Below, piece by piece: positions 1 through 64,000 of a stretch of 64,000 nt of DNA. The stretch's first letter is position 1. Each line of letters starts with the position of its first letter. Made by a program: the position numbers and the translations under genes. Where the stretch lies: positions 256,001-320,000 of the forward strand of contig CAXXHO010000003.1 of assembly GCA_963667725.2 (NCBI GenBank). Direction: 5' to 3'. This DNA comes from Treponemataceae bacterium (GTDB lineage Bacteria > Spirochaetota > Spirochaetia > Treponematales > Rectinemataceae). The notes beneath the pieces are model-generated. The model saw only the letters and a list, made by a program, of their open reading frames with translations, searched no databases and was not told the origin of the DNA.

Positions 1-1
1 G

Positions 2-1663
2 AACGTTTTGGACGGCCTCGTTGAATACGATAAGTATGGCGTTCTCGTCCCCTCCCTCGCCACCGACTGGACAAACTCCGCCGATGGAAAGACCTGGACC
101 TTTACCCTGCGCAAGGGCGTGAAATGGGTCGACAACAAGGGCAAGGATTACGCTGAAGTCGTCGCCCAGGACTGGGTCGACGCCGCGCGTTACCTTTTCG
201 ATAAAAAGAATGCCTCCCTCATCGCCAATATCGCCTATACGGTGATCAAGAACGGCAAAGCGTATTTCGAAGGGAAAGTGACCGATTTTAGTCAGGTCGG
301 CGTCAAGGCTCTCGACAAGTATACGCTCCAGTACACGCTCGAGAAGCCGGTTCCCTATTTCCTCAGCATGCTCACCTATGTCTGCTTCCTGCCAGCGAAC
401 GGCCAGTTCATCGAGAAAACCGGAACCCGCTTCGGCACCGATAACAAGACTATCCTTTATAATGGCGCGTACATCATTGAAACCTTCGAGCCCCAGGTAG
501 GCCGCACGCTCGTGCGCAACGATAAGTACTGGGACAAGGAACACGTGTACATTCGCCGCCTGATTTTTAAGTACAACAAGGAATCGGGAACCCTCAGCCC
601 CGAACTTTTCCTCAGAGGCGAAATATCCTCCGTCATCTCCATTCCAAGCTCCCTCATCGACTCCTGGATGAAGGATCCGGCCAAGAAAGCCATAATTCGG
701 CCTTTGGTGACCAACTCCTATACCTATTTCTACGCGCTCAACTTCAACCCCACCTTCGACGCGCAGTACGACCCCGACAACTGGAAGGTCGCCGTCAACA
801 ACAAGAATTTCAGGAAAGCCCTCTTCCACGCGCTGGACAAGCGTGCGGCCATGCTCACCTCGGAGCCGTACGCGCCGGAACGCAGGCTCCAAAACACGAT
901 CACACCGCGCAACTTCGTTAACGCTTCAGGGAAGGACTATGTTGATATGGCCGATCTGGCCAAGGTCGCGAAAGCCGATTCCTTCAATAAAACCTTAGCC
1001 GTCGGATTCAAGGCCAAGGCTATGGCGGAACTGGCCGGCACGGCGAAATTCCCCGTCAAGGTCATGATGCCGTACAACGCCGGCATGTCGGACTGGACGA
1101 ACCGCGCCCAGGTCGTCGAACAGCAGCTGGAAAATCTTCTCGGCAATGATTTTATCGACGTGATTCCAGTTTCCTTCCCCGCCACGGGCTTCCTCGGCGC
1201 CACTCGACGCAAAGGCAACTACGCGATTCTGGAATGCAACTGGGGTCCGGACTACGCCGATCCGGAAACCTATACCGATCCCTTCATCACCGGATCGAAC
1301 TACAACTGGCCGGAGAAAGCGATCGGATACGTTCAGGCTAACGGCAAGTCGATCTATGAGAACATGGTGGACGCGGCCAAGGCGGAAACCGTCAATATCG
1401 CGAAACGCTACGAGCTCTTCGCCAAGGCCGAAGCTTATTTCATAGACGAAGCCTTCGTCATACCCTACGCGATAGGCGGCGGCGGTTTCACGGCATCCAA
1501 GCTCGAACCCTTCTCCTATCCCTTCGCGCCCTTCGGCACTTCCACCCTGAAATTCAAGGGACAGACCGTCATGCAGAAACCGCTTTCCACGGAAGCCTAC
1601 AACAAGATGAAAGCCGCATGGGACGCGGAACGCGAAGAAGCCCTCAAGAAATCCAAGTACTAA
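2..1663 (+). CDS. oppA: Oligopeptide ABC transporter substrate-binding protein (SBP family 5, AmiA/AliA-like); 5' end lies outside the window
   Basis: Frame open to the window edge; DGLVEYDKYG..PSLA..W..S.DGKTWTFTLRKGVKW, NGAY and WGPDYADP.TY motifs; followed by oppBCDF. Confidence 0.93.
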   Translation, partial: NVLDGLVEYDKYGVLVPSLATDWTNSADGKTWTFTLRKGVKWVDNKGKDYAEVVAQDWVDAARYLFDKKNASLIANIAYTVIKNGKAYFEGKVTDFSQVGVKALDKYTLQYTLEKPVPYFLSMLTYVCFLPANGQFIEKTGTRFGTDNKTILYNGAYIIETFEPQVGRTLVRNDKYWDKEHVYIRRLIFKYNKESGTLSPELFLRGEISSVISIPSSLIDSWMKDPAKKAIIRPLVTNSYTYFYALNFNPTFDAQYDPDNWKVAVNNKNFRKALFHALDKRAAMLTSEPYAPERRLQNTITPRNFVNASGKDYVDMADLAKVAKADSFNKTLAVGFKAKAMAELAGTAKFPVKVMMPYNAGMSDWTNRAQVVEQQLENLLGNDFIDVIPVSFPATGFLGATRRKGNYAILECNWGPDYADPETYTDPFITGSNYNWPEKAIGYVQANGKSIYENMVDAAKAETVNIAKRYELFAKAEAYFIDEAFVIPYAIGGGGFTASKLEPFSYPFAPFGTSTLKFKGQTVMQKPLSTEAYNKMKAAWDAEREEALKKSKY

Positions 1664-1690
1664 GCAGCATGGCTTTTACATCATGATCGA

Positions 1691-1720
1691 GAGAAGGGCG
1701 GGGTGATCCCCGCCCTTCTC
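1691..1720 (+). other. Perfect 13-bp stem-loop between oppA and oppB (mRNA stabiliser or partial terminator)
   Basis: GAGAAGGGCGGGG-TGAT-CCCCGCCCTTCTC, no U-tract. Confidence 0.75.
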
Positions 1721-1743
1721 CGATTGAAGATCGCGGAGATTCA

Positions 1744-2688
1744 ATGATTCGATATATCCTTAAGCGGTTTTCTCAATCGCTCGTCACGCTCTTCATCGTC
1801 GTGTCGCTCGTGTTCCTGCTGATGCGACTTCTCCCTCTGGAAGGATATTTCGCCGAGGGTTACGACAAGCTTTCAGAGGTGCAGAAGGTCGCCGCCCTAG
1901 ACCGCATGGGCTTGCTCGATCCCTGGTATGTCCAGCTGGGCAATTTTTACGTAAGACTCTCAAGGGGCGATTTGGGCACTTCCATCATCTACCGGCGGGA
2001 CGTGCCCGTCACCGAAGTGATAGCCCCGCGAATTCCCTATTCCATGTATTTCGGGATTTTCGCCACGCTTCTGGCGCTGGTTGCGGGCCTGTCCCTTGGT
2101 GCATTCATGGCGAGGAAGAAAGGGCGGGCTCTGGACAAAGCGGGCACCGCATACATTGTGCTGATCAACGCGATGCCGTCGGCCGTCTATCTCCTTTTCA
2201 TACAGTTGTACGGCACCAGTCTCTTCAATCTTCCCATTCTATTCGACAAGTACCGCGTAAAAAGCTGGATACTGCCTACCATTTCCCTGTCGTTGGGTGG
2301 CATAGCCGGCTACGCGATGTGGATACGGCGCTATATGGTCGACGAACTCAACAAGGATTATATAAAGCTCGCCAGAGCGAAGGGGCTGCCCGAAAAGCTC
2401 ATCATGGTGCGTCACGTTATGCGAAACGCTTTCGTTCCCATGGCGCAATATCTTCCCGCCGCCATACTTTCGACCATTTCCGGCTCTATCTATATCGAAT
2501 CGCTTTATTCCATTCCCGGCATGGGCGGACTTCTTGTCGACGTCATTCAACGTCAGGACAACCCGATGGTCCAGGCTCTCGTCCTCATTTTCTCCTCGGT
2601 GGGAATCATCGGTCTTTTTCTCGGCGATATTCTCATGGCGATATTCGATCCGAGGATAAAACTCGTAAAAGGGGAGGGCTCGCGATGA
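1744..2688 (+). CDS. oppB: Oligopeptide ABC transporter permease
   Basis: GDLGTS, EAA-loop equivalent DYIKLARAKGL, IE..YSIPGMG; GGAG SD. Confidence 0.93.
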   Translation: MIRYILKRFSQSLVTLFIVVSLVFLLMRLLPLEGYFAEGYDKLSEVQKVAALDRMGLLDPWYVQLGNFYVRLSRGDLGTSIIYRRDVPVTEVIAPRIPYSMYFGIFATLLALVAGLSLGAFMARKKGRALDKAGTAYIVLINAMPSAVYLLFIQLYGTSLFNLPILFDKYRVKSWILPTISLSLGGIAGYAMWIRRYMVDELNKDYIKLARAKGLPEKLIMVRHVMRNAFVPMAQYLPAAILSTISGSIYIESLYSIPGMGGLLVDVIQRQDNPMVQALVLIFSSVGIIGLFLGDILMAIFDPRIKLVKGEGSR

Positions 2689-3617
2689 GCGACTCGCTTT
2701 TCGAATTCGCCGACTTCGACGAAAACGCCTCGGAACGCATCGGATATTCCGATTACTCGTATTGGCGGTCCACCGTAAAGGTTTTTCTCAAGAACAAGAT
2801 CGCCGTTATCCTCCTCGTCGTGCTTTCTATATTGCTGATATTCACGTTCATCCAACCTTTGATCCCGGGGCAGAATTCGCCCACAAAGATTCATATCGAC
2901 CCTGCCACGAGCGTGCAGATGCGCAACCGCCTTCCGGATTCAACCTTCTGGTTCGGGACCAACTCCATAGGCCAGGATCTCTGGGCTCGCATCTGGAGCG
3001 GCACGCGGACAAGCCTTCTCATCGGTCTCATCGTCGGATTCTTCGAGATGCTGGTAGGCATCACGTATGGAGCACTCTGGGGCTATGTACGCAAGCTCGA
3101 CAGAGTGATGACGGAAGTGTACAACGTCCTCAACAATATACCCACGACGATCATTCTGCTGTTGATGGCCTATATTCTCCGGCCCGGATTCAAGACCATG
3201 ATCATCGCGATGTGCATCACGGGCTGGCTGGGGCTTGCCCGCTTCGTGCGCAACCAGATCGTCATCATAAGGGACAGGGAATACAACCTCGCGTCGCGCT
3301 GCCTCGGAACGCCGGCGGGCAGAGTGATAGGCCGGAATCTTTTGCCCTATCTCGTGTCGGTGATCATGCTGCAGACGGCCCTCTCCATCCCCGGAACCAT
3401 AGGCTGGGAGGTCTTCCTCACGTACATCGGTCTCGGACTGCCGGTGAGCATCCCCTCCCTCGGGAATCTGGTCAATGAAGGCAGGCTCATAATGATGTCG
3501 CCTGAGCTCAGGTACCAGCTGATATTCCCCACGATCGTGCTGTCCATCATTACGATATCCTTCTATGTTCTCGGCAACGCTTTCGCCGACGCGTCCGATC
3601 CGCGCAACCATGTGTAG
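2685..3617 (+). CDS. oppC: Oligopeptide ABC transporter permease
   Basis: ATGA overlap with the oppB stop; FGTNSIGQDLWARIW.G.RTSL, REYNLASRCLG, C-terminal DASDPR. Confidence 0.93.
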   Translation: MSDSLFEFADFDENASERIGYSDYSYWRSTVKVFLKNKIAVILLVVLSILLIFTFIQPLIPGQNSPTKIHIDPATSVQMRNRLPDSTFWFGTNSIGQDLWARIWSGTRTSLLIGLIVGFFEMLVGITYGALWGYVRKLDRVMTEVYNVLNNIPTTIILLLMAYILRPGFKTMIIAMCITGWLGLARFVRNQIVIIRDREYNLASRCLGTPAGRVIGRNLLPYLVSVIMLQTALSIPGTIGWEVFLTYIGLGLPVSIPSLGNLVNEGRLIMMSPELRYQLIFPTIVLSIITISFYVLGNAFADASDPRNHV

Positions 3618-3626
3618 GGGCAGGTG

Positions 3627-4700
3627 ATGGAAAATATACTGGCGGAAAAAATCCTCGACGTTAAAGATATCGTCATTAAATTTAACTTGAGGGGGCAGGT
3701 TCTCACCGCGATACGCGGGACCAGTCTCGATGTCAGGAAAGGCGAGACGATAGCCATCGTCGGCGAATCCGGTTCGGGGAAATCCGTGCTCACGAAATCC
3801 TTCATCGGCATGCTGGACAAAAACGGATGGGTGGATTCGGGATCCATCCTTTTCGACGGCGAAGATCTCGCGAAGTTCCGCGGCGAAAAACCCTGGCTCG
3901 CGATAAGGGGCAAAAAAATATCCATGGTTTTTCAGGACCCGATGACTTCGCTCAATCCTCTCAGGACAGTGGGCTCGCAGATCGGGGAAGTCTATGCGCT
4001 TCATCGCGGCTACAACGCCAAGAAGGCCGAAACTGCCGCCATAGAGATGCTGAATCGAGTGGGTATTCCCGACGCCGACAAGCGTCATAAGCAGTTTCCG
4101 CACGAATTTTCGGGCGGCATGCGGCAGCGTGTCGTCATAGCCATCGCCATGGCATGCGAGCCGCGCATCCTCATCTGCGACGAGCCTACGACGGCCCTCG
4201 ACGTGACTATCCAGGCCCAGATACTGGATTTAATCCGTTCCCTTCAGGCCGAGTTCGGCTTTACGACCATTTACATCACCCACGACCTGGGTGTGGTAGC
4301 CAACGTCGCCGACAGAGTGGCGGTGATGTATGCCGGGAAAATCGTGGAATGCGGGCAGGCGGAAGAAGTCTTCTACGATCCGCGCCATCCTTACACATGG
4401 GCTTTGCTGTCATCGCTGCCCCAGCTGGGAATCAAGGGGAAACCTCTCTTTTCGATAAAGGGCACCCCTCCGAGCCTTTTCAAGGAAATTAAAGGGGACG
4501 CTTTCGCGGCGCGCAATCCCTATGCGCTCAAGATCGATTTCGTGCAGGAGCCTCCGCGTTTCGAGGTGAGCCCCAGCCACTGGGCTTCCACCTGGCTGCT
4601 CGATCCCCGCGCGCCCAAGGTGGAACCACCTGAGATCATCAAGCACTTGCAGGAATCCTGGCAGGTTCAGAACGCATGGCTTTCGGGTTCCAAGGCTTAA
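3627..4700 (+). CDS. oppD: Oligopeptide ABC transporter ATP-binding protein
   Basis: Walker [41 protein letters not shown]. Confidence 0.95.
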
Positions 4701-4723
4701 ACATGCAAACGAGGAATGAAGCG

Positions 4724-5653
4724 ATGGAGCGCGAGAAAATACTGGAAGTGAAAGACCTGTCGGTCGATTTCAAGGTGAAGGGCGGAAGCTTCCGCGCTGT
4801 CGACAAGGTCAATTTTTTCATATACAAGGGCGAAACCTTCGGTCTCGTCGGGGAATCGGGATCAGGGAAGACGACCATCGGCCGGGCGATCGTGAGGATT
4901 AATGAAGCGAGCGGCGGGGAAATTCTCTTCAAGGGAAGGAATATCAACGGTCGCATAACGCCTGAACTGGATCGTGAAGTGGTCCAGAAAATACAGATGA
5001 TTTTCCAGGATCCGATGGCGTCGCTCAACGAGAGAGCGAAGATAGACTATATCGTATCGGAAGGCCTGTACAATATCCATGGATTTTCGAGCGAGAAGGA
5101 GAGAGTGGAACTCGTCCAGAAAGCGCTTCTCGAAGTGGGCCTTCTGCCCGAGTTCGCCAGCCGTTTTCCCCATGAGTTCTCGGGCGGCCAACGTCAAAGA
5201 ATAGGCATAGCCCGCGCCCTCATAATGGCGCCGGAGTTCATCATCGCCGACGAGCCCATCTCGGCGCTGGACGTCTCGATCAGGGCTCAGGTGCTCAACC
5301 TCCTCTCCCAGATCCAGAAGACCAAGGGGCTGTCCCTCATGTTCATCGCGCACGATCTCTCGGTTGTGCGATTCATAACGGACAGGATAGCTGTGATCCA
5401 TCTGGGCAAGATCGTGGAACTCGGCGAGACGGAAGAAATATTCTCCAAGCCGCTCCACCCTTACACGAAGGCGCTGCTCTCCGCCGTTCCCCTGCCGGAT
5501 CCTCGGCGCGAGAAGGGCAAGAAATCGACGCCTTACGACCAGTCGTGCCACGACTACAGCGATGAACAGCCCAGCTGGCGTGAAGCCCTGCCCGGGCATT
5601 TCGTATACGGGAACGGGGAAGAGACGGAAGACTGGACGAGGCGCTACCGGTGA
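4724..5653 (+). CDS. oppF: Oligopeptide ABC transporter ATP-binding protein
   Basis: [37 protein letters not shown] 8 nt before ATG 4724. Confidence 0.93.
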
Positions 5654-5657
5654 GAGA

Positions 5658-6017
5658 TCAGAATTTCGCGCCTATTCCGAAGCCGAAATAAAGGACGAGG
5701 GAGGCCAGGGCGAGGAAGGCGGAAGCGGCCAGCAGAACGCGGCGGCTTCGTTTGGATGAAAGGTCGGGCGGCGGCGTATCCTGCCCGCGGCGTTTCAAGA
5801 ACGAGTCGTCCCGGAGATAGAGGAGCCAGGCGACGAGAAGATAGAAGCCCATGACGGCGACGGCGAGCCATTCCACATAGTAGAGTTTGCCCAGAAGCTT
5901 GAGACCGGCGAGGAAACTGGCCGCCAGCCCCAAGCCTCCCAAACCCAGCCCCATGGCCGCGTCCTTCAGTCGCCGATCTTTTGGACGCGTTCCATTTTCG
6001 ATTGTTGTTCGATTCAT
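5658..6017 (-). CDS. Small hypothetical membrane protein (about 3 TM helices, 119 aa)
   Basis: Three hydrophobic segments in the ORF-track protein; start chosen from the sigma70-like promoter 7 nt upstream. Confidence 0.65.
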   Translation of the reverse strand: MNRTTIENGTRPKDRRLKDAAMGLGLGGLGLAASFLAGLKLLGKLYYVEWLAVAVMGFYLLVAWLLYLRDDSFLKRRGQDTPPPDLSSKRSRRVLLAASAFLALASLVLYFGFGIGAKF

Positions 6018-6024
6018 TGAAGGC

Positions 6025-6053
6025 ATTGTGGGGACTCGAAATCTTCTTGTCAA
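6025..6053 (-). promoter_or_regulatory. sigma70-type promoter, probably leaderless
   Basis: Minus strand TTGACA-N17-CACAAT-N7-ATG(6017). Confidence 0.6.
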
Positions 6054-6091
6054 CGCGGCGGAATCCGGAAGATGGAGACGGGAGGAAGATA

Positions 6092-7468
6092 ATGAAAAGA
6101 GGGACGGGAAAAGCGGCCGAAGCATCGCGGGAACTCGGCGAGGCCTGCGCTCGGGTGATGGAGTTGCCGGGGAAGCCTCTTTCTGGCCTCGCCGTCGTCC
6201 TGCTTCGGGGCGGCCGCATAGCCTGGGAGGGGTATTTCGGCGCGAGACGCTTTGCCGCGAGCGAGGGGAGGCTGCGGATAGAGGGGCAGGGGGGAGCGCC
6301 GGATCTGCCTGTCGACGAGCGCACGCGGTGGCGCGTCGCCTCAATTTCCAAGCCCACGGCGACGATTGGCGCCATGCGCCTCGTCGAGCAAGGGGCTCTC
6401 GACCTCGATCGCGACATTTCGGATTATCTGGGATTCACGCTGCGCAATCCATCCTTTCCCGATAAAAAGATCACGACAAGAATGCTTCTCGGCCATACAT
6501 CTAGCCTCCGCGACGCCGGGTTCTATTATCCCCCGCTTGGACACAGGCTGGAGGAACTTTTCGTCCCCGATGGCAGATATTTCGATTCGGGCAGACACTT
6601 TGCCCGGAAGGATTCCCGCGTCGACAAATCGCCTGCTTCGTTTTACTGCTACTGCAACCTGGGATATGCCCTCCTCGGGAGCATCGTGGAGAGGGTCGCG
6701 GGCAAACGTTTCGATCTCTACATGCAGGAAGCCGTTTTCGAACCGCTCGGCATCGATGGCGGATTCAACGTCAATCTGCTCTCGGGTGAGGGGTTTGCCA
6801 ACCTTTCGCCCATCTATAGAAAATGCCCGGCCGATAAAGAGTCGGATGATTCCTGGAACGCGAGTGGCCCCTGGTATCCGCAGATTGATGACTACCGCGG
6901 AGTCCGCCCTAAGCTTCCGGTCCGAATCCCGGCAGCGCCGCCTTCGCTTGAAGAGTATAGGCTGGGGGAGAATGGTTCGCTGTTTTCGCCTCAGGGCGGC
7001 ATGCGCGTCCGCGCCCGAGATCTCGCGAAAATCGCGCAGTGTCTCATCGACGGCGGCAAGGTGGACGCGGGCTTTGGCATCGAGGGCGGGGCTCAGGCGG
7101 CGGATCCGCGATCGGGCGTTGTTCGTCTGCTTTCCGAGATGAGCGTGAACGCGATGATGACTCCCGGCTGGCAGAGACGCGAAGACGGCGCCAACTGCGA
7201 GGAAGAATTCAGTCGTACCTATGCGACCGGCATAGGCATGATGCGTCCGACCGGCCCGGGGGGACGGCCCGGCCTATGGGGACACCGCGGCAACGCCTAC
7301 GGTTTCTTGGGCGGCATGTTCGTCGATCGGAGCAGCCGTTCGGGCTACGTATATATGATCGGCGGGACGGGGGCCAACCCGGACACCAACAGGGATGCGC
7401 AAAGCGGCCTTACAATATGGGAAGAAGCCCTCGGCCAAGCGATCGAAAAAGCGCTCAGTTTGATTTGA
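6092..7468 (+). CDS. Serine hydrolase, beta-lactamase/AmpC-like family (cytoplasmic esterase or D-peptidase-like)
   Basis: SxxK (ASISK), LLGHTSSL, YxN (YCNLGY), GHRG; GGAGG SD; no signal peptide. Confidence 0.88.
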   Translation: MKRGTGKAAEASRELGEACARVMELPGKPLSGLAVVLLRGGRIAWEGYFGARRFAASEGRLRIEGQGGAPDLPVDERTRWRVASISKPTATIGAMRLVEQGALDLDRDISDYLGFTLRNPSFPDKKITTRMLLGHTSSLRDAGFYYPPLGHRLEELFVPDGRYFDSGRHFARKDSRVDKSPASFYCYCNLGYALLGSIVERVAGKRFDLYMQEAVFEPLGIDGGFNVNLLSGEGFANLSPIYRKCPADKESDDSWNASGPWYPQIDDYRGVRPKLPVRIPAAPPSLEEYRLGENGSLFSPQGGMRVRARDLAKIAQCLIDGGKVDAGFGIEGGAQAADPRSGVVRLLSEMSVNAMMTPGWQRREDGANCEEEFSRTYATGIGMMRPTGPGGRPGLWGHRGNAYGFLGGMFVDRSSRSGYVYMIGGTGANPDTNRDAQSGLTIWEEALGQAIEKALSLI

Positions 7469-9578
7469 ATCTCCGGCGCACCTGGAGCTGTTCGGGCGGC
7501 GCTTCGGCAATCTCTGCCATGCGCTTCACCCTCTTGTAGAGCTGTTCCTGCGCAGAAACGGGTATTTCGCCTTCCATGGGCTTTACCCCTTCCCAGGAAC
7601 CGTCGGGAAGCATCCTGAAAGCATGGTCCGTATCCTTGAAATAGGTAGCCATGATTTCCACGCAAACACGCTGGAGACCTTCGTCGATCACCGGGAACAT
7701 CAGTTCGATCCTCCGTTCCAGATTCCTCGGCAGGCAATCGGCGCTGGAAAGATAGACTTCGTCGAGACCTCCGTTGCGGAAATGGAAGATGCGCGAGTGT
7801 TCGAGATAGCGTCCTAGAATGCTTCTAACCTCGATGGTCTCCGAGAGCCCCGGAATGCCGGGCAGGAGGGTGCAGGCTCCCCGAACGTTCAGCCTGACGA
7901 TCACGCCGGCGCGGGAGGCTTTATAGAAAGCCTCGATCACGTCGGTATCGGCCAGGGCGTTCAGTTTAGCCTCGATAAGGCCGGGAGACTCGGGCGAGGA
8001 GCGCTGGATCTCCCTGTCGATCAGGGAAAGTATCCGCTTTTTCAGATCAAAAGGCGCCACGGCCAGATGGGTGAGGGGCTGAATAGTGGAATAGCCGGTG
8101 AGCATGTTGAAAAGCGCCGAGGCTTCCCTGCAGAGATCATCGTTGGCGGTGAAAATCGAAAGGTCGGAGTAGCCCCGGGCTGTCTTTTCGTTATAGTTGC
8201 CGGTCGAGAGATGGAGATACTTGTGGATCGCTCCGTCCTTGGTTCTGCGAATCGCGAGGGCTACCTTGGCATGCACCTTCAGCCTCGCCACTCCATAGGT
8301 GACGATGGCGCCGGCCTGCTCGAGCGTGGAGGCCCAGGTTATATTCCTCTCTTCGTCGAAACGCGCCTTGAGTTCCACGACGACGGCCACTTGCTTCCCG
8401 TTTCGCGCCGCCCTTATTAGGGCCTTAACGACGGGAGAATCGCCCGAGGTCCTGTACAGCGTCATTTTTATGGCGAGAACGCTGGGATCGTCGGCTGCCT
8501 CGTCCAGGAAACGCTGGATCGCCCCGAACGATTCATAGGGCACATGGATGAGCCTGTCTCCGCTGTCGATCTCATCCCATACGCTCGCCCCCTCAGGACC
8601 GGGGAGGACTACGGGAGCCCAGGCTTTGTCTCTCAGCTTGGAGTTGGTCTTTCGATGACTTTTTTCCTCGATGGAAGCCAGGTCGTAGAAACCTGAAAGA
8701 TCTATGGGACCGTTCAACCGATAGGTGTCGATTTCGCCAAGCCCAAGACCTTTCTGGAGGATCGCGACGAGGGCGGCCGCCTTGCCGGAGACGCTGAGCC
8801 TCACCGGGGTGGAGTTCTGACGCCCAGCCAGAACTTCCTCCATGGCGGTCAGGAAATCCTCCTGCCTATCCTCGTCCACGCCCGAATCGGCGTCCCTCGT
8901 CACCTTGAATACCAGGGAACTGTTGACCTTGTGCCCGGGGAAAAGCCTGGACGCGTAGCTCGTGATGAGATCTTCGATGAGGGTAAAGCGGAATATATCC
9001 GGATCATCATCATCCTGTTTGGGAAGAGGAATGAAGCGGCCCGAGTTCTTGGGTACCTGGGCTATGGCGTAGACCTTTTCGCCGCTTTCCGTCTCGAGCT
9101 CGAAGGCGCATTGGAGCTGGAGATTGCCCGTCGAGGGGAATACGTCCTCCTCGATGCGCAAAGGGGTGATAAGGGGGAATACCTTTTCGCTGAAATAGCC
9201 TTCGAGATAACGCTTTTCGCCCAGGCTCCAGCGTCTGGGAGGAAGGATTTCCATCCCCGCCGCCGCGAGCCCCGGCAGGACATGCTCGGCTAGGCACTTG
9301 TACTGAATCCCGACCAGCTCCTTCACGCGGGCGGAAACCATGGCGAGCAGCTGCTCGGGGCTGGCGCCCGAGGCATCCAGGCTGTGATCTCCCCGGCCGA
9401 TCGCCGCCTTGAGGCCTGCCACCCGGACCATGAAGAACTCGTCAAAGTTGGACGTCACGATACCGAGAAACTTGAGGCGCTCGAGGAGGGGCACCGAATC
9501 CTTCAGCGCCACCTGGAGGACTCGGGCGTTGAACTCGATCCACGAAAGTTCGCGGTTTAGTACGGGATAATCGCTCAT
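7455..9578 (-). CDS. ppk1: Polyphosphate kinase 1
   Basis: NRELSWIEFNARVL, SNFDEFFMVRVAGL, ELKARFDE, LKVHAK, STGNYN, GRYLEHSR, RNLERRIE. Confidence 0.97.
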   Translation of the reverse strand: MSDYPVLNRELSWIEFNARVLQVALKDSVPLLERLKFLGIVTSNFDEFFMVRVAGLKAAIGRGDHSLDASGASPEQLLAMVSARVKELVGIQYKCLAEHVLPGLAAAGMEILPPRRWSLGEKRYLEGYFSEKVFPLITPLRIEEDVFPSTGNLQLQCAFELETESGEKVYAIAQVPKNSGRFIPLPKQDDDDPDIFRFTLIEDLITSYASRLFPGHKVNSSLVFKVTRDADSGVDEDRQEDFLTAMEEVLAGRQNSTPVRLSVSGKAAALVAILQKGLGLGEIDTYRLNGPIDLSGFYDLASIEEKSHRKTNSKLRDKAWAPVVLPGPEGASVWDEIDSGDRLIHVPYESFGAIQRFLDEAADDPSVLAIKMTLYRTSGDSPVVKALIRAARNGKQVAVVVELKARFDEERNITWASTLEQAGAIVTYGVARLKVHAKVALAIRRTKDGAIHKYLHLSTGNYNEKTARGYSDLSIFTANDDLCREASALFNMLTGYSTIQPLTHLAVAPFDLKKRILSLIDREIQRSSPESPGLIEAKLNALADTDVIEAFYKASRAGVIVRLNVRGACTLLPGIPGLSETIEVRSILGRYLEHSRIFHFRNGGLDEVYLSSADCLPRNLERRIELMFPVIDEGLQRVCVEIMATYFKDTDHAFRMLPDGSWEGVKPMEGEIPVSAQEQLYKRVKRMAEIAEAPPEQLQVRRRFKSN

Positions 9579-9585
9579 GGCTGCC

Positions 9586-11139
9586 TCATAGAACGGTCGG
9601 TACCAGACCGAAAACATCCTCGAACAGATCGCCCTTGTCGGCTAGCGATAGTCTTTCGAGCGAGAAGTCGAGGTTTCGAGTCGAACGGATCAGGAATTTT
9701 TCGCTGCCCTTCTCGAAAGAAGCGTCGATCATTCTTCCTGAGTGATTCCTGTCCAGCGCGTCGGCCACGCGCAGTATGGCCGAAAGCTTCATCACGACGA
9801 TTCTGTCCTCCCTGGGAAGGGAAATGTAGTTCACATGGGTGGGGGCGGGAGGCGAACGCCGGTGATAGCGCACCACGTTGGATATGATATTGATGTCGCT
9901 CCGGTTGAGACCGAAGATTTCCGAGTTGGATACGATATATTCCCCGTGCTTGTTATGACCCGAGGCTCTTATGTAGGTTCCGATATCGTGCAGTATGGCC
10001 GCGGTTTCCAGGAGAAGTCTTTCGTGGTAGCCCAACCCGTGTTCTTTCGAGAGCGAATCGAAAATGGCGAGGCAGAGTACGCTCACGCTTCGGGCATGGG
10101 CTTCGTCGTAGCGGAAGCGTTTGCCGAGCGCGCGCGCCGAGGCCAGGACCTGCTGCTTCAGCTCTTCTTCCACGGCCGGGTCCAGGCCTCGCACTTCGGC
10201 GAGGAGTAGCCCCTCCCTGATGGACACGTTGGGGACAATCACCTGGCTGGCCCCCGTCCTGGCAAGGAAAAGCGACTCGATGGCGAGCCCCGAGGAGAGA
10301 CCTTCCGCCTCCGCCCAAGGCAGATGATACGTGGCTATGCATTCTTCGATGGAAAGTTTCGATATGGTTTCGGCGAAGGCGATAAAATCTTCCCTGCCCA
10401 ATATGGAATAGGCGCCGAGATTTTGCCCCGAGACGCAGTACGCCGCGAACCGCGCGTCAGAACCGATCACGATGAAGGAATTGATCGAATCAAGCGGCAT
10501 ATACTCGGCCATCAGGTCGCAGGCGGTACGGATATTGCCTTCCAGAAACTCCTGGAGGTAGTTTTTCGAGGCGCCCGCCTCGCGCATCTGCTCATCCAGC
10601 CTCAGGGTCCCGATATGGAGGCTGTGGCTGGACATCATCTTACCGTGCTTGAGGAGCATGATCTCCGTCGTGCCCCCGCCTACTTCCAGGATCATCGAGT
10701 TCGAACGGGACAGAATTTTCCTCTCGTCCTGGAGGGCCTGCTGGACGGCCAGGTACATAAGATGGTTTTCCTCGATATCCTCGACGATCCTTATCTTGAA
10801 ACCTGTCTGGAGGGCCACTCTGTCTATGAAGGTATCCCTGTTCGATGCCTCCCTGAGGGCGCTCGTCGCGATCACCTTGGTCTCGTCGGGGGAAATGCCG
10901 TAGCCGTGAAGAAGCTCGCGATATGACGCCAGGACCGCTATGCTTTCGCGGATGGCCTCCCTGCCGATATTGCCCTGCGTGAACACGTCGCGGCCTATCC
11001 TGCTGGGCTTGCCCGCCCTGTCGAGAACTTTGATGCCGCCGGTGGCCTCTATCGAGGCAATAAGCAAACGTATCCCCGTGGATCCAATTTCCATGGCGGC
11101 TACCGGATTCGCGGCGGGGACGGCTTTCGCTTCCTTCAC
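9586..11139 (-). CDS. ppx: Ppx/GppA family exopolyphosphatase with C-terminal HD domain
   Basis: EIGSTGIRL, ATSALREASN, EVGGGTTE, LHDIG, YHRRS, LRVADALD; AAGGAG SD before GTG 11139; directly upstream of ppk1. Confidence 0.9.
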   Translation of the reverse strand: MKEAKAVPAANPVAAMEIGSTGIRLLIASIEATGGIKVLDRAGKPSRIGRDVFTQGNIGREAIRESIAVLASYRELLHGYGISPDETKVIATSALREASNRDTFIDRVALQTGFKIRIVEDIEENHLMYLAVQQALQDERKILSRSNSMILEVGGGTTEIMLLKHGKMMSSHSLHIGTLRLDEQMREAGASKNYLQEFLEGNIRTACDLMAEYMPLDSINSFIVIGSDARFAAYCVSGQNLGAYSILGREDFIAFAETISKLSIEECIATYHLPWAEAEGLSSGLAIESLFLARTGASQVIVPNVSIREGLLLAEVRGLDPAVEEELKQQVLASARALGKRFRYDEAHARSVSVLCLAIFDSLSKEHGLGYHERLLLETAAILHDIGTYIRASGHNKHGEYIVSNSEIFGLNRSDINIISNVVRYHRRSPPAPTHVNYISLPREDRIVVMKLSAILRVADALDRNHSGRMIDASFEKGSEKFLIRSTRNLDFSLERLSLADKGDLFEDVFGLVPTVL

Positions 11140-11253
11140 GTGCCTAACTCCTTGGTTGGTCGATTCGGACATGATACCACATATACTTCAGTTTGTGACC
11201 GCGCCAACTGCGCCTTTACCAAAAAGAGCCTTGCGGTGTACACTTTCCTCCGC

Positions 11254-12681
11254 ATGAACACAGGCATAAAATTTCCATTTACGCGTACGGCGCGACGCCG
11301 GACGCTGGCATTGATCCTGGCCGCGATTCTTCTCGGCTTTTTCGCTTCCTGCTCGCCCCGCATCGGTTGGGGCGTCGTCCTGTGGACGGTCAAAGGCACG
11401 AGCGCCAAGGCTGGAACCATAGTTCCTGTCTACCTTAAGTCGAATATCACCAAAGTTTACGTAATAGGCGTCGAGGGAGACAAGGCGGAAAGGCTTGAAG
11501 TGCCCTTATGGCAAATCGATATGTTCGGATCGAGAAGCGCGGCTAAAAAACGCACGGCGCAGATGGCCGATCTCGCCTCCGTCTATATGATAGCCGCCAG
11601 GGACGGGCTTCCGGTGAGGGAATCGCCCTCCAATGCCAACACCGTCAAGCGTGTCTACAGGCTCAGGGAAAACGAAATGGTCAAGGCGCTCAAGCGCGTT
11701 GACGGCGAAGCCCTCTATACCGGTTCAACAAAATTGCCGGGGGACTGGTATGAAGTCCTCACCATGGATGGAACCAAGGGCTTTGTCTTCAGCTACACGA
11801 TGCGGATGTTCGACGAGAGTACGGGAGACGCCCCCGTGCCGCAAAAGCCGCAGACCGACGCCGAAGCCATCAATACCATTTTTTCACGGACATGGCGCCC
11901 CGCCTGGTACGCTTCGATGATGGAAGAAGGCATGGTGGATCTGGATCATTTTTCGCTCCGCTTCGGACTCTTCGGCGATGCCATCAACAAACAGATCCGC
12001 GTCGAGCTGCCCGCGAATTCCAAGGTGTTTCAATATAACAATATTTCCCAGGACAAGGACTGGCTCGTCTTCGAGCCTACCGACCTGAGGATTAAGCTTG
12101 ATAGCCCGACCAGTCTCCTCGCCGCCTGGGGGTCTGCCGTCGAGGGAGAACCGGAAGACACGGCGGGATGGCGGGCGGGCGACAGCTTTATCCGCTTTAT
12201 CGTCGTGGACAAGGATATCAGGGAGTCCATCCGCGCCGAGGAGGCCAGACGCTCCGAGGCCTTAGGGAATTTCTTTTCCGCTGTCGCCTCCATCGGCGGC
12301 GGAAAAGGTGACAGGGCGGGCATGCTGGAATTTTCCTCCCCGTCGGCAGGCACCCTCGAACTGTGGCCAAGCGGCCTCTACTCATGGAAGGATACGTTGT
12401 TCCTTCCCGCGAACTTCACGCCCGCGGCCGACGACAGCGCCGCGGAACAGAAGGGAACCGCCGTCTTCGGCTTGAGGCTTTCCAATGACCTCTCCGCGCA
12501 ATGGCAGGGCGGGTTCTCCCTCTATTCCGACGCGACGGGAAAAAGATCGGACTATGTCTACCGGCTGGAACCCACGGGACTCGTCCTGGCGAAGGCCATC
12601 GGCGCCGCCCCTGGACTTCCCCTGGGCGAAACGGAAAACAGGCTCGGAATGGCAACCTTCGGCTTCTCGGGCAAACAGTGA
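11254..12681 (+). CDS. Putative lipoprotein with an SH3b-like domain
   Basis: Basic N-terminus, hydrophobic stretch and lipobox FFASC; GLPVRESP..VYRL...WYEVLT.DGTKGFVF resembles bacterial SH3. Confidence 0.7.
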   Translation: MNTGIKFPFTRTARRRTLALILAAILLGFFASCSPRIGWGVVLWTVKGTSAKAGTIVPVYLKSNITKVYVIGVEGDKAERLEVPLWQIDMFGSRSAAKKRTAQMADLASVYMIAARDGLPVRESPSNANTVKRVYRLRENEMVKALKRVDGEALYTGSTKLPGDWYEVLTMDGTKGFVFSYTMRMFDESTGDAPVPQKPQTDAEAINTIFSRTWRPAWYASMMEEGMVDLDHFSLRFGLFGDAINKQIRVELPANSKVFQYNNISQDKDWLVFEPTDLRIKLDSPTSLLAAWGSAVEGEPEDTAGWRAGDSFIRFIVVDKDIRESIRAEEARRSEALGNFFSAVASIGGGKGDRAGMLEFSSPSAGTLELWPSGLYSWKDTLFLPANFTPAADDSAAEQKGTAVFGLRLSNDLSAQWQGGFSLYSDATGKRSDYVYRLEPTGLVLAKAIGAAPGLPLGETENRLGMATFGFSGKQ

Positions 12682-12697
12682 ATCACGGCAGGATACA

Positions 12698-14677
12698 ATG
12701 GCTTTCGTACAACTAAGCAATGTCAGCGTGGCTTTCGGGGCGCGCGATCTCATAAAATCGGCGACGCTCACCCTAATGGAAGGCTCCAGGGCCGCCCTGG
12801 CCGGGCCGAACGGGGCGGGCAAATCCACGCTCATGAAGATCGCTGTTGGCCAGTTCAAACCCGATACGGGCGACATAGCCATAACCAAAGGCGCGAGGAT
12901 CAGTTACCTGCCCCAGACCAACGTCACGCTCGGCCGCGGCAGCGTGCTCGAAGAAGCAGAATTGGCTTTCTCCCACATAGCCGAGATGATGAAACGGCAG
13001 GAGGAGCTCGGTCGGCAGCTCCAGGCCAAGGATCTCGACGAAAGACTGACGAGTCGACTCCTTGAAGAGTTCGACGATATAGGACGGGCGGTCGAATCCA
13101 GCGGTTATTTCCGACGGGCCGAGCGCATCGCCGAAGTTCTCCGCGGCCTAGGCTTCGCCGACAAGGATTTCGGGAAGATGACGACGGAGCTTTCGGGCGG
13201 CTGGCAGATGCGCCTCGCCCTCTCCAAGGTGCTTCTCGAGGACCCCGACATAATGCTTCTCGACGAGCCGACGAACTACCTGGATCTCGAAGCCCGCACC
13301 TGGCTTGAAGGTTTCCTGCGCGGCTACAGGGGCGGCGTCCTCCTCGTCTCGCACGACCGCTATTTCCTCGATGTGACCGTCAACGAGGTCTATGAGCTTT
13401 TCAACGGCAAGCTAAGCCGGTATCCGGGTACTTTCTCTGGCTACGAAGACCGACGCGCCAAGGAGCTCGACGCCATTTTCGAGCAATGGGAACGCCAGCA
13501 GGAAGAAATACAGAAGCTGGAAGATTTCATCCGCCGGTTCCGGTACAAGGCGACCAAGGCCACTCAGGTGCAGAGCCGCATCAAGGTGCTGGAGAAGATC
13601 GTCCCCATCGAGATTCCCGAGGGCATGAAACATATCCATTTCAAGTTCCCGCAGGCGCCTCATTCGGGCAAGATCGCCGTGCGGCTTGAGAACATCGGCA
13701 AGTCCTACGGAGCGCTGCGCGTCATAGACAATTTTTCCCTGGAGATAGAGCGGGGAAGGAAGATGGCTTTCGTGGGTCCGAACGGAGCGGGCAAATCGAC
13801 GCTCATGAGGCTTCTGGCCGGCACCGACAAGGATTTCGAAGGGAGCATCACTCTAGGCTCAGGCATAGAGATAGGCTATTTCGCCCAGGATTCAGCCGAG
13901 AAAATGTCCTCGAACCGCACGGTCGAGGAAGAAGCCGAGACGGTCTGCCCCAACGAGCTCAATCCCAAACTGAGGAATATGTTGGGAGCCTTTCTGTTTC
14001 GCGGCGACGATGTGGAAAAGTCGGTGTCGGTGCTTTCGGGCGGCGAGCGTTCGCGCCTCGCGCTTCTGAAGATGCTGCTCCATCCGGCCAATCTCCTCAT
14101 TCTCGACGAGCCGACCAATCACCTGGACCTCACGTCCAAGGATGTCCTTCTCGAGGCGCTGAGGTCTTTCGAGGGCACCGTGCTCTTCGTCTCGCACGAT
14201 CGCGGTTTCATAGCCGATCTCGCCGACATGGTGCTCGAACTCGAGGCGGGCACCACGCCGCGCCTTTACTACGGCGATTACGCCTACTACATCGAGAAGA
14301 AAGCGGCCCTGGCAGCGGCCGCCGCCGGCGCCGCCCAGGACCCTTACGGCCCCTCCAAAAACGCGGCGGCCGCCGTCGTCGCCGCGGCTCCGGCCCCAGC
14401 CGTCTCGGCCCAAGAGGCGCCCTCCTGGGAAGAAGAGAAGAGCAGAAAAGCGCGCTACCGCAAGCTGATGAAGAGGGAAGAGGAGCTCCTGGCAAGGCTT
14501 GAGACCGTTTCGGAGGAAAAAAAGAAGCTCGAGAACGCCATGGCCCAGCCCGCCAATTATTCGGACGGCGCCAAGGTAAAAAAAATCCTCGCTTCCATCG
14601 CCGATTTCGAAACCGAAGCTTCGGCGCTGAACGAGGAATGGATCGAAATCGCCGACGAACTGTCGGCCTTCGAATGA
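12698..14677 (+). CDS. ABC-F family ATP-binding protein (ribosome-associated, YheS/Uup-like) with a C-terminal coiled coil
   Basis: Two GPNGAGKST Walker A motifs, LSGGW/LSGGE, DEPTNYLD/DEPTNHLD, VSHDR twice; no TM segments. Confidence 0.92.
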   Translation: MAFVQLSNVSVAFGARDLIKSATLTLMEGSRAALAGPNGAGKSTLMKIAVGQFKPDTGDIAITKGARISYLPQTNVTLGRGSVLEEAELAFSHIAEMMKRQEELGRQLQAKDLDERLTSRLLEEFDDIGRAVESSGYFRRAERIAEVLRGLGFADKDFGKMTTELSGGWQMRLALSKVLLEDPDIMLLDEPTNYLDLEARTWLEGFLRGYRGGVLLVSHDRYFLDVTVNEVYELFNGKLSRYPGTFSGYEDRRAKELDAIFEQWERQQEEIQKLEDFIRRFRYKATKATQVQSRIKVLEKIVPIEIPEGMKHIHFKFPQAPHSGKIAVRLENIGKSYGALRVIDNFSLEIERGRKMAFVGPNGAGKSTLMRLLAGTDKDFEGSITLGSGIEIGYFAQDSAEKMSSNRTVEEEAETVCPNELNPKLRNMLGAFLFRGDDVEKSVSVLSGGERSRLALLKMLLHPANLLILDEPTNHLDLTSKDVLLEALRSFEGTVLFVSHDRGFIADLADMVLELEAGTTPRLYYGDYAYYIEKKAALAAAAAGAAQDPYGPSKNAAAAVVAAAPAPAVSAQEAPSWEEEKSRKARYRKLMKREEELLARLETVSEEKKKLENAMAQPANYSDGAKVKKILASIADFETEASALNEEWIEIADELSAFE

Positions 14678-14681
14678 GCCG

Positions 14682-15173
14682 CTATTTCGCCGGCGTCGGC
14701 GCCGCAGCCACTGTAGTAGCCGTTGTAGGCGTAGTTACCGTAGTCTTTTCGGCAGGCAGCTTGGCCATCACCTTTTCGGCGAGGATTTTCCAGGTCTGAG
14801 GCAGTGAAAGACCCTCAGGGGTCGCGTATTTGTCCAAGACAGCCGTGAGTCCTACCCTGGCAGCCTCATGATGACCCTGCTTGTACTCGATAAACGCCAG
14901 TTCGTACATGGCGGAAACGACGAGAGCCTGGTCGTCGTGGAACTTTTCGAGCAGGGCTTTATAGTAATACTGGGCGCCCTTCCAATCGTAGATATCGGAG
15001 CGTTCCTGCGCCTTCTGGATGATCTCGGCCGAGCTGATGTCGGCGGGGATAGGGGGAAGCTTCGTGGCGCAGGATAAAGACAGAAGCGCCGCGAGCAGCA
15101 CAATCGCCGCCGTGGCGGCCATCGCGCGGAAATCTTTCGCGCCGCGCTGATATACTTTGAATTTGCTTTGCAT
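14682..15173 (-). CDS. Small lipoprotein with a TPR-like helical pair and a Thr/Ala/Pro-rich tail
   Basis: Lipobox LSLSC; AQYYYKALL..F, AMYELAFIEYKQG; AAGGGGAG SD. Confidence 0.75.
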   Translation of the reverse strand: MQSKFKVYQRGAKDFRAMAATAAIVLLAALLSLSCATKLPPIPADISSAEIIQKAQERSDIYDWKGAQYYYKALLEKFHDDQALVVSAMYELAFIEYKQGHHEAARVGLTAVLDKYATPEGLSLPQTWKILAEKVMAKLPAEKTTVTTPTTATTVAAAPTPAK

Positions 15174-15263
15174 AGGCTCCCCTTAGGCATTTCGATTATG
15201 CTATACTTCCGCGACCAGGGTCAATCATAGACGCTTATCCTCCGACCACTGTGGAAGGTTACA

Positions 15264-15962
15264 ATGTTAGCTGCCGTCATCAATGCCCTTGCCGTCGTAA
15301 TAGGCTCGATTATCGGACTCATTCTGCGCAAAGGCATCAAGGAACGTTATCAGCAGATCATCTTCGCCGCCTCCGGCGTCACGTCCCTCACCATCGGCAT
15401 CCAGATGGTGCTCAAGACTAATCATCTTCTCGCATTCGCCATCGCCCTTATCCTGGGCGGCCTCATCGGCACATGGCTCAATATCGAAGGCGCCATAATG
15501 AGTTTTGGCGAGCGGCTCAAGAAGCGTTTCGACAAAAAATCCGAAGGCTCCACCTTCGCCCTGGGCTTTCTCAACGCGTCCATTCTTTATTGCGCGGGCG
15601 CGATGGCCATAATCGGATCATTCAAGGCCGGCACCGAGGGCGACTATTCAATCATTCTAACAAAGAGCGTGCTGGATGGTTTCATGTCGATCATCTTCGC
15701 CGGCGCGATGGGACCCGGCGTCGCCTTTTCAGCCCTGTCCATCCTCGTCTATCAGGGACTTCTCACCATCGTTTCGGTGTGGGTAAAGCCCTTCGTCACG
15801 GAGATAATGCTCGCCGAAATCACCGGCATCGGTGGAGCCCTCGTCCTTATGATAGGCCTCGGCCTTCTCGACATAAAGAAACTCAAGACGGGGGACTTTC
15901 TCCCCGCCCTCGTCGTCACCGTTCTTCTCGTCCTTGCCTTTCCCTATGTCCCCTTCTTATAA
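15264..15962 (+). CDS. DUF554 family membrane protein
   Basis: INALAVVIGS.IG, ASILYC.GAMAIIGS, ILTKSVLDG. Confidence 0.88.
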   Translation: MLAAVINALAVVIGSIIGLILRKGIKERYQQIIFAASGVTSLTIGIQMVLKTNHLLAFAIALILGGLIGTWLNIEGAIMSFGERLKKRFDKKSEGSTFALGFLNASILYCAGAMAIIGSFKAGTEGDYSIILTKSVLDGFMSIIFAGAMGPGVAFSALSILVYQGLLTIVSVWVKPFVTEIMLAEITGIGGALVLMIGLGLLDIKKLKTGDFLPALVVTVLLVLAFPYVPFL

Positions 15963-15968
15963 TTGAGC

Positions 15969-17309
15969 ATGGTTATCGACAAGAGCCAGCGCTTCATCCA
16001 CACGAAGCAGGTCGATGAGTCGGGGGCATGGTATAGCCTCGACAACGCCGGCATCATAATGCCCGCCGTCACCGACGCGATATCCTCTGGTCTTTTCAGG
16101 ATAGAAGTCACGCTTGCCGAACCCGTCGACGAGATCATCCTCAATCGCGCCCTGGCCGATACTTCCAACCGCTTCCCTTATTTCAATGTCGTCCTGAAAC
16201 GCGGTTTTTTCTGGTATTATTTCGATCAGTGCCAGACAAGCCCCCAGGCATGCGAAGACGAGTCGAGCCCCTGCCAGCACTGCGATACCAACCGTCAGGG
16301 CACGCGCATGTTCCGCGTCCGGAGCACAGGCCACCGCATAGCGGCGGAATTTTCCCACAGTCTCACGGATGGCTCCGGCGGCATGTCGTTCATGAAGACG
16401 CTTCTCGCCAGATATTTCGCCCTTTTGGGCATTGAGCCGGGCGCGACCATAGGCGAAGGCGACTATGCCGATATTCTCTCGGTGGACGATCAGCCGGACC
16501 GCGAGGAATACGAGGACGGCTACCAGAAATACTTTCCGGGCAAACTGCCTCTGCCCGAGCCCAATCCGCATGCCTGGCATCTCCGCGAGCCTCGCCTGCC
16601 CGAGGGAAGGTACAGAATCCTCACAGGCCGTCTCAAGCTGGACGAAGTCCTGGCCGAAGCGAAAAGACGGAACGTGACGATCACGGAGCTGTTGGGCGCC
16701 GTCTATCTGGATGCCCTTCAGAGTCTCTGGTTTTCCAAACCCCGAAAGCCGCGAAAACACTTCATAAGCGTGGAAATTCCCGTCAACCTCAGGAATTTCT
16801 TCAAGACGAAGACGAACAGGAACTTTTCCCTTTTCATCCTGCTGAGGGAGAATATGCAGCTGGGCACTCGCGGCTTCGATGAACTGGTCAAAAGGGCGCA
16901 CTACCAGATGAGGCTCGAAAACGATCCCCGCTCCCTGGCTCGGCAGATTTCCCGCAACGCCGGCGGCACGCGTAACTTTTTCGTCAGGATTACGCCCCTC
17001 TTCGTCAAGAATGTCGCGGCGCGCATACTTTTCGCCAAACTGGGCGAAAACATGCTGAGCGGCTTCATATCGAATCTTGGAGCTCAGCGTATGCCTCCGG
17101 GCCTGCTGCCGCATATTGATAGTTTCACGTTCATCCCCGCTCCGAGCAAGACCACGCTGACCAACGCGTCGGTCATCTCCTGGAAGGATGAGCTTATCGT
17201 GACATTTGGAAGCCTGGCGCATTCGCGCGAGCTGGAGAAGCTCTTTTTTCGGCGCCTGCGCGGCTTAGGTCTCGCGGTGAGCGTGCGCTGCCGCGATGAC
17301 GAGGAGTAA
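15969..17309 (+). CDS. CoA-dependent acyltransferase (alcohol acetyltransferase/condensation-domain-like)
   Basis: WYSLDNAG, RGFFWYY, HxxxDG motif (HSLTDG), IPVNLRNFF.TKTNRNFSL, SNLG. Confidence 0.8.
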   Translation: MVIDKSQRFIHTKQVDESGAWYSLDNAGIIMPAVTDAISSGLFRIEVTLAEPVDEIILNRALADTSNRFPYFNVVLKRGFFWYYFDQCQTSPQACEDESSPCQHCDTNRQGTRMFRVRSTGHRIAAEFSHSLTDGSGGMSFMKTLLARYFALLGIEPGATIGEGDYADILSVDDQPDREEYEDGYQKYFPGKLPLPEPNPHAWHLREPRLPEGRYRILTGRLKLDEVLAEAKRRNVTITELLGAVYLDALQSLWFSKPRKPRKHFISVEIPVNLRNFFKTKTNRNFSLFILLRENMQLGTRGFDELVKRAHYQMRLENDPRSLARQISRNAGGTRNFFVRITPLFVKNVAARILFAKLGENMLSGFISNLGAQRMPPGLLPHIDSFTFIPAPSKTTLTNASVISWKDELIVTFGSLAHSRELEKLFFRRLRGLGLAVSVRCRDDEE

Positions 17310-17312
17310 ACC

Positions 17313-18044
17313 ATGCCCTATTGCCCTGATTGCGGCGTTGAAATCGGAAACGCGGCGGTCTGCCCGCTCTGCGGCGCCAGGAATCCGAAGATTGACGCCA
17401 GCCATGAACCCGAATGCGGCGATAAGACCGACGCTCGCCATTCCGACTTTTTCGGCGAGGCCGGCGCCGCTGAGGCTCTCACCCCCAAGGAAAAGCGCAA
17501 GATTTCCTGGGAAGTCGTCACGGTGGCCTTTGTCATCGCCAGCCTCGTAATCACGGCGATCAACATTCTCATCGTCGGCAGACTTTCCTGGTCTCTCTAT
17601 CCCGTATCTTCCTTCCTGTTCATCTGGACGATGGCGACTGCCTTCCTCGTTCTGGACAACCGCCCTCGGCTTCGCTATACCCTTGCCGCCCTGGACGCGC
17701 CGCTTTTCCTTCTGGCTTTGGGAGTTTTCACCAGCGATATATCCTGGGCCTGGAAGCTGGCCGTGCCCATCGCACTTTTTACCGAACTTGTGGCCTTTAG
17801 CGTCGTGCTCCAGATAAGGAACGCGAAGCGAAAAGGCCTCAACGTTTTCGCTTTTCTCCTGATTGGGGCCGCCATCGGCTGTGTGGGAATCGAAATCTTC
17901 GTCGATCTCTTCGTTTTGGGAAAGATCCGGATGGGCTGGTCGGCTATAACCGCCATCGCCCTCATCCCCATCGCGGTCTTCTTTCTCTACCTGCATTACC
18001 GCGTGGCCAAGACTACAAACCTTCACCGGCTCTTCAAGCTTTAG
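17313..18044 (+). CDS. Zinc-ribbon membrane protein (DUF6320-like)
   Basis: N-terminal CPDC..CPLC followed by about 6 TM helices. Confidence 0.7.
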   Translation: MPYCPDCGVEIGNAAVCPLCGARNPKIDASHEPECGDKTDARHSDFFGEAGAAEALTPKEKRKISWEVVTVAFVIASLVITAINILIVGRLSWSLYPVSSFLFIWTMATAFLVLDNRPRLRYTLAALDAPLFLLALGVFTSDISWAWKLAVPIALFTELVAFSVVLQIRNAKRKGLNVFAFLLIGAAIGCVGIEIFVDLFVLGKIRMGWSAITAIALIPIAVFFLYLHYRVAKTTNLHRLFKL

Positions 18045-18119
18045 CGGATCGAGCCGCTCGCCGAAGCGCCCGTTTTTCGGTTATTTCCCGCCTTTCCTCG
18101 CTTGGGTTTTCACTGTCTA

Positions 18120-18148
18120 TTGACATTTTCTGCAGTTTTCTGTAAAGT
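18120..18148 (+). promoter_or_regulatory. sigma70-type promoter of the tRNA
   Basis: TTGACA-N17-TAAAGT, 13 nt before the tRNA. Confidence 0.65.
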
Positions 18149-18161
18149 ATTGTCAACACGA

Positions 18162-18233
<72 letters not shown>

Positions 18234-18234
<1 letters not shown>

Positions 18235-18272
18235 AAAAAGAGGCTTTCTTCGGAAAGCCTCTTTTCTTTTTT
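18234..18272. terminator. Bidirectional intrinsic terminator
   Basis: AAAAGAGGCTTTC-TTCG-GAAAGCCTCTTTT with a C(UUCG)G loop and A/T tracts on both sides, between convergent genes. Confidence 0.88.
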
Positions 18273-18304
18273 CTCCATACAATCGAAAAACTTCCGCCAC
18301 ATTT

Positions 18305-18820
18305 TTAGAACTTGAAGATCAAACCTATGCTCCCGAAGCCGCTGCCCCCGGCGTTTACGTTGAAAAACCGAGCGTAGATGACTGAAGAATAGATCGCGAG
18401 ATTGGGATAGAGGAAATAGGATATCCCTCCGCCGTTGCCAATCCCGATGTTGAAGGCGGGGTCGAAGCCGAATCCCAGACCCAAGCCATAGTAAAAGTCG
18501 AATTTCTTGAGCCAGTAGGGAAGGTCGGCGATGAACCCGAGCCCGAAGTGGGCGGTGGCGAGACCGACGAGCGTGAAGTTGGTTCCGTAGATGAAACCAA
18601 CGCCGCCCCTGGCCGCGAGGCCGAAGGTGATCGGGACGGAATCCGCGAGGTCGACACGCGCGAACATGTATTCGACGCTTCCACCGATGCCGTAGTCCCA
18701 CCCAAAGTTGAAGCCGACGGCGACCGCCACGTCGCCTTTGTCCAAATTGACGGGAATTTGGGCATATGCCGCGCCGCCGACCAGAATCGCGAGCACGAGA
18801 ACAATGATCATTTTTTTCAT
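18305..18820 (-). CDS. Putative small outer-membrane beta-barrel protein
   Basis: Signal peptide ending AYA; Gly/aromatic-rich alternating strands; C-terminal ..GLIFKF; AAGGAGG SD. Confidence 0.7.
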   Translation of the reverse strand: MKKMIIVLVLAILVGGAAYAQIPVNLDKGDVAVAVGFNFGWDYGIGGSVEYMFARVDLADSVPITFGLAARGGVGFIYGTNFTLVGLATAHFGLGFIADLPYWLKKFDFYYGLGLGFGFDPAFNIGIGNGGGISYFLYPNLAIYSSVIYARFFNVNAGGSGFGSIGLIFKF

Positions 18821-18970
18821 TATCGCCTCCTTAGCGGAATTCTCTATACAGTATTGAAAATACGGCTAAAGCGCGGGATTATCTGTTCGGCAGCGCACAT
18901 ACGCGATGCGCGGAAATTGGCTGGCTATATATTCGCATCGGCATTAAAATTTCGTCATTAGGAGCCAGAC

Positions 18971-19492
18971 ATGAAAGATTGCCTTATCGCCATGGCTAAA
19001 TACAACAGACAGGCCAATCGGGCCATGTGCGGGATCATGAAGAGCGCGGACAAGGAAAAGATCGCGATAGACTGCGGGACTTTTTACCATACGGCGATCG
19101 CCGGGCTGGGGCATATCGCGTCGGCCGAGGCTATTTGGCTCAAGCGCTTCGCCTCTTTCGGCGCTTACGCATCGCTGGAGAAAAGTAAGACGATCGCTCC
19201 AGAAATGGACGCCATAAGAGCCAGGCTTGGCGTCAATGTCGATGATTCATCAGCGCTGTTGGATGAGCTGGATGCTTTGCTCATCGATTATATCGAAGAA
19301 CTGGGCGACGAAGAGCTGATGAAGACGGTCCGATACAAAAACATGAAAGGCGATATTTTCGAAAAGCCGAATTATCAGACTATTCTCCATGTCCTGACCC
19401 ACGGCATTCACCATCGCGGAGAGGTTTCGGCCATGCTCGATATCCAGGGCATCAAGAACGACTATTCCGGTTTTATCGCCTATACATACTGA
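18971..19492 (+). CDS. DinB/YfiT family metal-binding protein
   Basis: YNRQAN, GHIASAEAIWL, HGIHHRGE; AGGAG SD. Confidence 0.85.
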   Translation: MKDCLIAMAKYNRQANRAMCGIMKSADKEKIAIDCGTFYHTAIAGLGHIASAEAIWLKRFASFGAYASLEKSKTIAPEMDAIRARLGVNVDDSSALLDELDALLIDYIEELGDEELMKTVRYKNMKGDIFEKPNYQTILHVLTHGIHHRGEVSAMLDIQGIKNDYSGFIAYTY

Positions 19493-19499
19493 TCTTCGG

Positions 19500-20645
19500 T
19501 CAGCGGCCGAAGACGCCGGATGCTTCTTTCAGCAAGTCGCGAATAGGGAGGTCCTGAGGGCACATGGCCTCGCATTGACCGCAGTCCACGCAGGCTTCGG
19601 GCTTGCCCGTTATCTGTCCATAGCCGGTGAACATAGGATCCGTGGTATCCCAGATGGCGGCCTTGTTGAGCGCGGCCAGGAGTTCGGGGATCTGCACGCC
19701 CTGAGGACAGGGCTGGCAATATCGACAGGCGCTGCAATCGGCTTTCATGCGCGATTTCATCGCGGCGCGGGCGGTTTCGTACACGGCCAGCTGATCGGGC
19801 GTTAATATGTTTTCGGTGGCCGACTCGGCGGTCCTAAGGTTTTCCCTCAGTTGCTTGACGTCGCCCATGCCAGATAGAAGCAGGCTGACGCCCGGTTCGT
19901 TCCACACATAACGCAGCCCCCATTCGGCGGGGCTCCATGCTTCGGAGCGCCGGTCGAAGGCTGCCTGCATCTCGGGCGGCAGATTGTTCGCGAGCCTTCC
20001 GCCTTTCAGGGGTTCCATCACCACGACGCCAAGCCCTTTGTCTGCCGCGTAGCGCAGTCCCGAATGCCCGGCCTGGTAATCCACGTCAATGTAGTTATAT
20101 TGAATCTGGGCAAAGGACCAGCCATCGTATTCGTCGATGATCCGGATAAAATCTTCTTTCTTGCCGTGAAATGAAAAAGCCGGGAAACGTATGAGGCCCC
20201 GCTCCCGCGCCTTGTCGAGGAATTCCCTAATGCCGAGATCCTTCATGCGGTTCCAGGCGTCCCCGTTGAGCGCGTGCACGAGGTAAAAATCCAGGCTGGC
20301 CGTCTGGAGTCTTTCGAGTTGCCGCTCGAGGAAGCGGTCCATGTCGTCGCGCGTCGCGACAAGCTGCTGGGGCAGTTTGGTGGCGAGATGGACCCTTTCC
20401 CGCCAGCCGTTATTCAGGGCTCGGCCGATGAAAGGCTCGCTGCTTCCCGCCTGTCCCGTACTCGTCGAGTGATAGAACCATGCCGTATCGATATAGTTGA
20501 TGCCCAACTCGATCGCCTCATGAAGCAGTTCGGTCGAGGTTTCCTCGTCGATCCTGTCGGGACTGCCCAGGGTGGGGAGGCGCATGCATCCAAAACCAAG
20601 CACCGAAACGTCGAGGCCTGTACGGCCAAGCCTGCGATAGTTCAT
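19500..20645 (-). CDS. Aldo/keto reductase with a C-terminal 4Fe-4S dicluster domain
   Basis: LGFGCMRLP, DTAWFY, ATKL, YLVH, MEPLKGG; CSACRYC.PCP and CVDCGQCEAMCP. Confidence 0.92.
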   Translation of the reverse strand: MNYRRLGRTGLDVSVLGFGCMRLPTLGSPDRIDEETSTELLHEAIELGINYIDTAWFYHSTSTGQAGSSEPFIGRALNNGWRERVHLATKLPQQLVATRDDMDRFLERQLERLQTASLDFYLVHALNGDAWNRMKDLGIREFLDKARERGLIRFPAFSFHGKKEDFIRIIDEYDGWSFAQIQYNYIDVDYQAGHSGLRYAADKGLGVVVMEPLKGGRLANNLPPEMQAAFDRRSEAWSPAEWGLRYVWNEPGVSLLLSGMGDVKQLRENLRTAESATENILTPDQLAVYETARAAMKSRMKADCSACRYCQPCPQGVQIPELLAALNKAAIWDTTDPMFTGYGQITGKPEACVDCGQCEAMCPQDLPIRDLLKEASGVFGR

Positions 20646-20796
20646 TAAAAACTCCTGTCGATCCGCGTTTCCACCATTCAGGAAACCGAATCCGTGACAT
20701 CCTATCAGGCGGGACCGGCAAAAGTACAGGGAGAAAGCTGGGTTGATGCGGGTTATGGCGCAAAAAATAGCGTCGATATTGCCCTCGTCGTGAACC

Positions 20797-20826
20797 TTGT
20801 AATTTCCGGGCTTCTGCCATTATGCT
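20797..20826 (+). promoter_or_regulatory. sigma70-type promoter, probably leaderless
   Basis: TTGTAA-N18-TATGCT-N6-ATG(20833); no SD. Confidence 0.5.
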
Positions 20827-20832
20827 TGACGC

Positions 20833-21792
20833 ATGAAGATAGTCATTTTAGATGGATATACGGAGAATCCCGGAGATCTGAGCTGGGCGGGTTTCGAGGC
20901 GATCGGCTCGCTTTCCGTCTATGAGAGAACTCCTCTGGAGAAAATTGCCCAGAGGATCGGCGACGCCGAAGCGGTCATCACCAACAAGGTCCCGATCTCC
21001 AGGGCGACGCTGGAAGCCTGTCCTTCCGTCCAATACATCGGCGTGCTCGCCACGGGCTACAATATCGTCGACGTGGCAGCCTGCTCCGAAAAAGACATCG
21101 TCGTCACCAATATTCCCACCTATGGGACAAACGCTGTCGCCCAGATGGCGATAGCCCTCCTGCTCGAGCTTTGCCACCACGTCGGCGCCCACTCCGAATC
21201 TGTCTTCGCCGGCGAATGGACGAACAGCGCCGACTGGAGCTACTGGAAATACCCGCTCGTGGAACTTGCCGGCAAGACGATGGGCATCACCGGTTTCGGC
21301 AGGATAGGGCAGGCTACCGGCAGAATCGCCCAGGCGCTCGGCATGAAAATTCTGGCGCATGACGAACACAAGACCCCTGGCCTGGAATCCGAAACCTGTC
21401 GCTATGTCGATCTGGATACGCTGTTCGCCCATTCGGACGTCATATCCCTGCATTGCCCGCTCTTTCCCTCGACACAGGGCATCATCAACCGACACAACAT
21501 AGCCACGATGAAAGATGGCGTATTCATCATCAATACCTCGCGGGGACCGCTCATCGTTGAGGAGGACCTTCGCGACGCCCTTTTGTCCGGCAAGGTGGGA
21601 GCCGCGGCGGTGGACGTCGTTTCCAGCGAGCCGATCAAGGCCGACAACCCTTTACTGAAGACAAGGAACTGCCTTATAACGCCGCATATCGCCTGGGCTC
21701 CCAAGGAATCGCGGCAACGACTGATGGAGATCGCCCTGGAAAACCTGAAAGCTTTCGTGGCGGGCAGCCCAGTCAACGTCGTGACGGCGTGA
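20833..21792 (+). CDS. D-2-hydroxyacid dehydrogenase (glycerate dehydrogenase/hydroxypyruvate reductase-like)
   Basis: MKIVILDGYTENPGDLSW, GFGRIG, LHCPL, INTSRG, EP, TPHIAW. Confidence 0.92.
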   Translation: MKIVILDGYTENPGDLSWAGFEAIGSLSVYERTPLEKIAQRIGDAEAVITNKVPISRATLEACPSVQYIGVLATGYNIVDVAACSEKDIVVTNIPTYGTNAVAQMAIALLLELCHHVGAHSESVFAGEWTNSADWSYWKYPLVELAGKTMGITGFGRIGQATGRIAQALGMKILAHDEHKTPGLESETCRYVDLDTLFAHSDVISLHCPLFPSTQGIINRHNIATMKDGVFIINTSRGPLIVEEDLRDALLSGKVGAAAVDVVSSEPIKADNPLLKTRNCLITPHIAWAPKESRQRLMEIALENLKAFVAGSPVNVVTA

Positions 21793-21802
21793 GGGTTCGA
21801 GA

Positions 21803-23065
21803 ATGGAATGCTACAATAAAGGCTATTGTCTTGTTCTTTCGGGCGGGGGAGCGAAAGGCGTCTATCATCTAGGAGTCTGGAAAGCGCTCAAGGAACTGGG
21901 CATCCAGGTCGATGCCTTCATGGGAACATCCATCGGGGCCGTGATCGCCGGTCTCTTTGCTCAGGACAGCGACGATTCGCTTGATGATCTGGGCGCTTCC
22001 ATCACGGTGAATTCCATCATTTCCCTGCCCGACACCTTTGTCGATGAAGGAAAAATCAACGTAAACAAGGAATCCTTGTCCGAAGCGCAGGAACTTTTCC
22101 GTTCCCTCATTGAGAACAAAGGCCTCGACACCAGCCCTCTGCGCCAACTTCTGGTGTCGCGCATCGACGAAGACAGAATCAGGAAATCGGGAAAGGATCT
22201 CGGCGTCGTCACCATAAACCTTAGCGACTTGAAACCCCGCGAAATGTTCATTGAGGAAATGGGCGAAGGCGCGATCATCGATTACCTGATGGCGAGCGCC
22301 GCCTTTCCCGGATTCCGCCAGCCGGTCATAGAAGGCAAGAAATATATGGACGGCGGCATCGTCGACAACATACCCTACGCGATGGCAAGGCAGCGGGGCT
22401 ATCGGCGCATTATCGTCTCTGACATCTCAGGGCTGGGCATGAACAGGCGCCCGGAGATCGAGGGAAGCATCACGATATATATCAAGAATTCCATCAACAT
22501 GGGCGGCGTCCTCGATTTCGACCACGATTTCATGAAGGATTTCGAGCGCCTGGGCTATCTCGACACGTTGCGCGTCTTCGGTCGGCTGCGAGGATATTCA
22601 TATTTCATCGAGCCAAACGCTGAGGCCGAAGCGGTTTTCGCGAAGAAGCTGGAAAAGGCCGCTCCGGCGCGGGGAACGACGACTTTTCCGAAGAATATGC
22701 TCCATGACAGAAATCTCCTCCTGAAGTATCTCGAATGCGCGGCTTCCATCCTGGAGGTTCCTCGCGTGGCGTCGTATACCTACGGCGAGCTGGCTTCCGC
22801 CATAGCGGAAAGGAAAAATGACGACGAAGACAAGATCGCCGAAATCTTCAAGGCAGGTTCCGACAGAAAAGCCGCGATCATCGCGATGCTTCGCGAATCG
22901 ATGGCGAACCGCATATTCAAGGGAAGCCCCTATTATTATTTCCGTCTGATGGAAGAATTCCTGCCTAAAAAAGCCGGCGTCATGCCGAGAAAGACCCTGA
23001 TAGGCCTCTTCCCGGAGTTGCCTGCCGGAATGGAGTATCTACGGAGCGTTGAGCGCTCGAATTAA
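21803..23065 (+). CDS. Patatin-like phospholipase
   Basis: GGGAKG, GTSIG nucleophile elbow, ASAAFP, DGG. Confidence 0.9.
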   Translation: MECYNKGYCLVLSGGGAKGVYHLGVWKALKELGIQVDAFMGTSIGAVIAGLFAQDSDDSLDDLGASITVNSIISLPDTFVDEGKINVNKESLSEAQELFRSLIENKGLDTSPLRQLLVSRIDEDRIRKSGKDLGVVTINLSDLKPREMFIEEMGEGAIIDYLMASAAFPGFRQPVIEGKKYMDGGIVDNIPYAMARQRGYRRIIVSDISGLGMNRRPEIEGSITIYIKNSINMGGVLDFDHDFMKDFERLGYLDTLRVFGRLRGYSYFIEPNAEAEAVFAKKLEKAAPARGTTTFPKNMLHDRNLLLKYLECAASILEVPRVASYTYGELASAIAERKNDDEDKIAEIFKAGSDRKAAIIAMLRESMANRIFKGSPYYYFRLMEEFLPKKAGVMPRKTLIGLFPELPAGMEYLRSVERSN

Positions 23066-24057
23066 ATTCCGGCGGCCTGCACGATGAGCGATACCAAAGC
23101 CACCGAAATCCAGCAAGCAAGCCCAAGCAGTATGGGGCGTATGCCGTTACGGACAAGTTTCAAGGGATTGGAGCGCAGTCCGATGGCGGCCATCGCCATG
23201 CAGATGCCGAACTTGCCGAGCTGGGCGAGGGAGTAGCCCGCGTCCAGGGAAAAGGCGCCAAGAGTCCGGCAGAGGGATGCGGCCAGGAAACCGAGCACGA
23301 ACCAGGGAAATATCTTCACGAAATTGAGCGCGCCCCGCTTGCCCTCTGTGCCGCGCAGCCTGTTCATGGCGAGGAAGAGCGTGATGGGAATGATCATGAG
23401 GGTTCGCGTGAGCTTTACGATCGTGGCGTAACGCCCGGCTTCGTCGCCATAGGAAAACGCGGCAGCTACCACTGACGAGGTGTCGTTTATCGCCGTGCCC
23501 GCCCAGAGGCCAAAAGTTTGCTGGTCCATGTTCATCATGTGTCCCAGCGCCGGAAAAATGAATACGGCGAGTATGTTGAAAATAAAGATCGTCGAGATGG
23601 AATAAGCTACTTCTTCCTCGTCAGCTTCTATTACGGGAGCGGTCGCCGCGATGGCCGAACCGCCGCATATGGCCGTCCCCACGCCGATGAGCGTTTTCAC
23701 CTTTGGATCTATCCCCAACCATTTGCCGACGAAGCGCGCGGCGAGGAATGCCGCCGCGAGCGTGAATGCCATGACGGCGATTGATTCGATTCCTACTTTA
23801 AGCACGACCGAAAGGTCGAGGCTGAAACCTAGAAAGATGATCGAATACTGAAGCATTTTCTTTCCGGTAAAGCCGATGCCTTCCTCGAAAAAAGCGGGGC
23901 GCTTGAAGAAGGAGAGGGCCATGCCGAAAATGATCGCGAAGACAGGCGCCCCGATGACGGGAACGAGTTTTCCGAGGAACCAGGAGGGAAGCGCCAATGC
24001 CAGGGCGAGGACAATCCCGGGGAAGGTCGCTACGATGCGTTGCGACATAGGTCTCAT
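23062..24057 (-). CDS. YeiH/UPF0324 (putative sulfate exporter family) membrane protein
   Basis: GTAICGGSAIAA, GTAINDTSSVVAA, VKLTR, PWFVLGF; ATGA overlap with the ROK stop. Confidence 0.88.
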   Translation of the reverse strand: MRPMSQRIVATFPGIVLALALALPSWFLGKLVPVIGAPVFAIIFGMALSFFKRPAFFEEGIGFTGKKMLQYSIIFLGFSLDLSVVLKVGIESIAVMAFTLAAAFLAARFVGKWLGIDPKVKTLIGVGTAICGGSAIAATAPVIEADEEEVAYSISTIFIFNILAVFIFPALGHMMNMDQQTFGLWAGTAINDTSSVVAAAFSYGDEAGRYATIVKLTRTLMIIPITLFLAMNRLRGTEGKRGALNFVKIFPWFVLGFLAASLCRTLGAFSLDAGYSLAQLGKFGICMAMAAIGLRSNPLKLVRNGIRPILLGLACWISVALVSLIVQAAGI

Positions 24058-25277
24058 CTGCGGCGCACCATAGAGGAGAGGGCAAGCTTGCGGTCCAGGA
24101 CGAGACAGGCACCGCCCAATGCGCCGACCGATTCGCCGAGGGCGCCGCGCTCGATCTTCACCGTGTTGAAGGCATGCGGCATCGCCCAACGCGCTGCGAC
24201 CTTGCGCACGCATTCTATAAGCGGACTCTCGATCAGCCCGATCGGGCCGCCGATTATCACCTTGTCGGGATTGTAGGTGGTAACGATATTCGCGATGGCG
24301 AGACCGAGCTGCGTGGATGCTTCGCGGACGCATTCGAGAGCGAGCGGGTCACCGGCGGCCGCGGCGAGGCAGACATCTTCGCCGTTGATCGATTCGCCGG
24401 CTTTTCCCCGGGCCGCCAGCTGCGAGGATCCCCCCTCGGCGATGAGCGCGATCGCCCTGCGCGACAGGGCGCTTCCCGATGCGTAGACATGGAGGCAGCC
24501 GCGTTTTCCGCAGGCGCAGACAGGCCCTTCCGTGTTCACGGTGACATGGCCGATTTCACCTGCGCTGAAGAAGGACCCGTGGACAAGCTCCCCGTCTATC
24601 ATGATCGCGGCGCTGATCCCCGTGCCAATGCCGATGTACACCATCTGGTGGACGGCTCTTCCTCCGCCGAAGCGGGCTTCGGCCAGTCCGGCGCCTCTGT
24701 TTCTGTTGATAAGAAGAACCTTGGTCTTAAGCTTCTTTTCCACAAGATCGGCTACGCGGACATTTCGCCAGCCCAGGTCGTCGGCTCTGATGATGAGGCC
24801 GCGGTCACAGTCGACGAGGCCGGGAGCGCCGACCCCGAAGGCCGGCAGCAGCTCGCCGCTGACGCCTTCCTTAAAATCGCTCAAGCCCCGCACGAGGCTG
24901 TCGAGGAAAGAGTCGGGGTCGGCGCCGGCGACCTTGAGCGAAGCGCTCCTCAGGATACGCCCCTTCAGGTCGGTTTCGACGAAGGACCAGTGCCCAGAAT
25001 GGTATTCGGCGCCGATAGCCCTCCAGATCGAATCGTCCAGGTCGAGGAGTATGCCCGGTCTTCCCCTGCCTTCGCGGAGCAGGTTCTTTTCCACGAGCAG
25101 ATTGAGACTTATCAGCCTCGATACGATCGTAGAGGCTGTGGTACGGCTCAAGCCCAGATGCCGGGCGATCGATGCCCGCGACTCCGCGGCACGGTATTCT
25201 ATCGCCTTCAGGACGGCGACCGTGTACTCGCCTTCGGGCAAGGCGTTGTTGATTTCGGTTTCGGCGCGATTTTTCAT
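24054..25277 (-). CDS. ROK family transcriptional repressor (XylR/NagC-like)
   Basis: N-terminal HTH SRASIARHLGLSRTTAS, GAPG, GTGISA, AGEIGH, CACGKRGCL. Confidence 0.93.
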   Translation of the reverse strand: MKNRAETEINNALPEGEYTVAVLKAIEYRAAESRASIARHLGLSRTTASTIVSRLISLNLLVEKNLLREGRGRPGILLDLDDSIWRAIGAEYHSGHWSFVETDLKGRILRSASLKVAGADPDSFLDSLVRGLSDFKEGVSGELLPAFGVGAPGLVDCDRGLIIRADDLGWRNVRVADLVEKKLKTKVLLINRNRGAGLAEARFGGGRAVHQMVYIGIGTGISAAIMIDGELVHGSFFSAGEIGHVTVNTEGPVCACGKRGCLHVYASGSALSRRAIALIAEGGSSQLAARGKAGESINGEDVCLAAAAGDPLALECVREASTQLGLAIANIVTTYNPDKVIIGGPIGLIESPLIECVRKVAARWAMPHAFNTVKIERGALGESVGALGGACLVLDRKLALSSMVRRR

Positions 25278-25318
25278 CGGTGCGTCTATAATACTATGAA
25301 AATTAAATTTGTACAGAT

Positions 25319-25341
25319 ATTTGTAAAGAAACTTGACAAAT
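25319..25341. promoter_or_regulatory. Candidate ROK operator 1 (23-bp imperfect palindrome overlapping the -35)
   Basis: ATTTGTAAAG-AAA-CTTGACAAAT, 9 of 10 arm positions symmetric. Confidence 0.7.
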
Positions 25342-25360
25342 TGCAGACTCGTGGTATCGT
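25333..25360 (+). promoter_or_regulatory. sigma70 promoter with extended -10, probably leaderless
   Basis: TTGACA-N16-TATCGT with TGn upstream, then N6-ATG(25367); no SD. Confidence 0.65.
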
Positions 25361-25366
25361 GAAGCT

Positions 25367-26776
25367 ATGGCATTCAACCGGGATATACGAGTGGAAGGGC
25401 TCTCTCTTTTCTATCTGCCCGTTAAGACCAGGATTCCTCTCAAGTTCGGCCCCGAGACGACGACACATGCGACCTGCGCGCGGGTACGGATCGACGTTTC
25501 CTCAAGGCAGGGCGCTCATGCCGTGGGCTGGGGCGAAACCCCTCTCAGCGTCGCCTGGGTCTGGCCCTGCGAACTCTCCTATGATTCCCGTCTCGCCGCG
25601 ATGCAGGAATTCTGCTTTCTCCTGGCCCGCGCCTGGAAGGATTTTCCCCTGTGGGGTCATCCGATGGAGATCGGGCACGCATTCCTCCAGGAAAGCCTGC
25701 CAGTCTTATTTGGTGAGTTCAACGCGCGCCGAACCGCCCAGCGGTTGCCGGAAATGCCCTGGCTGGCCGCTCTCGTGTGTTCGGCCTCCTTCGATCTGGC
25801 CCTCTTCGACGCCTATGGGAACCTCCACGGCCTCTCGGTTTTCGACACCCTAGGCCCCGAGTTCATGAATCGTGACCTTGCATGGTTTTACGGCCCTGAA
25901 CACGCGCCGCTTTTCAAGGATAAGTATCCGGAAGATTTCCTCGTCCGGCCCGCGCCGCTTTCGCTGCCCGCCTGGCACCTCGTCGGCGGCAAGGATATCC
26001 TCACGGCGGAAGGGCTCAATGGTACGGAGCCGGACGATGGCTATCCCGTCATCCTTTCGGATTGGATCGTTCGGGACGGGCTCAAATGCCTGAAAATCAA
26101 GCTTACCGGCAACGATGCCGAATGGGATTACGCGCGCATCCTCGATGTGGGACGCATGGCGATCCACTACAACGTCGACTGGCTCAGCACCGATTTCAAC
26201 TGTACGGTGCTCGATCCGGCCTACGTATGCCGGATTCTCGACAGGCTTCTTGTCGAGGAGCCGAGAATTTTCGCGATGATTCTCTATATTGAGCAGCCAT
26301 TCCCTTACGATCTCGAGCGCAATCGTATCGACGCGCATTCGGTCAGCGCGCGCAAACCCCTTTTCATGGACGAAAGCGCTCACGACTGGAAATATCTCGC
26401 CCTGGGCAGGACACTCGGATGGACGGGCGTTGCCCTGAAGACCTGCAAGACCTTTACCGGCGCGCTCCTCAGTCTCTGCTGGGCCAAGACGGCGGGCATG
26501 ACGCTGATGGTTCAGGACCTGACCAACCCCATGCTTGCCCAGATACCCCATATCCAGCTGGCCGCCCATGCCGGAACGATCATGGGCGTCGAGACGAACT
26601 CGATGCAGTTTTACCCCGATGCCTCGAAGCCCGAGGCCGCGGTCCATCCCGGCCTGTTCTCGAGGGTGGGCGGACGGGTGAGGCTCGATTCGATCGGACC
26701 GACGGGGTTCGGCTATAGAATCGACGAAATCGCGCGAATACTGCCCGAAGCGGCCTGGGAAGGCGGCAGGGCATGA
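25367..26776 (+). CDS. Enolase-superfamily enzyme (mandelate racemase/muconate lactonizing enzyme-like)
   Basis: GWGE, FDLALFDA, KxK (LKIKL), metal ligands D (TDFN), E (IEQP), D (MDES), distal K (KTCK). Confidence 0.85.
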   Translation: MAFNRDIRVEGLSLFYLPVKTRIPLKFGPETTTHATCARVRIDVSSRQGAHAVGWGETPLSVAWVWPCELSYDSRLAAMQEFCFLLARAWKDFPLWGHPMEIGHAFLQESLPVLFGEFNARRTAQRLPEMPWLAALVCSASFDLALFDAYGNLHGLSVFDTLGPEFMNRDLAWFYGPEHAPLFKDKYPEDFLVRPAPLSLPAWHLVGGKDILTAEGLNGTEPDDGYPVILSDWIVRDGLKCLKIKLTGNDAEWDYARILDVGRMAIHYNVDWLSTDFNCTVLDPAYVCRILDRLLVEEPRIFAMILYIEQPFPYDLERNRIDAHSVSARKPLFMDESAHDWKYLALGRTLGWTGVALKTCKTFTGALLSLCWAKTAGMTLMVQDLTNPMLAQIPHIQLAAHAGTIMGVETNSMQFYPDASKPEAAVHPGLFSRVGGRVRLDSIGPTGFGYRIDEIARILPEAAWEGGRA

Positions 26777-27564
26777 AGAATTCCAGATCTTTCGCGGCGA
26801 AAGTACTGCCGAGGCTCCTCTATATCGTACTGGCGATAGCCCTCTGGCAGGCGCTCATCATGATTTTCAAGGTGAAGGAATTCGTCGTTCCCTCGCCGAT
26901 CGCGGTGTTCAAGAGCCTGTTTTCGGGAGAACTGATCGCGGAGAATACCTGGGGCGTGCATATCAGGACGACCCTTACGGAAATAGCGGTCAGTTTCTTC
27001 CTTACGGCGGTCGTGGGATTCCTTCTCGCCCTCGTCATCTGCTGGTCCAGAATCCTGCGCGGCATTCTCATGCCTGTCATCGCCGTCCTGAATTCCCTGC
27101 CCAAAATTGCCCTGGCCCCGCTTTTCCTCATCTGGCTCGGCTATGGTTTCACGGCCAACGTGACCATAGCGATCATCTGCGCCTTTTTTCCCATCGTGCT
27201 CAACACGACGGTGGGACTCGATTCCGTGGACGAGGATCTGCTCGACCTCGTCCGTTACCTGAACGCTTCCAAGCTGCAGGTCTTTCTCAAGATAAGAATC
27301 CCGAATTCGCTTCCCTATGTCTTTTCCGGCCTTAAAGTGAGCGCCACGATGGCTGTCGTGGGCGTTATCGTGGGCGAGTTCGTGGCGTCCAGCCAGGGGC
27401 TGGGCTTCCTGATCAAAGACTCCCAGGCCATGATGAATACGCCGCCCATGTTCGCCGCACTTTTCCTCATATCGGGAATAGGCTTGGGCCTGTTCGCCTT
27501 CATCGGTTTTCTGGAACGCGCGCTTATGCCCTGGAACATTGAGCGGACGGAGGGCAAGGCATGA
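26773..27564 (+). CDS. ABC transporter permease, NitT/TauT/SsuC family
   Basis: PSP, LPKIALAPLFLIWLGYG, FFPIVLNT..G, RIPNSLPY.FSGLK, GEFV. Confidence 0.9.
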   Translation: MKNSRSFAAKVLPRLLYIVLAIALWQALIMIFKVKEFVVPSPIAVFKSLFSGELIAENTWGVHIRTTLTEIAVSFFLTAVVGFLLALVICWSRILRGILMPVIAVLNSLPKIALAPLFLIWLGYGFTANVTIAIICAFFPIVLNTTVGLDSVDEDLLDLVRYLNASKLQVFLKIRIPNSLPYVFSGLKVSATMAVVGVIVGEFVASSQGLGFLIKDSQAMMNTPPMFAALFLISGIGLGLFAFIGFLERALMPWNIERTEGKA

Positions 27565-28361
27565 AAAAGCCCAGTTCGCCGAGGCTGAGTTCGCTCTTGG
27601 CACGCCTCAAGACTCCGGCTGTCATCGTCGTTCTCCTCGTGATATGGGAACTCTGCGTGAGGATTTTCAAGGTCAAGGAATACATCCTTCCATCGCCCAT
27701 CGTGGCTCTGGAGCATCTCTTCCTGCCGCAGCCCGACGCGAACTATAGCTGGATCGTCCATATTCGCATAACGTTGATGGAGCTTGCCGTATCCTTCGTC
27801 GTCACCTCCATCCTCGGCATAGCGATTGCGATAGGCCTCGCGTGGAACGCGACCGTCAAGAAAATCGTCATGCCGGCCTTCGTCTTCCTGAATTCGCTGC
27901 CCATCGTCGCGATCGCGCCCCTCCTCGTCCTCTGGTTCGGCTACGGCCTGAAGACGAACATCCTGATAGCTTTTCTCGTATCCTTTTTTCCCATCGTGAT
28001 CAACACGACGGTGGGGCTGTCCGAGATAGACGACGATCTTCTGGATCTCGTGAAGTACCTGAACGGGACGAAACTGCAGATATTCCTCAAGCTGAGAATA
28101 CCTAATTCGCTTCCCTACATTTTCACGGGACTCAAGATAAGCTCCACGATGTGCGTCGTAGGGGCGATCGTCGGCGAGTTCGTCGCCTCGGACAGAGGCT
28201 TGGGCTACATAATTATTAATTCCCAGTACACCATGGATTCGCCGCCGATTTTCGCCGGTCTCATGCTCGTGTCGCTGTTCGGCGTCGCGTTGTTCGGCAT
28301 CGTGTCGGCATTGGAAAGGCTCTGCATGCCCTGGCAATTCAGGGGTAGGAATAGTGACTAA
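27561..28361 (+). CDS. ABC transporter permease, NitT/TauT/SsuC family (tandem paralog)
   Basis: Same motifs as the upstream permease; ATGA overlap. Confidence 0.9.
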   Translation: MKKPSSPRLSSLLARLKTPAVIVVLLVIWELCVRIFKVKEYILPSPIVALEHLFLPQPDANYSWIVHIRITLMELAVSFVVTSILGIAIAIGLAWNATVKKIVMPAFVFLNSLPIVAIAPLLVLWFGYGLKTNILIAFLVSFFPIVINTTVGLSEIDDDLLDLVKYLNGTKLQIFLKLRIPNSLPYIFTGLKISSTMCVVGAIVGEFVASDRGLGYIIINSQYTMDSPPIFAGLMLVSLFGVALFGIVSALERLCMPWQFRGRNSD

Positions 28362-28433
28362 CGTCGGAATTTCGCCGGGGATCGCCTAAGCGGTCCCTCA
28401 GCATCTCAAGTTTTCGAATCTAGGAGGATTAAG

Positions 28434-29423
28434 ATGAGGAAACGTTTCATCGCGACAATCGCCATTGCTTTCCTGGTCCTGGCGGGGGCATCGGCCCAGA
28501 CGACCAAGATCAACTTCCAGCTGAACTGGAAAATCTCGGGCGACCACGCTCCTTACTACGTGGCCATGGAAAAGGGATGGTTCAAGGAAGAAGGTCTGGA
28601 CGTAAATGTCATGATCGGCCAGGGTTCGGGCTTCACCGTCCAGATGGTGGATGCCGGCAAGGCCCAGATCGGCATCTCCGACGCTCCCGTTCCCATCGAA
28701 GCCAGGGCGAAGGGCGCCAACATCAAGCTCGTGGGCATAATTTTCGACAAACACCCCAACTGTATGTTCTTCTGGAAGGATTCCGGCATCAAGGTCGCCC
28801 AGGACCTCAAGGGCAAGACGGTGGCCGTGCCCGCCTCGGACGGACACAAAGTGATGTGGCCGGCTTTCGCCAAGCTCATCGGCCTCAACGCCAACGACGT
28901 CAAATTCATCAATATCGAGCCGACGGCCAAACCGGCTGCCCTCGGATCGAGACAGGCCGATGTGGTATTCGAGCTCTTCACCGGCAAGCCCTTCATGGAA
29001 AAGGCTGTTCCGGCCGACCAGCTGGGATGGATCATCTGGGCAGACTATGGTTTCAACGCCTACGCGCACAGCTATATCGCCAACGAGGACTTCATGAAGA
29101 GCAACCCCGAGGCGCTGAAGAAATTCCTCAAGGTGTCCTATAGGGCATGGCAGTACACGCTCAATAACATTCCCGAAGCGATAAACATCCTTTCGAAGTA
29201 CCATCCCATCAACACCGATGACTTCGTCGCAAATCTCACCGCCGTCAGGGAATTCTTCAAGACCGATCGCTACAAGAACAACGGCATCGGCTACATCGAT
29301 CCGTCGAGGATGCAGGATACCATCAACATCGTCAAGGAAAAGGGCCTGGCCATGAATCCGGATCCGAATTACTATTATTCTTCGGCTTTCCTTCCCAGCC
29401 CGCCGTATAAGTTCAACTTCTGA
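28434..29423 (+). CDS. ABC transporter substrate-binding protein, NMT1/THI5/SsuA-like
   Basis: Signal peptide ending ASA; LNW...GDHAPYYVA..KGWFKEEGLDV, DLKGKTV; AGGAGG SD. Confidence 0.9.
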   Translation: MRKRFIATIAIAFLVLAGASAQTTKINFQLNWKISGDHAPYYVAMEKGWFKEEGLDVNVMIGQGSGFTVQMVDAGKAQIGISDAPVPIEARAKGANIKLVGIIFDKHPNCMFFWKDSGIKVAQDLKGKTVAVPASDGHKVMWPAFAKLIGLNANDVKFINIEPTAKPAALGSRQADVVFELFTGKPFMEKAVPADQLGWIIWADYGFNAYAHSYIANEDFMKSNPEALKKFLKVSYRAWQYTLNNIPEAINILSKYHPINTDDFVANLTAVREFFKTDRYKNNGIGYIDPSRMQDTINIVKEKGLAMNPDPNYYYSSAFLPSPPYKFNF

Positions 29424-29442
29424 TTTTCATCGCCGAATGAAG

Positions 29443-29492
29443 GAGTCGGGGAAGTGGCGGCCAGCGATAACTGGCCGCCACTTCCCCGACTC
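29443..29492 (+). other. Perfect 22-bp stem-loop after the substrate-binding gene (stabiliser or partial terminator)
   Basis: GAGTCGGGGAAGTGGCGGCCAG-CGATAA-CTGGCCGCCACTTCCCCGACTC followed by GGTTTTT. Confidence 0.8.
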
Positions 29493-29530
29493 GGTTTTTC
29501 GGTTTTATTCACGGATAAGGTGGCCAAACG

Positions 29531-30298
29531 ATGAGCGACGAGCGAAAACCTCTGCTCTCCCTGAAAAATGTCAAAAAAACCTACAGAACGGGCGGCACCG
29601 AGCTGGAAGCCCTCGGCGACGTTACCTTCGATGTCTTCCCAAAGGAATTCGTCTCGATCGTAGGCCCTTCGGGTTGCGGTAAGACAACCCTTCTCAAGAT
29701 AATCGCCGGACTCCTTCCGAAGTCCTCGGGCGAAATCGTCGTGAACAAGGAAGATTTCGACATTACGCGCGAAGTCGGCTTCGTCTTCCAGAAACCCCTC
29801 CTCCTCCATTGGAGGAAGGTGATAGACAATGTCCTTCTACCCATCGAAATACTGAGGAAAGACAGAAAGGCGATGGAGGAAAGGGCGCGGTATCTGCTCG
29901 CGCTGGTCGGGCTGGGGGGCTTCGAGGATCGGTATCCTGGCGAGCTTTCCGGCGGGATGCAACAGCGCGTCTCGATCGCCCGCGCCCTTGTCCACGATCC
30001 CAAGATGCTGCTCATGGACGAGCCTTTCGGAGCCTTGGACGCCATCACCAGGGAGCGGCTCAACATAGAGCTGCTCAGGATCTGGCAGGAGACCGGCAAG
30101 ACGATTCTTTTCGTCACCCACGGCATCAACGAAGCCGTTTTCCTCTCCGACCGAGTGATCGTGCTTTCGGCCCGCCCTTCCAGGATGATCGAATCGCTCG
30201 ACATCCAGCTTGCCCGTCCGCGCCTGCAGGAAGTCCGCGTCGAACCTCAGTTCGGCGCCTATGCTCTTGAAATCTACAAGAGCCTCGAAATCGGCTGA
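29531..30298 (+). CDS. ABC transporter ATP-binding protein, NitT/TauB/SsuB family
   Basis: GPSGCGKTT, LSGGMQQR, MDEPFGALDAITR, FVTH. Confidence 0.92.
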   Translation: MSDERKPLLSLKNVKKTYRTGGTELEALGDVTFDVFPKEFVSIVGPSGCGKTTLLKIIAGLLPKSSGEIVVNKEDFDITREVGFVFQKPLLLHWRKVIDNVLLPIEILRKDRKAMEERARYLLALVGLGGFEDRYPGELSGGMQQRVSIARALVHDPKMLLMDEPFGALDAITRERLNIELLRIWQETGKTILFVTHGINEAVFLSDRVIVLSARPSRMIESLDIQLARPRLQEVRVEPQFGAYALEIYKSLEIG

Positions 30299-30312
30299 CA
30301 GGAGGCTTTTCG

Positions 30313-31356
30313 ATGGATCAGGAAGGAAGATACTGCGTGGGAATCAGGGGGGCGGGACAGGTCGCGAACCAGCATGCCGCCGCCATTCTCGCCAATCCGA
30401 AATTGCGCCTGGCGGCCGTCTGTTCGCGTTCGCGCTCGAGCTCGGAAAAGCTGGCCCGGGAATGGGCTTCTGCGGGGAAGGGCGGCGCCCCTATCCTCAT
30501 CTACGATCGCTACGAGGACCTTCTCGCCGACGCCACGGTCGACATCGTTTCCGAATGCATGCCGAACTACCTGCACGCGAGCGAGGGCGCCCTTGCCTTC
30601 GAGGCGGGGAAGCATCTCATCCTGGAGAAGCCGGCCGGAATCGGCCGCGAAGAGCTGAACGCGCTTCGCGACGCCGCCAAGCGTTCGGGACGCAAGAGCG
30701 TCGTGAGTTTCGTCCTGCGCTGGCACCCGCTCATCGCGAACCTGAAAAGCCTTCTCGACGCCTCGGCCATCGGCGACGTCTACTACGCGGAATTCGACTA
30801 TTGGCACGGGATAAAGCCGACTTTTTCGAGCTATAGCTGGATACGCCGCAAGGAATTCGCGGGCGGAGCCATGATAACGGGCGGCTGCCACGCGGCCGAT
30901 CTTGCCCGCTACCTCCACGGCGAGATCGATGAAGTATCCGCGTACTCCACCAAGGCACGCGACGATTTCGATTATCCGACCACCATAGTATCGGCCGTGA
31001 AGTTCGCCGATGGATCGGTGGGGAAACTTTCAGTGTCGCTGGATGGTCTCTGCTTCCCCTACCAGTTCAATATCGACCTGCTCGGCACGAAGGGCGCGCT
31101 GCGCGACAACCGGATTTATTCCAAGGGACTCTTCCCTTCCCAGAAAGATTTCGTCGTCCTCCCCTGCGACACGCCGAATTCCGGCTCGGTGGAGCATCAC
31201 CCATTCAAGCAGGAGATCGACAATCTCGTCGAATGTATCGAGACGGGCGCTCCCGTCCTCTCCGATGTCGAGGATGCGTGCAAATCGATGGAAGTTGCGC
31301 TCGCCGTAACGGAATCGGCGGCGACGGGGCAGTCCGTCAAGATTTCACGGAGCTGA
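30313..31356 (+). CDS. Gfo/Idh/MocA family NAD(P)-dependent oxidoreductase
   Basis: GAGQVA, PNYLH, EKP motif, GGAMITGGCHAAD; AGGAGG SD. Confidence 0.9.
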   Translation: MDQEGRYCVGIRGAGQVANQHAAAILANPKLRLAAVCSRSRSSSEKLAREWASAGKGGAPILIYDRYEDLLADATVDIVSECMPNYLHASEGALAFEAGKHLILEKPAGIGREELNALRDAAKRSGRKSVVSFVLRWHPLIANLKSLLDASAIGDVYYAEFDYWHGIKPTFSSYSWIRRKEFAGGAMITGGCHAADLARYLHGEIDEVSAYSTKARDDFDYPTTIVSAVKFADGSVGKLSVSLDGLCFPYQFNIDLLGTKGALRDNRIYSKGLFPSQKDFVVLPCDTPNSGSVEHHPFKQEIDNLVECIETGAPVLSDVEDACKSMEVALAVTESAATGQSVKISRS

Positions 31357-31360
31357 AGAC

Positions 31361-32149
31361 ATGCAGGAAGCCATGGAGAATTTTCCCGCGCCGGTCGGGC
31401 GCCGCATAGACAGGATGACGTCGCCGCGGTTCGCGGAAGCGCTGGAACGCTGCGATACCCTCATTCTTCCGTTGGGATCGGTGGAGCAGACGGGGAAGCA
31501 TTGCCCTCTCGGCACCGATCTATTCGTGGCAGAAGCCGTTTCGGAGTTGCTGGCGGGAAAGGCCGACTGCCTCACGACGGCCCCCATTCCTTATGGTGAC
31601 ACCTTCGAGCTGGATTTCTGGCCTGGAACGGTCCATGTGGAATCGCCCGTACTGGGTTCCTATCTGGAGGCCGTCGCGCGGTCCTTCCTCAAGCAGGGAT
31701 TCGCGAATATCGTTTTCCTCAGCTGCCATTCCCTCAACATGAAGACGGTGGACCTGCTTTGCCGCCGCCTGCACCGGGAAGGCCATGGCGTCTGCGCGAT
31801 AGACTGGTGGAAGGCGGCGGGCGACGCGGCCAGGGGCGGCACCGCTTCGACCGAGCCTTTTGGCCACGGCGGAGAAGTGATCAGTTCCATTATGATGGCC
31901 TTGGCCCCCGAGCTGATGGATCTGGACAGCGCGGAAGACGAGTCTTCCCTGCCCGGTCTGGCGCAGGTGGCGGCCCATCCCCTCGGCTCGGCTTTCGTGG
32001 CCTATGGGGATTTCAAGGATTACTGCGTGACGGGAGCCTGGGGCGAGGTTAGAGATACCGTCTCCGCCGAAAAGGGAAAGAAGTGGCTAGCGAAGGCACT
32101 CTACGCCTCGGCCGATTTCATACGCGAATGGCGCAATAGCGGCAGCTGA
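31361..32149 (+). CDS. Creatininase/creatinine amidohydrolase family protein with atypical metal-site motifs
   Basis: LPLGSVEQTGKHCPLGTD, WPGTV, SCHSLN, GHGGE, GAWG, SAEKG. Confidence 0.82.
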   Translation: MQEAMENFPAPVGRRIDRMTSPRFAEALERCDTLILPLGSVEQTGKHCPLGTDLFVAEAVSELLAGKADCLTTAPIPYGDTFELDFWPGTVHVESPVLGSYLEAVARSFLKQGFANIVFLSCHSLNMKTVDLLCRRLHREGHGVCAIDWWKAAGDAARGGTASTEPFGHGGEVISSIMMALAPELMDLDSAEDESSLPGLAQVAAHPLGSAFVAYGDFKDYCVTGAWGEVRDTVSAEKGKKWLAKALYASADFIREWRNSGS

Positions 32150-32183
32150 TTTCCGCCTGGAAAGAATAGGCGGCAAGCTGAAA

Positions 32184-32239
32184 GCTGGGCGCGGAGCGCT
32201 CGGTACGGGGGGCTTGGTACGGACCGTTTGGCGCGGAGC
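32184..32239. repeat. Degenerate tandem repeat, 4 x 14 bp
   Basis: GCTGGGCGCGGAGC / GCTCGGTACGGGGG / GCTTGGTACGGACC / GTTTGGCGCGGAGC. Confidence 0.65.
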
Positions 32240-32247
32240 ATTTTTAA

Positions 32248-32283
32248 AAAAAGGGCTGGCCACGATCGTGGCCAGCCCTTTTT
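32248..32283. terminator. Bidirectional intrinsic terminator (perfect 36-bp palindrome)
   Basis: AAAAAGGGCTGGCCACGA|TCGTGGCCAGCCCTTTTT between convergent genes. Confidence 0.88.
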
Positions 32284-32313
32284 CTATACTGCTTTTTTTC
32301 TCGAAAATTCGCT

Positions 32314-33498
32314 TTATTTAATCGCCATGTATTTGGAAGGGATCGCTACCTGGTTCATGCCCATGGCGCCTTTGCCGAAGGCGTAGCTGTCCTGGTAGAC
32401 GAGAAGGAAATTGCGCATGCGAACCTGGGTGGACGCGTCCTTGTAGGCCGTGCTGTTCCAGTCGACGCCGGGGGAGAATTGCGCGAGGGAGCTCATGACA
32501 TCGGCGTTGTTGCCCAGTCTGGCTTTTTTCTCGACCGTTCTCTTCGCGAACTCGCCGAGACCGGCCACGATGCAGTAGCCCGAGGGATAGGGCCAGGTGA
32601 CGAGGCGGCCGCTGGCGCCCTTGGCCGCGACGGTCTGTTCGATCTTGGCGAGAATGGCTTTCCAGTTGCCCTTTTCCTTGCTCAGGTCGACGCCGAAGGC
32701 TCCCGCGTAACCCTGGAGAGGGGAGTCGGTCTGGACATAGAGGCCGCCGAGTTCGGCGATGCGCTTGAGGAGAGGTTCGACGTGGGCGTTGTTGGTGCTG
32801 AAGAAGGCGGTGTTTTTGCCGTATTTGTCGAGCCACATCGGGACTTTTTCCAGTATGAACTGCTGGGCGCCGGGTACGCCCACTTCGCTGGTCGGATCGG
32901 GAGCGGTCTCGAAGGCGAACTTGAGTCCGAGATCCTTGCAGGCCTGTTCCATTATCATGCGCCGGCGTCCGAGGAGCTCGTAGCTCATGTGGCGAGGGAA
33001 GGAAATGTGCACATAGGTGTCGGCACCCAGCTTCTTGGCCACCAGGGGCATGATGTAGCCCATGGAAAGCGTGTCCGAATTGATGCAGAGATCGGATACC
33101 GCCGCGATGACGGCGGGGTCTTCCTGCGGCTCCCCGGCGAAGCAGAGGATGTCGGGGCGTTTCTGCTTGACTCTGCGGAAGGCTTCGGCGGTGCCGGGCA
33201 CCGCTTCCACGACGACGATAGCTTTCATGAGGGGATCGTCGCTGAGACCTACGATCTGCGATATGACCGTTTCCATCTCCGAGCTGAAATTGTCCGGATA
33301 GGTGACATGCTGGATCATTCCGCCTTTCTGCGCGCTTCCATAAAGGCTTATCAGCGCCTCGGCTCCCCTTATCACGTCTTCTCCCTGGGAAACCGTGCCG
33401 GTCACGATGCCAACGTGAAAGTTTCCCGCGGCGAAAAGGGGCACGAGGGCGGCGCCGAAGGCCATGAAAGTCAGCAGCGCAAACTTCAGTTTTCTCAT
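32314..33498 (-). CDS. DUF3798 family secreted protein (substrate-binding-like)
   Basis: Signal peptide; HVGIVTGTVSQGED, TYPDNF, HISFPRHMSYELL, APDPTS.VGVPGAQQFILE, C-terminal VYQDSY.FGKG. Confidence 0.85.
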   Translation of the reverse strand: MRKLKFALLTFMAFGAALVPLFAAGNFHVGIVTGTVSQGEDVIRGAEALISLYGSAQKGGMIQHVTYPDNFSSEMETVISQIVGLSDDPLMKAIVVVEAVPGTAEAFRRVKQKRPDILCFAGEPQEDPAVIAAVSDLCINSDTLSMGYIMPLVAKKLGADTYVHISFPRHMSYELLGRRRMIMEQACKDLGLKFAFETAPDPTSEVGVPGAQQFILEKVPMWLDKYGKNTAFFSTNNAHVEPLLKRIAELGGLYVQTDSPLQGYAGAFGVDLSKEKGNWKAILAKIEQTVAAKGASGRLVTWPYPSGYCIVAGLGEFAKRTVEKKARLGNNADVMSSLAQFSPGVDWNSTAYKDASTQVRMRNFLLVYQDSYAFGKGAMGMNQVAIPSKYMAIK

Positions 33499-33581
33499 AC
33501 AGCGAACCTCCTGAATTCTAGCTAGATTTTATCCAGTATAGATCAATAAACACCGATACGCGAGCCTAATAATCTTCGCTA

Positions 33582-33610
33582 TTGACGAATAGGCAAAGCA
33601 TACTTACACT
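33582..33610 (+). promoter_or_regulatory. sigma70-type promoter
   Basis: TTGACG-N17-TACACT upstream of the GGGGAG SD and ATG 33634. Confidence 0.6.
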
Positions 33611-33633
33611 TCTCCCGCTCGGCCTAGGGGAGA

Positions 33634-34476
33634 ATGAACGTGAAATACGCGGTGTGCAATGAGCTGTTCGGCGAAATGGCTTTGGGAAAAGTGGCGGCGA
33701 CGCTTCGCGACGCCGGCTACCGAGGCATAGAGTTCGCTCCCTATACCGTATTCGGTGACTTTTCGCCCCTCGCGATCCGCAACGCCGTGACAGGCATCGC
33801 CGGAGCGCTGGCGGGGGAGGGGCTTCAGTTCGTGGGATTTCACTGGCTCATGGTCGGACCTGAGCCATTGCACCTCACCACCACCGACGAAAGCCTCCGC
33901 CAACGCTCCCTGGACCATCTTCGGCGGCTCCTGGACGCGGCCGGCGAACTGGGAGGCGGCGTGCTCATCCTGGGTTCCCCAAAACAGCGATCCACGGTGG
34001 CGGGCTCCGATAGGGCGACTGCCATCAGAAAACTCTCCGAAGGCCTCGCCCTGCTCGGCGATCACGCTCTGTCCTGTAAATCCCGCATCCTCATGGAGGC
34101 GCTCGACTCAAGCCAGACCGATGTCGTGAACAGCCTGGCCGATGCTCACGCGCTCGTGGAAGAGATAGGCTCGCCCGGAATAGGAGAGATGTTCGATTTT
34201 CACAACGTCGGCGACGAGACCGAGCCTTGGGACAGGCTGCTGCGAAAATACCGGAACGCTATCGCCCACATCCACATCAACGAGATGGACGGCAGGGCGC
34301 CGGGGACCGGAACCTCGGATTACGGCCCTGCATTTGACGTCCTCCGCGAGACCCGCTATAGGGATTGGATTAGCATGGAAATATTCGAGAAACCGGCCGA
34401 TCCCGGAGAGACAGTGAGGCAGGCCCTGCGTTTCCTGTCCCGGTACGATGACGAACTCCCGCTCTCTCCCGAGTGA
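33634..34476 (+). CDS. Sugar phosphate isomerase/epimerase (xylose isomerase-like TIM barrel; ketose 3-epimerase-like)
   Basis: GYRGIEFAP; metal ligands E (MEAL), D/H (FDFHN), H (HIHINE), E (SMEIF); APGTG. Confidence 0.87.
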   Translation: MNVKYAVCNELFGEMALGKVAATLRDAGYRGIEFAPYTVFGDFSPLAIRNAVTGIAGALAGEGLQFVGFHWLMVGPEPLHLTTTDESLRQRSLDHLRRLLDAAGELGGGVLILGSPKQRSTVAGSDRATAIRKLSEGLALLGDHALSCKSRILMEALDSSQTDVVNSLADAHALVEEIGSPGIGEMFDFHNVGDETEPWDRLLRKYRNAIAHIHINEMDGRAPGTGTSDYGPAFDVLRETRYRDWISMEIFEKPADPGETVRQALRFLSRYDDELPLSPE

Positions 34477-34528
34477 ACCTGGTCGCGGGCGCTGTTTTCA
34501 ATGCCGGGCTTCTGCCTGCTGATTCTGA

Positions 34529-34551
34529 ATTTGTCATTTTCCTTTACAAAA
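34529..34551. promoter_or_regulatory. Candidate ROK operator 2
   Basis: ATTTGTCATTTTCCTTTACAAAA, 19 of 23 positions identical to the reverse complement of operator 1; 3 nt upstream of TTGACA at 34555-34560. Confidence 0.65.
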
Positions 34552-34675
34552 GACTTGACAGCGCCGCGATCATGTTTGATTAATGAGGTAACGCTCCAGG
34601 TGTCAGAAGCGTGCCGTAAAACGACTCAATGCTTCGCGACGGACGAGATAAGCGGAGTGGAATCAAGGAGTGACC

Positions 34676-35719
34676 ATGAATTTCGGAATAGTAGGCACAG
34701 GACTCATCGCCGAGTTTCACGCAAAAGCTTTGGCTGAAATCCCCGAAGCCAGACTTGTGGCATGCATCGATGTCCTTCCCGAGAGGGCGGCCTCCTTCGC
34801 GGCCAGGTTCGGCTGCGCCGCGTATTCGGACATGGCGAGTTTTCTGCGCCATCCTAAACTGGATATCGTGAATGTCTGCACTCCCTCCGGCCTGCATCTC
34901 GACGCGGCGCTCCCCGCCGCCGCCGCCGGAAAGCACCTCATCGTGGAAAAGCCCCTGGAGGTGAGTTCCGAGCGTTGCGGCAGGATGATAGAAGCCTGCG
35001 ACAAGGCTGGGGTGACGCTTTCCGGAATCTTTCCTTCCCGGTTCCATGACTCCTCCCGTACCATAAAATCGGCCCTCGGGGAAGGCCGGTTCGGCAGGCT
35101 TACCATGGGCAACGCGTACGTGAAGTGGTGGCGCGAGCAGAGCTACTACGACAAGGGCGGCTGGAAGGGCAAAAAGGCCCTGGACGGCGGCGGCGCCCTC
35201 ATGAACCAATCCATCCATGCCATCGACCTTCTGCGCTGGTTCATGGGGCCGATAGAGGAAGTGAACGCGTTCACCGGCGCGGCCGGCCATTCAGGCATAG
35301 ACGTGGAGGACAACGCAATCGCCGCCGTGCGTTTCGCGAACGGCGCCCTCGGCGCGATTCAGGGTTCCACCTCGGTGTGGCCCGGTTTCCTCAAGCGGCT
35401 TGAAGTCTCGGGCATGGACGGAAGCATCGTCATGGAAGAAGAAAACATCCCCTTCTGGAAGTTCCGTGCCGAGACGGGCAAGGATGATGAAATCCGCGCG
35501 CGTTTCGCCGGCGCCACGAGCACGGGCGGCGGCGCCTCCGATCCTGCCGCCATAGGCTACCATGGCCACAAGCTGCAGTTTTTGGATGTGATCGGCGCCA
35601 TAGAAAAGGGAAGGGAACCTTCCATAGATGGAAGAGAAGCCGCAAAAGCCGTGTCGATAATCGAAGCGATATACGAGAGCGCTGAAACCGGCAAATCGGT
35701 AAATGTAGTCGAGCAGTGA
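34676..35719 (+). CDS. Gfo/Idh/MocA family NAD(P)-dependent oxidoreductase
   Basis: GIVGTGLIA, TPSGLH, VEKPL, GGGALMNQSIHAID; AAGGAG SD. Confidence 0.93.
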   Translation: MNFGIVGTGLIAEFHAKALAEIPEARLVACIDVLPERAASFAARFGCAAYSDMASFLRHPKLDIVNVCTPSGLHLDAALPAAAAGKHLIVEKPLEVSSERCGRMIEACDKAGVTLSGIFPSRFHDSSRTIKSALGEGRFGRLTMGNAYVKWWREQSYYDKGGWKGKKALDGGGALMNQSIHAIDLLRWFMGPIEEVNAFTGAAGHSGIDVEDNAIAAVRFANGALGAIQGSTSVWPGFLKRLEVSGMDGSIVMEEENIPFWKFRAETGKDDEIRARFAGATSTGGGASDPAAIGYHGHKLQFLDVIGAIEKGREPSIDGREAAKAVSIIEAIYESAETGKSVNVVEQ

Positions 35720-36672
35720 GCGATCGCAAAGTTAGGGAAATGTACCTGAGCGGCTTCGCCGACGAGGCCGCCGACGATATCGCCGGTCAGATCGAGGCGA
35801 CGAAGGCCTTAGGCTGGTCGCATATCGAAATCCGCGCCGTGGACAAGGTGAATCTCCACGATCTGGACGAAGCTTCCTTCGAGCGCTGCGCCGAAGCCCT
35901 GGAGCAAGCCGATATCTATGTCAGCTGCCTGGGCTCGACGATAGCCAACTGGGGGAGGAAGGTGGACGAGGATTTCGCCGCCGCGCTTCGCACCGTGGAC
36001 AGGGCTGTTTCGAGGATGAAAAGACTGGGCGTGGGCCAGATTCGCCTGATGAGCTACGCTATCATGTTCGATAGCTCGGGGCGTGCCTTGCCGGATCAGA
36101 AGGAAGCCGAACGCTTCGCCCAGCTACGCGAGATATGCGCCCGTTTTCTCGACGCCGGCATCACTCCCGTCCACGAAAACTGCCTCAATTACGGAGGCAT
36201 GAGCTGGGAGCATACGCTCCGCCTGTTGAAGGAAGTGCCGGGGCTCAAACTGGTGTACGATACGGGAAATCCAGGCCTTACCCCCGATTTCCGCAAACCC
36301 TATCCCTATCCGAACCAGGACGGCTGGGAAGCCTGGGAACACCTGAAGCCTTATGTAGTCTATATGCATATCAAGGACGGAAAGCGTGACCGGATCACGG
36401 GCGAGGAAAGTTATTTCTTCCCCGGCGAAGGCGACTGTCAGGTTGAAAGAGTCCTGGCTGATCTTCTTTCCATGGGCTACGAAGGCGGGCTTTCCATAGA
36501 ACCCCATATGGCCGTCGTTTTCCACAACGACAAGATCAGGTCGAGCGACAAGGCTAGATTCGACAACTATGTCGAGTACGGGCGCAGGACGGAATCGCTT
36601 CTCCGGCGCCTCGGCTGCGAAGTCGGCTCAGGGCGCATCCTCTATGGCGCCCACTCCAATCCAGGTTTATAG
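35716..36672 (+). CDS. Sugar phosphate isomerase/epimerase (AP endonuclease 2/xylose isomerase-like TIM barrel)
   Basis: LSGFADEA, HENC, YDTGN, MHIKD, PGEGD, SIEPH; alternative start ATG 35740. Confidence 0.87.
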   Translation: MSDRKVREMYLSGFADEAADDIAGQIEATKALGWSHIEIRAVDKVNLHDLDEASFERCAEALEQADIYVSCLGSTIANWGRKVDEDFAAALRTVDRAVSRMKRLGVGQIRLMSYAIMFDSSGRALPDQKEAERFAQLREICARFLDAGITPVHENCLNYGGMSWEHTLRLLKEVPGLKLVYDTGNPGLTPDFRKPYPYPNQDGWEAWEHLKPYVVYMHIKDGKRDRITGEESYFFPGEGDCQVERVLADLLSMGYEGGLSIEPHMAVVFHNDKIRSSDKARFDNYVEYGRRTESLLRRLGCEVGSGRILYGAHSNPGL

Positions 36673-36707
36673 TAGGGTAAATACCTACGCTACTGGAGTG
36701 ACGCAGC

Positions 36708-38087
36708 ATGGATCATAAAAAACTGAGTGTTGGCACGAAACTCGGATTCGGCGCCGCCGATCTCGGCGGGAACCTCTTCTTCACGGCCATGGGATTCTGG
36801 ACTTTGAATTACCTCACGGACTCAGTGGGACTCTCGGCCGCGGCGGCCGGTGCCGCTGTCATGGTAGGAAAGCTCTGGGATGCCGTCACTGACCCGATGA
36901 TGGGCTTCATTTCCGATCGCACTCGCTCGAGATGGGGCCGGCGCCGGCCTTACCTCCTCTTCGGCGCGGTCCCGCTCGCGCTGACTATGTGGTATTTTTT
37001 CACGAATCCCCATATCGGAAGCCAGACCTGGCTGACCATCTGGGCGGCTCTCGCTCTCTGCGCGCTCAACACGGCATATACCATCGTCAATATACCCTAC
37101 TCATCGCTCACTCCCGAACTCACTAAGGATTACCATGAGCGTACATCGCTCAACGGCTACCGCTTCGGGTTCGCGGTGGTAGGCACGATCCTCGGCGCCG
37201 GCGCCGTCCTTCCTCTCGTGGGCCTCTTCGGTTCCGACAGATCGGCGGGTTTTTCCTTCATGGGAGGAGTCCTTGGTCTCCTCATGGCGGTAAGCACCCT
37301 CGTCACATTTTTCTCGGTACATGAGCCGGATCACAGCCAGGAACCCATACCCGCGGAAAAATTCCTGCCTACCTTCCTCGCCGTATTCCGGAACAAGCCG
37401 TACGTGATACTCCTCCTCACCTACGCGCTCAATCTGACGGCGCTCAACTTCGTGCAGGGAATCCTCGTGTATTATTTCAAATACATCTACAGAAACGAAG
37501 CCATGACGACGCTCGCCATGGTTATGCTGCTCCTGACGGCCATGGTCTGCATCCCGATCTCGGTAAAAGTCTCCTCCCATATAGGCAAGAAGCGAACCTA
37601 CCAGATTTGCTTTGCCATAATCGCCTCAGCCTGCACTATAATTTACCTTCTTGGCCATAAACTCGGGCCAAACTTCTTTCTGGTCATGATGATTTATGCC
37701 GGTGTGGGCATCGGTTTCGGTTACGTGGCTCCCTGGGCCATGGTCCCCGACGCCATCGAGTTCGACGCGGTCCGCACGGGCAACCGCAAGGAAGGGGCTT
37801 TCTACGGAATGTGGACCTTCACCTCCAAGGTGGGCACTTCTCTCGCCATCGCGCTCACGGGCCTTATTCTGGGATCTGCTGGCTACGTCGCCAACGTGGC
37901 GGAACAAAGCCCATCAGCGCTCGGCGCCATAAGGCTCATAATTGGTCCCATTCCCACGGCCATTTTCCTGGCCGCCATCTTCCTTATCGAGCGATATCCG
38001 ATAGATGAGAAGACCTATGTGAAGTTCATGGCTGAAAATGCCGCTTTGCATAAGGCCGATCCGTCAAAAGACGGCTCCGAACCTTGA
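36708..38087 (+). CDS. MFS transporter, glycoside-pentoside-hexuronide (GPH/MelB) family
   Basis: WDAVTDPMMGFISDRTRSRWGRRRPY, NIPYSSL, ERT.L..YR, TGNRKEG.FYG. Confidence 0.93.
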   Translation: MDHKKLSVGTKLGFGAADLGGNLFFTAMGFWTLNYLTDSVGLSAAAAGAAVMVGKLWDAVTDPMMGFISDRTRSRWGRRRPYLLFGAVPLALTMWYFFTNPHIGSQTWLTIWAALALCALNTAYTIVNIPYSSLTPELTKDYHERTSLNGYRFGFAVVGTILGAGAVLPLVGLFGSDRSAGFSFMGGVLGLLMAVSTLVTFFSVHEPDHSQEPIPAEKFLPTFLAVFRNKPYVILLLTYALNLTALNFVQGILVYYFKYIYRNEAMTTLAMVMLLLTAMVCIPISVKVSSHIGKKRTYQICFAIIASACTIIYLLGHKLGPNFFLVMMIYAGVGIGFGYVAPWAMVPDAIEFDAVRTGNRKEGAFYGMWTFTSKVGTSLAIALTGLILGSAGYVANVAEQSPSALGAIRLIIGPIPTAIFLAAIFLIERYPIDEKTYVKFMAENAALHKADPSKDGSEP

Positions 38088-38102
38088 CGGGAGGGAAAGG
38101 CG

Positions 38103-38666
38103 ATGATTTTCCCCAACTGTTGGCAAGAAGTGGATTCGAAGAAGATCGCCGATTGTCATATTTTTACCCTCTCTGAGAGCGACCGGGAAACCTGCGACCG
38201 CAAGAAGCGGGGCGCCTTCTATTTACTGAATGCCCCCGATTGGGCGGGCGTCATCCCCGTCGTGGATACGCCCGAGGGACGAAGTTTCGTGATGATCCGG
38301 CAGTTCCGTCACGGTACCGGCAGGGTTTCCGTGGAATTTCCCGGCGGAGCGATCGACCCCGGCGAGGATCCGGGCAGGGCGGTGGCAAGGGAACTCCTGG
38401 AGGAGACTGGCTACCGCGCTGAAATGATCCTCCCCCTCGGCGATCTTTCCCCTAATCCAGCCTTCATGACCAATACATTCCACGCCTTCATCGCCGAAGG
38501 CTGTTATCTCGAGCGCGATCAGATCCTGGACGAAAATGAGGAAATCGAAGTCCTCCTCGTTCCCGAACGCGATGCCATAGACATGATCGGCGCGGAAGAT
38601 TACGGTCACGCGCTTATGACCGCGACTCTTTTTTTCTATATGAGGTATAGAGGATACTCCGAATAG
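38103..38666 (+). CDS. NUDIX hydrolase (ADP-ribose pyrophosphatase-like)
   Basis: RQFRH, EFPGGAIDPGE...RELLEETGY, PNP. Confidence 0.9.
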   Translation: MIFPNCWQEVDSKKIADCHIFTLSESDRETCDRKKRGAFYLLNAPDWAGVIPVVDTPEGRSFVMIRQFRHGTGRVSVEFPGGAIDPGEDPGRAVARELLEETGYRAEMILPLGDLSPNPAFMTNTFHAFIAEGCYLERDQILDENEEIEVLLVPERDAIDMIGAEDYGHALMTATLFFYMRYRGYSE

Positions 38667-38688
38667 GAACAGACAGACATAAAATACC

Positions 38689-38717
38689 TTGCGGTCTCCT
38701 GAAGGCGATGCTATAAT
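38689..38717 (+). promoter_or_regulatory. sigma70 promoter of the 2-oxoacid oxidoreductase operon
   Basis: TTGCGG-N17-TATAAT with TGn extension. Confidence 0.7.
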
Positions 38718-38817
38718 TTCTGAAATGGGGTTGCGCGGGCCGAAACGGTCTTATGCCAATACCTCAATCACTCCTGTCTACGATAGAAACTCAAATCGTC
38801 TCATAAGGGCGGAAAAA

Positions 38818-39423
38818 ATGCAGGAAATCAGATTTCACGGGAGAGGCGGGCAGGGTACAGTGCTCGCTTCCATTGCGCTGGCGAAAGCCTTTTTCCAGGC
38901 GGGCTTCTGGGTGCAGACCTTTCCCGTCTTTGGCTCGGAAAGAAGGGGAGCCCCTGTCGAGGCCTATCTCCGCCTCGATTCCTCCAAGATTTACGTCCGC
39001 AGCAACGTATACGAACCGGATCATGTCGTCGTACAGGATTTGCGGCTTCTCCAGCTTGTCGACGTGACGAAAGGCCTGAAAAAAGGGGGATGGATCCTCC
39101 TCAATTCACCCGGACTGCCCGATGGTCTGGAACGGTTCGAAGGCTTCCGGCTGGCTTGCGTCGATGCTTCTCGCATCGCGCTGGAACATGGTTTGGGCGC
39201 GAAGACCCAGCCCATCACGAATACATCGATGATGGGCGCCTTTGCCAAGCTGTTCGGCACGCCTCCTCTCGAGGCGGTGGCGACGGCGATAGAGCATGAA
39301 ATGCCCGTGAAGATCGTCGAAAACAAGGCCGCGGCCAGGGCCGCCTACGATGAGGTCAGGAAATTCGGCCTTATCGATGCAGCATTCCTGAAATCGGCGG
39401 CGCCAGCGGAGGCGGCGGTATGA
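38818..39423 (+). CDS. porC: Pyruvate/2-oxoacid:ferredoxin oxidoreductase gamma subunit
   Basis: EIRFHGRGGQG, FGSERRGAPV, NTSMMGA. Confidence 0.9.
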   Translation: MQEIRFHGRGGQGTVLASIALAKAFFQAGFWVQTFPVFGSERRGAPVEAYLRLDSSKIYVRSNVYEPDHVVVQDLRLLQLVDVTKGLKKGGWILLNSPGLPDGLERFEGFRLACVDASRIALEHGLGAKTQPITNTSMMGAFAKLFGTPPLEAVATAIEHEMPVKIVENKAAARAAYDEVRKFGLIDAAFLKSAAPAEAAV

Positions 39424-41201
39424 CAAACGAAAGGTTTGATGCCATGCACATATCTCTCTTGATTCCTAAATCCAGCAGCTACACCACGACGAACAAGACA
39501 GGTTCATGGAGTTTCATGCGACCGCGCTATCAGGAAAAGACGGCACCCTGCTCGGCTCGCTGCCCCTGCGGACAGGATATCCCCCGCATAGAAATGCTGG
39601 TTTCGCGCGGAGGTCTGGAGGCAGCGTGGCGAACGATACTCGCCGAAAACCCTCTGCCGGGAACCTGCGGCCGCGTCTGCTTCCATCCCTGCGAAGAAGC
39701 ATGCAACCGCGGGGAATTTGACGCGCCTGTATCGATCAACGCGCTCGAGCGCTTCCTCGACGACGCGGCGCGCGACCAATCGTTTTCTGAAGACAATTCG
39801 AAAGCCCCTCCAAAGGGAAAGCGCGTCGCCATCGTCGGATCGGGGCCGGCCAGTTTGTCCGCCGCCTATTTTCTCGCGCGGCTGGGATACGAATGCGAGA
39901 TATTCGAAGCCGGCGAGGCGCCTGGCGGCGTGCTGCGCGGCGGCATTCCCTCATACAGGCTGCCGAACGCTACCCTGGACTGCGAAATACGGAGAATCGA
40001 AGGCTTGGGAGTCACAATCCATTATTCGGCGCCGGTCAGTCCCGAATTCATCGCGTCGGCCCGATCGTGCTTTGATGCCGTATTCCTGGGCTGCGGTCAT
40101 GGAAAACCGACGGCCCTCGGCATTCCCGGCGAGGAACTGGCGCTCGACGGCCTGGAATTCCTCAATAAAAGCAAGAATGGATCATTGAGCGCCTCCATCG
40201 GATCAGCCCTTGTGATCGGCGGCGGAAACAGCGCCATTGACGTGGCGCGCTCCCTCCTTCGCTCGGGGACCTCGGCGACGATCGTTTACAGAAGGCGTCG
40301 GGATGATATGCCGGCTTTCAGCCACGAAATAGCCCGCGCCGTAGAAGAAGGCGTAAAGATCGTGGAGTTGAGCGCTCCCGCCGCGATCACGCGCAAAGGC
40401 AAAATCCTCGAGCTGACGGTGCGGAAAATGCGTCCGACGGAAATTGGCACCGATGGCAGGATGCGCGTCGTGCCCATCGAAGGGCAAACCGAAATTCTCG
40501 CGGCCGACGCCATATATTCAGCCGTCGGCGCTTCGGCCGCGGAAGCCTGGATGCTGCCGCCCCAGAATCCTGAAGTCCTTCATTTGAGCCACAGCGCGGC
40601 TTTGTGGAATTGCCCGGCCGGCATTCCCCTCCTGTATGGCGGCGACCCCGTCAACGAGGAGGAAAGCGTGGCCGACGCCATCGCTTCCGGCAAACAAGCG
40701 GCCATCGCCCTGGACGTTTTTTTCACGAAGGGGCAGGCATCGGTGGAAGCCGAGATTATCCGCTGCAAAGTAGGAGACGGTACCTCTCTTTCCATGGAGA
40801 TATATCTCGGCGGAGCGAGGCAGAGCCGCGCGAATAAAGTTGTGCGATTTGAAGATCTGAACGACGATTATTTTGTCCTATCTGAAAGGCAGCGAGGGGC
40901 CTCGGTTCCGGCCGAAGTTTCCGTCAGGTCGTTCGCCGAAATTGAGTCTTGCCTGGATGAGGCCGGCGCGGCGAAACAGGCCGAACGCTGCTTCAACTGC
41001 GGCATCTGCAACGACTGCGATAATTGCCGGACTTATTGCCCAGAGGTCGCGGTATTCGCGGCGCGCGCGGCACGGGGCGGAAACTGGACAGAAGATGCCG
41101 GCGTGGATCGCGAAGTGAACGTCGACTACTGCAAGGGCTGCGGCGTATGCGTCACTGAATGCCCGCGCTGCGCGATGGTCATCGAGGAGCAGCAATCATG
41201 A
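39420..41201 (+). CDS. 2-oxoacid oxidoreductase delta subunit fused with a GltD/SudA-like FAD/NAD(P)H Fe-S flavoprotein
   Basis: PorD-like N-terminus NKTGSW..RP; GltD core PCSARCP, ENP..TCGRVC.HPCE..CNR, GSGPA, GIPSYRLP, GGGNSA.D..YRRR; C-terminal CGICNDCDNC..YCP and DYCKGCGVC..ECP. Confidence 0.85.
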   Translation: MTNERFDAMHISLLIPKSSSYTTTNKTGSWSFMRPRYQEKTAPCSARCPCGQDIPRIEMLVSRGGLEAAWRTILAENPLPGTCGRVCFHPCEEACNRGEFDAPVSINALERFLDDAARDQSFSEDNSKAPPKGKRVAIVGSGPASLSAAYFLARLGYECEIFEAGEAPGGVLRGGIPSYRLPNATLDCEIRRIEGLGVTIHYSAPVSPEFIASARSCFDAVFLGCGHGKPTALGIPGEELALDGLEFLNKSKNGSLSASIGSALVIGGGNSAIDVARSLLRSGTSATIVYRRRRDDMPAFSHEIARAVEEGVKIVELSAPAAITRKGKILELTVRKMRPTEIGTDGRMRVVPIEGQTEILAADAIYSAVGASAAEAWMLPPQNPEVLHLSHSAALWNCPAGIPLLYGGDPVNEEESVADAIASGKQAAIALDVFFTKGQASVEAEIIRCKVGDGTSLSMEIYLGGARQSRANKVVRFEDLNDDYFVLSERQRGASVPAEVSVRSFAEIESCLDEAGAAKQAERCFNCGICNDCDNCRTYCPEVAVFAARAARGGNWTEDAGVDREVNVDYCKGCGVCVTECPRCAMVIEEQQS

Positions 41202-42370
41202 GAGAAGTACTCGAAGGCAGCCAGGCCGTCGCCGAAGCCGCGCGGCTGGCCAGAGTCAAGGTCGTTTCCGCCTATCCCATTACACCGCAGACGCATATCG
41301 TCGAAGAGTTGGCGAAATTCTGTTCGGACGGAAGCCTCGACGGCAAGTTCATATGCGTGGAAAGCGAGCATTCCGCCATGGCCTCGGTGATTGGCGCGCA
41401 ATCGGGCGGCGTCAGATCATTTACGGCCAGCTCCTCCCACGGCCTCGCCCTCATGCACGAAATGCTGCACTGGGCTTCAGCCGCCCGCCTCCCCATTGTC
41501 ATGGCTGAAGTGAATCGAGCCCTCGGTCCGGGATGGAACCTCTGGGTGGATCAGACGGACAGCCTCGCGCAGCGCGACACAGGCTGGATACAGCTCTACT
41601 GCGCCGACGGCCAGGAAGCCTTCGATACGACCATCCTCGCGTACAGGTTGGCCGAAATCGTGAATCTTCCCGTCATGGTGGTGCTCGATGCCTTTTTCCT
41701 CTCGCATACCTACGAGCCCGTCGATGTTCCCACCCAGGCGGAAGTGGACAAGTACCTTCCGCCCTACGAGCCGAAATTCCTCATGGACACGAAGGATGCC
41801 TACACCTTGAATACGGTGGCTCCGCCCAACGTATATATGGAAATGCGGCGGAGCATCCAGATGGCGATGGAAGCGGCGCCCGAGGTCTACGAAAAGATAG
41901 AAGACGAGTTCTATGAGCAGTTCGGGCGCCGCTACGGTCTCGCGGAGGAATATCGCTGCGAGGACGCGGACACTGTCCTGGTCATGGCGGGCACGGCAGC
42001 GAGCACGGCACGCGTCGCCATAGACAACCTGCGCGAAAAAGGCGAGAAGGTCGGACTCCTGCGCATCAGGATGTTCCGCCCATTCCCCGTTAATGCCTTG
42101 AGAAAAAGTCTGGAGAAAGCGAAAAAAGTCGCCGTTCTCGACCGGAACTGTTCCTTCGGCGCCGGCGGCATCTTCGCCCAGGAACTGAAGGCCGCGCTTT
42201 ACGGCTCCGGCCCCAATCCCCCAAAACTCTATAGTTATATAACAGGATTGGGAGGACGTGATGTCACGGTCGATACGATAGGAACCATGTATGCCATGAC
42301 CCGCGACCGAGAAGAGCCCGCTTCCGAAAGCCTCTGGCTCGGACTGAACGAGGAGATGCTGAAATCATGA
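41198..42370 (+). CDS. porA: Pyruvate/2-oxoacid:ferredoxin oxidoreductase alpha subunit
   Basis: AYPITPQT, ESEHSA, NRA, SH..EP, RMFRPFP, GLGGRD. Confidence 0.92.
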   Translation: MREVLEGSQAVAEAARLARVKVVSAYPITPQTHIVEELAKFCSDGSLDGKFICVESEHSAMASVIGAQSGGVRSFTASSSHGLALMHEMLHWASAARLPIVMAEVNRALGPGWNLWVDQTDSLAQRDTGWIQLYCADGQEAFDTTILAYRLAEIVNLPVMVVLDAFFLSHTYEPVDVPTQAEVDKYLPPYEPKFLMDTKDAYTLNTVAPPNVYMEMRRSIQMAMEAAPEVYEKIEDEFYEQFGRRYGLAEEYRCEDADTVLVMAGTAASTARVAIDNLREKGEKVGLLRIRMFRPFPVNALRKSLEKAKKVAVLDRNCSFGAGGIFAQELKAALYGSGPNPPKLYSYITGLGGRDVTVDTIGTMYAMTRDREEPASESLWLGLNEEMLKS

Positions 42371-43251
42371 AAAACGACCTTTATTCCGGCATTGAATACA
42401 TGAACTCCGGCCATGTGGGCTGTCCGGGCTGCGGCGGCACCATTGCCATGAAGTTGGCTCTGCGCGCCTTGGGCGAAAAGACTGTCCTGGTAATTCCGGC
42501 TTCGTGCTGGGCTATCATGAGCGGTAATTATCCTCAGTCTTCCCTTAAGGTTCCGGTCTTCAACACCGGTTTCGCGACGACGGCGGCGGCGGCTTCCGGC
42601 CTCCGCGCTGCCCTCGACCTCCGCGGCGATACGGAAACCACCGTGGTGGGCTGGGCGGGCGACGGCGGTACCTTCGACATCGGCTTCCAGGCTCTGAGCG
42701 CCGCCGCCGAGCGGGGCGAGGACTTCATCTACGTCTGCTACGACAACGAAGCTTATATGAATACGGGCGTCCAGCGAAGCTCTTCCACTCCCTGGGGCGC
42801 CAGAACCATGACCACGCCCGGAACGAACTGGAAACGCACCGAGAAGAAAAATATCGTGGAGATAATGGCAGCGCACCGGATACCCTACGCAGCGACGGCA
42901 AGCATAGCCTATCCGGAGGATCTCGAGCGGAAGATCAAGAAAGCGATGTCGATACGAAATGGACTGCGCTTCATCCATATCTTCTCCTCATGCCCGACGG
43001 GCTGGGGGATGGCGCCGGGAAATTCCGTCAAAGTGGCGCGCATGGCCGTCCAGTCCAGGGCATTTCCCCTCTACGAAGTTGAGGATGGACTGAAGTACAC
43101 GATCAACGAAGCGGGCGAAAAGCCGGTGAAGGATTATCTGCGTTCGCAGAGCCGATTCCGCCACCTCTCGGACGAGGATATCGGCGTCATCCAAGAGCGC
43201 CTGGACATCGAATATAGACGCCTAGTGCGCCGAACCCTGGCGGAGAATTAA
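42367..43251 (+). CDS. porB: Pyruvate/2-oxoacid:ferredoxin oxidoreductase beta subunit (TPP-binding)
   Basis: CPGCG, GDGG..DIG.QALS, DNEAYMNTGVQRS, CPTGW. Confidence 0.92.
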   Translation: MKNDLYSGIEYMNSGHVGCPGCGGTIAMKLALRALGEKTVLVIPASCWAIMSGNYPQSSLKVPVFNTGFATTAAAASGLRAALDLRGDTETTVVGWAGDGGTFDIGFQALSAAAERGEDFIYVCYDNEAYMNTGVQRSSSTPWGARTMTTPGTNWKRTEKKNIVEIMAAHRIPYAATASIAYPEDLERKIKKAMSIRNGLRFIHIFSSCPTGWGMAPGNSVKVARMAVQSRAFPLYEVEDGLKYTINEAGEKPVKDYLRSQSRFRHLSDEDIGVIQERLDIEYRRLVRRTLAEN

Positions 43252-43293
43252 TTCTGCCCTTGCCGGGCGGCAGCCCTTAATACTCGGAGAGTC

Positions 43294-44175
43294 ATGCGAA
43301 TCACCCCTTATCTGCTCGATGGGCTTTCCCCGCTCGACCATATGTCCATCGAGAATGTACTCCTCGAAACCTGGGAAAAGCCCGAAGGCTTGCTGCTCTT
43401 CTACATAAGCGGTCCGTCGGTCATCATAGGGCGCAACCAGAATCCCTGGCGCGAGGCAGCTCCGGGCACCGGCCTTCCGTTATACAGGCGCGCCTCCGGG
43501 GGAGGCGCCGTATATCACGACGAGGGCAACCTCAACTGGGCGCTGATCGTGCCTCGCCTCCTGCATTCCCAGGACGCGGAGCTGGCCATGGTGGCCACCG
43601 CGCTTTCCGCCCGGGGATTCGACGCGGTGCCGGGACCGCGCGGCGGCCTCTACTGCGGCCCCGCCTCGCCTCACCAGAACAAAAAACTGTCCGGCACGGC
43701 CAGGCGCTTCGGTACCCGGAACGTACTCCATCACGGGACGCTCCTCGTCCATGCCGACATGGCCGGACTCCACGCAAGCCTCGGCGGCATCCAGACATTC
43801 GATGACCGATCCCTGCCTTCGGTACCCGCCGAGCCGCTCAACCTGTCTGCCCTGGACCCATCGGTTCAGATGGAACCCATCATCGAAGCGCTCTCCAGAC
43901 AAATCGCCGGTCTTCCCCCGCGACATCTTCCCGCAGGCTTCGCCGACCCTTCGCGCATGGAAAAGGAGACAAGGACGCTTGCGTCGGACGAGTGGATTTA
44001 TCATGCCACGGCGCCGTTTTCCGTCCTCCTGAAGGGTGGTGAAAACGGGGCGTCCGTCCGCATTGAAAAAGGCCTCGTAGTGGCGATATCTGGATGCGTC
44101 GACGCCTCCTGCCTCGGCCGGCCTTTTTCATATTCCCTCCTCGAGGCAATGGTCGAGCAATGTAGCGTGGGGTAA
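43294..44175 (+). CDS. lplA: Lipoate-protein ligase A family protein (short C-terminal domain)
   Basis: VIIGRNQNPW.E, RRASGGGAVYHDEGNLN, KLSG.A, HHGTLL. Confidence 0.85.
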   Translation: MRITPYLLDGLSPLDHMSIENVLLETWEKPEGLLLFYISGPSVIIGRNQNPWREAAPGTGLPLYRRASGGGAVYHDEGNLNWALIVPRLLHSQDAELAMVATALSARGFDAVPGPRGGLYCGPASPHQNKKLSGTARRFGTRNVLHHGTLLVHADMAGLHASLGGIQTFDDRSLPSVPAEPLNLSALDPSVQMEPIIEALSRQIAGLPPRHLPAGFADPSRMEKETRTLASDEWIYHATAPFSVLLKGGENGASVRIEKGLVVAISGCVDASCLGRPFSYSLLEAMVEQCSVG

Positions 44176-44234
44176 AGAATTCGCGGCTTTATCAATGGAT
44201 CTATCGCTAAAGCCCATTTGTATCGATTATTTTC

Positions 44235-44263
44235 TTGACATGCGTGCGATGCTAACCTATAAT
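44235..44263 (+). promoter_or_regulatory. Consensus sigma70 promoter
   Basis: TTGACA-N17-TATAAT. Confidence 0.8.
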
Positions 44264-44325
44264 TATCACTCATATCTATATAAAAAGCGCAATTTTTGCC
44301 TCCGCATAGATTTCGCAATCAAGAA

Positions 44326-45246
44326 ATGAGCGAGAGAAGATATTTGAGTACAAAAAGTGTAGGTTTCTATAAAAAGCTCATTCTCATCACAGTTGCCGCG
44401 GTTTTAATTCTGCCCATCATAGCATGCGTGATTCTAGGCATTCAGAACATAGAGATGAGAAACAAGATAAAAGCGACGACATCTCCCCCCGATGACATAG
44501 TGACCGTTGGCGCCACCCAGCTCGAACCCGCTGGAATCGCGCGCGATAAGCCGGTTCTCAGCTATCAAATCCTCTATCCAGATTTTAACACGAATTTTTA
44601 CGGCTTCAAAGAAGACCTGGTCAGCGATAAAACCGTTTTTCTCACCTTCGACGACGGGCCTTCCACCGGAACGGACGAGCTTCTCGAAGTGCTTAGAAAA
44701 CATGGAGTCAAGGGTACTTTTTTCGTAAACGGAAAATCGAACCGGGTACTTACCGACAGATTGAAGCATATTGCCAACGAAGGGCACGCGATAGGGATGC
44801 ACAGTTATTCGCATCGGTACAATGTCATCTACGAAAACATGGAAAATTTCCTCGACGATTTCTACCGCAATTTTCTGTACATCAAGGCAGAGACAGGCAA
44901 AGCGCCGGAAATTCTCAGGTTTCCGGGCGGAAGCATCAACATTTTCAACATCTCTACCTATCAATCCGTCGTCGCCGAGGTTTTAAGACGGGGATTTATA
45001 TACTATGATTGGAATGTGAGCGCCGGCGACGCGATAGGGGGAGCCACAACCCAGAGCATTATCGACAACGTGATCAATGGAGTGCGCCTTTGCTGGGGAC
45101 CGGCTATCGTGCTTATGCATGACAACGGAAAACCGGCATTGATCAATGCGCTGAGTACCATCATTGAAACGCTGGCGAACGAGGGGTATGAATTCAGGAT
45201 TCTCGATAATTCTATCAAACCCCCGATGTTCATTTATCCGGATTGA
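44326..45246 (+). CDS. Membrane-anchored polysaccharide/peptidoglycan deacetylase (CE4/NodB)
   Basis: N-terminal TM; TFDDGP, HSYSH, RFPGG, DWN..GD, LMHD. Confidence 0.9.
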   Translation: MSERRYLSTKSVGFYKKLILITVAAVLILPIIACVILGIQNIEMRNKIKATTSPPDDIVTVGATQLEPAGIARDKPVLSYQILYPDFNTNFYGFKEDLVSDKTVFLTFDDGPSTGTDELLEVLRKHGVKGTFFVNGKSNRVLTDRLKHIANEGHAIGMHSYSHRYNVIYENMENFLDDFYRNFLYIKAETGKAPEILRFPGGSINIFNISTYQSVVAEVLRRGFIYYDWNVSAGDAIGGATTQSIIDNVINGVRLCWGPAIVLMHDNGKPALINALSTIIETLANEGYEFRILDNSIKPPMFIYPD

Positions 45247-45276
45247 TGAGCGTATCCTTACGCAGGGAGAGAAACG

Positions 45277-45912
45277 ATGAAAATGCAGGGTAATTTTTTA
45301 AAAGCCGTTGACGAGCTGATGAACGGGAAATTTTCGGGGATCAAGCCTGAGGCGAAGGAATTTAGCAGTCCGGAAGGACCTGGAACCGACCTCGAACCTG
45401 GGCTGGCCGCATCCGCGGATTATGATTTTAGCGAAAAAGCGCAACCCGAATTCACGGCGAGTCCCAGGGCTTCAGTGAGGCGTATCGACGGCGGGAGCGT
45501 CGAGGCCGTCATCACCGGCGATATGATGATTAAAGGGAATATCAATTCCACGGCCAATATTTCGATTTCCGGTACGATCCTTGGCGATGTGAGTAGCGAA
45601 GGCGACGTCATCGTGAAGGGCAAGGTAGAAGGCAATATTACCGTCCATTCCCTATCGGTCGAGGGCGGGAGTATCTCGGGAGATATTGTATCTTCCGGGG
45701 TGGTCACCATCGCCGACGGCTCATCCATCGACGGCAACATCAAGGCCGAACGGATCGAAGTGAACGGCCGGATTATCGGCAACCTGGACTCCGCCACGAA
45801 AATTATCCTCCACCCAAAATCGGTGATAGAAGGCAATATAACGGCTCTGGAACTTTCCATGACCGAAGGCGCCGAACTCAAAGGCGCCATGAACGTCCAT
45901 AAAAAGTCCTGA
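45277..45912 (+). CDS. Bactofilin (polymer-forming cytoskeletal protein) with an extended beta-helix
   Basis: Repeated I.G.I/V..G motifs ending in GAELKG; low-complexity N-terminal tail. Confidence 0.87.
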   Translation: MKMQGNFLKAVDELMNGKFSGIKPEAKEFSSPEGPGTDLEPGLAASADYDFSEKAQPEFTASPRASVRRIDGGSVEAVITGDMMIKGNINSTANISISGTILGDVSSEGDVIVKGKVEGNITVHSLSVEGGSISGDIVSSGVVTIADGSSIDGNIKAERIEVNGRIIGNLDSATKIILHPKSVIEGNITALELSMTEGAELKGAMNVHKKS

Positions 45913-45925
45913 AGAGATTCTAGTC

Positions 45926-46714
45926 ATGGAAATAGGCCGCTATGAACGCCCGAAAACCATGGATGAAGCGTATTCCCTGATTGTCAAAGAACGGGGATTG
46001 CCCATCGCGGGCGGCGCGTGGACCCACCTGACCATGAAAAAGACGGCCCTGGCCGTCGATCTGTCGGGACTGGAGCTGCGTTACATCCGCGATGCCGGCG
46101 ATGCGATGGAAATTGGGGCGATGACGACGGCGCGCGATCTGGAGACTTCTTCGCTTCTCGAAGCGGCGTTCGGGAAAGTTTTTAACGAGGCGACCAGTCA
46201 TCTCGTGGGCGTACAACTCCGCAATGTCATTACGGCCGGGGGCAGCGTTGCGGGAAAATTCGGTTTTTCCGATCTCGTCACGGTCCTGATGGCGATGAAC
46301 GCATCGCTCCGCTTTTACGGCGGAGCTATGGTGGATATATCCCGATTCCTCGCGGCACCCAAGGAAGGTCCCTTTTTCCTTGAAAAGATCGTCGTGAAAA
46401 AGGGCGCGAAGGCGGCCTTCCAAAGTCTGCGCGTCACGAAAAATGATTTCGCCGTGCTGAATGCCGGCGCCGTTTTTGCCGATGGCGGCTGGCGAATCGC
46501 CGTGGGGGCGCGGCCCGCGGCCTCCCGGCTCAGCCTCTCGGCGGCCGACGCTCTCGGGCGGGAAGGGGCCCCTACCATGGAGGCCGCGGGCCGCGCCGGC
46601 GATGCCGCGGCGGCGGAGCTCTCCTTTGGCGACGATACGCGGGGCAGCGCCGAATACAGGCGCGCCGTCTGCGCCGTTCTCGTGAAACGGGCCGTCATGG
46701 AGGCCTCCCGATGA
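45926..46714 (+). CDS. Xanthine dehydrogenase family FAD-binding subunit (YgfM/CoxM-like)
   Basis: YERPKTMDEA, IAGG, EIGAMTT, QLRN..TAGG, RGSAEYRR. Confidence 0.88.
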   Translation: MEIGRYERPKTMDEAYSLIVKERGLPIAGGAWTHLTMKKTALAVDLSGLELRYIRDAGDAMEIGAMTTARDLETSSLLEAAFGKVFNEATSHLVGVQLRNVITAGGSVAGKFGFSDLVTVLMAMNASLRFYGGAMVDISRFLAAPKEGPFFLEKIVVKKGAKAAFQSLRVTKNDFAVLNAGAVFADGGWRIAVGARPAASRLSLSAADALGREGAPTMEAAGRAGDAAAAELSFGDDTRGSAEYRRAVCAVLVKRAVMEASR

Positions 46715-47166
46715 TCATCAACATGAAGGTGAACGGCAAATCCATCGGCGTGGAATGCGATCCCGGCGATCCCCTGGTCGATGTCCTGCGCGCAGCCGGC
46801 TATACCGAAGTCAAGAAAGGCTGCGGTACGGGTAACTGCGGCCTCTGCACGGTTCTCCTCGATGGCATCCCCGTTCCCTCCTGTTCCGTCTTCGCGGGCC
46901 GCGCGGCCGACCGCGCCATAACGACGATTCGCGGCGTGGAAAAGGAAGCGACCGAACTCGCGAAATTCATCACCGCCGAAGGCGCGGAACAATGCGGTTT
47001 CTGTTCTCCCGGCTTCGCCCTCATGGTGCTGGCTATGCGGAAAGAATTGTCTTCCCCCACCGATGCCGAGATACGGCATTATCTGGCGGGCAACCTCTGC
47101 CGCTGTTCCGGCTACGAAGGCCATCTCCGCGCCGTTAGGAAGTTTCTGGAGGCCGGCCGTGAGTAA
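46711..47166 (+). CDS. Xanthine dehydrogenase family [2Fe-2S] subunit
   Basis: KKGCGTGNCGLCTV..SC; QCGFCSPG; GNLCRCSGY. Confidence 0.93.
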   Translation: MIINMKVNGKSIGVECDPGDPLVDVLRAAGYTEVKKGCGTGNCGLCTVLLDGIPVPSCSVFAGRAADRAITTIRGVEKEATELAKFITAEGAEQCGFCSPGFALMVLAMRKELSSPTDAEIRHYLAGNLCRCSGYEGHLRAVRKFLEAGRE

Positions 47167-49489
47167 GAATTTTTTCTCCGTCGGGCATAGCCTCCCCAAG
47201 ATCGACGGCCTAGGTCTCGTTACGGGCCGGCCGGCCTATACGGATGACCTCGCTCCCAGGGACGCGCTCGTCGTCAAAATCCTGCGAAGCCCGCACGCTT
47301 TCGCCAGAATCATCTCCATCGACGCGTCGAAGGCGCTCGCGTTGCCCGGCGTCGCTTGCGTCCTGACGTGGAAGGATGTCGGGCGCGTGTCCTATACCCG
47401 CGCCGGCCAGGGACATCCCGAGCCCAGTCCGCACGACAAATTCATACTGGATGAATATGTGCGCTATGTCGGGGATGAAGTCGCCATCGTCGCGGCCGAG
47501 GACGACGCGACGGCCGAGCGGGCGCTATCGCTCATCGTTACGGAGTACGAGATTCTCGAACCTGTTCTGGATTTCGAGAACGCGGCCGACAATCCCATCG
47601 TCATCCATCCCGAACCAGAAATACACGAAATGTTCCCCATCGGTTTTAAGCCTAAGCGCAATATCGCGGCCGCCTACGACATGAAAATAGGCGATGTCGA
47701 AAGGGAACTCGCCAAGAGCGATACCGTGCTGCAGAAGGCATTTTACACGCAGGCTCAATCCCATGTCGCCATGGAGCCTCATGTCGCCTACAGCTATCTC
47801 GATATCCACGGCAGGCTGAATATCTGCACGAGCACGCAGAATCCCTTCCATACGCGGCGCATTCTCGGCCAGGCGCTTTCGATGCCCCTCTCCCGGATCA
47901 GGGTGATGAAGCCGAGGATCGGCGGAGGTTTCGGCGGAAAGCAGCATATCCACGTCGAGCCCTTCGTCGCTCTCGTCACCCTGCGGACCGGCCGCGCGGC
48001 GCGCCTCGCCTTAAGCCGCAGGGAAGTGTTCGAAGCCACCTTCTGCCGGCATCAGATGCGTATCAGCATTCGTATCGGCGCCGACAAGGATGGTTCGCTC
48101 AACGTTATCGACATGAACGTGCTCTCCAACACCGGCGCGTACGGGGAACACGCGCTGACCGTCTTCATGGTGGGGGGCTCCAAGACCTTGCCGCTCTACA
48201 ACAAGACGAAAGCCGTGCACTACGGCGGAAAGGTCGTGTACACCAACAAGGTTTCCTCGGGCGCTTTCCGCGGTTACGGCGCCATCCAGGGGAATTTCGC
48301 CCTGGAGTCGATGATGGACGAACTGGCGCATGCGCTGCGTCTGGACCCGGTGGCCCTGCGCGAGAAGAATATGATCCGCGAAGGCCAGACGAGCGAGGTT
48401 TTCCGGATCATGGGCGAGGGGAGCGAAGGCATCGAGATGACGGTCGAGTCCTGCAAGCTCGATTACTGCGTCGCGCGAGGCAAGGAACTGATCGGATGGG
48501 AGCCTGGCAATTTGGCGCGGGAAGTGGCGCCGGGCAGGATCAGGGCCAAAGGCATGGCCATCGCGATGCAGGGATCGGGCATTCCTCTCGTCGATATGGG
48601 ATCGGCGACGCTCGAACTCCAGGACGGGGCTTGCTTCAAGCTGCGAATGGGCGCCACCGACCTGGGAACGGGCAGCGATACGATTCTCGCCCAGATAGCC
48701 GCTGAGGCGCTCGGTGTTCCAGTTTCCTCCATCGTCGTGTACGCGTCGGATACGGATCATACTCCTTTCGACGTAGGCGCCTACGCTTCGAGCACTACCT
48801 ATGTGTCGGGCAACGCTGTCCTCGCCGCGGCCAGGAAAATGAAGACTGTCCTGGAGGAAGCGGTGGCGGAACGTTATGCGATAAATAAAGACGAAGTGGT
48901 CTTCGACGGCGTCAATTTTCTTAGGAAAGACGGGAGCGCCCTTGTCGGTCTGGCTGAATTCAGTTTCGACACGCTCTACCACAACGGCGAGCTCATGAAA
49001 ACCCTGACTGCGACGGCTTCCTTCACCGGGGAAAAGTCGCCGCCGCCTTATATGGCCGGTTTTTCCGAAATTGAAGTGGATCTCGAGACCGGGAAAGTGG
49101 ATCTTCTGAAGTATGTCGCGGTAGTCGATTGCGGCACGACGATAAATCCCAATCTCGCTCGCATCCAGATGGAGGGCGGACTGCTCCAGGGCATCGGCAT
49201 GGCCTTGTTCGAGAATGTCAAATACAGCGGGAAGGGAAAGCTTCTCACTAACAGCCTCATGACCTATACGGTGCCTTCGCGTGAGGATGTCGGGGAGATT
49301 GTCGTGGAGTTCGCGGACAGCTACGAGCCTTCGGGACCTTTCGGCGCCAAGTCCGTGGCGGAAATCGGCATAGACACGCCGCCGGCTGCCATCGCCAACG
49401 CTATCCGGAACGCCACCGGTCTGCGCCTGGTCGAAACGCCTTTCACTCCGGAACGCGTGCTTATGGCGCTGAAGGCCGCGGCTAAATAG
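47159..49489 (+). CDS. Xanthine dehydrogenase family molybdopterin-binding subunit (XdhD-like)
   Basis: RSPHAFARI, Q.H.AMEP, GGGFGGK, AFRGYG, ASSTT, GPFGAKSVAE. Confidence 0.92.
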   Translation: MSKNFFSVGHSLPKIDGLGLVTGRPAYTDDLAPRDALVVKILRSPHAFARIISIDASKALALPGVACVLTWKDVGRVSYTRAGQGHPEPSPHDKFILDEYVRYVGDEVAIVAAEDDATAERALSLIVTEYEILEPVLDFENAADNPIVIHPEPEIHEMFPIGFKPKRNIAAAYDMKIGDVERELAKSDTVLQKAFYTQAQSHVAMEPHVAYSYLDIHGRLNICTSTQNPFHTRRILGQALSMPLSRIRVMKPRIGGGFGGKQHIHVEPFVALVTLRTGRAARLALSRREVFEATFCRHQMRISIRIGADKDGSLNVIDMNVLSNTGAYGEHALTVFMVGGSKTLPLYNKTKAVHYGGKVVYTNKVSSGAFRGYGAIQGNFALESMMDELAHALRLDPVALREKNMIREGQTSEVFRIMGEGSEGIEMTVESCKLDYCVARGKELIGWEPGNLAREVAPGRIRAKGMAIAMQGSGIPLVDMGSATLELQDGACFKLRMGATDLGTGSDTILAQIAAEALGVPVSSIVVYASDTDHTPFDVGAYASSTTYVSGNAVLAAARKMKTVLEEAVAERYAINKDEVVFDGVNFLRKDGSALVGLAEFSFDTLYHNGELMKTLTATASFTGEKSPPPYMAGFSEIEVDLETGKVDLLKYVAVVDCGTTINPNLARIQMEGGLLQGIGMALFENVKYSGKGKLLTNSLMTYTVPSREDVGEIVVEFADSYEPSGPFGAKSVAEIGIDTPPAAIANAIRNATGLRLVETPFTPERVLMALKAAAK

Positions 49490-52400
49490 CGACAACAGAT
49501 GGATCGAGGGCGGTGATCCCTGGGAGCGATAGCCGCTCCAGATATTCAAGAAAGGCGCGGGGACCCGAGGAAATATGGAGATTGTGGAAGTCTGGGGTAT
49601 CCGACTGCTTTTCTTCTTCGCTGCATACGATCGTCAGCGCGCCGCGTCGAATGGCTCTATGCAAGTCGGTCTTCTCGGCGGAAATTTTTCCAGGATTCCT
49701 GTTTTCCGAGCCAGGTATCAATTCTTCTAGTAAAGCCTGTCCTGACCATAGAATGGTCTTTGCCCCATCGAGCTTTCGAGCCAGCAATTCCTGTCCTGCC
49801 TCGCTATCCAGTTTCCCTTCCGTCGCCATGATCAGCTTGTCGGTGTAAGAGACTTTAAACGCGTCCATCATCGCCTGGGCAGCCTGCGGCGCGAAACGGG
49901 TTGCCTGTCCCCCACGATCCGCGTCCGAGCCTTCCGGGGCGATGATCGCCAGGGAATCCACCCTCGGCAGCAGGGCCGCCATGACACCGAATTGGGCCCT
50001 CGTTTCCCTGCCGGCGAAAACGGCGATGAAGGGTCTCGGCGGATTCTCCAGGAGGGTCTCTAAGATCGCCAGCTCCTTGGCCACCATTGGACCAGCGAGG
50101 CGGTGATCGACGAATTTTGGGACGCCCGTGATGCTCGCGTGACGCCGATGGCAGACGTTGAACGCGTCGTTGACATACCATCCATCGGAGAGAGCGGCGA
50201 GAGAGCGCGAAAAAGCCTCGTCATTGTCCCGCTCGCCCGTGGCGAAACGGAGATTCTCCAGAAGGTTTACGGTGCCAGGAACAATGTCTTTTTTCGTGAT
50301 GAGGAGGCCTGAAGCGGCCACGCTCGTCTTGTGAAACACAAGCTGTCTGCCAAGTTGCTGTCCAAGCGCCTTCGCGATGGGCCCGAGGCTGAAATCGCGG
50401 GAAATCTCTTCCCTGGTGAGGCGCGCGTCGAGTCCGGCGCCCGGATCGCCTAGATGGGAACAGACGATGGGTGTCCCTCCCTTGGCGAGGATCGATTCCA
50501 GCGTCGGGGCGATTTGCCGTATGCGCTGCATGCTGCTTGCCTTCCCTCGGAGGATCTCCACATTCGCGTCCACCCGCACAAGGACGAATCCTCCATTGAA
50601 GGAAACCACTTCGCCGAGAGAAGCCCTGTGGAGATTCGTCTCGCGATGGAGGCGGGTCAGCTCGGAATCGATAAGGCTCCTGACGACGAGGGCTGTCTCG
50701 GCCGCCGTCGGGCAGCGCCCGACGGCGGCGCTCACCGTGGCGAGCGGAAGGAAAAACTCGGAAATTGGAGCGATGCCCCGATATACCGCTCCGGTGTTTC
50801 CGTCGGCCGTCACGCGTTCCCCCTCGCGCAGTACGGCATCACCGGCGGCGTGGAAGATCACCAGGCCTTTTTCATAATCGATTTCCACGTCGTCGCAGCC
50901 TACGATACATGGCTTGTTCATGGACATCGCGGTAATGGCAGCGTGCGACGTCCTCCCCGGGTAGACGGTCACGATGGCGTGAGCGCCGTTCATCACGTCG
51001 AAATCCGTGGGTTTCGTGTTGTAGGCGATATAGACGACGCTTTCCCTTCTCGCGGTCGCTTCCTTGAGGCGCGCCTCGCTGAGCACGAGGGTTCCCGAAA
51101 CGACGCCGCCGTTGATCGGCACGCCGACGGTAAGCGGCGGATTCCATCGCCTCGAGAGGAAATCGGCGCGAGGCAGGGCGGCGTTCGCGTACGCCATTTC
51201 CAGTCGATCGATTCTCGACCGGTATTCGGTCAAATCGATGACGCCGCGGCCGAGAAAGTCCGTATCGGCGACGAGCTGCGCGAAGGCTCCCAGTCTGGCC
51301 GCCCTGGCCTGAAGAAAATAAAGGGCGCCGTCTTCGACCGTGAATTCCAGGTCCAGATCCTGTCGGTAATGATCGACGAGCAGCTTTTTCGCGCGTTCCA
51401 ATTCTTCGTAGATTACGGGGTCGAGCCTGGAGATGGGTTCCGTGTTGGCGCTTCCCATGACAACTTCCTCGCCCTGGGCCATCCTCTTGAATTCCCCAAA
51501 AAGCTCGTCGTCACCGGTGATGGGGTTTCGCGTAATCAGCACGCCGCTTAAGGATTTTTGGTTCAGGTTCCCGAAAGCCAGCTGCTGTATCGTCACCGCT
51601 GTCTCGGCATTGACGTTGGCCGCCAGCGTCCGTGAATAGGCGTTCACCGCTCTCGATCTTCTCGATCCATAGACGAGCCCGACGCAGCGCAAAAGCTGTT
51701 CCTCCGGATCGATGAGGAAACGTTGGCCGAGCGCCGCGGCCAGGCGCGCCTCCATTGCCTCAACCGTGCTTTCCTCTTCTTTTCCTGCCTGGCCGGAGCC
51801 CGAGTCGCCGCCCAAGCCCGCATCGCCGTCCAAGCCCGCATCGCCGTCCAAGCCACTATAGCCATCAAGGCCTGACATAAGATTCAGAGCCGACAAGCAG
51901 TTTTCCAGAAAACGGCGATAGAGCGAGGCGGTGAGATGGAGGCCTCTCCTCTTCTCCATATGAGCGCGCACTTCGGGGCTCCATCCAACATTGAGGATGG
52001 TCGCCATGACTCCGGGCATGGAGGTGGGAGCTCCCGAGCGGACCGATACGAGCAGGGGGTGCTCAGGATCGCCGAGTTTCCGTCCGCTCTGTTTCTCGAG
52101 TTCCTTCACCTCTTCGCGGATGGCGGCGGTGAGTTTTCCCTTGAGCGCTCCGTCAGTATCCCAGCCGGCAAAGAAAGGATAGCCGAGCACGAAGGCCGGA
52201 GGGACATGAAGTCCCAATCGCGCCATATCGATGATGCTGTTGCCTTTGCCGCCCAACGAGGCCCTGATCCTCTCGTCCGTTTCCTTCCATGTCGCGGCGA
52301 TGAAGGATTTCTGATCCAGGTCGAGGCCTTCTTTGCCCGGGCTCAGGTCGGCATACAGCTGCCTGTCGTCTGTCTGGCGTTCCAGCTCCCTGTCCACAGC

Positions 52401-53654
52401 CGCTGCCACTTTTTCGGTGAATTCGCTCAATACGTGTATCTGGGTGCGGCGGATGAAGTTGTTGAAGAAGCGGGTCTTTATGGGGGAAAGCTTGGATGTG
52501 GGAACCTCGTACTCTTCCAGGATTCTGTTCAGAACGCCGCTCATCGTGTCTATGATGTCAGACTGCAGATAGCGTTGCAGTTCGTTGCATATGGATCCCA
52601 GGCAGCGTTTCGCCTTGATGAAATCGTATACGGACGATTCGCGAAGTTCGTCGATTTCCGCCTGATGGGTTTCGACATCGCCTATCGCGAGCCCCTTTAT
52701 GCTGGAGATATTGAGCAGTTCGCGCATCACCGCCAGCGTGTCCCTGAGGTTGCGGGGAGTGACCTCCGCGAAGTGGTTGTTTGTCAGATCGTTCGCGAGC
52801 AGGAAGACGAGCCTGCCCAGCGACAGGTCCAGAAGCAGAAAATCGTAGAGGCTTATCCGCGATTCGTGGAATGATTCCTTGAGGTAATGCTTGAAGCTCG
52901 CCAGGCGCTTCAGGAGATCGAGTTCGAGATAGGGCTTGGCCAGGTTGTCCGGCGTGAGCATTTCGAGAAAACCCTTCACTTCGGCCTTGAGGAAGCATCG
53001 TTCGAAAAGCCCCAGGTTCTGCTCGAGCTGTCGCTTAACGGACGCGAGATTTCCCTTCTCGTAATCCCATAGGTAATTCAATCGTTCCAGAAGATCTTCG
53101 GCGAGTTCGATGAAACGGTTCCCCTCGTTTTCGGCGGAAAAGAACCGCGGCAAAGCCACGTAACCCGCCTTTACCATCGGTTCGGCATTTCCCTGCTTCG
53201 CCAACTGAAGGTAAGGCAGCAGAAAGCAATGAATGATCCTAGGCGACAGGCGCCGGTGGACTTCTTTACGCAGGTCCCCCGCGAAACCCAGCAGAGGATC
53301 GTCCTCTCGGCGCTCCTCTTCGAATGCTTCGGCCGTCGCTCGGATCTGTTCTATCATTTCCTCGGCGTCCTGGCGCAGCGGCAGTTTCTTGAGCACTTCG
53401 CGGGCATAATAGATGAAGCTCGCCGACGGCTGGCGTACCGCCGCGAGCATTTCCCTCGCTTCCCGTTCTATGTCGGCGTAAAGGGTTTCGATATCGCCTT
53501 TCTTCTGCCTCATGTCGGGAACGCATTCATCCTGTCCCAGGAGGCGGAGATTGATAAGGAGTTCTATTAGAAGCTTGATCCGCTCCGTTTCGCCGGAGAC
53601 TGAGCGGACAAGACGCAGGTGGGAAATTATGCTTTCCCATGTGTTGAGTCGCAG
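49482..53654 (-). CDS. Multidomain PPDK-family dikinase: unknown helical N-domain, PPDK ATP-grasp, phospho-His swivel domain and phosphoglycerate-kinase-like C-terminal domain; no PEP/pyruvate domain (start uncertain, ORF open from 53720)
   Basis: LGGKG, LLVSVRSGA..SMPG, TRNPITG, AQGEEVV.G, EFTVEDG.LYFLQAR, RTSHAAI; then RVDANV, SHLGDP, LLENLRF, YVNDAF..HRRHAS, HISSG..FLEYLE...PGI.AL. Confidence 0.85.
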   Translation of the reverse strand: MRLNTWESIISHLRLVRSVSGETERIKLLIELLINLRLLGQDECVPDMRQKKGDIETLYADIEREAREMLAAVRQPSASFIYYAREVLKKLPLRQDAEEMIEQIRATAEAFEEERREDDPLLGFAGDLRKEVHRRLSPRIIHCFLLPYLQLAKQGNAEPMVKAGYVALPRFFSAENEGNRFIELAEDLLERLNYLWDYEKGNLASVKRQLEQNLGLFERCFLKAEVKGFLEMLTPDNLAKPYLELDLLKRLASFKHYLKESFHESRISLYDFLLLDLSLGRLVFLLANDLTNNHFAEVTPRNLRDTLAVMRELLNISSIKGLAIGDVETHQAEIDELRESSVYDFIKAKRCLGSICNELQRYLQSDIIDTMSGVLNRILEEYEVPTSKLSPIKTRFFNNFIRRTQIHVLSEFTEKVAAAVDRELERQTDDRQLYADLSPGKEGLDLDQKSFIAATWKETDERIRASLGGKGNSIIDMARLGLHVPPAFVLGYPFFAGWDTDGALKGKLTAAIREEVKELEKQSGRKLGDPEHPLLVSVRSGAPTSMPGVMATILNVGWSPEVRAHMEKRRGLHLTASLYRRFLENCLSALNLMSGLDGYSGLDGDAGLDGDAGLGGDSGSGQAGKEEESTVEAMEARLAAALGQRFLIDPEEQLLRCVGLVYGSRRSRAVNAYSRTLAANVNAETAVTIQQLAFGNLNQKSLSGVLITRNPITGDDELFGEFKRMAQGEEVVMGSANTEPISRLDPVIYEELERAKKLLVDHYRQDLDLEFTVEDGALYFLQARAARLGAFAQLVADTDFLGRGVIDLTEYRSRIDRLEMAYANAALPRADFLSRRWNPPLTVGVPINGGVVSGTLVLSEARLKEATARRESVVYIAYNTKPTDFDVMNGAHAIVTVYPGRTSHAAITAMSMNKPCIVGCDDVEIDYEKGLVIFHAAGDAVLREGERVTADGNTGAVYRGIAPISEFFLPLATVSAAVGRCPTAAETALVVRSLIDSELTRLHRETNLHRASLGEVVSFNGGFVLVRVDANVEILRGKASSMQRIRQIAPTLESILAKGGTPIVCSHLGDPGAGLDARLTREEISRDFSLGPIAKALGQQLGRQLVFHKTSVAASGLLITKKDIVPGTVNLLENLRFATGERDNDEAFSRSLAALSDGWYVNDAFNVCHRRHASITGVPKFVDHRLAGPMVAKELAILETLLENPPRPFIAVFAGRETRAQFGVMAALLPRVDSLAIIAPEGSDADRGGQATRFAPQAAQAMMDAFKVSYTDKLIMATEGKLDSEAGQELLARKLDGAKTILWSGQALLEELIPGSENRNPGKISAEKTDLHRAIRRGALTIVCSEEEKQSDTPDFHNLHISSGPRAFLEYLERLSLPGITALDPSVVAI
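51805..51858. repeat. In-frame 18-bp tandem repeat (3 copies plus 1 degenerate) encoding GLDGDA-like units
   Basis: TCGCCG(C/T)CCAAGCC(CGC/ACT)A x3; protein GLDGYS-GLDGDA-GLDGDA-GLGGDS. Confidence 0.8.
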
Positions 53655-53673
53655 AGCGTCGCCCCCTGCTTTC

Positions 53674-53702
53674 ACTATGGAGGAAGGGCTTGCCCTTGTC
53701 AA
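53674..53702 (-). promoter_or_regulatory. sigma70-type promoter of the dikinase-PGK gene
   Basis: Minus strand TTGACA-N17-CATAGT. Confidence 0.55.
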
Positions 53703-53818
53703 CAATTGGTGTGTAAGCAAAGCCAGGAGGGTAAATCAAGGATTCAGTTAAGCCCTTCGAGAGAGAATTTCCTGCGATGCTTACGGCACAGTTTTTGCCG
53801 CCGACGCTTTCCTTGCCT

Positions 53819-54637
53819 TTATTTTTGCGGAGCCATCCATTCCAGGACTGTCCTCACCATTTCAGGGGCGAATTCATTGAAGGGGAAAATATGGCTCGCA
53901 CCCTGGATGATATGCGTTTCGAAGGATGCCGCATGGGGCGCGGCCCGGCGAATGTATTCCGCCACGTTGGTTGGGATCGTCTGGTCGCATTCGCCCAGAA
54001 TCAGCAATGTATGAGACTTCAGCTTCTTTAGATTCCTGCGACAGAGTCTATTCAGTCGCATCAACTCTGCGGCCGGCGCTACCATCACATCGGCCCAATA
54101 ATCAGGCTGCAAAGCCATTCTCGCCGGACTCTGCATATCAAAAGCTGAGAGGGGGCGGTTCTGGGGAATGACGGGTTTGAATCGCGCGATCAAGGGAGTC
54201 AAACCTATATACCTGATGGAAAGCTTGAAAGCCGGCGCTAACAGGATCAGTTTCTGTACGTCGAAACTGATCGCGACGGAAGAAGCCAAGAGCCCACCCA
54301 TGGAATGTCCCGCCACATGAACGACCTCGTATTCCGCGCGCAGCTCGAGATAGGCATCATAAGCCTTGCGTGTCCAATCCTCAGCCCTCGTCTGCAGAAA
54401 ATCTCGCCTGCAGGTGCCGTGTCCGGGATACCGCGGCGCGCGGACCGCGTACCCCGCGGACGCCAGGCCTTGAGCCAAGGGTTCGAGTTCGCCAGGAATG
54501 CCGCCGAAACCATGAAGCAGCAGCACAGCCTCACGCGCTCCATCCGGATCGATCCTGATCGGCAATGCCTCTTGCACGGGAAGTCTTATTTTTCTTGTCT
54601 CGGAATCGGTCTGAAGCAGCTCGTTAAGGCGTGACAT
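53819..54637 (-). CDS. Alpha/beta hydrolase, carboxylesterase/monoacylglycerol lipase-like
   Basis: LLHGFGG, PGHG, GHSMGG, GECD, ASH. Confidence 0.9.
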   Translation of the reverse strand: MSRLNELLQTDSETRKIRLPVQEALPIRIDPDGAREAVLLLHGFGGIPGELEPLAQGLASAGYAVRAPRYPGHGTCRRDFLQTRAEDWTRKAYDAYLELRAEYEVVHVAGHSMGGLLASSVAISFDVQKLILLAPAFKLSIRYIGLTPLIARFKPVIPQNRPLSAFDMQSPARMALQPDYWADVMVAPAAELMRLNRLCRRNLKKLKSHTLLILGECDQTIPTNVAEYIRRAAPHAASFETHIIQGASHIFPFNEFAPEMVRTVLEWMAPQK

Positions 54638-54643
54638 GGACCC

Positions 54644-54672
54644 ATGCTAGCGCAGGATGAAGTTCAGAGCAA
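54644..54672 (-). promoter_or_regulatory. sigma70-type promoter, probably leaderless
   Basis: Minus strand TTGCTC-N17-TAGCAT-N6-ATG(54637); no SD. Confidence 0.5.
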
Positions 54673-54706
54673 GCAAGGGCTCGGCGACGGGTCGCCCGGC
54701 TCGTCT

Positions 54707-55624
54707 CTATTGAACCACCTGGCAGATCGCTTCTATATATTCTTTGGCGATCGGCGACAAAGGTCGGCTCTTATTGACGATATAGCCAATCTCCAGTTTT
54801 AACTGTTTGTCGCTTAAGGTCAAAGCCCTGACATTCGTATAATACTGCGTGCTGGAATAAGCGTGCCTGTTATGCGTGCCGACCGTATAGGCATCCGTCG
54901 TCGCGATCAGCTCGTTGAGCGTCGCGCGGTCCTTGACGGTAATCCGCTTTTTGTTCTCCGCCATACCGAGATCCTCCCATTCGGGAGCCATGCTGTAGTT
55001 CGCGTCTCGGTACATTACAAAAGGATACTCGCCGAGCTGTTCCGTACTCACCTTGGTCTGTCCGTCCCTGCAGAGCGGGTGGTCTTTGCCCATTATGACG
55101 GCCACGCTCTCCGTCGCGAGCTGATGATATTCGATGCCGTTATTGCCCAGCATATGGATGATGAGGCGTTTTTGCAGCGCGGAAAGGATGATCAGGCCGA
55201 TTTCCGATTCCTGCGAACGCACCGAATCCACTACTTCCTGGAAAGCGCCTTCAAAAAAGGAGAATTGGAAATTATCGCCTTTCCACTTCTGGCATATATT
55301 GATGAATACGGTATTCGCGAACCTGAGATACTGGCTGGCGATGGATAGCGACAGAGTGGGGCGACCGACGAGGGAATCGCAGAACTCCCCCAGCATTTTG
55401 AACTGCCTGTAGGAAGGCTGCGCGTACGAGAGAAACTCCCTGCCGAAATGGGTCAGCTCGACCCCTTTCCCGGTTCGCTCGAAAATCCGCGAGCCTAGCT
55501 CCGTCTCCAGCTGCTTGAGCGAAAGCGAAAGGTTCGGCTGCGAGACATAGAGTTTCTGCGCCGCTTTGTTTATGGAACCCTCGGCGGCGATGGTCAGGAC
55601 CTGTTCTATCTGAGCCATGCGCAA
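54707..55624 (-). CDS. LysR family transcriptional regulator
   Basis: GSINKAAQKLYVSQPNLS..LKQLE.ELG..IFER..KGV.LT; GAGG SD before TTG. Confidence 0.93.
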   Translation of the reverse strand: MRMAQIEQVLTIAAEGSINKAAQKLYVSQPNLSLSLKQLETELGSRIFERTGKGVELTHFGREFLSYAQPSYRQFKMLGEFCDSLVGRPTLSLSIASQYLRFANTVFINICQKWKGDNFQFSFFEGAFQEVVDSVRSQESEIGLIILSALQKRLIIHMLGNNGIEYHQLATESVAVIMGKDHPLCRDGQTKVSTEQLGEYPFVMYRDANYSMAPEWEDLGMAENKKRITVKDRATLNELIATTDAYTVGTHNRHAYSSTQYYTNVRALTLSDKQLKLEIGYIVNKSRPLSPIAKEYIEAICQVVQ

Positions 55625-55677
55625 GATTGACCTCTTATATCAAAAAACATATAGATAGTAATTAAAATTATATATTA

Positions 55678-55705
55678 TTGCGATATATGAATCAAGTGTT
55701 ATACT
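55678..55705 (+). promoter_or_regulatory. Promoter of the operon divergent from LysR, in an AT-rich intergenic region
   Basis: TTGCGA-N16-TATACT with TGn extension; TATAT-N8-ATATA inverted repeat at 55636-55653. Confidence 0.5.
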
Positions 55706-55742
55706 TTCCGGGCTGAGTCCAATAGGTGGAAGGAGGAAATAG

Positions 55743-56453
55743 ATGAAGGACTATCTACAGGTAGCCAATAGCCCGTACATGTATATCGGTGTCGTGCTGT
55801 TGCTGGGCATCGTCTGCTGGCAGGCCAGCGTATTCATCAGCAGATCGCTGAAGCGAGCGCAGGCGCTTGGAATCACCAGAGAAAAAATCAATAAGACGGT
55901 GAAAGTGGCCGCTTTGACCAGCCTCGTCCCTAGCCTCGCGATCGTAGTCGCTTTGCTGACGCTTGCTCCGGTCTTGGGGCTCCCTTTTTCCTGGACGAGG
56001 CTGTCCATCATCGGATCGCTTTCCTATGAACTGCTGGCGGCTGATATCGGCGCCAAGGCCGCGGGCGTCACCTTAGGCGGGGCGGGCTATGGTTCAGGCG
56101 CTTTTCTCGCCTCGGTCTGCACGCAGACAATCGGATCCTTCGTGACTTTAGGGCTCACTATCTTCGGATTTAAATGGTACAAGGATCGGCTGAACAGATC
56201 CCTGAAGAAAGCAGGGGACAAAAGCTGGAGCCGCATCCTGATAGCGGCAATCATAGTCTCCATGTATTCCCGGTTCATGGCCGAACCGGTCGCCAGAGGC
56301 GGAGTGGCGCTCGTCACGATGCTGGTCAGCGCGACATCGATGATACTCGTCGGTCTCTTGATCAAGAAATGCAAACTCAAATGGCTCTCCGATTTCGCCA
56401 TTTCTCTCAGCATGATCGTCGGCATGGCGGCCGCGATCGTCTATTCATTCTAA
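55743..56453 (+). CDS. DUF5058 family membrane protein
   Basis: ANS, SLVPS.AI, LG.P.SWTRLSIIGSLSYEL.AA, W...FAISLSMIVGM; AAGGAGG SD. Confidence 0.8.
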   Translation: MKDYLQVANSPYMYIGVVLLLGIVCWQASVFISRSLKRAQALGITREKINKTVKVAALTSLVPSLAIVVALLTLAPVLGLPFSWTRLSIIGSLSYELLAADIGAKAAGVTLGGAGYGSGAFLASVCTQTIGSFVTLGLTIFGFKWYKDRLNRSLKKAGDKSWSRILIAAIIVSMYSRFMAEPVARGGVALVTMLVSATSMILVGLLIKKCKLKWLSDFAISLSMIVGMAAAIVYSF

Positions 56454-56467
56454 AAGGAGATCCTCGA

Positions 56468-57130
56468 ATGAAAAAAGAATTGACATACGACGAAAACGCC
56501 CATCGTTTTGGAAGGATCAGCCTCATTGTAGGAACGATAGCCACCTGTGTCTTCCCCGCCATACTGATCTTCGGCTTCCATGTCCCCGTCGACATCAGAA
56601 GCATCCTCAGCGGAGCCGGCAACATACTCATACTCATGATACCGGTGTCTCTCAGCGAATTCCTGAGCATTTCGCCGATGATAGGAACCTCGGCGATGTA
56701 TATCATGGTATTGACGGGAAACTTCACTAACCTGAAAATCCCTTCCTCCATCGCGGCGATGGAGGCTGTCGGCCTTGACCCCGCCAACTACACCGATGAA
56801 TCCGATGTGATCTCCACCATAGCGATGGGTGTGTCGACCATCGTCTGCATCGTCGTCATAGCGTTGGGCGCTCTGCTGATCGTACCGCTGTCCGGACCGC
56901 TTTCGAACCCCGTTCTTTCTCCCGCTTTCGAGAACATCGTTCCGGCGCTGTTCGGCGCGCTTGGAATGGGGATGATGTCCAAGAATTTCAAGCTCGCCAT
57001 AGCGCCATTTATCCTCGGCGTCGTCCTGCTCGCTACCGGGGTCATTCCCGGCGCGCTGGTTCTGCCTATCCTGATACTCGTCGGCATCGTCGCGGCCCGC
57101 GTCATGTATAAAAAGAATTGGGTGAAGTAA
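56468..57130 (+). CDS. Membrane protein, probable partner subunit of the DUF5058 transporter
   Basis: HRFGR, E..S.SPMIG...Y...LTGN.TNLKIP, PALFGALG; about 6 TM; AAGGAG SD. Confidence 0.75.
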   Translation: MKKELTYDENAHRFGRISLIVGTIATCVFPAILIFGFHVPVDIRSILSGAGNILILMIPVSLSEFLSISPMIGTSAMYIMVLTGNFTNLKIPSSIAAMEAVGLDPANYTDESDVISTIAMGVSTIVCIVVIALGALLIVPLSGPLSNPVLSPAFENIVPALFGALGMGMMSKNFKLAIAPFILGVVLLATGVIPGALVLPILILVGIVAARVMYKKNWVK

Positions 57131-57141
57131 AAAGGGAAATC

Positions 57142-58719
57142 ATGCTTGATCTATTGATAAAGAACGCCGCGGTCATCGACGGCACGGGCGCGGACCGCAT
57201 AACGAGAAATGTCGGAGTAAAAGATGGCCGATTCCGCCTCGATGGAATCGGGAACGCGGAAGCGGGGGAAACGATCGACGCCGACGGTCTGGCTCTGGCT
57301 CCAGGATTCATCGACGCCCATGGGCATTCGGACCTCTTCGCGTGGGTCGAACCGCTGTGTTCGGCCAAACTCCGCCAGGGCATCACCACCGAGATCGCCG
57401 GCCAATGCGGCATGTCTCCCGCCCCGGTCAGCGCGGAGTTCCAGCCTGTATATCGCCTGTATTATGAAAGCCAGGGCGCGCCGATCTATCCCGACCATAC
57501 GGAACTCACATCAGTCGCCGCCCTCATGGAAAGGCTGGAATCCCTGAAGCTCGGTATCAATCTGGCTGTATTCGCGGCCCAAGGCACGCTTCGCATCGCG
57601 GCGATGGGCTTGAATCCCGCCAAACCGGATAAAGCCCAAATGGATCGCATGCAAGCGCAGGCTCGGGAGGCGATGCAGGCCGGAGCCTTGGGAATATCCA
57701 GCGGCCTCATGTATCCGCCTGGCTCCTTTTCGGACGAGGACGAACTTGTCGCCCTGTGCGAAGCGGTCGCCCCTTACGGCGGCATCTATACTTCACACAT
57801 ACGCAATCAGGGAAACCAGCTCGCGCGAAGCGTCGAGGAAACGCTCTCCATCGCCCGCAGGGCGGGGATAAGCGCGAATATTTCGCATCATAAGGCCGCG
57901 GGCAAAGCCAACTGGGGGAAAGTGGCGGAGACAATCCGCATGATCCATGAAGAGGGGAACGCGACTCACGACGTATATCCCTACACGGCCAGTTCAACTT
58001 CCCTCTCGGCCACCCTTCCCCCTGCCTGCATGAAGGAAGGAATCGAAAAGCTGATCATTCACCTTGGGGATTCTTCCTATCTGCGGGAGCTTGAGAAAAG
58101 GATATTCCAGCCCTGCGAAGAATGGGACAACGACCTGCTGGAATGCGGTTATGACGGCATCCTCGTCATCGATGCCCCCCTCACCGCCGACGCGCCGGGA
58201 CTCACCATCGCGCAGTACGCGGCGAAACACGCCATGAGGCCCTTCGACGCCTATATCCATCTCCTGCGCGAGAACCGCCTGCATGTCAACGATGTGTGCT
58301 TCTCCATGTCGCAGGGCGATGTGGACACGCTCATCGGCGACCCGCTGTGCATGTTCGGGACGGACTCGCTCTATGTGCCTGGCATGAAGATGACGCATCC
58401 TCGGTCCATCGGCACCTTCCCGCGAATTCTGGGGAGAAGCGTCAGGGAGCAAAAACTCATCACTCTTGAAGAGGCGATCCGCAAGATGACCAGCCTGCCG
58501 GCGAAGCGCTATGGCCTATCGGGGAAAGGCATCATCGCGGAAGGGGCCGACGCTGATATGGTCCTCTTCGATCCGGAAACCGTCATGGATCGCGCCGACT
58601 ATACTTCCCCTCTTGCCGAAAATGTTGGAATCGCTGGAGTGTATGTAGGAGGAACGCTCGCGGTGGATCATGGAACGCCTACCGGAGCGCGCGATGGACA
58701 TGTGCTGAGAAAAGGCTGA
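57142..58719 (+). CDS. N-acyl-D-amino-acid deacylase (D-aminoacylase)
   Basis: PGFIDAHGHSD, QGITT...GQCG, GISSGL.YPPG, SHIR, ISHHK, YPYTA, GTD, HPR..GTFPR. Confidence 0.92.
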   Translation: MLDLLIKNAAVIDGTGADRITRNVGVKDGRFRLDGIGNAEAGETIDADGLALAPGFIDAHGHSDLFAWVEPLCSAKLRQGITTEIAGQCGMSPAPVSAEFQPVYRLYYESQGAPIYPDHTELTSVAALMERLESLKLGINLAVFAAQGTLRIAAMGLNPAKPDKAQMDRMQAQAREAMQAGALGISSGLMYPPGSFSDEDELVALCEAVAPYGGIYTSHIRNQGNQLARSVEETLSIARRAGISANISHHKAAGKANWGKVAETIRMIHEEGNATHDVYPYTASSTSLSATLPPACMKEGIEKLIIHLGDSSYLRELEKRIFQPCEEWDNDLLECGYDGILVIDAPLTADAPGLTIAQYAAKHAMRPFDAYIHLLRENRLHVNDVCFSMSQGDVDTLIGDPLCMFGTDSLYVPGMKMTHPRSIGTFPRILGRSVREQKLITLEEAIRKMTSLPAKRYGLSGKGIIAEGADADMVLFDPETVMDRADYTSPLAENVGIAGVYVGGTLAVDHGTPTGARDGHVLRKG

Positions 58720-58797
58720 ATACCTGTTTCCCGCCCCTCCATTGTGGAATACAATGCGTACTCGCAGTATGTATCGCCATGGAAGAGGTGGGGAGAC

Positions 58798-60285
58798 GTG
58801 CCATTTCACTATGATGTCCTGATAATCGGCGGAGGCGTCGTCGGATGCGCCATCGCCAGGGAGTTGTCGCGCTTTCAGGTAAAGACCGCGGTCGTCGAAA
58901 AAGAACTGGATGTAGGATTCGGAACGAGCTGCCGCAACAGCGGCGTTCTCCATGCCGGCTTCAACTATACCCCGGGAACGCTGCGGGCCTACCTCTGCGT
59001 GAAGGGGAACGCCCTCATGGATGAGCTTTGCCGCGACCTCAAGGTGAAGATCCGACGGATCGGCAAACTGACCGTAGCCCTCGACAAGGATGACGAAGCG
59101 ACGCTCCATCGTCTCAAGGCTCAAGGGGATGCCAATGGGGTTCCTGGCCTCGAGCTCATCGGCGGAGCGAGGATGCGGACGATCCAGCCCGGTGTCGAAG
59201 GCGCACTCGCCCTGTATTCTCCCTCCAGCTCGATACTATTGCCCTACGCCCTCACTATCGGCCTGGCGGAAAACGCTCTCGACAATGGCGCGCATTTCCA
59301 TCTTGGACAGGAGGTTGTCTCCATAGCGCAGTCGGCCGGATCAGGCTGGCGGGTGGGGACAGCTTCCGGCGACAGCTTTACGGCAGAGGTGATCGTCAAC
59401 GCGGCGGGGCTCTATGCCGCGGAGGTCTGCGGCATGGCGGGCATCATGGACTATCATATCTATCCATGCCGGGGCGAATACTATGTCCTGGACAAGCGGC
59501 TCAACGGAACGCTCAACGCGCTCATCTATCCCGCTCCGAAGAAAAACTCCCCCGGACTCGGAATTCATCTCACGCCCACGGTGGACGGCAACATCCTCAT
59601 CGGCCCCAGCGCCCAATACCTGGACGATCCCGCCGATTACGGATGCAGCGCCTGTGTCATGGAAGACCTCCGCCGCGAAGGCCAGAACCTCCTGCCCGAT
59701 ATACGAGTGACCGACTACATCCGCAGCTTTTCGGGCAACCGGGCCAAACGGACGCCTCCATCGGTCGGCGGGAACGCGGACTTCGTGATCGAAGACCGAA
59801 GGGACAAGGAGGGGTTCATCAACCTGTTGGGGATCGAAAGCCCCGGCTTGACCTCTTCGCCCGCCATCGCCCTGATGGTGAGGGAAATGGTGGAAAAGCA
59901 TGTCGTGCTGTGGCCGAATCCTTCCTTCAATCCGCTGCGTCAGGGCAGCGCCCTCTTCTTCTCCGAGCTTCCTTCGGAGGAAAAGGCCGACCTCATCGCG
60001 AAAAACCCCAATTATGGCGAAATCGTCTGCCGCTGCGAGAAAATCACGAAACAGGAAATACTCGACGCGATACATAACCCTCTTGGCGCCCGCACGCTCG
60101 CGAGCATCAAGTATCGCGCCCGCGCGTCGATGGGCCGCTGTCAGGGCGGTTTCTGCATTCCCCGGATCGCCCGGATACTCCGCGACGAGTTTGGCTTCAG
60201 ACCCGAGGATTTCCTGAAAAGCGGTGCAAGCTCTCCGCTCTTTGTGGGGAATGTGCGGCCTGCGGAAGCGGGGGCTCACCGATGA
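58798..60285 (+). CDS. FAD-dependent oxidoreductase (DAO/GlpA/LhgO-like) with a C-terminal BFD-like [2Fe-2S] domain
   Basis: IIGGGVVG, TSCRNSG.LHAG, NAAGLYA, IESPGLTS; CRCE..MGRCQGGFC. Confidence 0.9.
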   Translation: MPFHYDVLIIGGGVVGCAIARELSRFQVKTAVVEKELDVGFGTSCRNSGVLHAGFNYTPGTLRAYLCVKGNALMDELCRDLKVKIRRIGKLTVALDKDDEATLHRLKAQGDANGVPGLELIGGARMRTIQPGVEGALALYSPSSSILLPYALTIGLAENALDNGAHFHLGQEVVSIAQSAGSGWRVGTASGDSFTAEVIVNAAGLYAAEVCGMAGIMDYHIYPCRGEYYVLDKRLNGTLNALIYPAPKKNSPGLGIHLTPTVDGNILIGPSAQYLDDPADYGCSACVMEDLRREGQNLLPDIRVTDYIRSFSGNRAKRTPPSVGGNADFVIEDRRDKEGFINLLGIESPGLTSSPAIALMVREMVEKHVVLWPNPSFNPLRQGSALFFSELPSEEKADLIAKNPNYGEIVCRCEKITKQEILDAIHNPLGARTLASIKYRARASMGRCQGGFCIPRIARILRDEFGFRPEDFLKSGASSPLFVGNVRPAEAGAHR

Positions 60286-61544
60286 ACGGAAAAACATCGG
60301 CCATCAGGGCCGAAAGCAGGGAGGTCGTGGTGATAGGCGGTGGCCCTGCGGGCCTCGCCGCGGCGATCGCCGCGAGGGAAGCGGGCTGCCGGGATGTTCT
60401 CCTCATCGAGCGTGACCGTCTCCTCGGCGGGATCCTGAATCAGTGCATCCACGATGGCTTCGGTCTGCTGACCTTCAAGGAAGCCCTCTCGGGCCCGGAA
60501 TACGCGTCCCGCTTCATCGCCAGGTTCGATGAGCTGGGCATCGAGGCGAAACTGGGAACCATCGTCCTTTCGCTTTCATCCGACCGAATCCTCGAAGTGA
60601 GCGCGATGGGCGGTTACGAGCGTATCGAAGCCAAGGCCGTGGTGCTTGCCATGGGCTGCAGGGAACGCGCGAGGGGAGCCATCTCCATCCCGGGAGACAG
60701 GCCGTCGGGGATCATCACCGCCGGTGCGGCCCAGAACCTCATGAACCTCGAAAACATCATGGTGGGAAAAAACATCGCCATTCTGGGTTCGGGCGATATC
60801 GGCCTCATCATGGCGCGGCGCATGACCCTCGAGGGCGCCCATGTCCAAGCGGTCTTCGAGATACTTCCCTATTCGAGCGGCCTTCCCCGGAACATTCAGC
60901 AGTGCCTGAACGACTACGATATCCCTCTTTTCCTGAACACCACGGTGACCGAAATCCGCGGCGCGGGGAGGCTGGAGGGCGTGAAAGTAGCCCAGGTGGG
61001 GCAGGACAGATCGCCCATTCCAGAAACGGAACGCTATGTGCCCTGCGACACGCTGCTGCTTTCGGTAGGACTCATTCCCGAGAACGAACTGACGAGAGAA
61101 GCGGGCATAGTCATGGACGCCGTGACGAGCGGCGCGCGCGTGGATGACGCTTTCATGACAAGCGCGCCTGGAATTTTTGCCTGCGGGAACGCGCTTCATG
61201 TCCACGACCTCGTGGACTGGGTTTCGGTGGAAGCGGCGGAAGCCGGCCGCCGCGCCGCCCTCTTCGCCGCGGGCGAGAAAAACGAATCACAGAGGGGAAT
61301 TCCCGTAAAGCCGGGGGAGGGCGTCCGCTATTCCCTTCCGCAGAGCGTTTCGGGCGAAGAGGATTTCACTCTATCGCTTCGCGTGACGGCGCCTTGGCGG
61401 AACAGGGCCGTAGTCGTCAGAAGCGGCGAGAAAATTGTGGCGCGAAAGATGGCCAGGCGACTTCATCCGGCCGAGATGATGCGGATCGACGTCGAGAAAA
61501 AGAACCTGGTCGGTTGTACAAGTCTGGGGGTGACGCTGGAATGA
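60282..61544 (+). CDS. FAD/NAD(P)-dependent pyridine nucleotide-disulfide oxidoreductase family protein
   Basis: GGGPAG, GGILNQCIH.GFG, AMGCRER, GSGDIG, CGN.LHVHDLVD. Confidence 0.9.
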   Translation: MNGKTSAIRAESREVVVIGGGPAGLAAAIAAREAGCRDVLLIERDRLLGGILNQCIHDGFGLLTFKEALSGPEYASRFIARFDELGIEAKLGTIVLSLSSDRILEVSAMGGYERIEAKAVVLAMGCRERARGAISIPGDRPSGIITAGAAQNLMNLENIMVGKNIAILGSGDIGLIMARRMTLEGAHVQAVFEILPYSSGLPRNIQQCLNDYDIPLFLNTTVTEIRGAGRLEGVKVAQVGQDRSPIPETERYVPCDTLLLSVGLIPENELTREAGIVMDAVTSGARVDDAFMTSAPGIFACGNALHVHDLVDWVSVEAAEAGRRAALFAAGEKNESQRGIPVKPGEGVRYSLPQSVSGEEDFTLSLRVTAPWRNRAVVVRSGEKIVARKMARRLHPAEMMRIDVEKKNLVGCTSLGVTLE

Positions 61545-61918
61545 GCGCGAAGGAATTTACCTGCGTAGTGTGTCCCAACGGTTGTTCCATCGTCGTCGAC
61601 ATCGATGACGATGAAACGCCCATCGTGACGGGGATTCAGGGGAACACCTGCAAAAGGGGCGCCGAATGGGCGCGTCAGGAAGTTGAAAATCCGATGCGGA
61701 CCATAGCGTCCAGCGTCTCCGTTCGCGGCGGGGATTTCCCTCTCGCCAGCGTTCGGACGAGTAGGCCCATACCATTGGCGAAAATTCGGCGAGTCATGGA
61801 GGAAATCCAAAAAATCTCCGTGAACGCGCCGGTGGCCATAGGCGATGTCGTCATCGCGCGGCCGGCCGGCTGCGATACGGAAATCGTTGTCACCAGAAAC
61901 GTCAGATCTTCTTCTTAA
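61541..61918 (+). CDS. DUF1667 family small Cys-motif protein
   Basis: CVVCPNGC, GNTCKRG, NPMR; ATGA overlap. Confidence 0.87.
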   Translation: MSAKEFTCVVCPNGCSIVVDIDDDETPIVTGIQGNTCKRGAEWARQEVENPMRTIASSVSVRGGDFPLASVRTSRPIPLAKIRRVMEEIQKISVNAPVAIGDVVIARPAGCDTEIVVTRNVRSSS

Positions 61919-62882
61919 GGCTTCCACCCTTGATCGCGTCTATCGATACCGAGATGATGAGCACGGAACCGATGACGACCTGTTGCCAGAACGAAGGGAT
62001 GTTGAGCATGACCATGCCATTGTTCAGGGTGCAGAGCACAAGGACGCCGAAAAGGGTGCCCAGGATGGTGCCCCGGCCGCCGGCGAGTCCGGCGCCTCCC
62101 AGGATGACGGCCGACAGGGCCTGCATATTGATCTCGCCGGCGGCCTGCGGCAGGGCTGCGCCAGTCTGAGCCGAAAGCAGAAGGGCCGCGATTCCGGCCA
62201 TAAGACCATGGATCATGTACAGCGTAGCTTTGATCCGATTCACCTTGACGCCCGCGAGGAAGCTGGCCTGAGGATTGCCGCCCACCATGTAGATAGTCCG
62301 TCCGAACACGGTCCGGCGACCGATCACCGAGAAAATGATGTAACAGACAAGCATGATGATCAATGAAAGCGGGATGCTACCGAAGAGCCGATGCCGCCCG
62401 ATATACTGGAATACCGGATCCGACAGGACGTAGGAGCTGCCGTCGTTGAGAAGGTAACAGATGCCGCGCATGATCTGCATGGAGGCGAGGGTGGTTATGA
62501 AGGGATTCAGCTTCAGGACGGTGATGAAGAAGCCGTTGAAAGCCCCGAAGAGAAGGCCCGCGGCAAGCGATATCGGAATGACGGCCGCGATGGGTAGGTG
62601 GTAGTCGACCATCATCTTCCCCGCGATCATGCCAATGACGGCGATTTGGGAGCCCACCGAGAGGTCGATGCAGCCGGACACGTTGATGAAGGTCATGCTG
62701 CAGGCGACCGTGCCCATGATGGCCGCGTAAAGGCCTATGTTCAGCAGGTTTCTGGTCGACAGGAAATGGGGCGACGTCAGGGAGAAGAAGACCATGAGAA
62801 GCGTGAGCGCCCCGATGACCGTTATCATCGACGAAGCGTTGTCGGAGGACAGATATCGCTTGATTCTTTCGGAAAACGTCAT
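61902..62882 (-). CDS. Sugar ABC transporter permease (RbsC-like)
   Basis: IDLSVGS, PFITTLA, T.FGR.IY.VGGN..AS.LAGV, AVILGG..L.GG.G. Confidence 0.92.
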   Translation of the reverse strand: MTFSERIKRYLSSDNASSMITVIGALTLLMVFFSLTSPHFLSTRNLLNIGLYAAIMGTVACSMTFINVSGCIDLSVGSQIAVIGMIAGKMMVDYHLPIAAVIPISLAAGLLFGAFNGFFITVLKLNPFITTLASMQIMRGICYLLNDGSSYVLSDPVFQYIGRHRLFGSIPLSLIIMLVCYIIFSVIGRRTVFGRTIYMVGGNPQASFLAGVKVNRIKATLYMIHGLMAGIAALLLSAQTGAALPQAAGEINMQALSAVILGGAGLAGGRGTILGTLFGVLVLCTLNNGMVMLNIPSFWQQVVIGSVLIISVSIDAIKGGSLKKKI

Positions 62883-62912
62883 TCATTCCCGCCTTATGTT
62901 AAAATGAATTGT

Positions 62913-64000
62913 CTAGCCGCCTATGGCCAGCCGGAGGACTTGTTCCTGGGTTGTCGCCTTCGCGTTCAGGATTCCCATGACCTTGCCTTCGTGCATCACC
63001 ATGATCTCGTCGCTCATGTTGAGGAGCTCCGGCATCTCGGAGGTTATCATGATGACGCACTTTCCGAGCGCGCAGAGATCCTGGAGAAGACGATAAATCT
63101 CCGCCTTGGCGCCGACGTCGATGCCTCTCGTCGGCTCGTTGAGGATGAGAACCGCTGGCTCCAGCTCGAGCCAGCGCGCCAGGACAACCTTCTGCTGATT
63201 GCCTCCCGAAAGGGACTCGGCGGCCGTGTTCCCAGAGGGTGTCTTCACGCTCAGGTTTCTTATCCATTTGGCGGCGATGCTCTCTTCTAGAGCCTTATCG
63301 ATGAACTTCCGCTTATGGAGGGCATAGTACGATATCATGATGTTGCTCTTCACCGAGGCGTTCAGGACAAGACCTTCGATTTTCCTCTCCGCCGGAACAT
63401 AGGCAATGCCCGCCTTCAAGGCTTCCAGGGGATTGGTGATCTTCGTGGCCACACCGTCCACCTTGATCTCGCCTTGGGCGTAGCTCATCTGGCCGAAGAC
63501 CGTCGGCCCTACCTCGAGATGTCCCGATCCCAAAAGACCATATATCCCGAAAATCGTTCCCTTGCGCGCCGTGAAGCTCAAGTCCCGGAAAACGTTATTG
63601 GTGAGGTTCGCGACCTCGAGGGCCACATCGCCCGCGACAGTCTCCCGCTTGGGGTACATGACAGACAGGTTTCTGCCTACCATCATGGAAATGAGCGTTT
63701 CTCTCGTCGCGTCGCTGATATTCACCTGACCGGTCACGATTCCGTCCCTGAGGACGACCACGCGGTCGGCCAGGCGGAACAGTTCGTCCAGTTTGTGGGA
63801 GATGTATATGACGGCCACGCCCATGGACGCCATGCGGTCCACCAGCTCAAAAAGCCGCTCCGTCTCCACGTCGTTGAGCGAACTTGTCGGCTCGTCGAGT
63901 ATCAGGACTTTGACATCCTCGGCCATAACCTTGGCGATTTCGATGAGCTGTTTCTGCGCCACCGTGCAATTGCCGAGCAGCATCTTTGGATCCAGGTCCA
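62913..64000 (-). CDS. Sugar ABC transporter ATP-binding protein (RbsA/MglA-like); 5' end lies outside the window
   Basis: LILDEPTSSL, YISHKL, LSGGNQQKV.LARW, EPTRGIDVGAK. Confidence 0.92.
   Translation of the reverse strand, partial: DLDPKMLLGNCTVAQKQLIEIAKVMAEDVKVLILDEPTSSLNDVETERLFELVDRMASMGVAVIYISHKLDELFRLADRVVVLRDGIVTGQVNISDATRETLISMMVGRNLSVMYPKRETVAGDVALEVANLTNNVFRDLSFTARKGTIFGIYGLLGSGHLEVGPTVFGQMSYAQGEIKVDGVATKITNPLEALKAGIAYVPAERKIEGLVLNASVKSNIMISYYALHKRKFIDKALEESIAAKWIRNLSVKTPSGNTAAESLSGGNQQKVVLARWLELEPAVLILNEPTRGIDVGAKAEIYRLLQDLCALGKCVIMITSEMPELLNMSDEIMVMHEGKVMGILNAKATTQEQVLRLAIGG

Follow-up and report, generated by a model that had tools for sequence, protein, structure and literature searches.

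Results

Gene, reading frame and features

The window, meaning the whole stretch of 64,000 nucleotides that was analysed, carries on its minus strand a gene in which a predicted dikinase is joined to a phosphoglycerate kinase (PGK) module. The preliminary description had reported a single uninterrupted open reading frame, and this is confirmed: the frame extends over 49482..53720, with 1412 codons counted from the first TTG. The assigned start at 53654 is a CTG lying 7 nt after GGGGG and coincides with the start of 4 of the 14 homologues inspected; a GTG at 53675 is an alternative. Promoter-like sites were found 3 times against 2.7 expected by chance. The features are the following.

49482..53654, minus strand: whole dikinase-PGK fusion gene, 1390 aa from the CTG start (residues 23-1412 of frame P0001)
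53662..53702, minus strand: promoter-like TTGACA-17-CATAGT (53702-53674) and GGGGG ribosome-binding-like site (53666-53662), consensus matches only
52356..53651, minus strand: all-helical N-domain, residues 24-455, a probable distant homologue of the central domain of GWD/PWD with a putative role in acceptor binding and His docking
53235..53276, minus strand: conserved motif DLRKEVHRRLSPRI, residues 149-162, whose H155 and P160 align with an invariant His and Pro of GWD/PWD
52443..52469, minus strand: motif FFNNFIRRT, residues 418-426, in which R424 aligns with R904 and N420 with E900 of StGWD1
51141..52295, minus strand: PPDK-type ATP-grasp domain, residues 476-860, with GGKG, SVRSG, SMPG, xRF, QGE, DxEFT and LQxR kept
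51797..51854, plus strand: 18-bp tandem repeat, 3.2 copies, coding a low-confidence Gly/Asp loop within the ATP-grasp domain
50751..51140, minus strand: phospho-His swivel domain, residues 861-990, with the invariant catalytic His926 (50945-50943) in PGRTSHAA
50613..50750, minus strand: helical linker, residues 991-1036, with 0/46 columns conserved at 95% or more
49500..50612, minus strand: PGK-fold module, residues 1037-1407, identified by Pfam, fold match and motif comparison

The tandem repeat has one copy fewer in sequencing run X5.

Domain architecture and recurrence of the fusion

A Pfam scan of the window protein matched PPDK_N at residues 527-760 (E 1e-20), PEP-utilizers at 893-977 (E 2e-17) and PGK at 1040-1259 (E 3e-51, covering only profile positions 5-212 of 379), and the PEP-utilizers_C barrel (PF02896) was not listed at E<=0.1, which is the composition that had been expected. 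Residues 471-1412 as modelled by AlphaFold (pLDDT 83.8) match structures of PPDK (E 1e-43) and PGK (E 1e-20). The claimed PGK fold after the His domain is thus borne out, and every motif named in the preliminary description, including a His at about 926, is present. GGKG, RSG, QGE, LQxR and TSHAA are retained in 57/57 fusion cores.

The same architecture was found elsewhere. All three Pfam families are present in 61 of 74 homologue matches, so that 61 homologous clusters share the fusion, and the family is encoded at 66 of 79 loci from named genomes. A single contig of run X2, which may be the source of this DNA, spans the whole stretch, and X5, a groundwater run from another study, covers 30 of its 30 bins in pieces. 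The misassembly considered earlier is contradicted by this recurrence in relatives and in independent reads. The host also encodes a canonical pgk and a canonical ppdK, and a separate canonical pgk is present in 6/6 genomes tested.

Two states of the PGK module

The window protein keeps the 3-PG pocket residues D1051, N1053, R1066, H1089, R1158 and R1192. Its nucleotide and transfer site is lost, with E1239 at K215, Q1243 at K219, and S1326, C1366, P1387 and R1388 at other positions. In terms of the 3-PG basic patch (D23, N25, H62, R65, R122, R170; PMC7729029), five of six residues are kept, in agreement with the earlier claim that most were retained. The sixth, position 65, is Asp here and acidic in 61/61 fused PGK modules. 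The change from SHLGRP to SHLGDP pointed out previously is present, but it is no sign of decay, since SHLGDP also occurs in the host's own canonical PGK and in 6/32 canonical PGKs.

Throughout the spirochaete-type members the pocket is preserved (D23, N25, H62 and R122 in 27/27, R170 in 26/26). The catalytic lysine K215 is E or D in 25/26, K219 is Q in 23/25 and R38 is Ser in 4/27, three positions that stabilise the transferred phosphate in PGK. In the same clade G166 has become Asn (26/26) and GGG has become G-P-R/S. The motifs GGxK, GGG, WNGP, GxFE, GGGD and STGGG, which we take to form the nucleotide and transfer site of PGK, were scored across the family, and the full set is found in 28-30 of the 30 Riflebacteria/Elusimicrobia-type members. 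The erosion of the nucleotide domain described earlier therefore holds for the window protein and its clade, but not for the family. Since a complete ADP/ATP site survives in 30 Riflebacteria/Elusimicrobia-type members, phospho-His did not replace it when the fusion arose. Judged by sequence, the PGK of the Riflebacteria/Elusimicrobia-type clade appears kinase-competent, and that of the spirochaete clade appears to be a catalytically dead, putative binder of 3-PG or 1,3-BPG with a presumed regulatory role.

The helical N-domain and its relation to GWD and PWD

Nineteen relatives consist of the helical domain, the ATP-grasp domain and the His domain, ending 87-110 residues after the His without a PGK, and no other candidate acceptor domain was seen in them. 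These proteins point to the helical N-domain, and not to PGK, as the likely acceptor site. The model of the domain (pLDDT 88.6) has 21 helices in about 435 aa. Residues 24-455 were missing from the preliminary description; their conservation matches that of the ATP-grasp domain (79/451 against 83/364 columns at least 95% identical).

An N-domain profile of 54 fusion and 4 distant rows was compared with the central domains of 26 GWD and 21 PWD proteins. The GWD rows belong to the family of the solved domain (L177 against PDB 9HA9, E 1e-128) and carry Pfam GWD1_pHisD in 16/16 scanned. HHalign aligned the profiles end to end over 346 columns (probability 95.3, E 2.4e-8), with a score of 68.8 against 22.8 for the reversed control and 29.1 for the best of 30 block shuffles. 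When only the sequence following the motif by which the GWDs had been retrieved was aligned, the probability was 93.3 (E 2.7e-7), and the part preceding that motif gave no HHalign score against GWD+PWD. Fusion-only profiles reached just 2.4-17.9% probability against GWD+PWD and 0.4% against GWD or PWD alone; the connection is bridged by the PGK-less N-domains, which match the fusions at 99.3 (E 1e-20) and GWD+PWD at 97.8 (E 9e-13). With a GWD+PWD HMM, the top 25/25 matches from the fusion family outrank 21,797 decoy stretches, and the window protein ranks first among the stretches of its genome, though only at E 0.17. In the reciprocal search only 9/54 GWD/PWD proteins scored above the first decoy, and 5 did so with the motif masked. 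In fold searches with the 447-residue hinged helical model, 9HA9 and 9QVI were not among the 50 matches listed, their presence in the fold library being uncertain.

Conserved GWD/PWD positions line up with R127, H155, P160, R424 and an LDL motif. The equivalent of R904, R424, is found in 53/54 fusion rows, the remaining row being a gap. At the position of the proposed catalytic acid E900, Asn is found in 53/54 fusions and Asp in most PGK-less relatives. The hydrophobic docking pair of the GWD His domain, V989 and L990, is Arg and Thr in the fusion, which has an invariant basic/acidic patch of its own (E131, D141, R151, K152, E153, R156) not shared with GWD. At about 17% identity to GWD/PWD, the fusion N-domain appears to be remotely homologous to their central domain (StGWD1 483-926). 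According to the available text of PMC13553574, that domain has 444 aa and 20 helices, its E900/R904 are turned towards the His of the His domain that rests on it, its only characterised carriers act on alpha-glucans, glucan binding by it lacks direct demonstration, and StGWD1 minus CBM45_1 loses maltodextrin stimulation.

Genomic context

Glycogen synthase (27) or glgE (3) is encoded in 30/31 fusion-bearing genomes tested, G521 having neither synthase route, but these genes do not discriminate, as they also occur in 12/14 control genomes. Conserved neighbours are absent, the commonest neighbour cluster recurring at 8/67 loci, and glycogen synthase, phosphorylase, branching or carbohydrate-binding module (CBM) families were found in 0/68 neighbour proteins scanned. 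GWD/PWD-type genes on intronless contigs have glycogen synthase, branching or debranching neighbours at six scanned loci (L106, L118, L120, L128, L134, L166) and also at L170. The window protein begins at the helical domain and has no CBM45 or CBM20 by Pfam; some GWD/PWD genes also lack a Pfam CBM, one of which (L118) adjoins an isoamylase-type gene.

Discussion

The reading that we favour, tentatively, is that the fusion acts as a dikinase with a swivelling histidine, that its acceptor is an alpha-glucan, either glycogen or maltodextrin, and that phosphoglycerate tunes its activity. This is closest to one of the two interpretations offered earlier, a dikinase for another substrate with the dead PGK as 3-PG sensor, which fits best. 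To judge from the intact PPDK motifs, the ATP-grasp domain would bind ATP and load the beta-phosphate onto His926 with release of AMP. By analogy with GWD, the His domain would then swing over to the helical N-domain, in which the acceptor hydroxyl would be faced by R424 and the H155 patch. Given the PPDK-type core, the gamma-phosphate may pass to Pi, giving PPi, instead of to water. The PGK module would be an add-on that couples dikinase activity to glycolytic flux in the spirochaete clade. A broader proposal, possible but on the unlikely side, is that of a bacterial alpha-glucan dikinase assembled apart from plant GWD, with a GWD-type acceptor domain, a PPDK core, possibly reversible Pi/PPi use and a PGK that is passing from a working kinase, as in Riflebacteria and Elusimicrobia, to a phosphoglycerate sensor, as in spirochaetes.

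The same architecture, acceptor domain and PGK sensor could instead serve another sugar, a sugar phosphate, a polymer or a protein hydroxyl lying in the helical groove. The missing CBM, the lack of glycogen-gene neighbours, the Asn at the E900 position, the low identity to GWD/PWD and the private invariant patch are all consistent with such an acceptor. We nevertheless regard it as unlikely, since the only characterised carriers of the GWD-type domain use alpha-glucans (available text of PMC13553574) and GWD/PWD-type genes lie beside glycogen genes at the loci named above.

Improbable is the other earlier interpretation, a phosphoglycerate dikinase (3-PG + ATP + Pi -> 1,3-BPG + AMP + PPi, or the reverse) in which phospho-His926 replaces the PGK ADP site. 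The PGK module does occupy the place of the PEP barrel of PPDK, the spirochaete-type members keep the 3-PG pocket, the changes at G166 and GGG could mark a remodelled site still under selection, and the Arg of the xRF motif, which we take to be Pi-binding in a PPDK-type core, is kept in 57/57 fusions. PGK as the acceptor in place of that barrel is, however, disfavoured by the 19 PGK-less relatives, by the loss or reversal of K215, K219 and R38 in the clade, and by the full nucleotide site of 30 members; the conserved 430-aa N-domain would be left without a function, and a canonical pgk accompanies the fusion in every genome tested. Equally doubtful is a PGK fused as a working kinase giving local ATP from 1,3-BPG, the spirochaete version now decaying or purely structural without sensing: the full motifs in the Riflebacteria/Elusimicrobia-type members, where the PGK C-domain is better conserved (0.89) than the PGK N-domain (0.83), the partial losses that arose separately in two members labelled Myxococcota and two of Elusimicrobium type, and the long branches of the spirochaete modules would agree with it, but a neutral remnant is disfavoured because the spirochaete module conserves its 3-PG half better than its nucleotide half (56/180 vs 31/193 columns at 95% or more), and a clade N-domain with a cleanly deleted PGK was not seen among 61 clusters in a length-limited search.

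The favoured glucan dikinase would share with GWD/PWD the phospho-His swivel and ATP-grasp chemistry and a helical domain that is similar in size and remotely homologous, the His, Pro, LDL and Arg904 positions being aligned. It differs in domain order (central-ATP-His-PGK against CBM-central-His-ATP), in lacking a CBM45 or CBM20, in its PPDK-type ATP-grasp domain, in a His domain of PEP-utilizers type instead of GWD1_pHisD (PF22973, absent from the Pfam matches listed for this protein), in Asn at both E900 and E901, and in the extra PGK module. With PPDK (EC 2.7.9.1; TIGR01828; PDB 1KBL, 5JVN) it shares the order of ATP-grasp and His domains, about 33% identity, the catalytic motifs and Thr-Ser-His, but it has no PEP/pyruvate barrel, scores 327 bits against the TIGR01828 cut-off of 843, and in a quick tree the fusion cores form their own long-branched group apart from PPDKs. 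The two-lobed fold and the 3-PG pocket residues are those of PGK (EC 2.7.2.3; PF00162). Fusions that contain an inactive PGK domain have a forerunner in the dead or multidomain PGKs of kinetoplastids (PMC7729029); unlike these and ordinary PGKs, the module here is joined to a dikinase, with the nucleotide site lost in one clade and kept in another. Rifampin phosphotransferase and related small-molecule dikinases likewise combine ATP-grasp, His swivel and an exchangeable acceptor domain (available text of PMC13553574), but their acceptor domain is unrelated and the order different, and the window protein gave no match to NF041857 at E<=0.1.

The phosphorylation of glucans by dikinases is presented in bioRxiv 10.64898/2026.09.25.754361 as characteristic of eukaryotes that make starch, and a figure legend in a 2026 review (PMC13666283) marks the way in which glycogen is phosphorylated as unknown. 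Should the acceptor be something else, the fusion would still represent a new dikinase reaction. If the favoured reading is true, glycogen phosphorylation in bacteria would become open to direct test in a single-chain enzyme that has a GWD acceptor domain and a built-in metabolite sensor but lacks a CBM; the enzyme would also offer a simpler model for the working of the GWD central domain, the change from kinase to sensor would be visible across living clades, and enzymatic starch modification could profit from a glucan dikinase built on another core. On the broader proposal, anaerobic bacteria would put phosphate on their storage glucan under the control of metabolism, and the GWD central domain would be an old bacterial module.

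The fusion gene and its domains

The minus strand of the window holds at 49482-53720 a frame of 1412 codons, uninterrupted as the preliminary description had claimed. CTG at 53654 is likely the start codon of the fusion gene; it is preceded by GGGGG, and the same start was seen in 4 of 14 homologues inspected. A Pfam scan of the protein agreed with the domains expected, PEP-utilizers_C not being found:

Residues 527-760, minus strand: PPDK_N
Residues 893-977, minus strand: PEP-utilizers
Residues 1040-1259, minus strand: PGK (profile positions 5-212 of 379 matched)

The protein scored 327 bits with TIGR01828 (cut-off 843), and the predicted model of residues 471-1412 matched PPDK and PGK structures. 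A single contig of sequencing run X2, which may be the source of the window DNA, spans the gene, and the independent groundwater run X5 covers all 30 of its bins in pieces. The number of copies of an 18-bp repeat at window 51797-51854 differs from strain to strain; X5 has one fewer, and the frame is unbroken. A three-gene xanthine-dehydrogenase-type molybdoenzyme cluster (window 45926-49489) is convergent with the fusion gene, and their stop codons overlap at 49482-49489.

The same architecture was sought in other genomes and found, all three Pfam families being present in 61 of 74 protein hits (39-93% identity). Of 79 loci in genomes with a name, 66 encode the family; they are labelled Spirochaetota, Riflebacteria, Elusimicrobia, Wallbacteria and two Myxococcota. 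Its members bear the database names PGK, PPDK or hypothetical only. Among the papers listed by literature searches none was on it; supplements may contain alignments of bacterial GWD relatives. GGKG, RSG, QGE, LQxR, the xRF Arg and TSHAA are kept in 57/57 fusion cores, and from work on PPDK we take these residues to bind ATP, Mg and Pi.

The PGK module

The erosion described for the PGK nucleotide domain holds for the spirochaete-type clade, that of the window protein, but not for the 30 Riflebacteria/Elusimicrobia-type members, which keep all motifs of the nucleotide site (each in 28-30 of the rows that span it). In the spirochaete-type modules K215 is acidic (25/26), K219 is Gln (23/25), the glycine loops are lost and R38 is Ser in 4/27; four further fusion members show separate partial losses. 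Most 3-PG-binding residues are kept, as first noted: D23, N25, H62 and R122 in 27/27 and R170 in 26/26, all named as such for PGK in PMC7729029. Since one branch of a FastTree phylogeny divides 31 canonical PGKs from 23 fused modules, and the full nucleotide site is a feature of canonical PGKs, an intact site is probably ancestral and its loss derived.

SHLGDP proved no peculiarity of the fused module: position 65 is acidic in 61/61 fused modules and also in 6/32 canonical PGKs, including the host's. The latter (G000:C3:938757-940019, locus L001) combines SHLGDP with a lysine-rich insertion, a pairing shared by 5 further spirochaete PGKs among the 32 examined; fused modules have a different insertion at the same place, with a conserved RE.

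The N-terminal helical domain

Residues 24-455, on which the preliminary description is silent, matched no Pfam or NCBIfam family. The predicted model is all-helical (21 helices, pLDDT 88.6), and conservation is 95% or more in 79 of 451 columns. Among 1.84 billion representatives the N-domain had 23 matches, four of them distant (24-28% identity), each with PPDK_N after the helical domain and no PGK. Extending the search from the distant matches recovered 19 proteins, about 1090 aa long, with only PPDK_N and PEP-utilizers, labelled Poribacteria, Abyssubacteria and similar, which end 87-110 residues past the His; their completeness was judged by uniform length, not DNA. These proteins show that helical domain, ATP-grasp and His are a unit that occurs without PGK.

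P0096-P0114, P0116, P0119, P0089: PGK-less members, GWD-type helical domain and barrel-less PPDK core

For comparison with glucan water dikinases and phosphoglucan water dikinases (GWD/PWD), 124 metagenome loci were fetched with a short motif. GWD1_pHisD and PPDK_N occurred in 16/16 long ORFs scanned, and L177, one of the loci, aligned at E 1e-128 with 9HA9, the structure of the StGWD1 central domain. Of 132 motif-bearing ORFs, those whose central domains spanned the region were retained, 26 of GWD and 21 of PWD. HHalign matched the N-domain profile to this set with probability 95.3 (E 2.4e-8, score 68.8) over 346 collinear columns. The region after the selecting motif alone gave 93.3 (E 2.7e-7) and the region before it was not significant; the reversed profile gave 22.8 and 30 block shuffles at most 29.1. 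PGK-less N-domains reached 97.8 (E 9e-13) against GWD and PWD and 99.3 (E 1e-20) against fusion N-domains. Fusion-only profiles reached just 2.4-17.9 against GWD and PWD, and the PGK-less bridge is therefore required for the link.

With a GWD and PWD HMM, the top 25 among 21,854 sequences were members of the family and 19/19 new PGK-less proteins matched (E 2e-4 to 8e-9); the window protein came first within its genome, but at E 0.17. The reverse search was weak, with 9/54 GWD/PWD above the first decoy and 5 with the motif masked. 9HA9 was absent among the matches listed in fold searches with the N-domain model. Conserved positions of GWD/PWD have as counterparts R107, R127, H155, P160, K277, D298-L299, F418 and R424; via 9HA9, R424 stands at the R904 and N420 at the E900 position of StGWD1. 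PMC13553574 describes the StGWD1 central domain as a platform of 444 aa and 20 helices for the His domain, without a clear counterpart in the PDB, and proposes that E900 and R904 assist transfer at the His-docking helix. By profile comparison the N-domain is a remote homologue of the GWD/PWD central domain.

Several comparison loci (L105, L106, L117/L118, L120, L128, L166/L167, L134 and L154, metagenome) carry tandem GWD-type and PWD-type genes, intronless and tightly packed, which adjoin glycogen synthase, GlgB, GH57, isoamylase or debranching genes, and dnaB in L105; these are apparently bacterial glucan-phosphorylation operons. Several of their PWD-type proteins have a xylose-isomerase-like TIM barrel in front. 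Directly upstream of another PWD-type gene, a dual-specificity phosphatase-domain gene (L180:1061-2281) is a candidate glucan phosphatase partner.

Distribution and gene neighbourhood

The N-domain occurs in 23/301 genomes of the host's order (own family 16/54, family f3 7/35, three others 0/212), and 22 of these 23 have a second, PPDK-type match, counted as rows with E<1e-40. In the phylum of G304, a Riflebacteria-type genome, 21/81 genomes had it, and in that of G305 1/151. A check for canonical pgk and ppdK elsewhere in the host genome found both, and a pgk apart from the fusion is also present in 5/5 further carriers examined. The host's canonical PPDK (G000:C3:1021608-1024850) extends at its C-terminus into about 150 residues with much Lys, Ala and Pro, a tail that resembles histone-like tails.

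Gene neighbourhood is not conserved (most frequent neighbour cluster at 8/67 loci), and glycogen enzymes were 0 of 68 neighbour proteins scanned, which were cluster representatives, not all ORFs. A GT8 glycosyltransferase gene directly follows the fusion in two Elusimicrobium-type loci (L049:4441-5400 and L050); GT8 includes glycogenin and also many LPS enzymes. Of 31 carriers tested, 30 have glycogen synthase (27) or glgE (3) and G521 has neither; glycogen synthase is also in 12/14 control genomes. The Riflebacteria-type G304, G306 and G308 have no clear GT5 or GT3 glycogen synthase, and their glgE adjoins a weak GT match, which suggests use of the GlgM-GlgE route.

Proposed mode of action

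The window protein is not a member of GWD/PWD by domain order, His-domain type and absence of a CBM, nor of PPDK, lacking the barrel, and it is not a working PGK; its mode of action may nevertheless be like that of GWD/PWD. The same helical domain serving an acceptor different from glucan is less likely, if the most serious alternative. A 3-PG dikinase appears improbable, and a PGK module acting as ATP supply or left as a remnant equally so. Some other explanation is very improbable.

We tentatively favour a glucan dikinase with the PGK module as phosphoglycerate sensor. ATP would load His926, and the His domain would then swing to the helical domain and phosphorylate a hydroxyl there, most likely on an alpha-glucan, while the dead PGK module would report phosphoglycerate.
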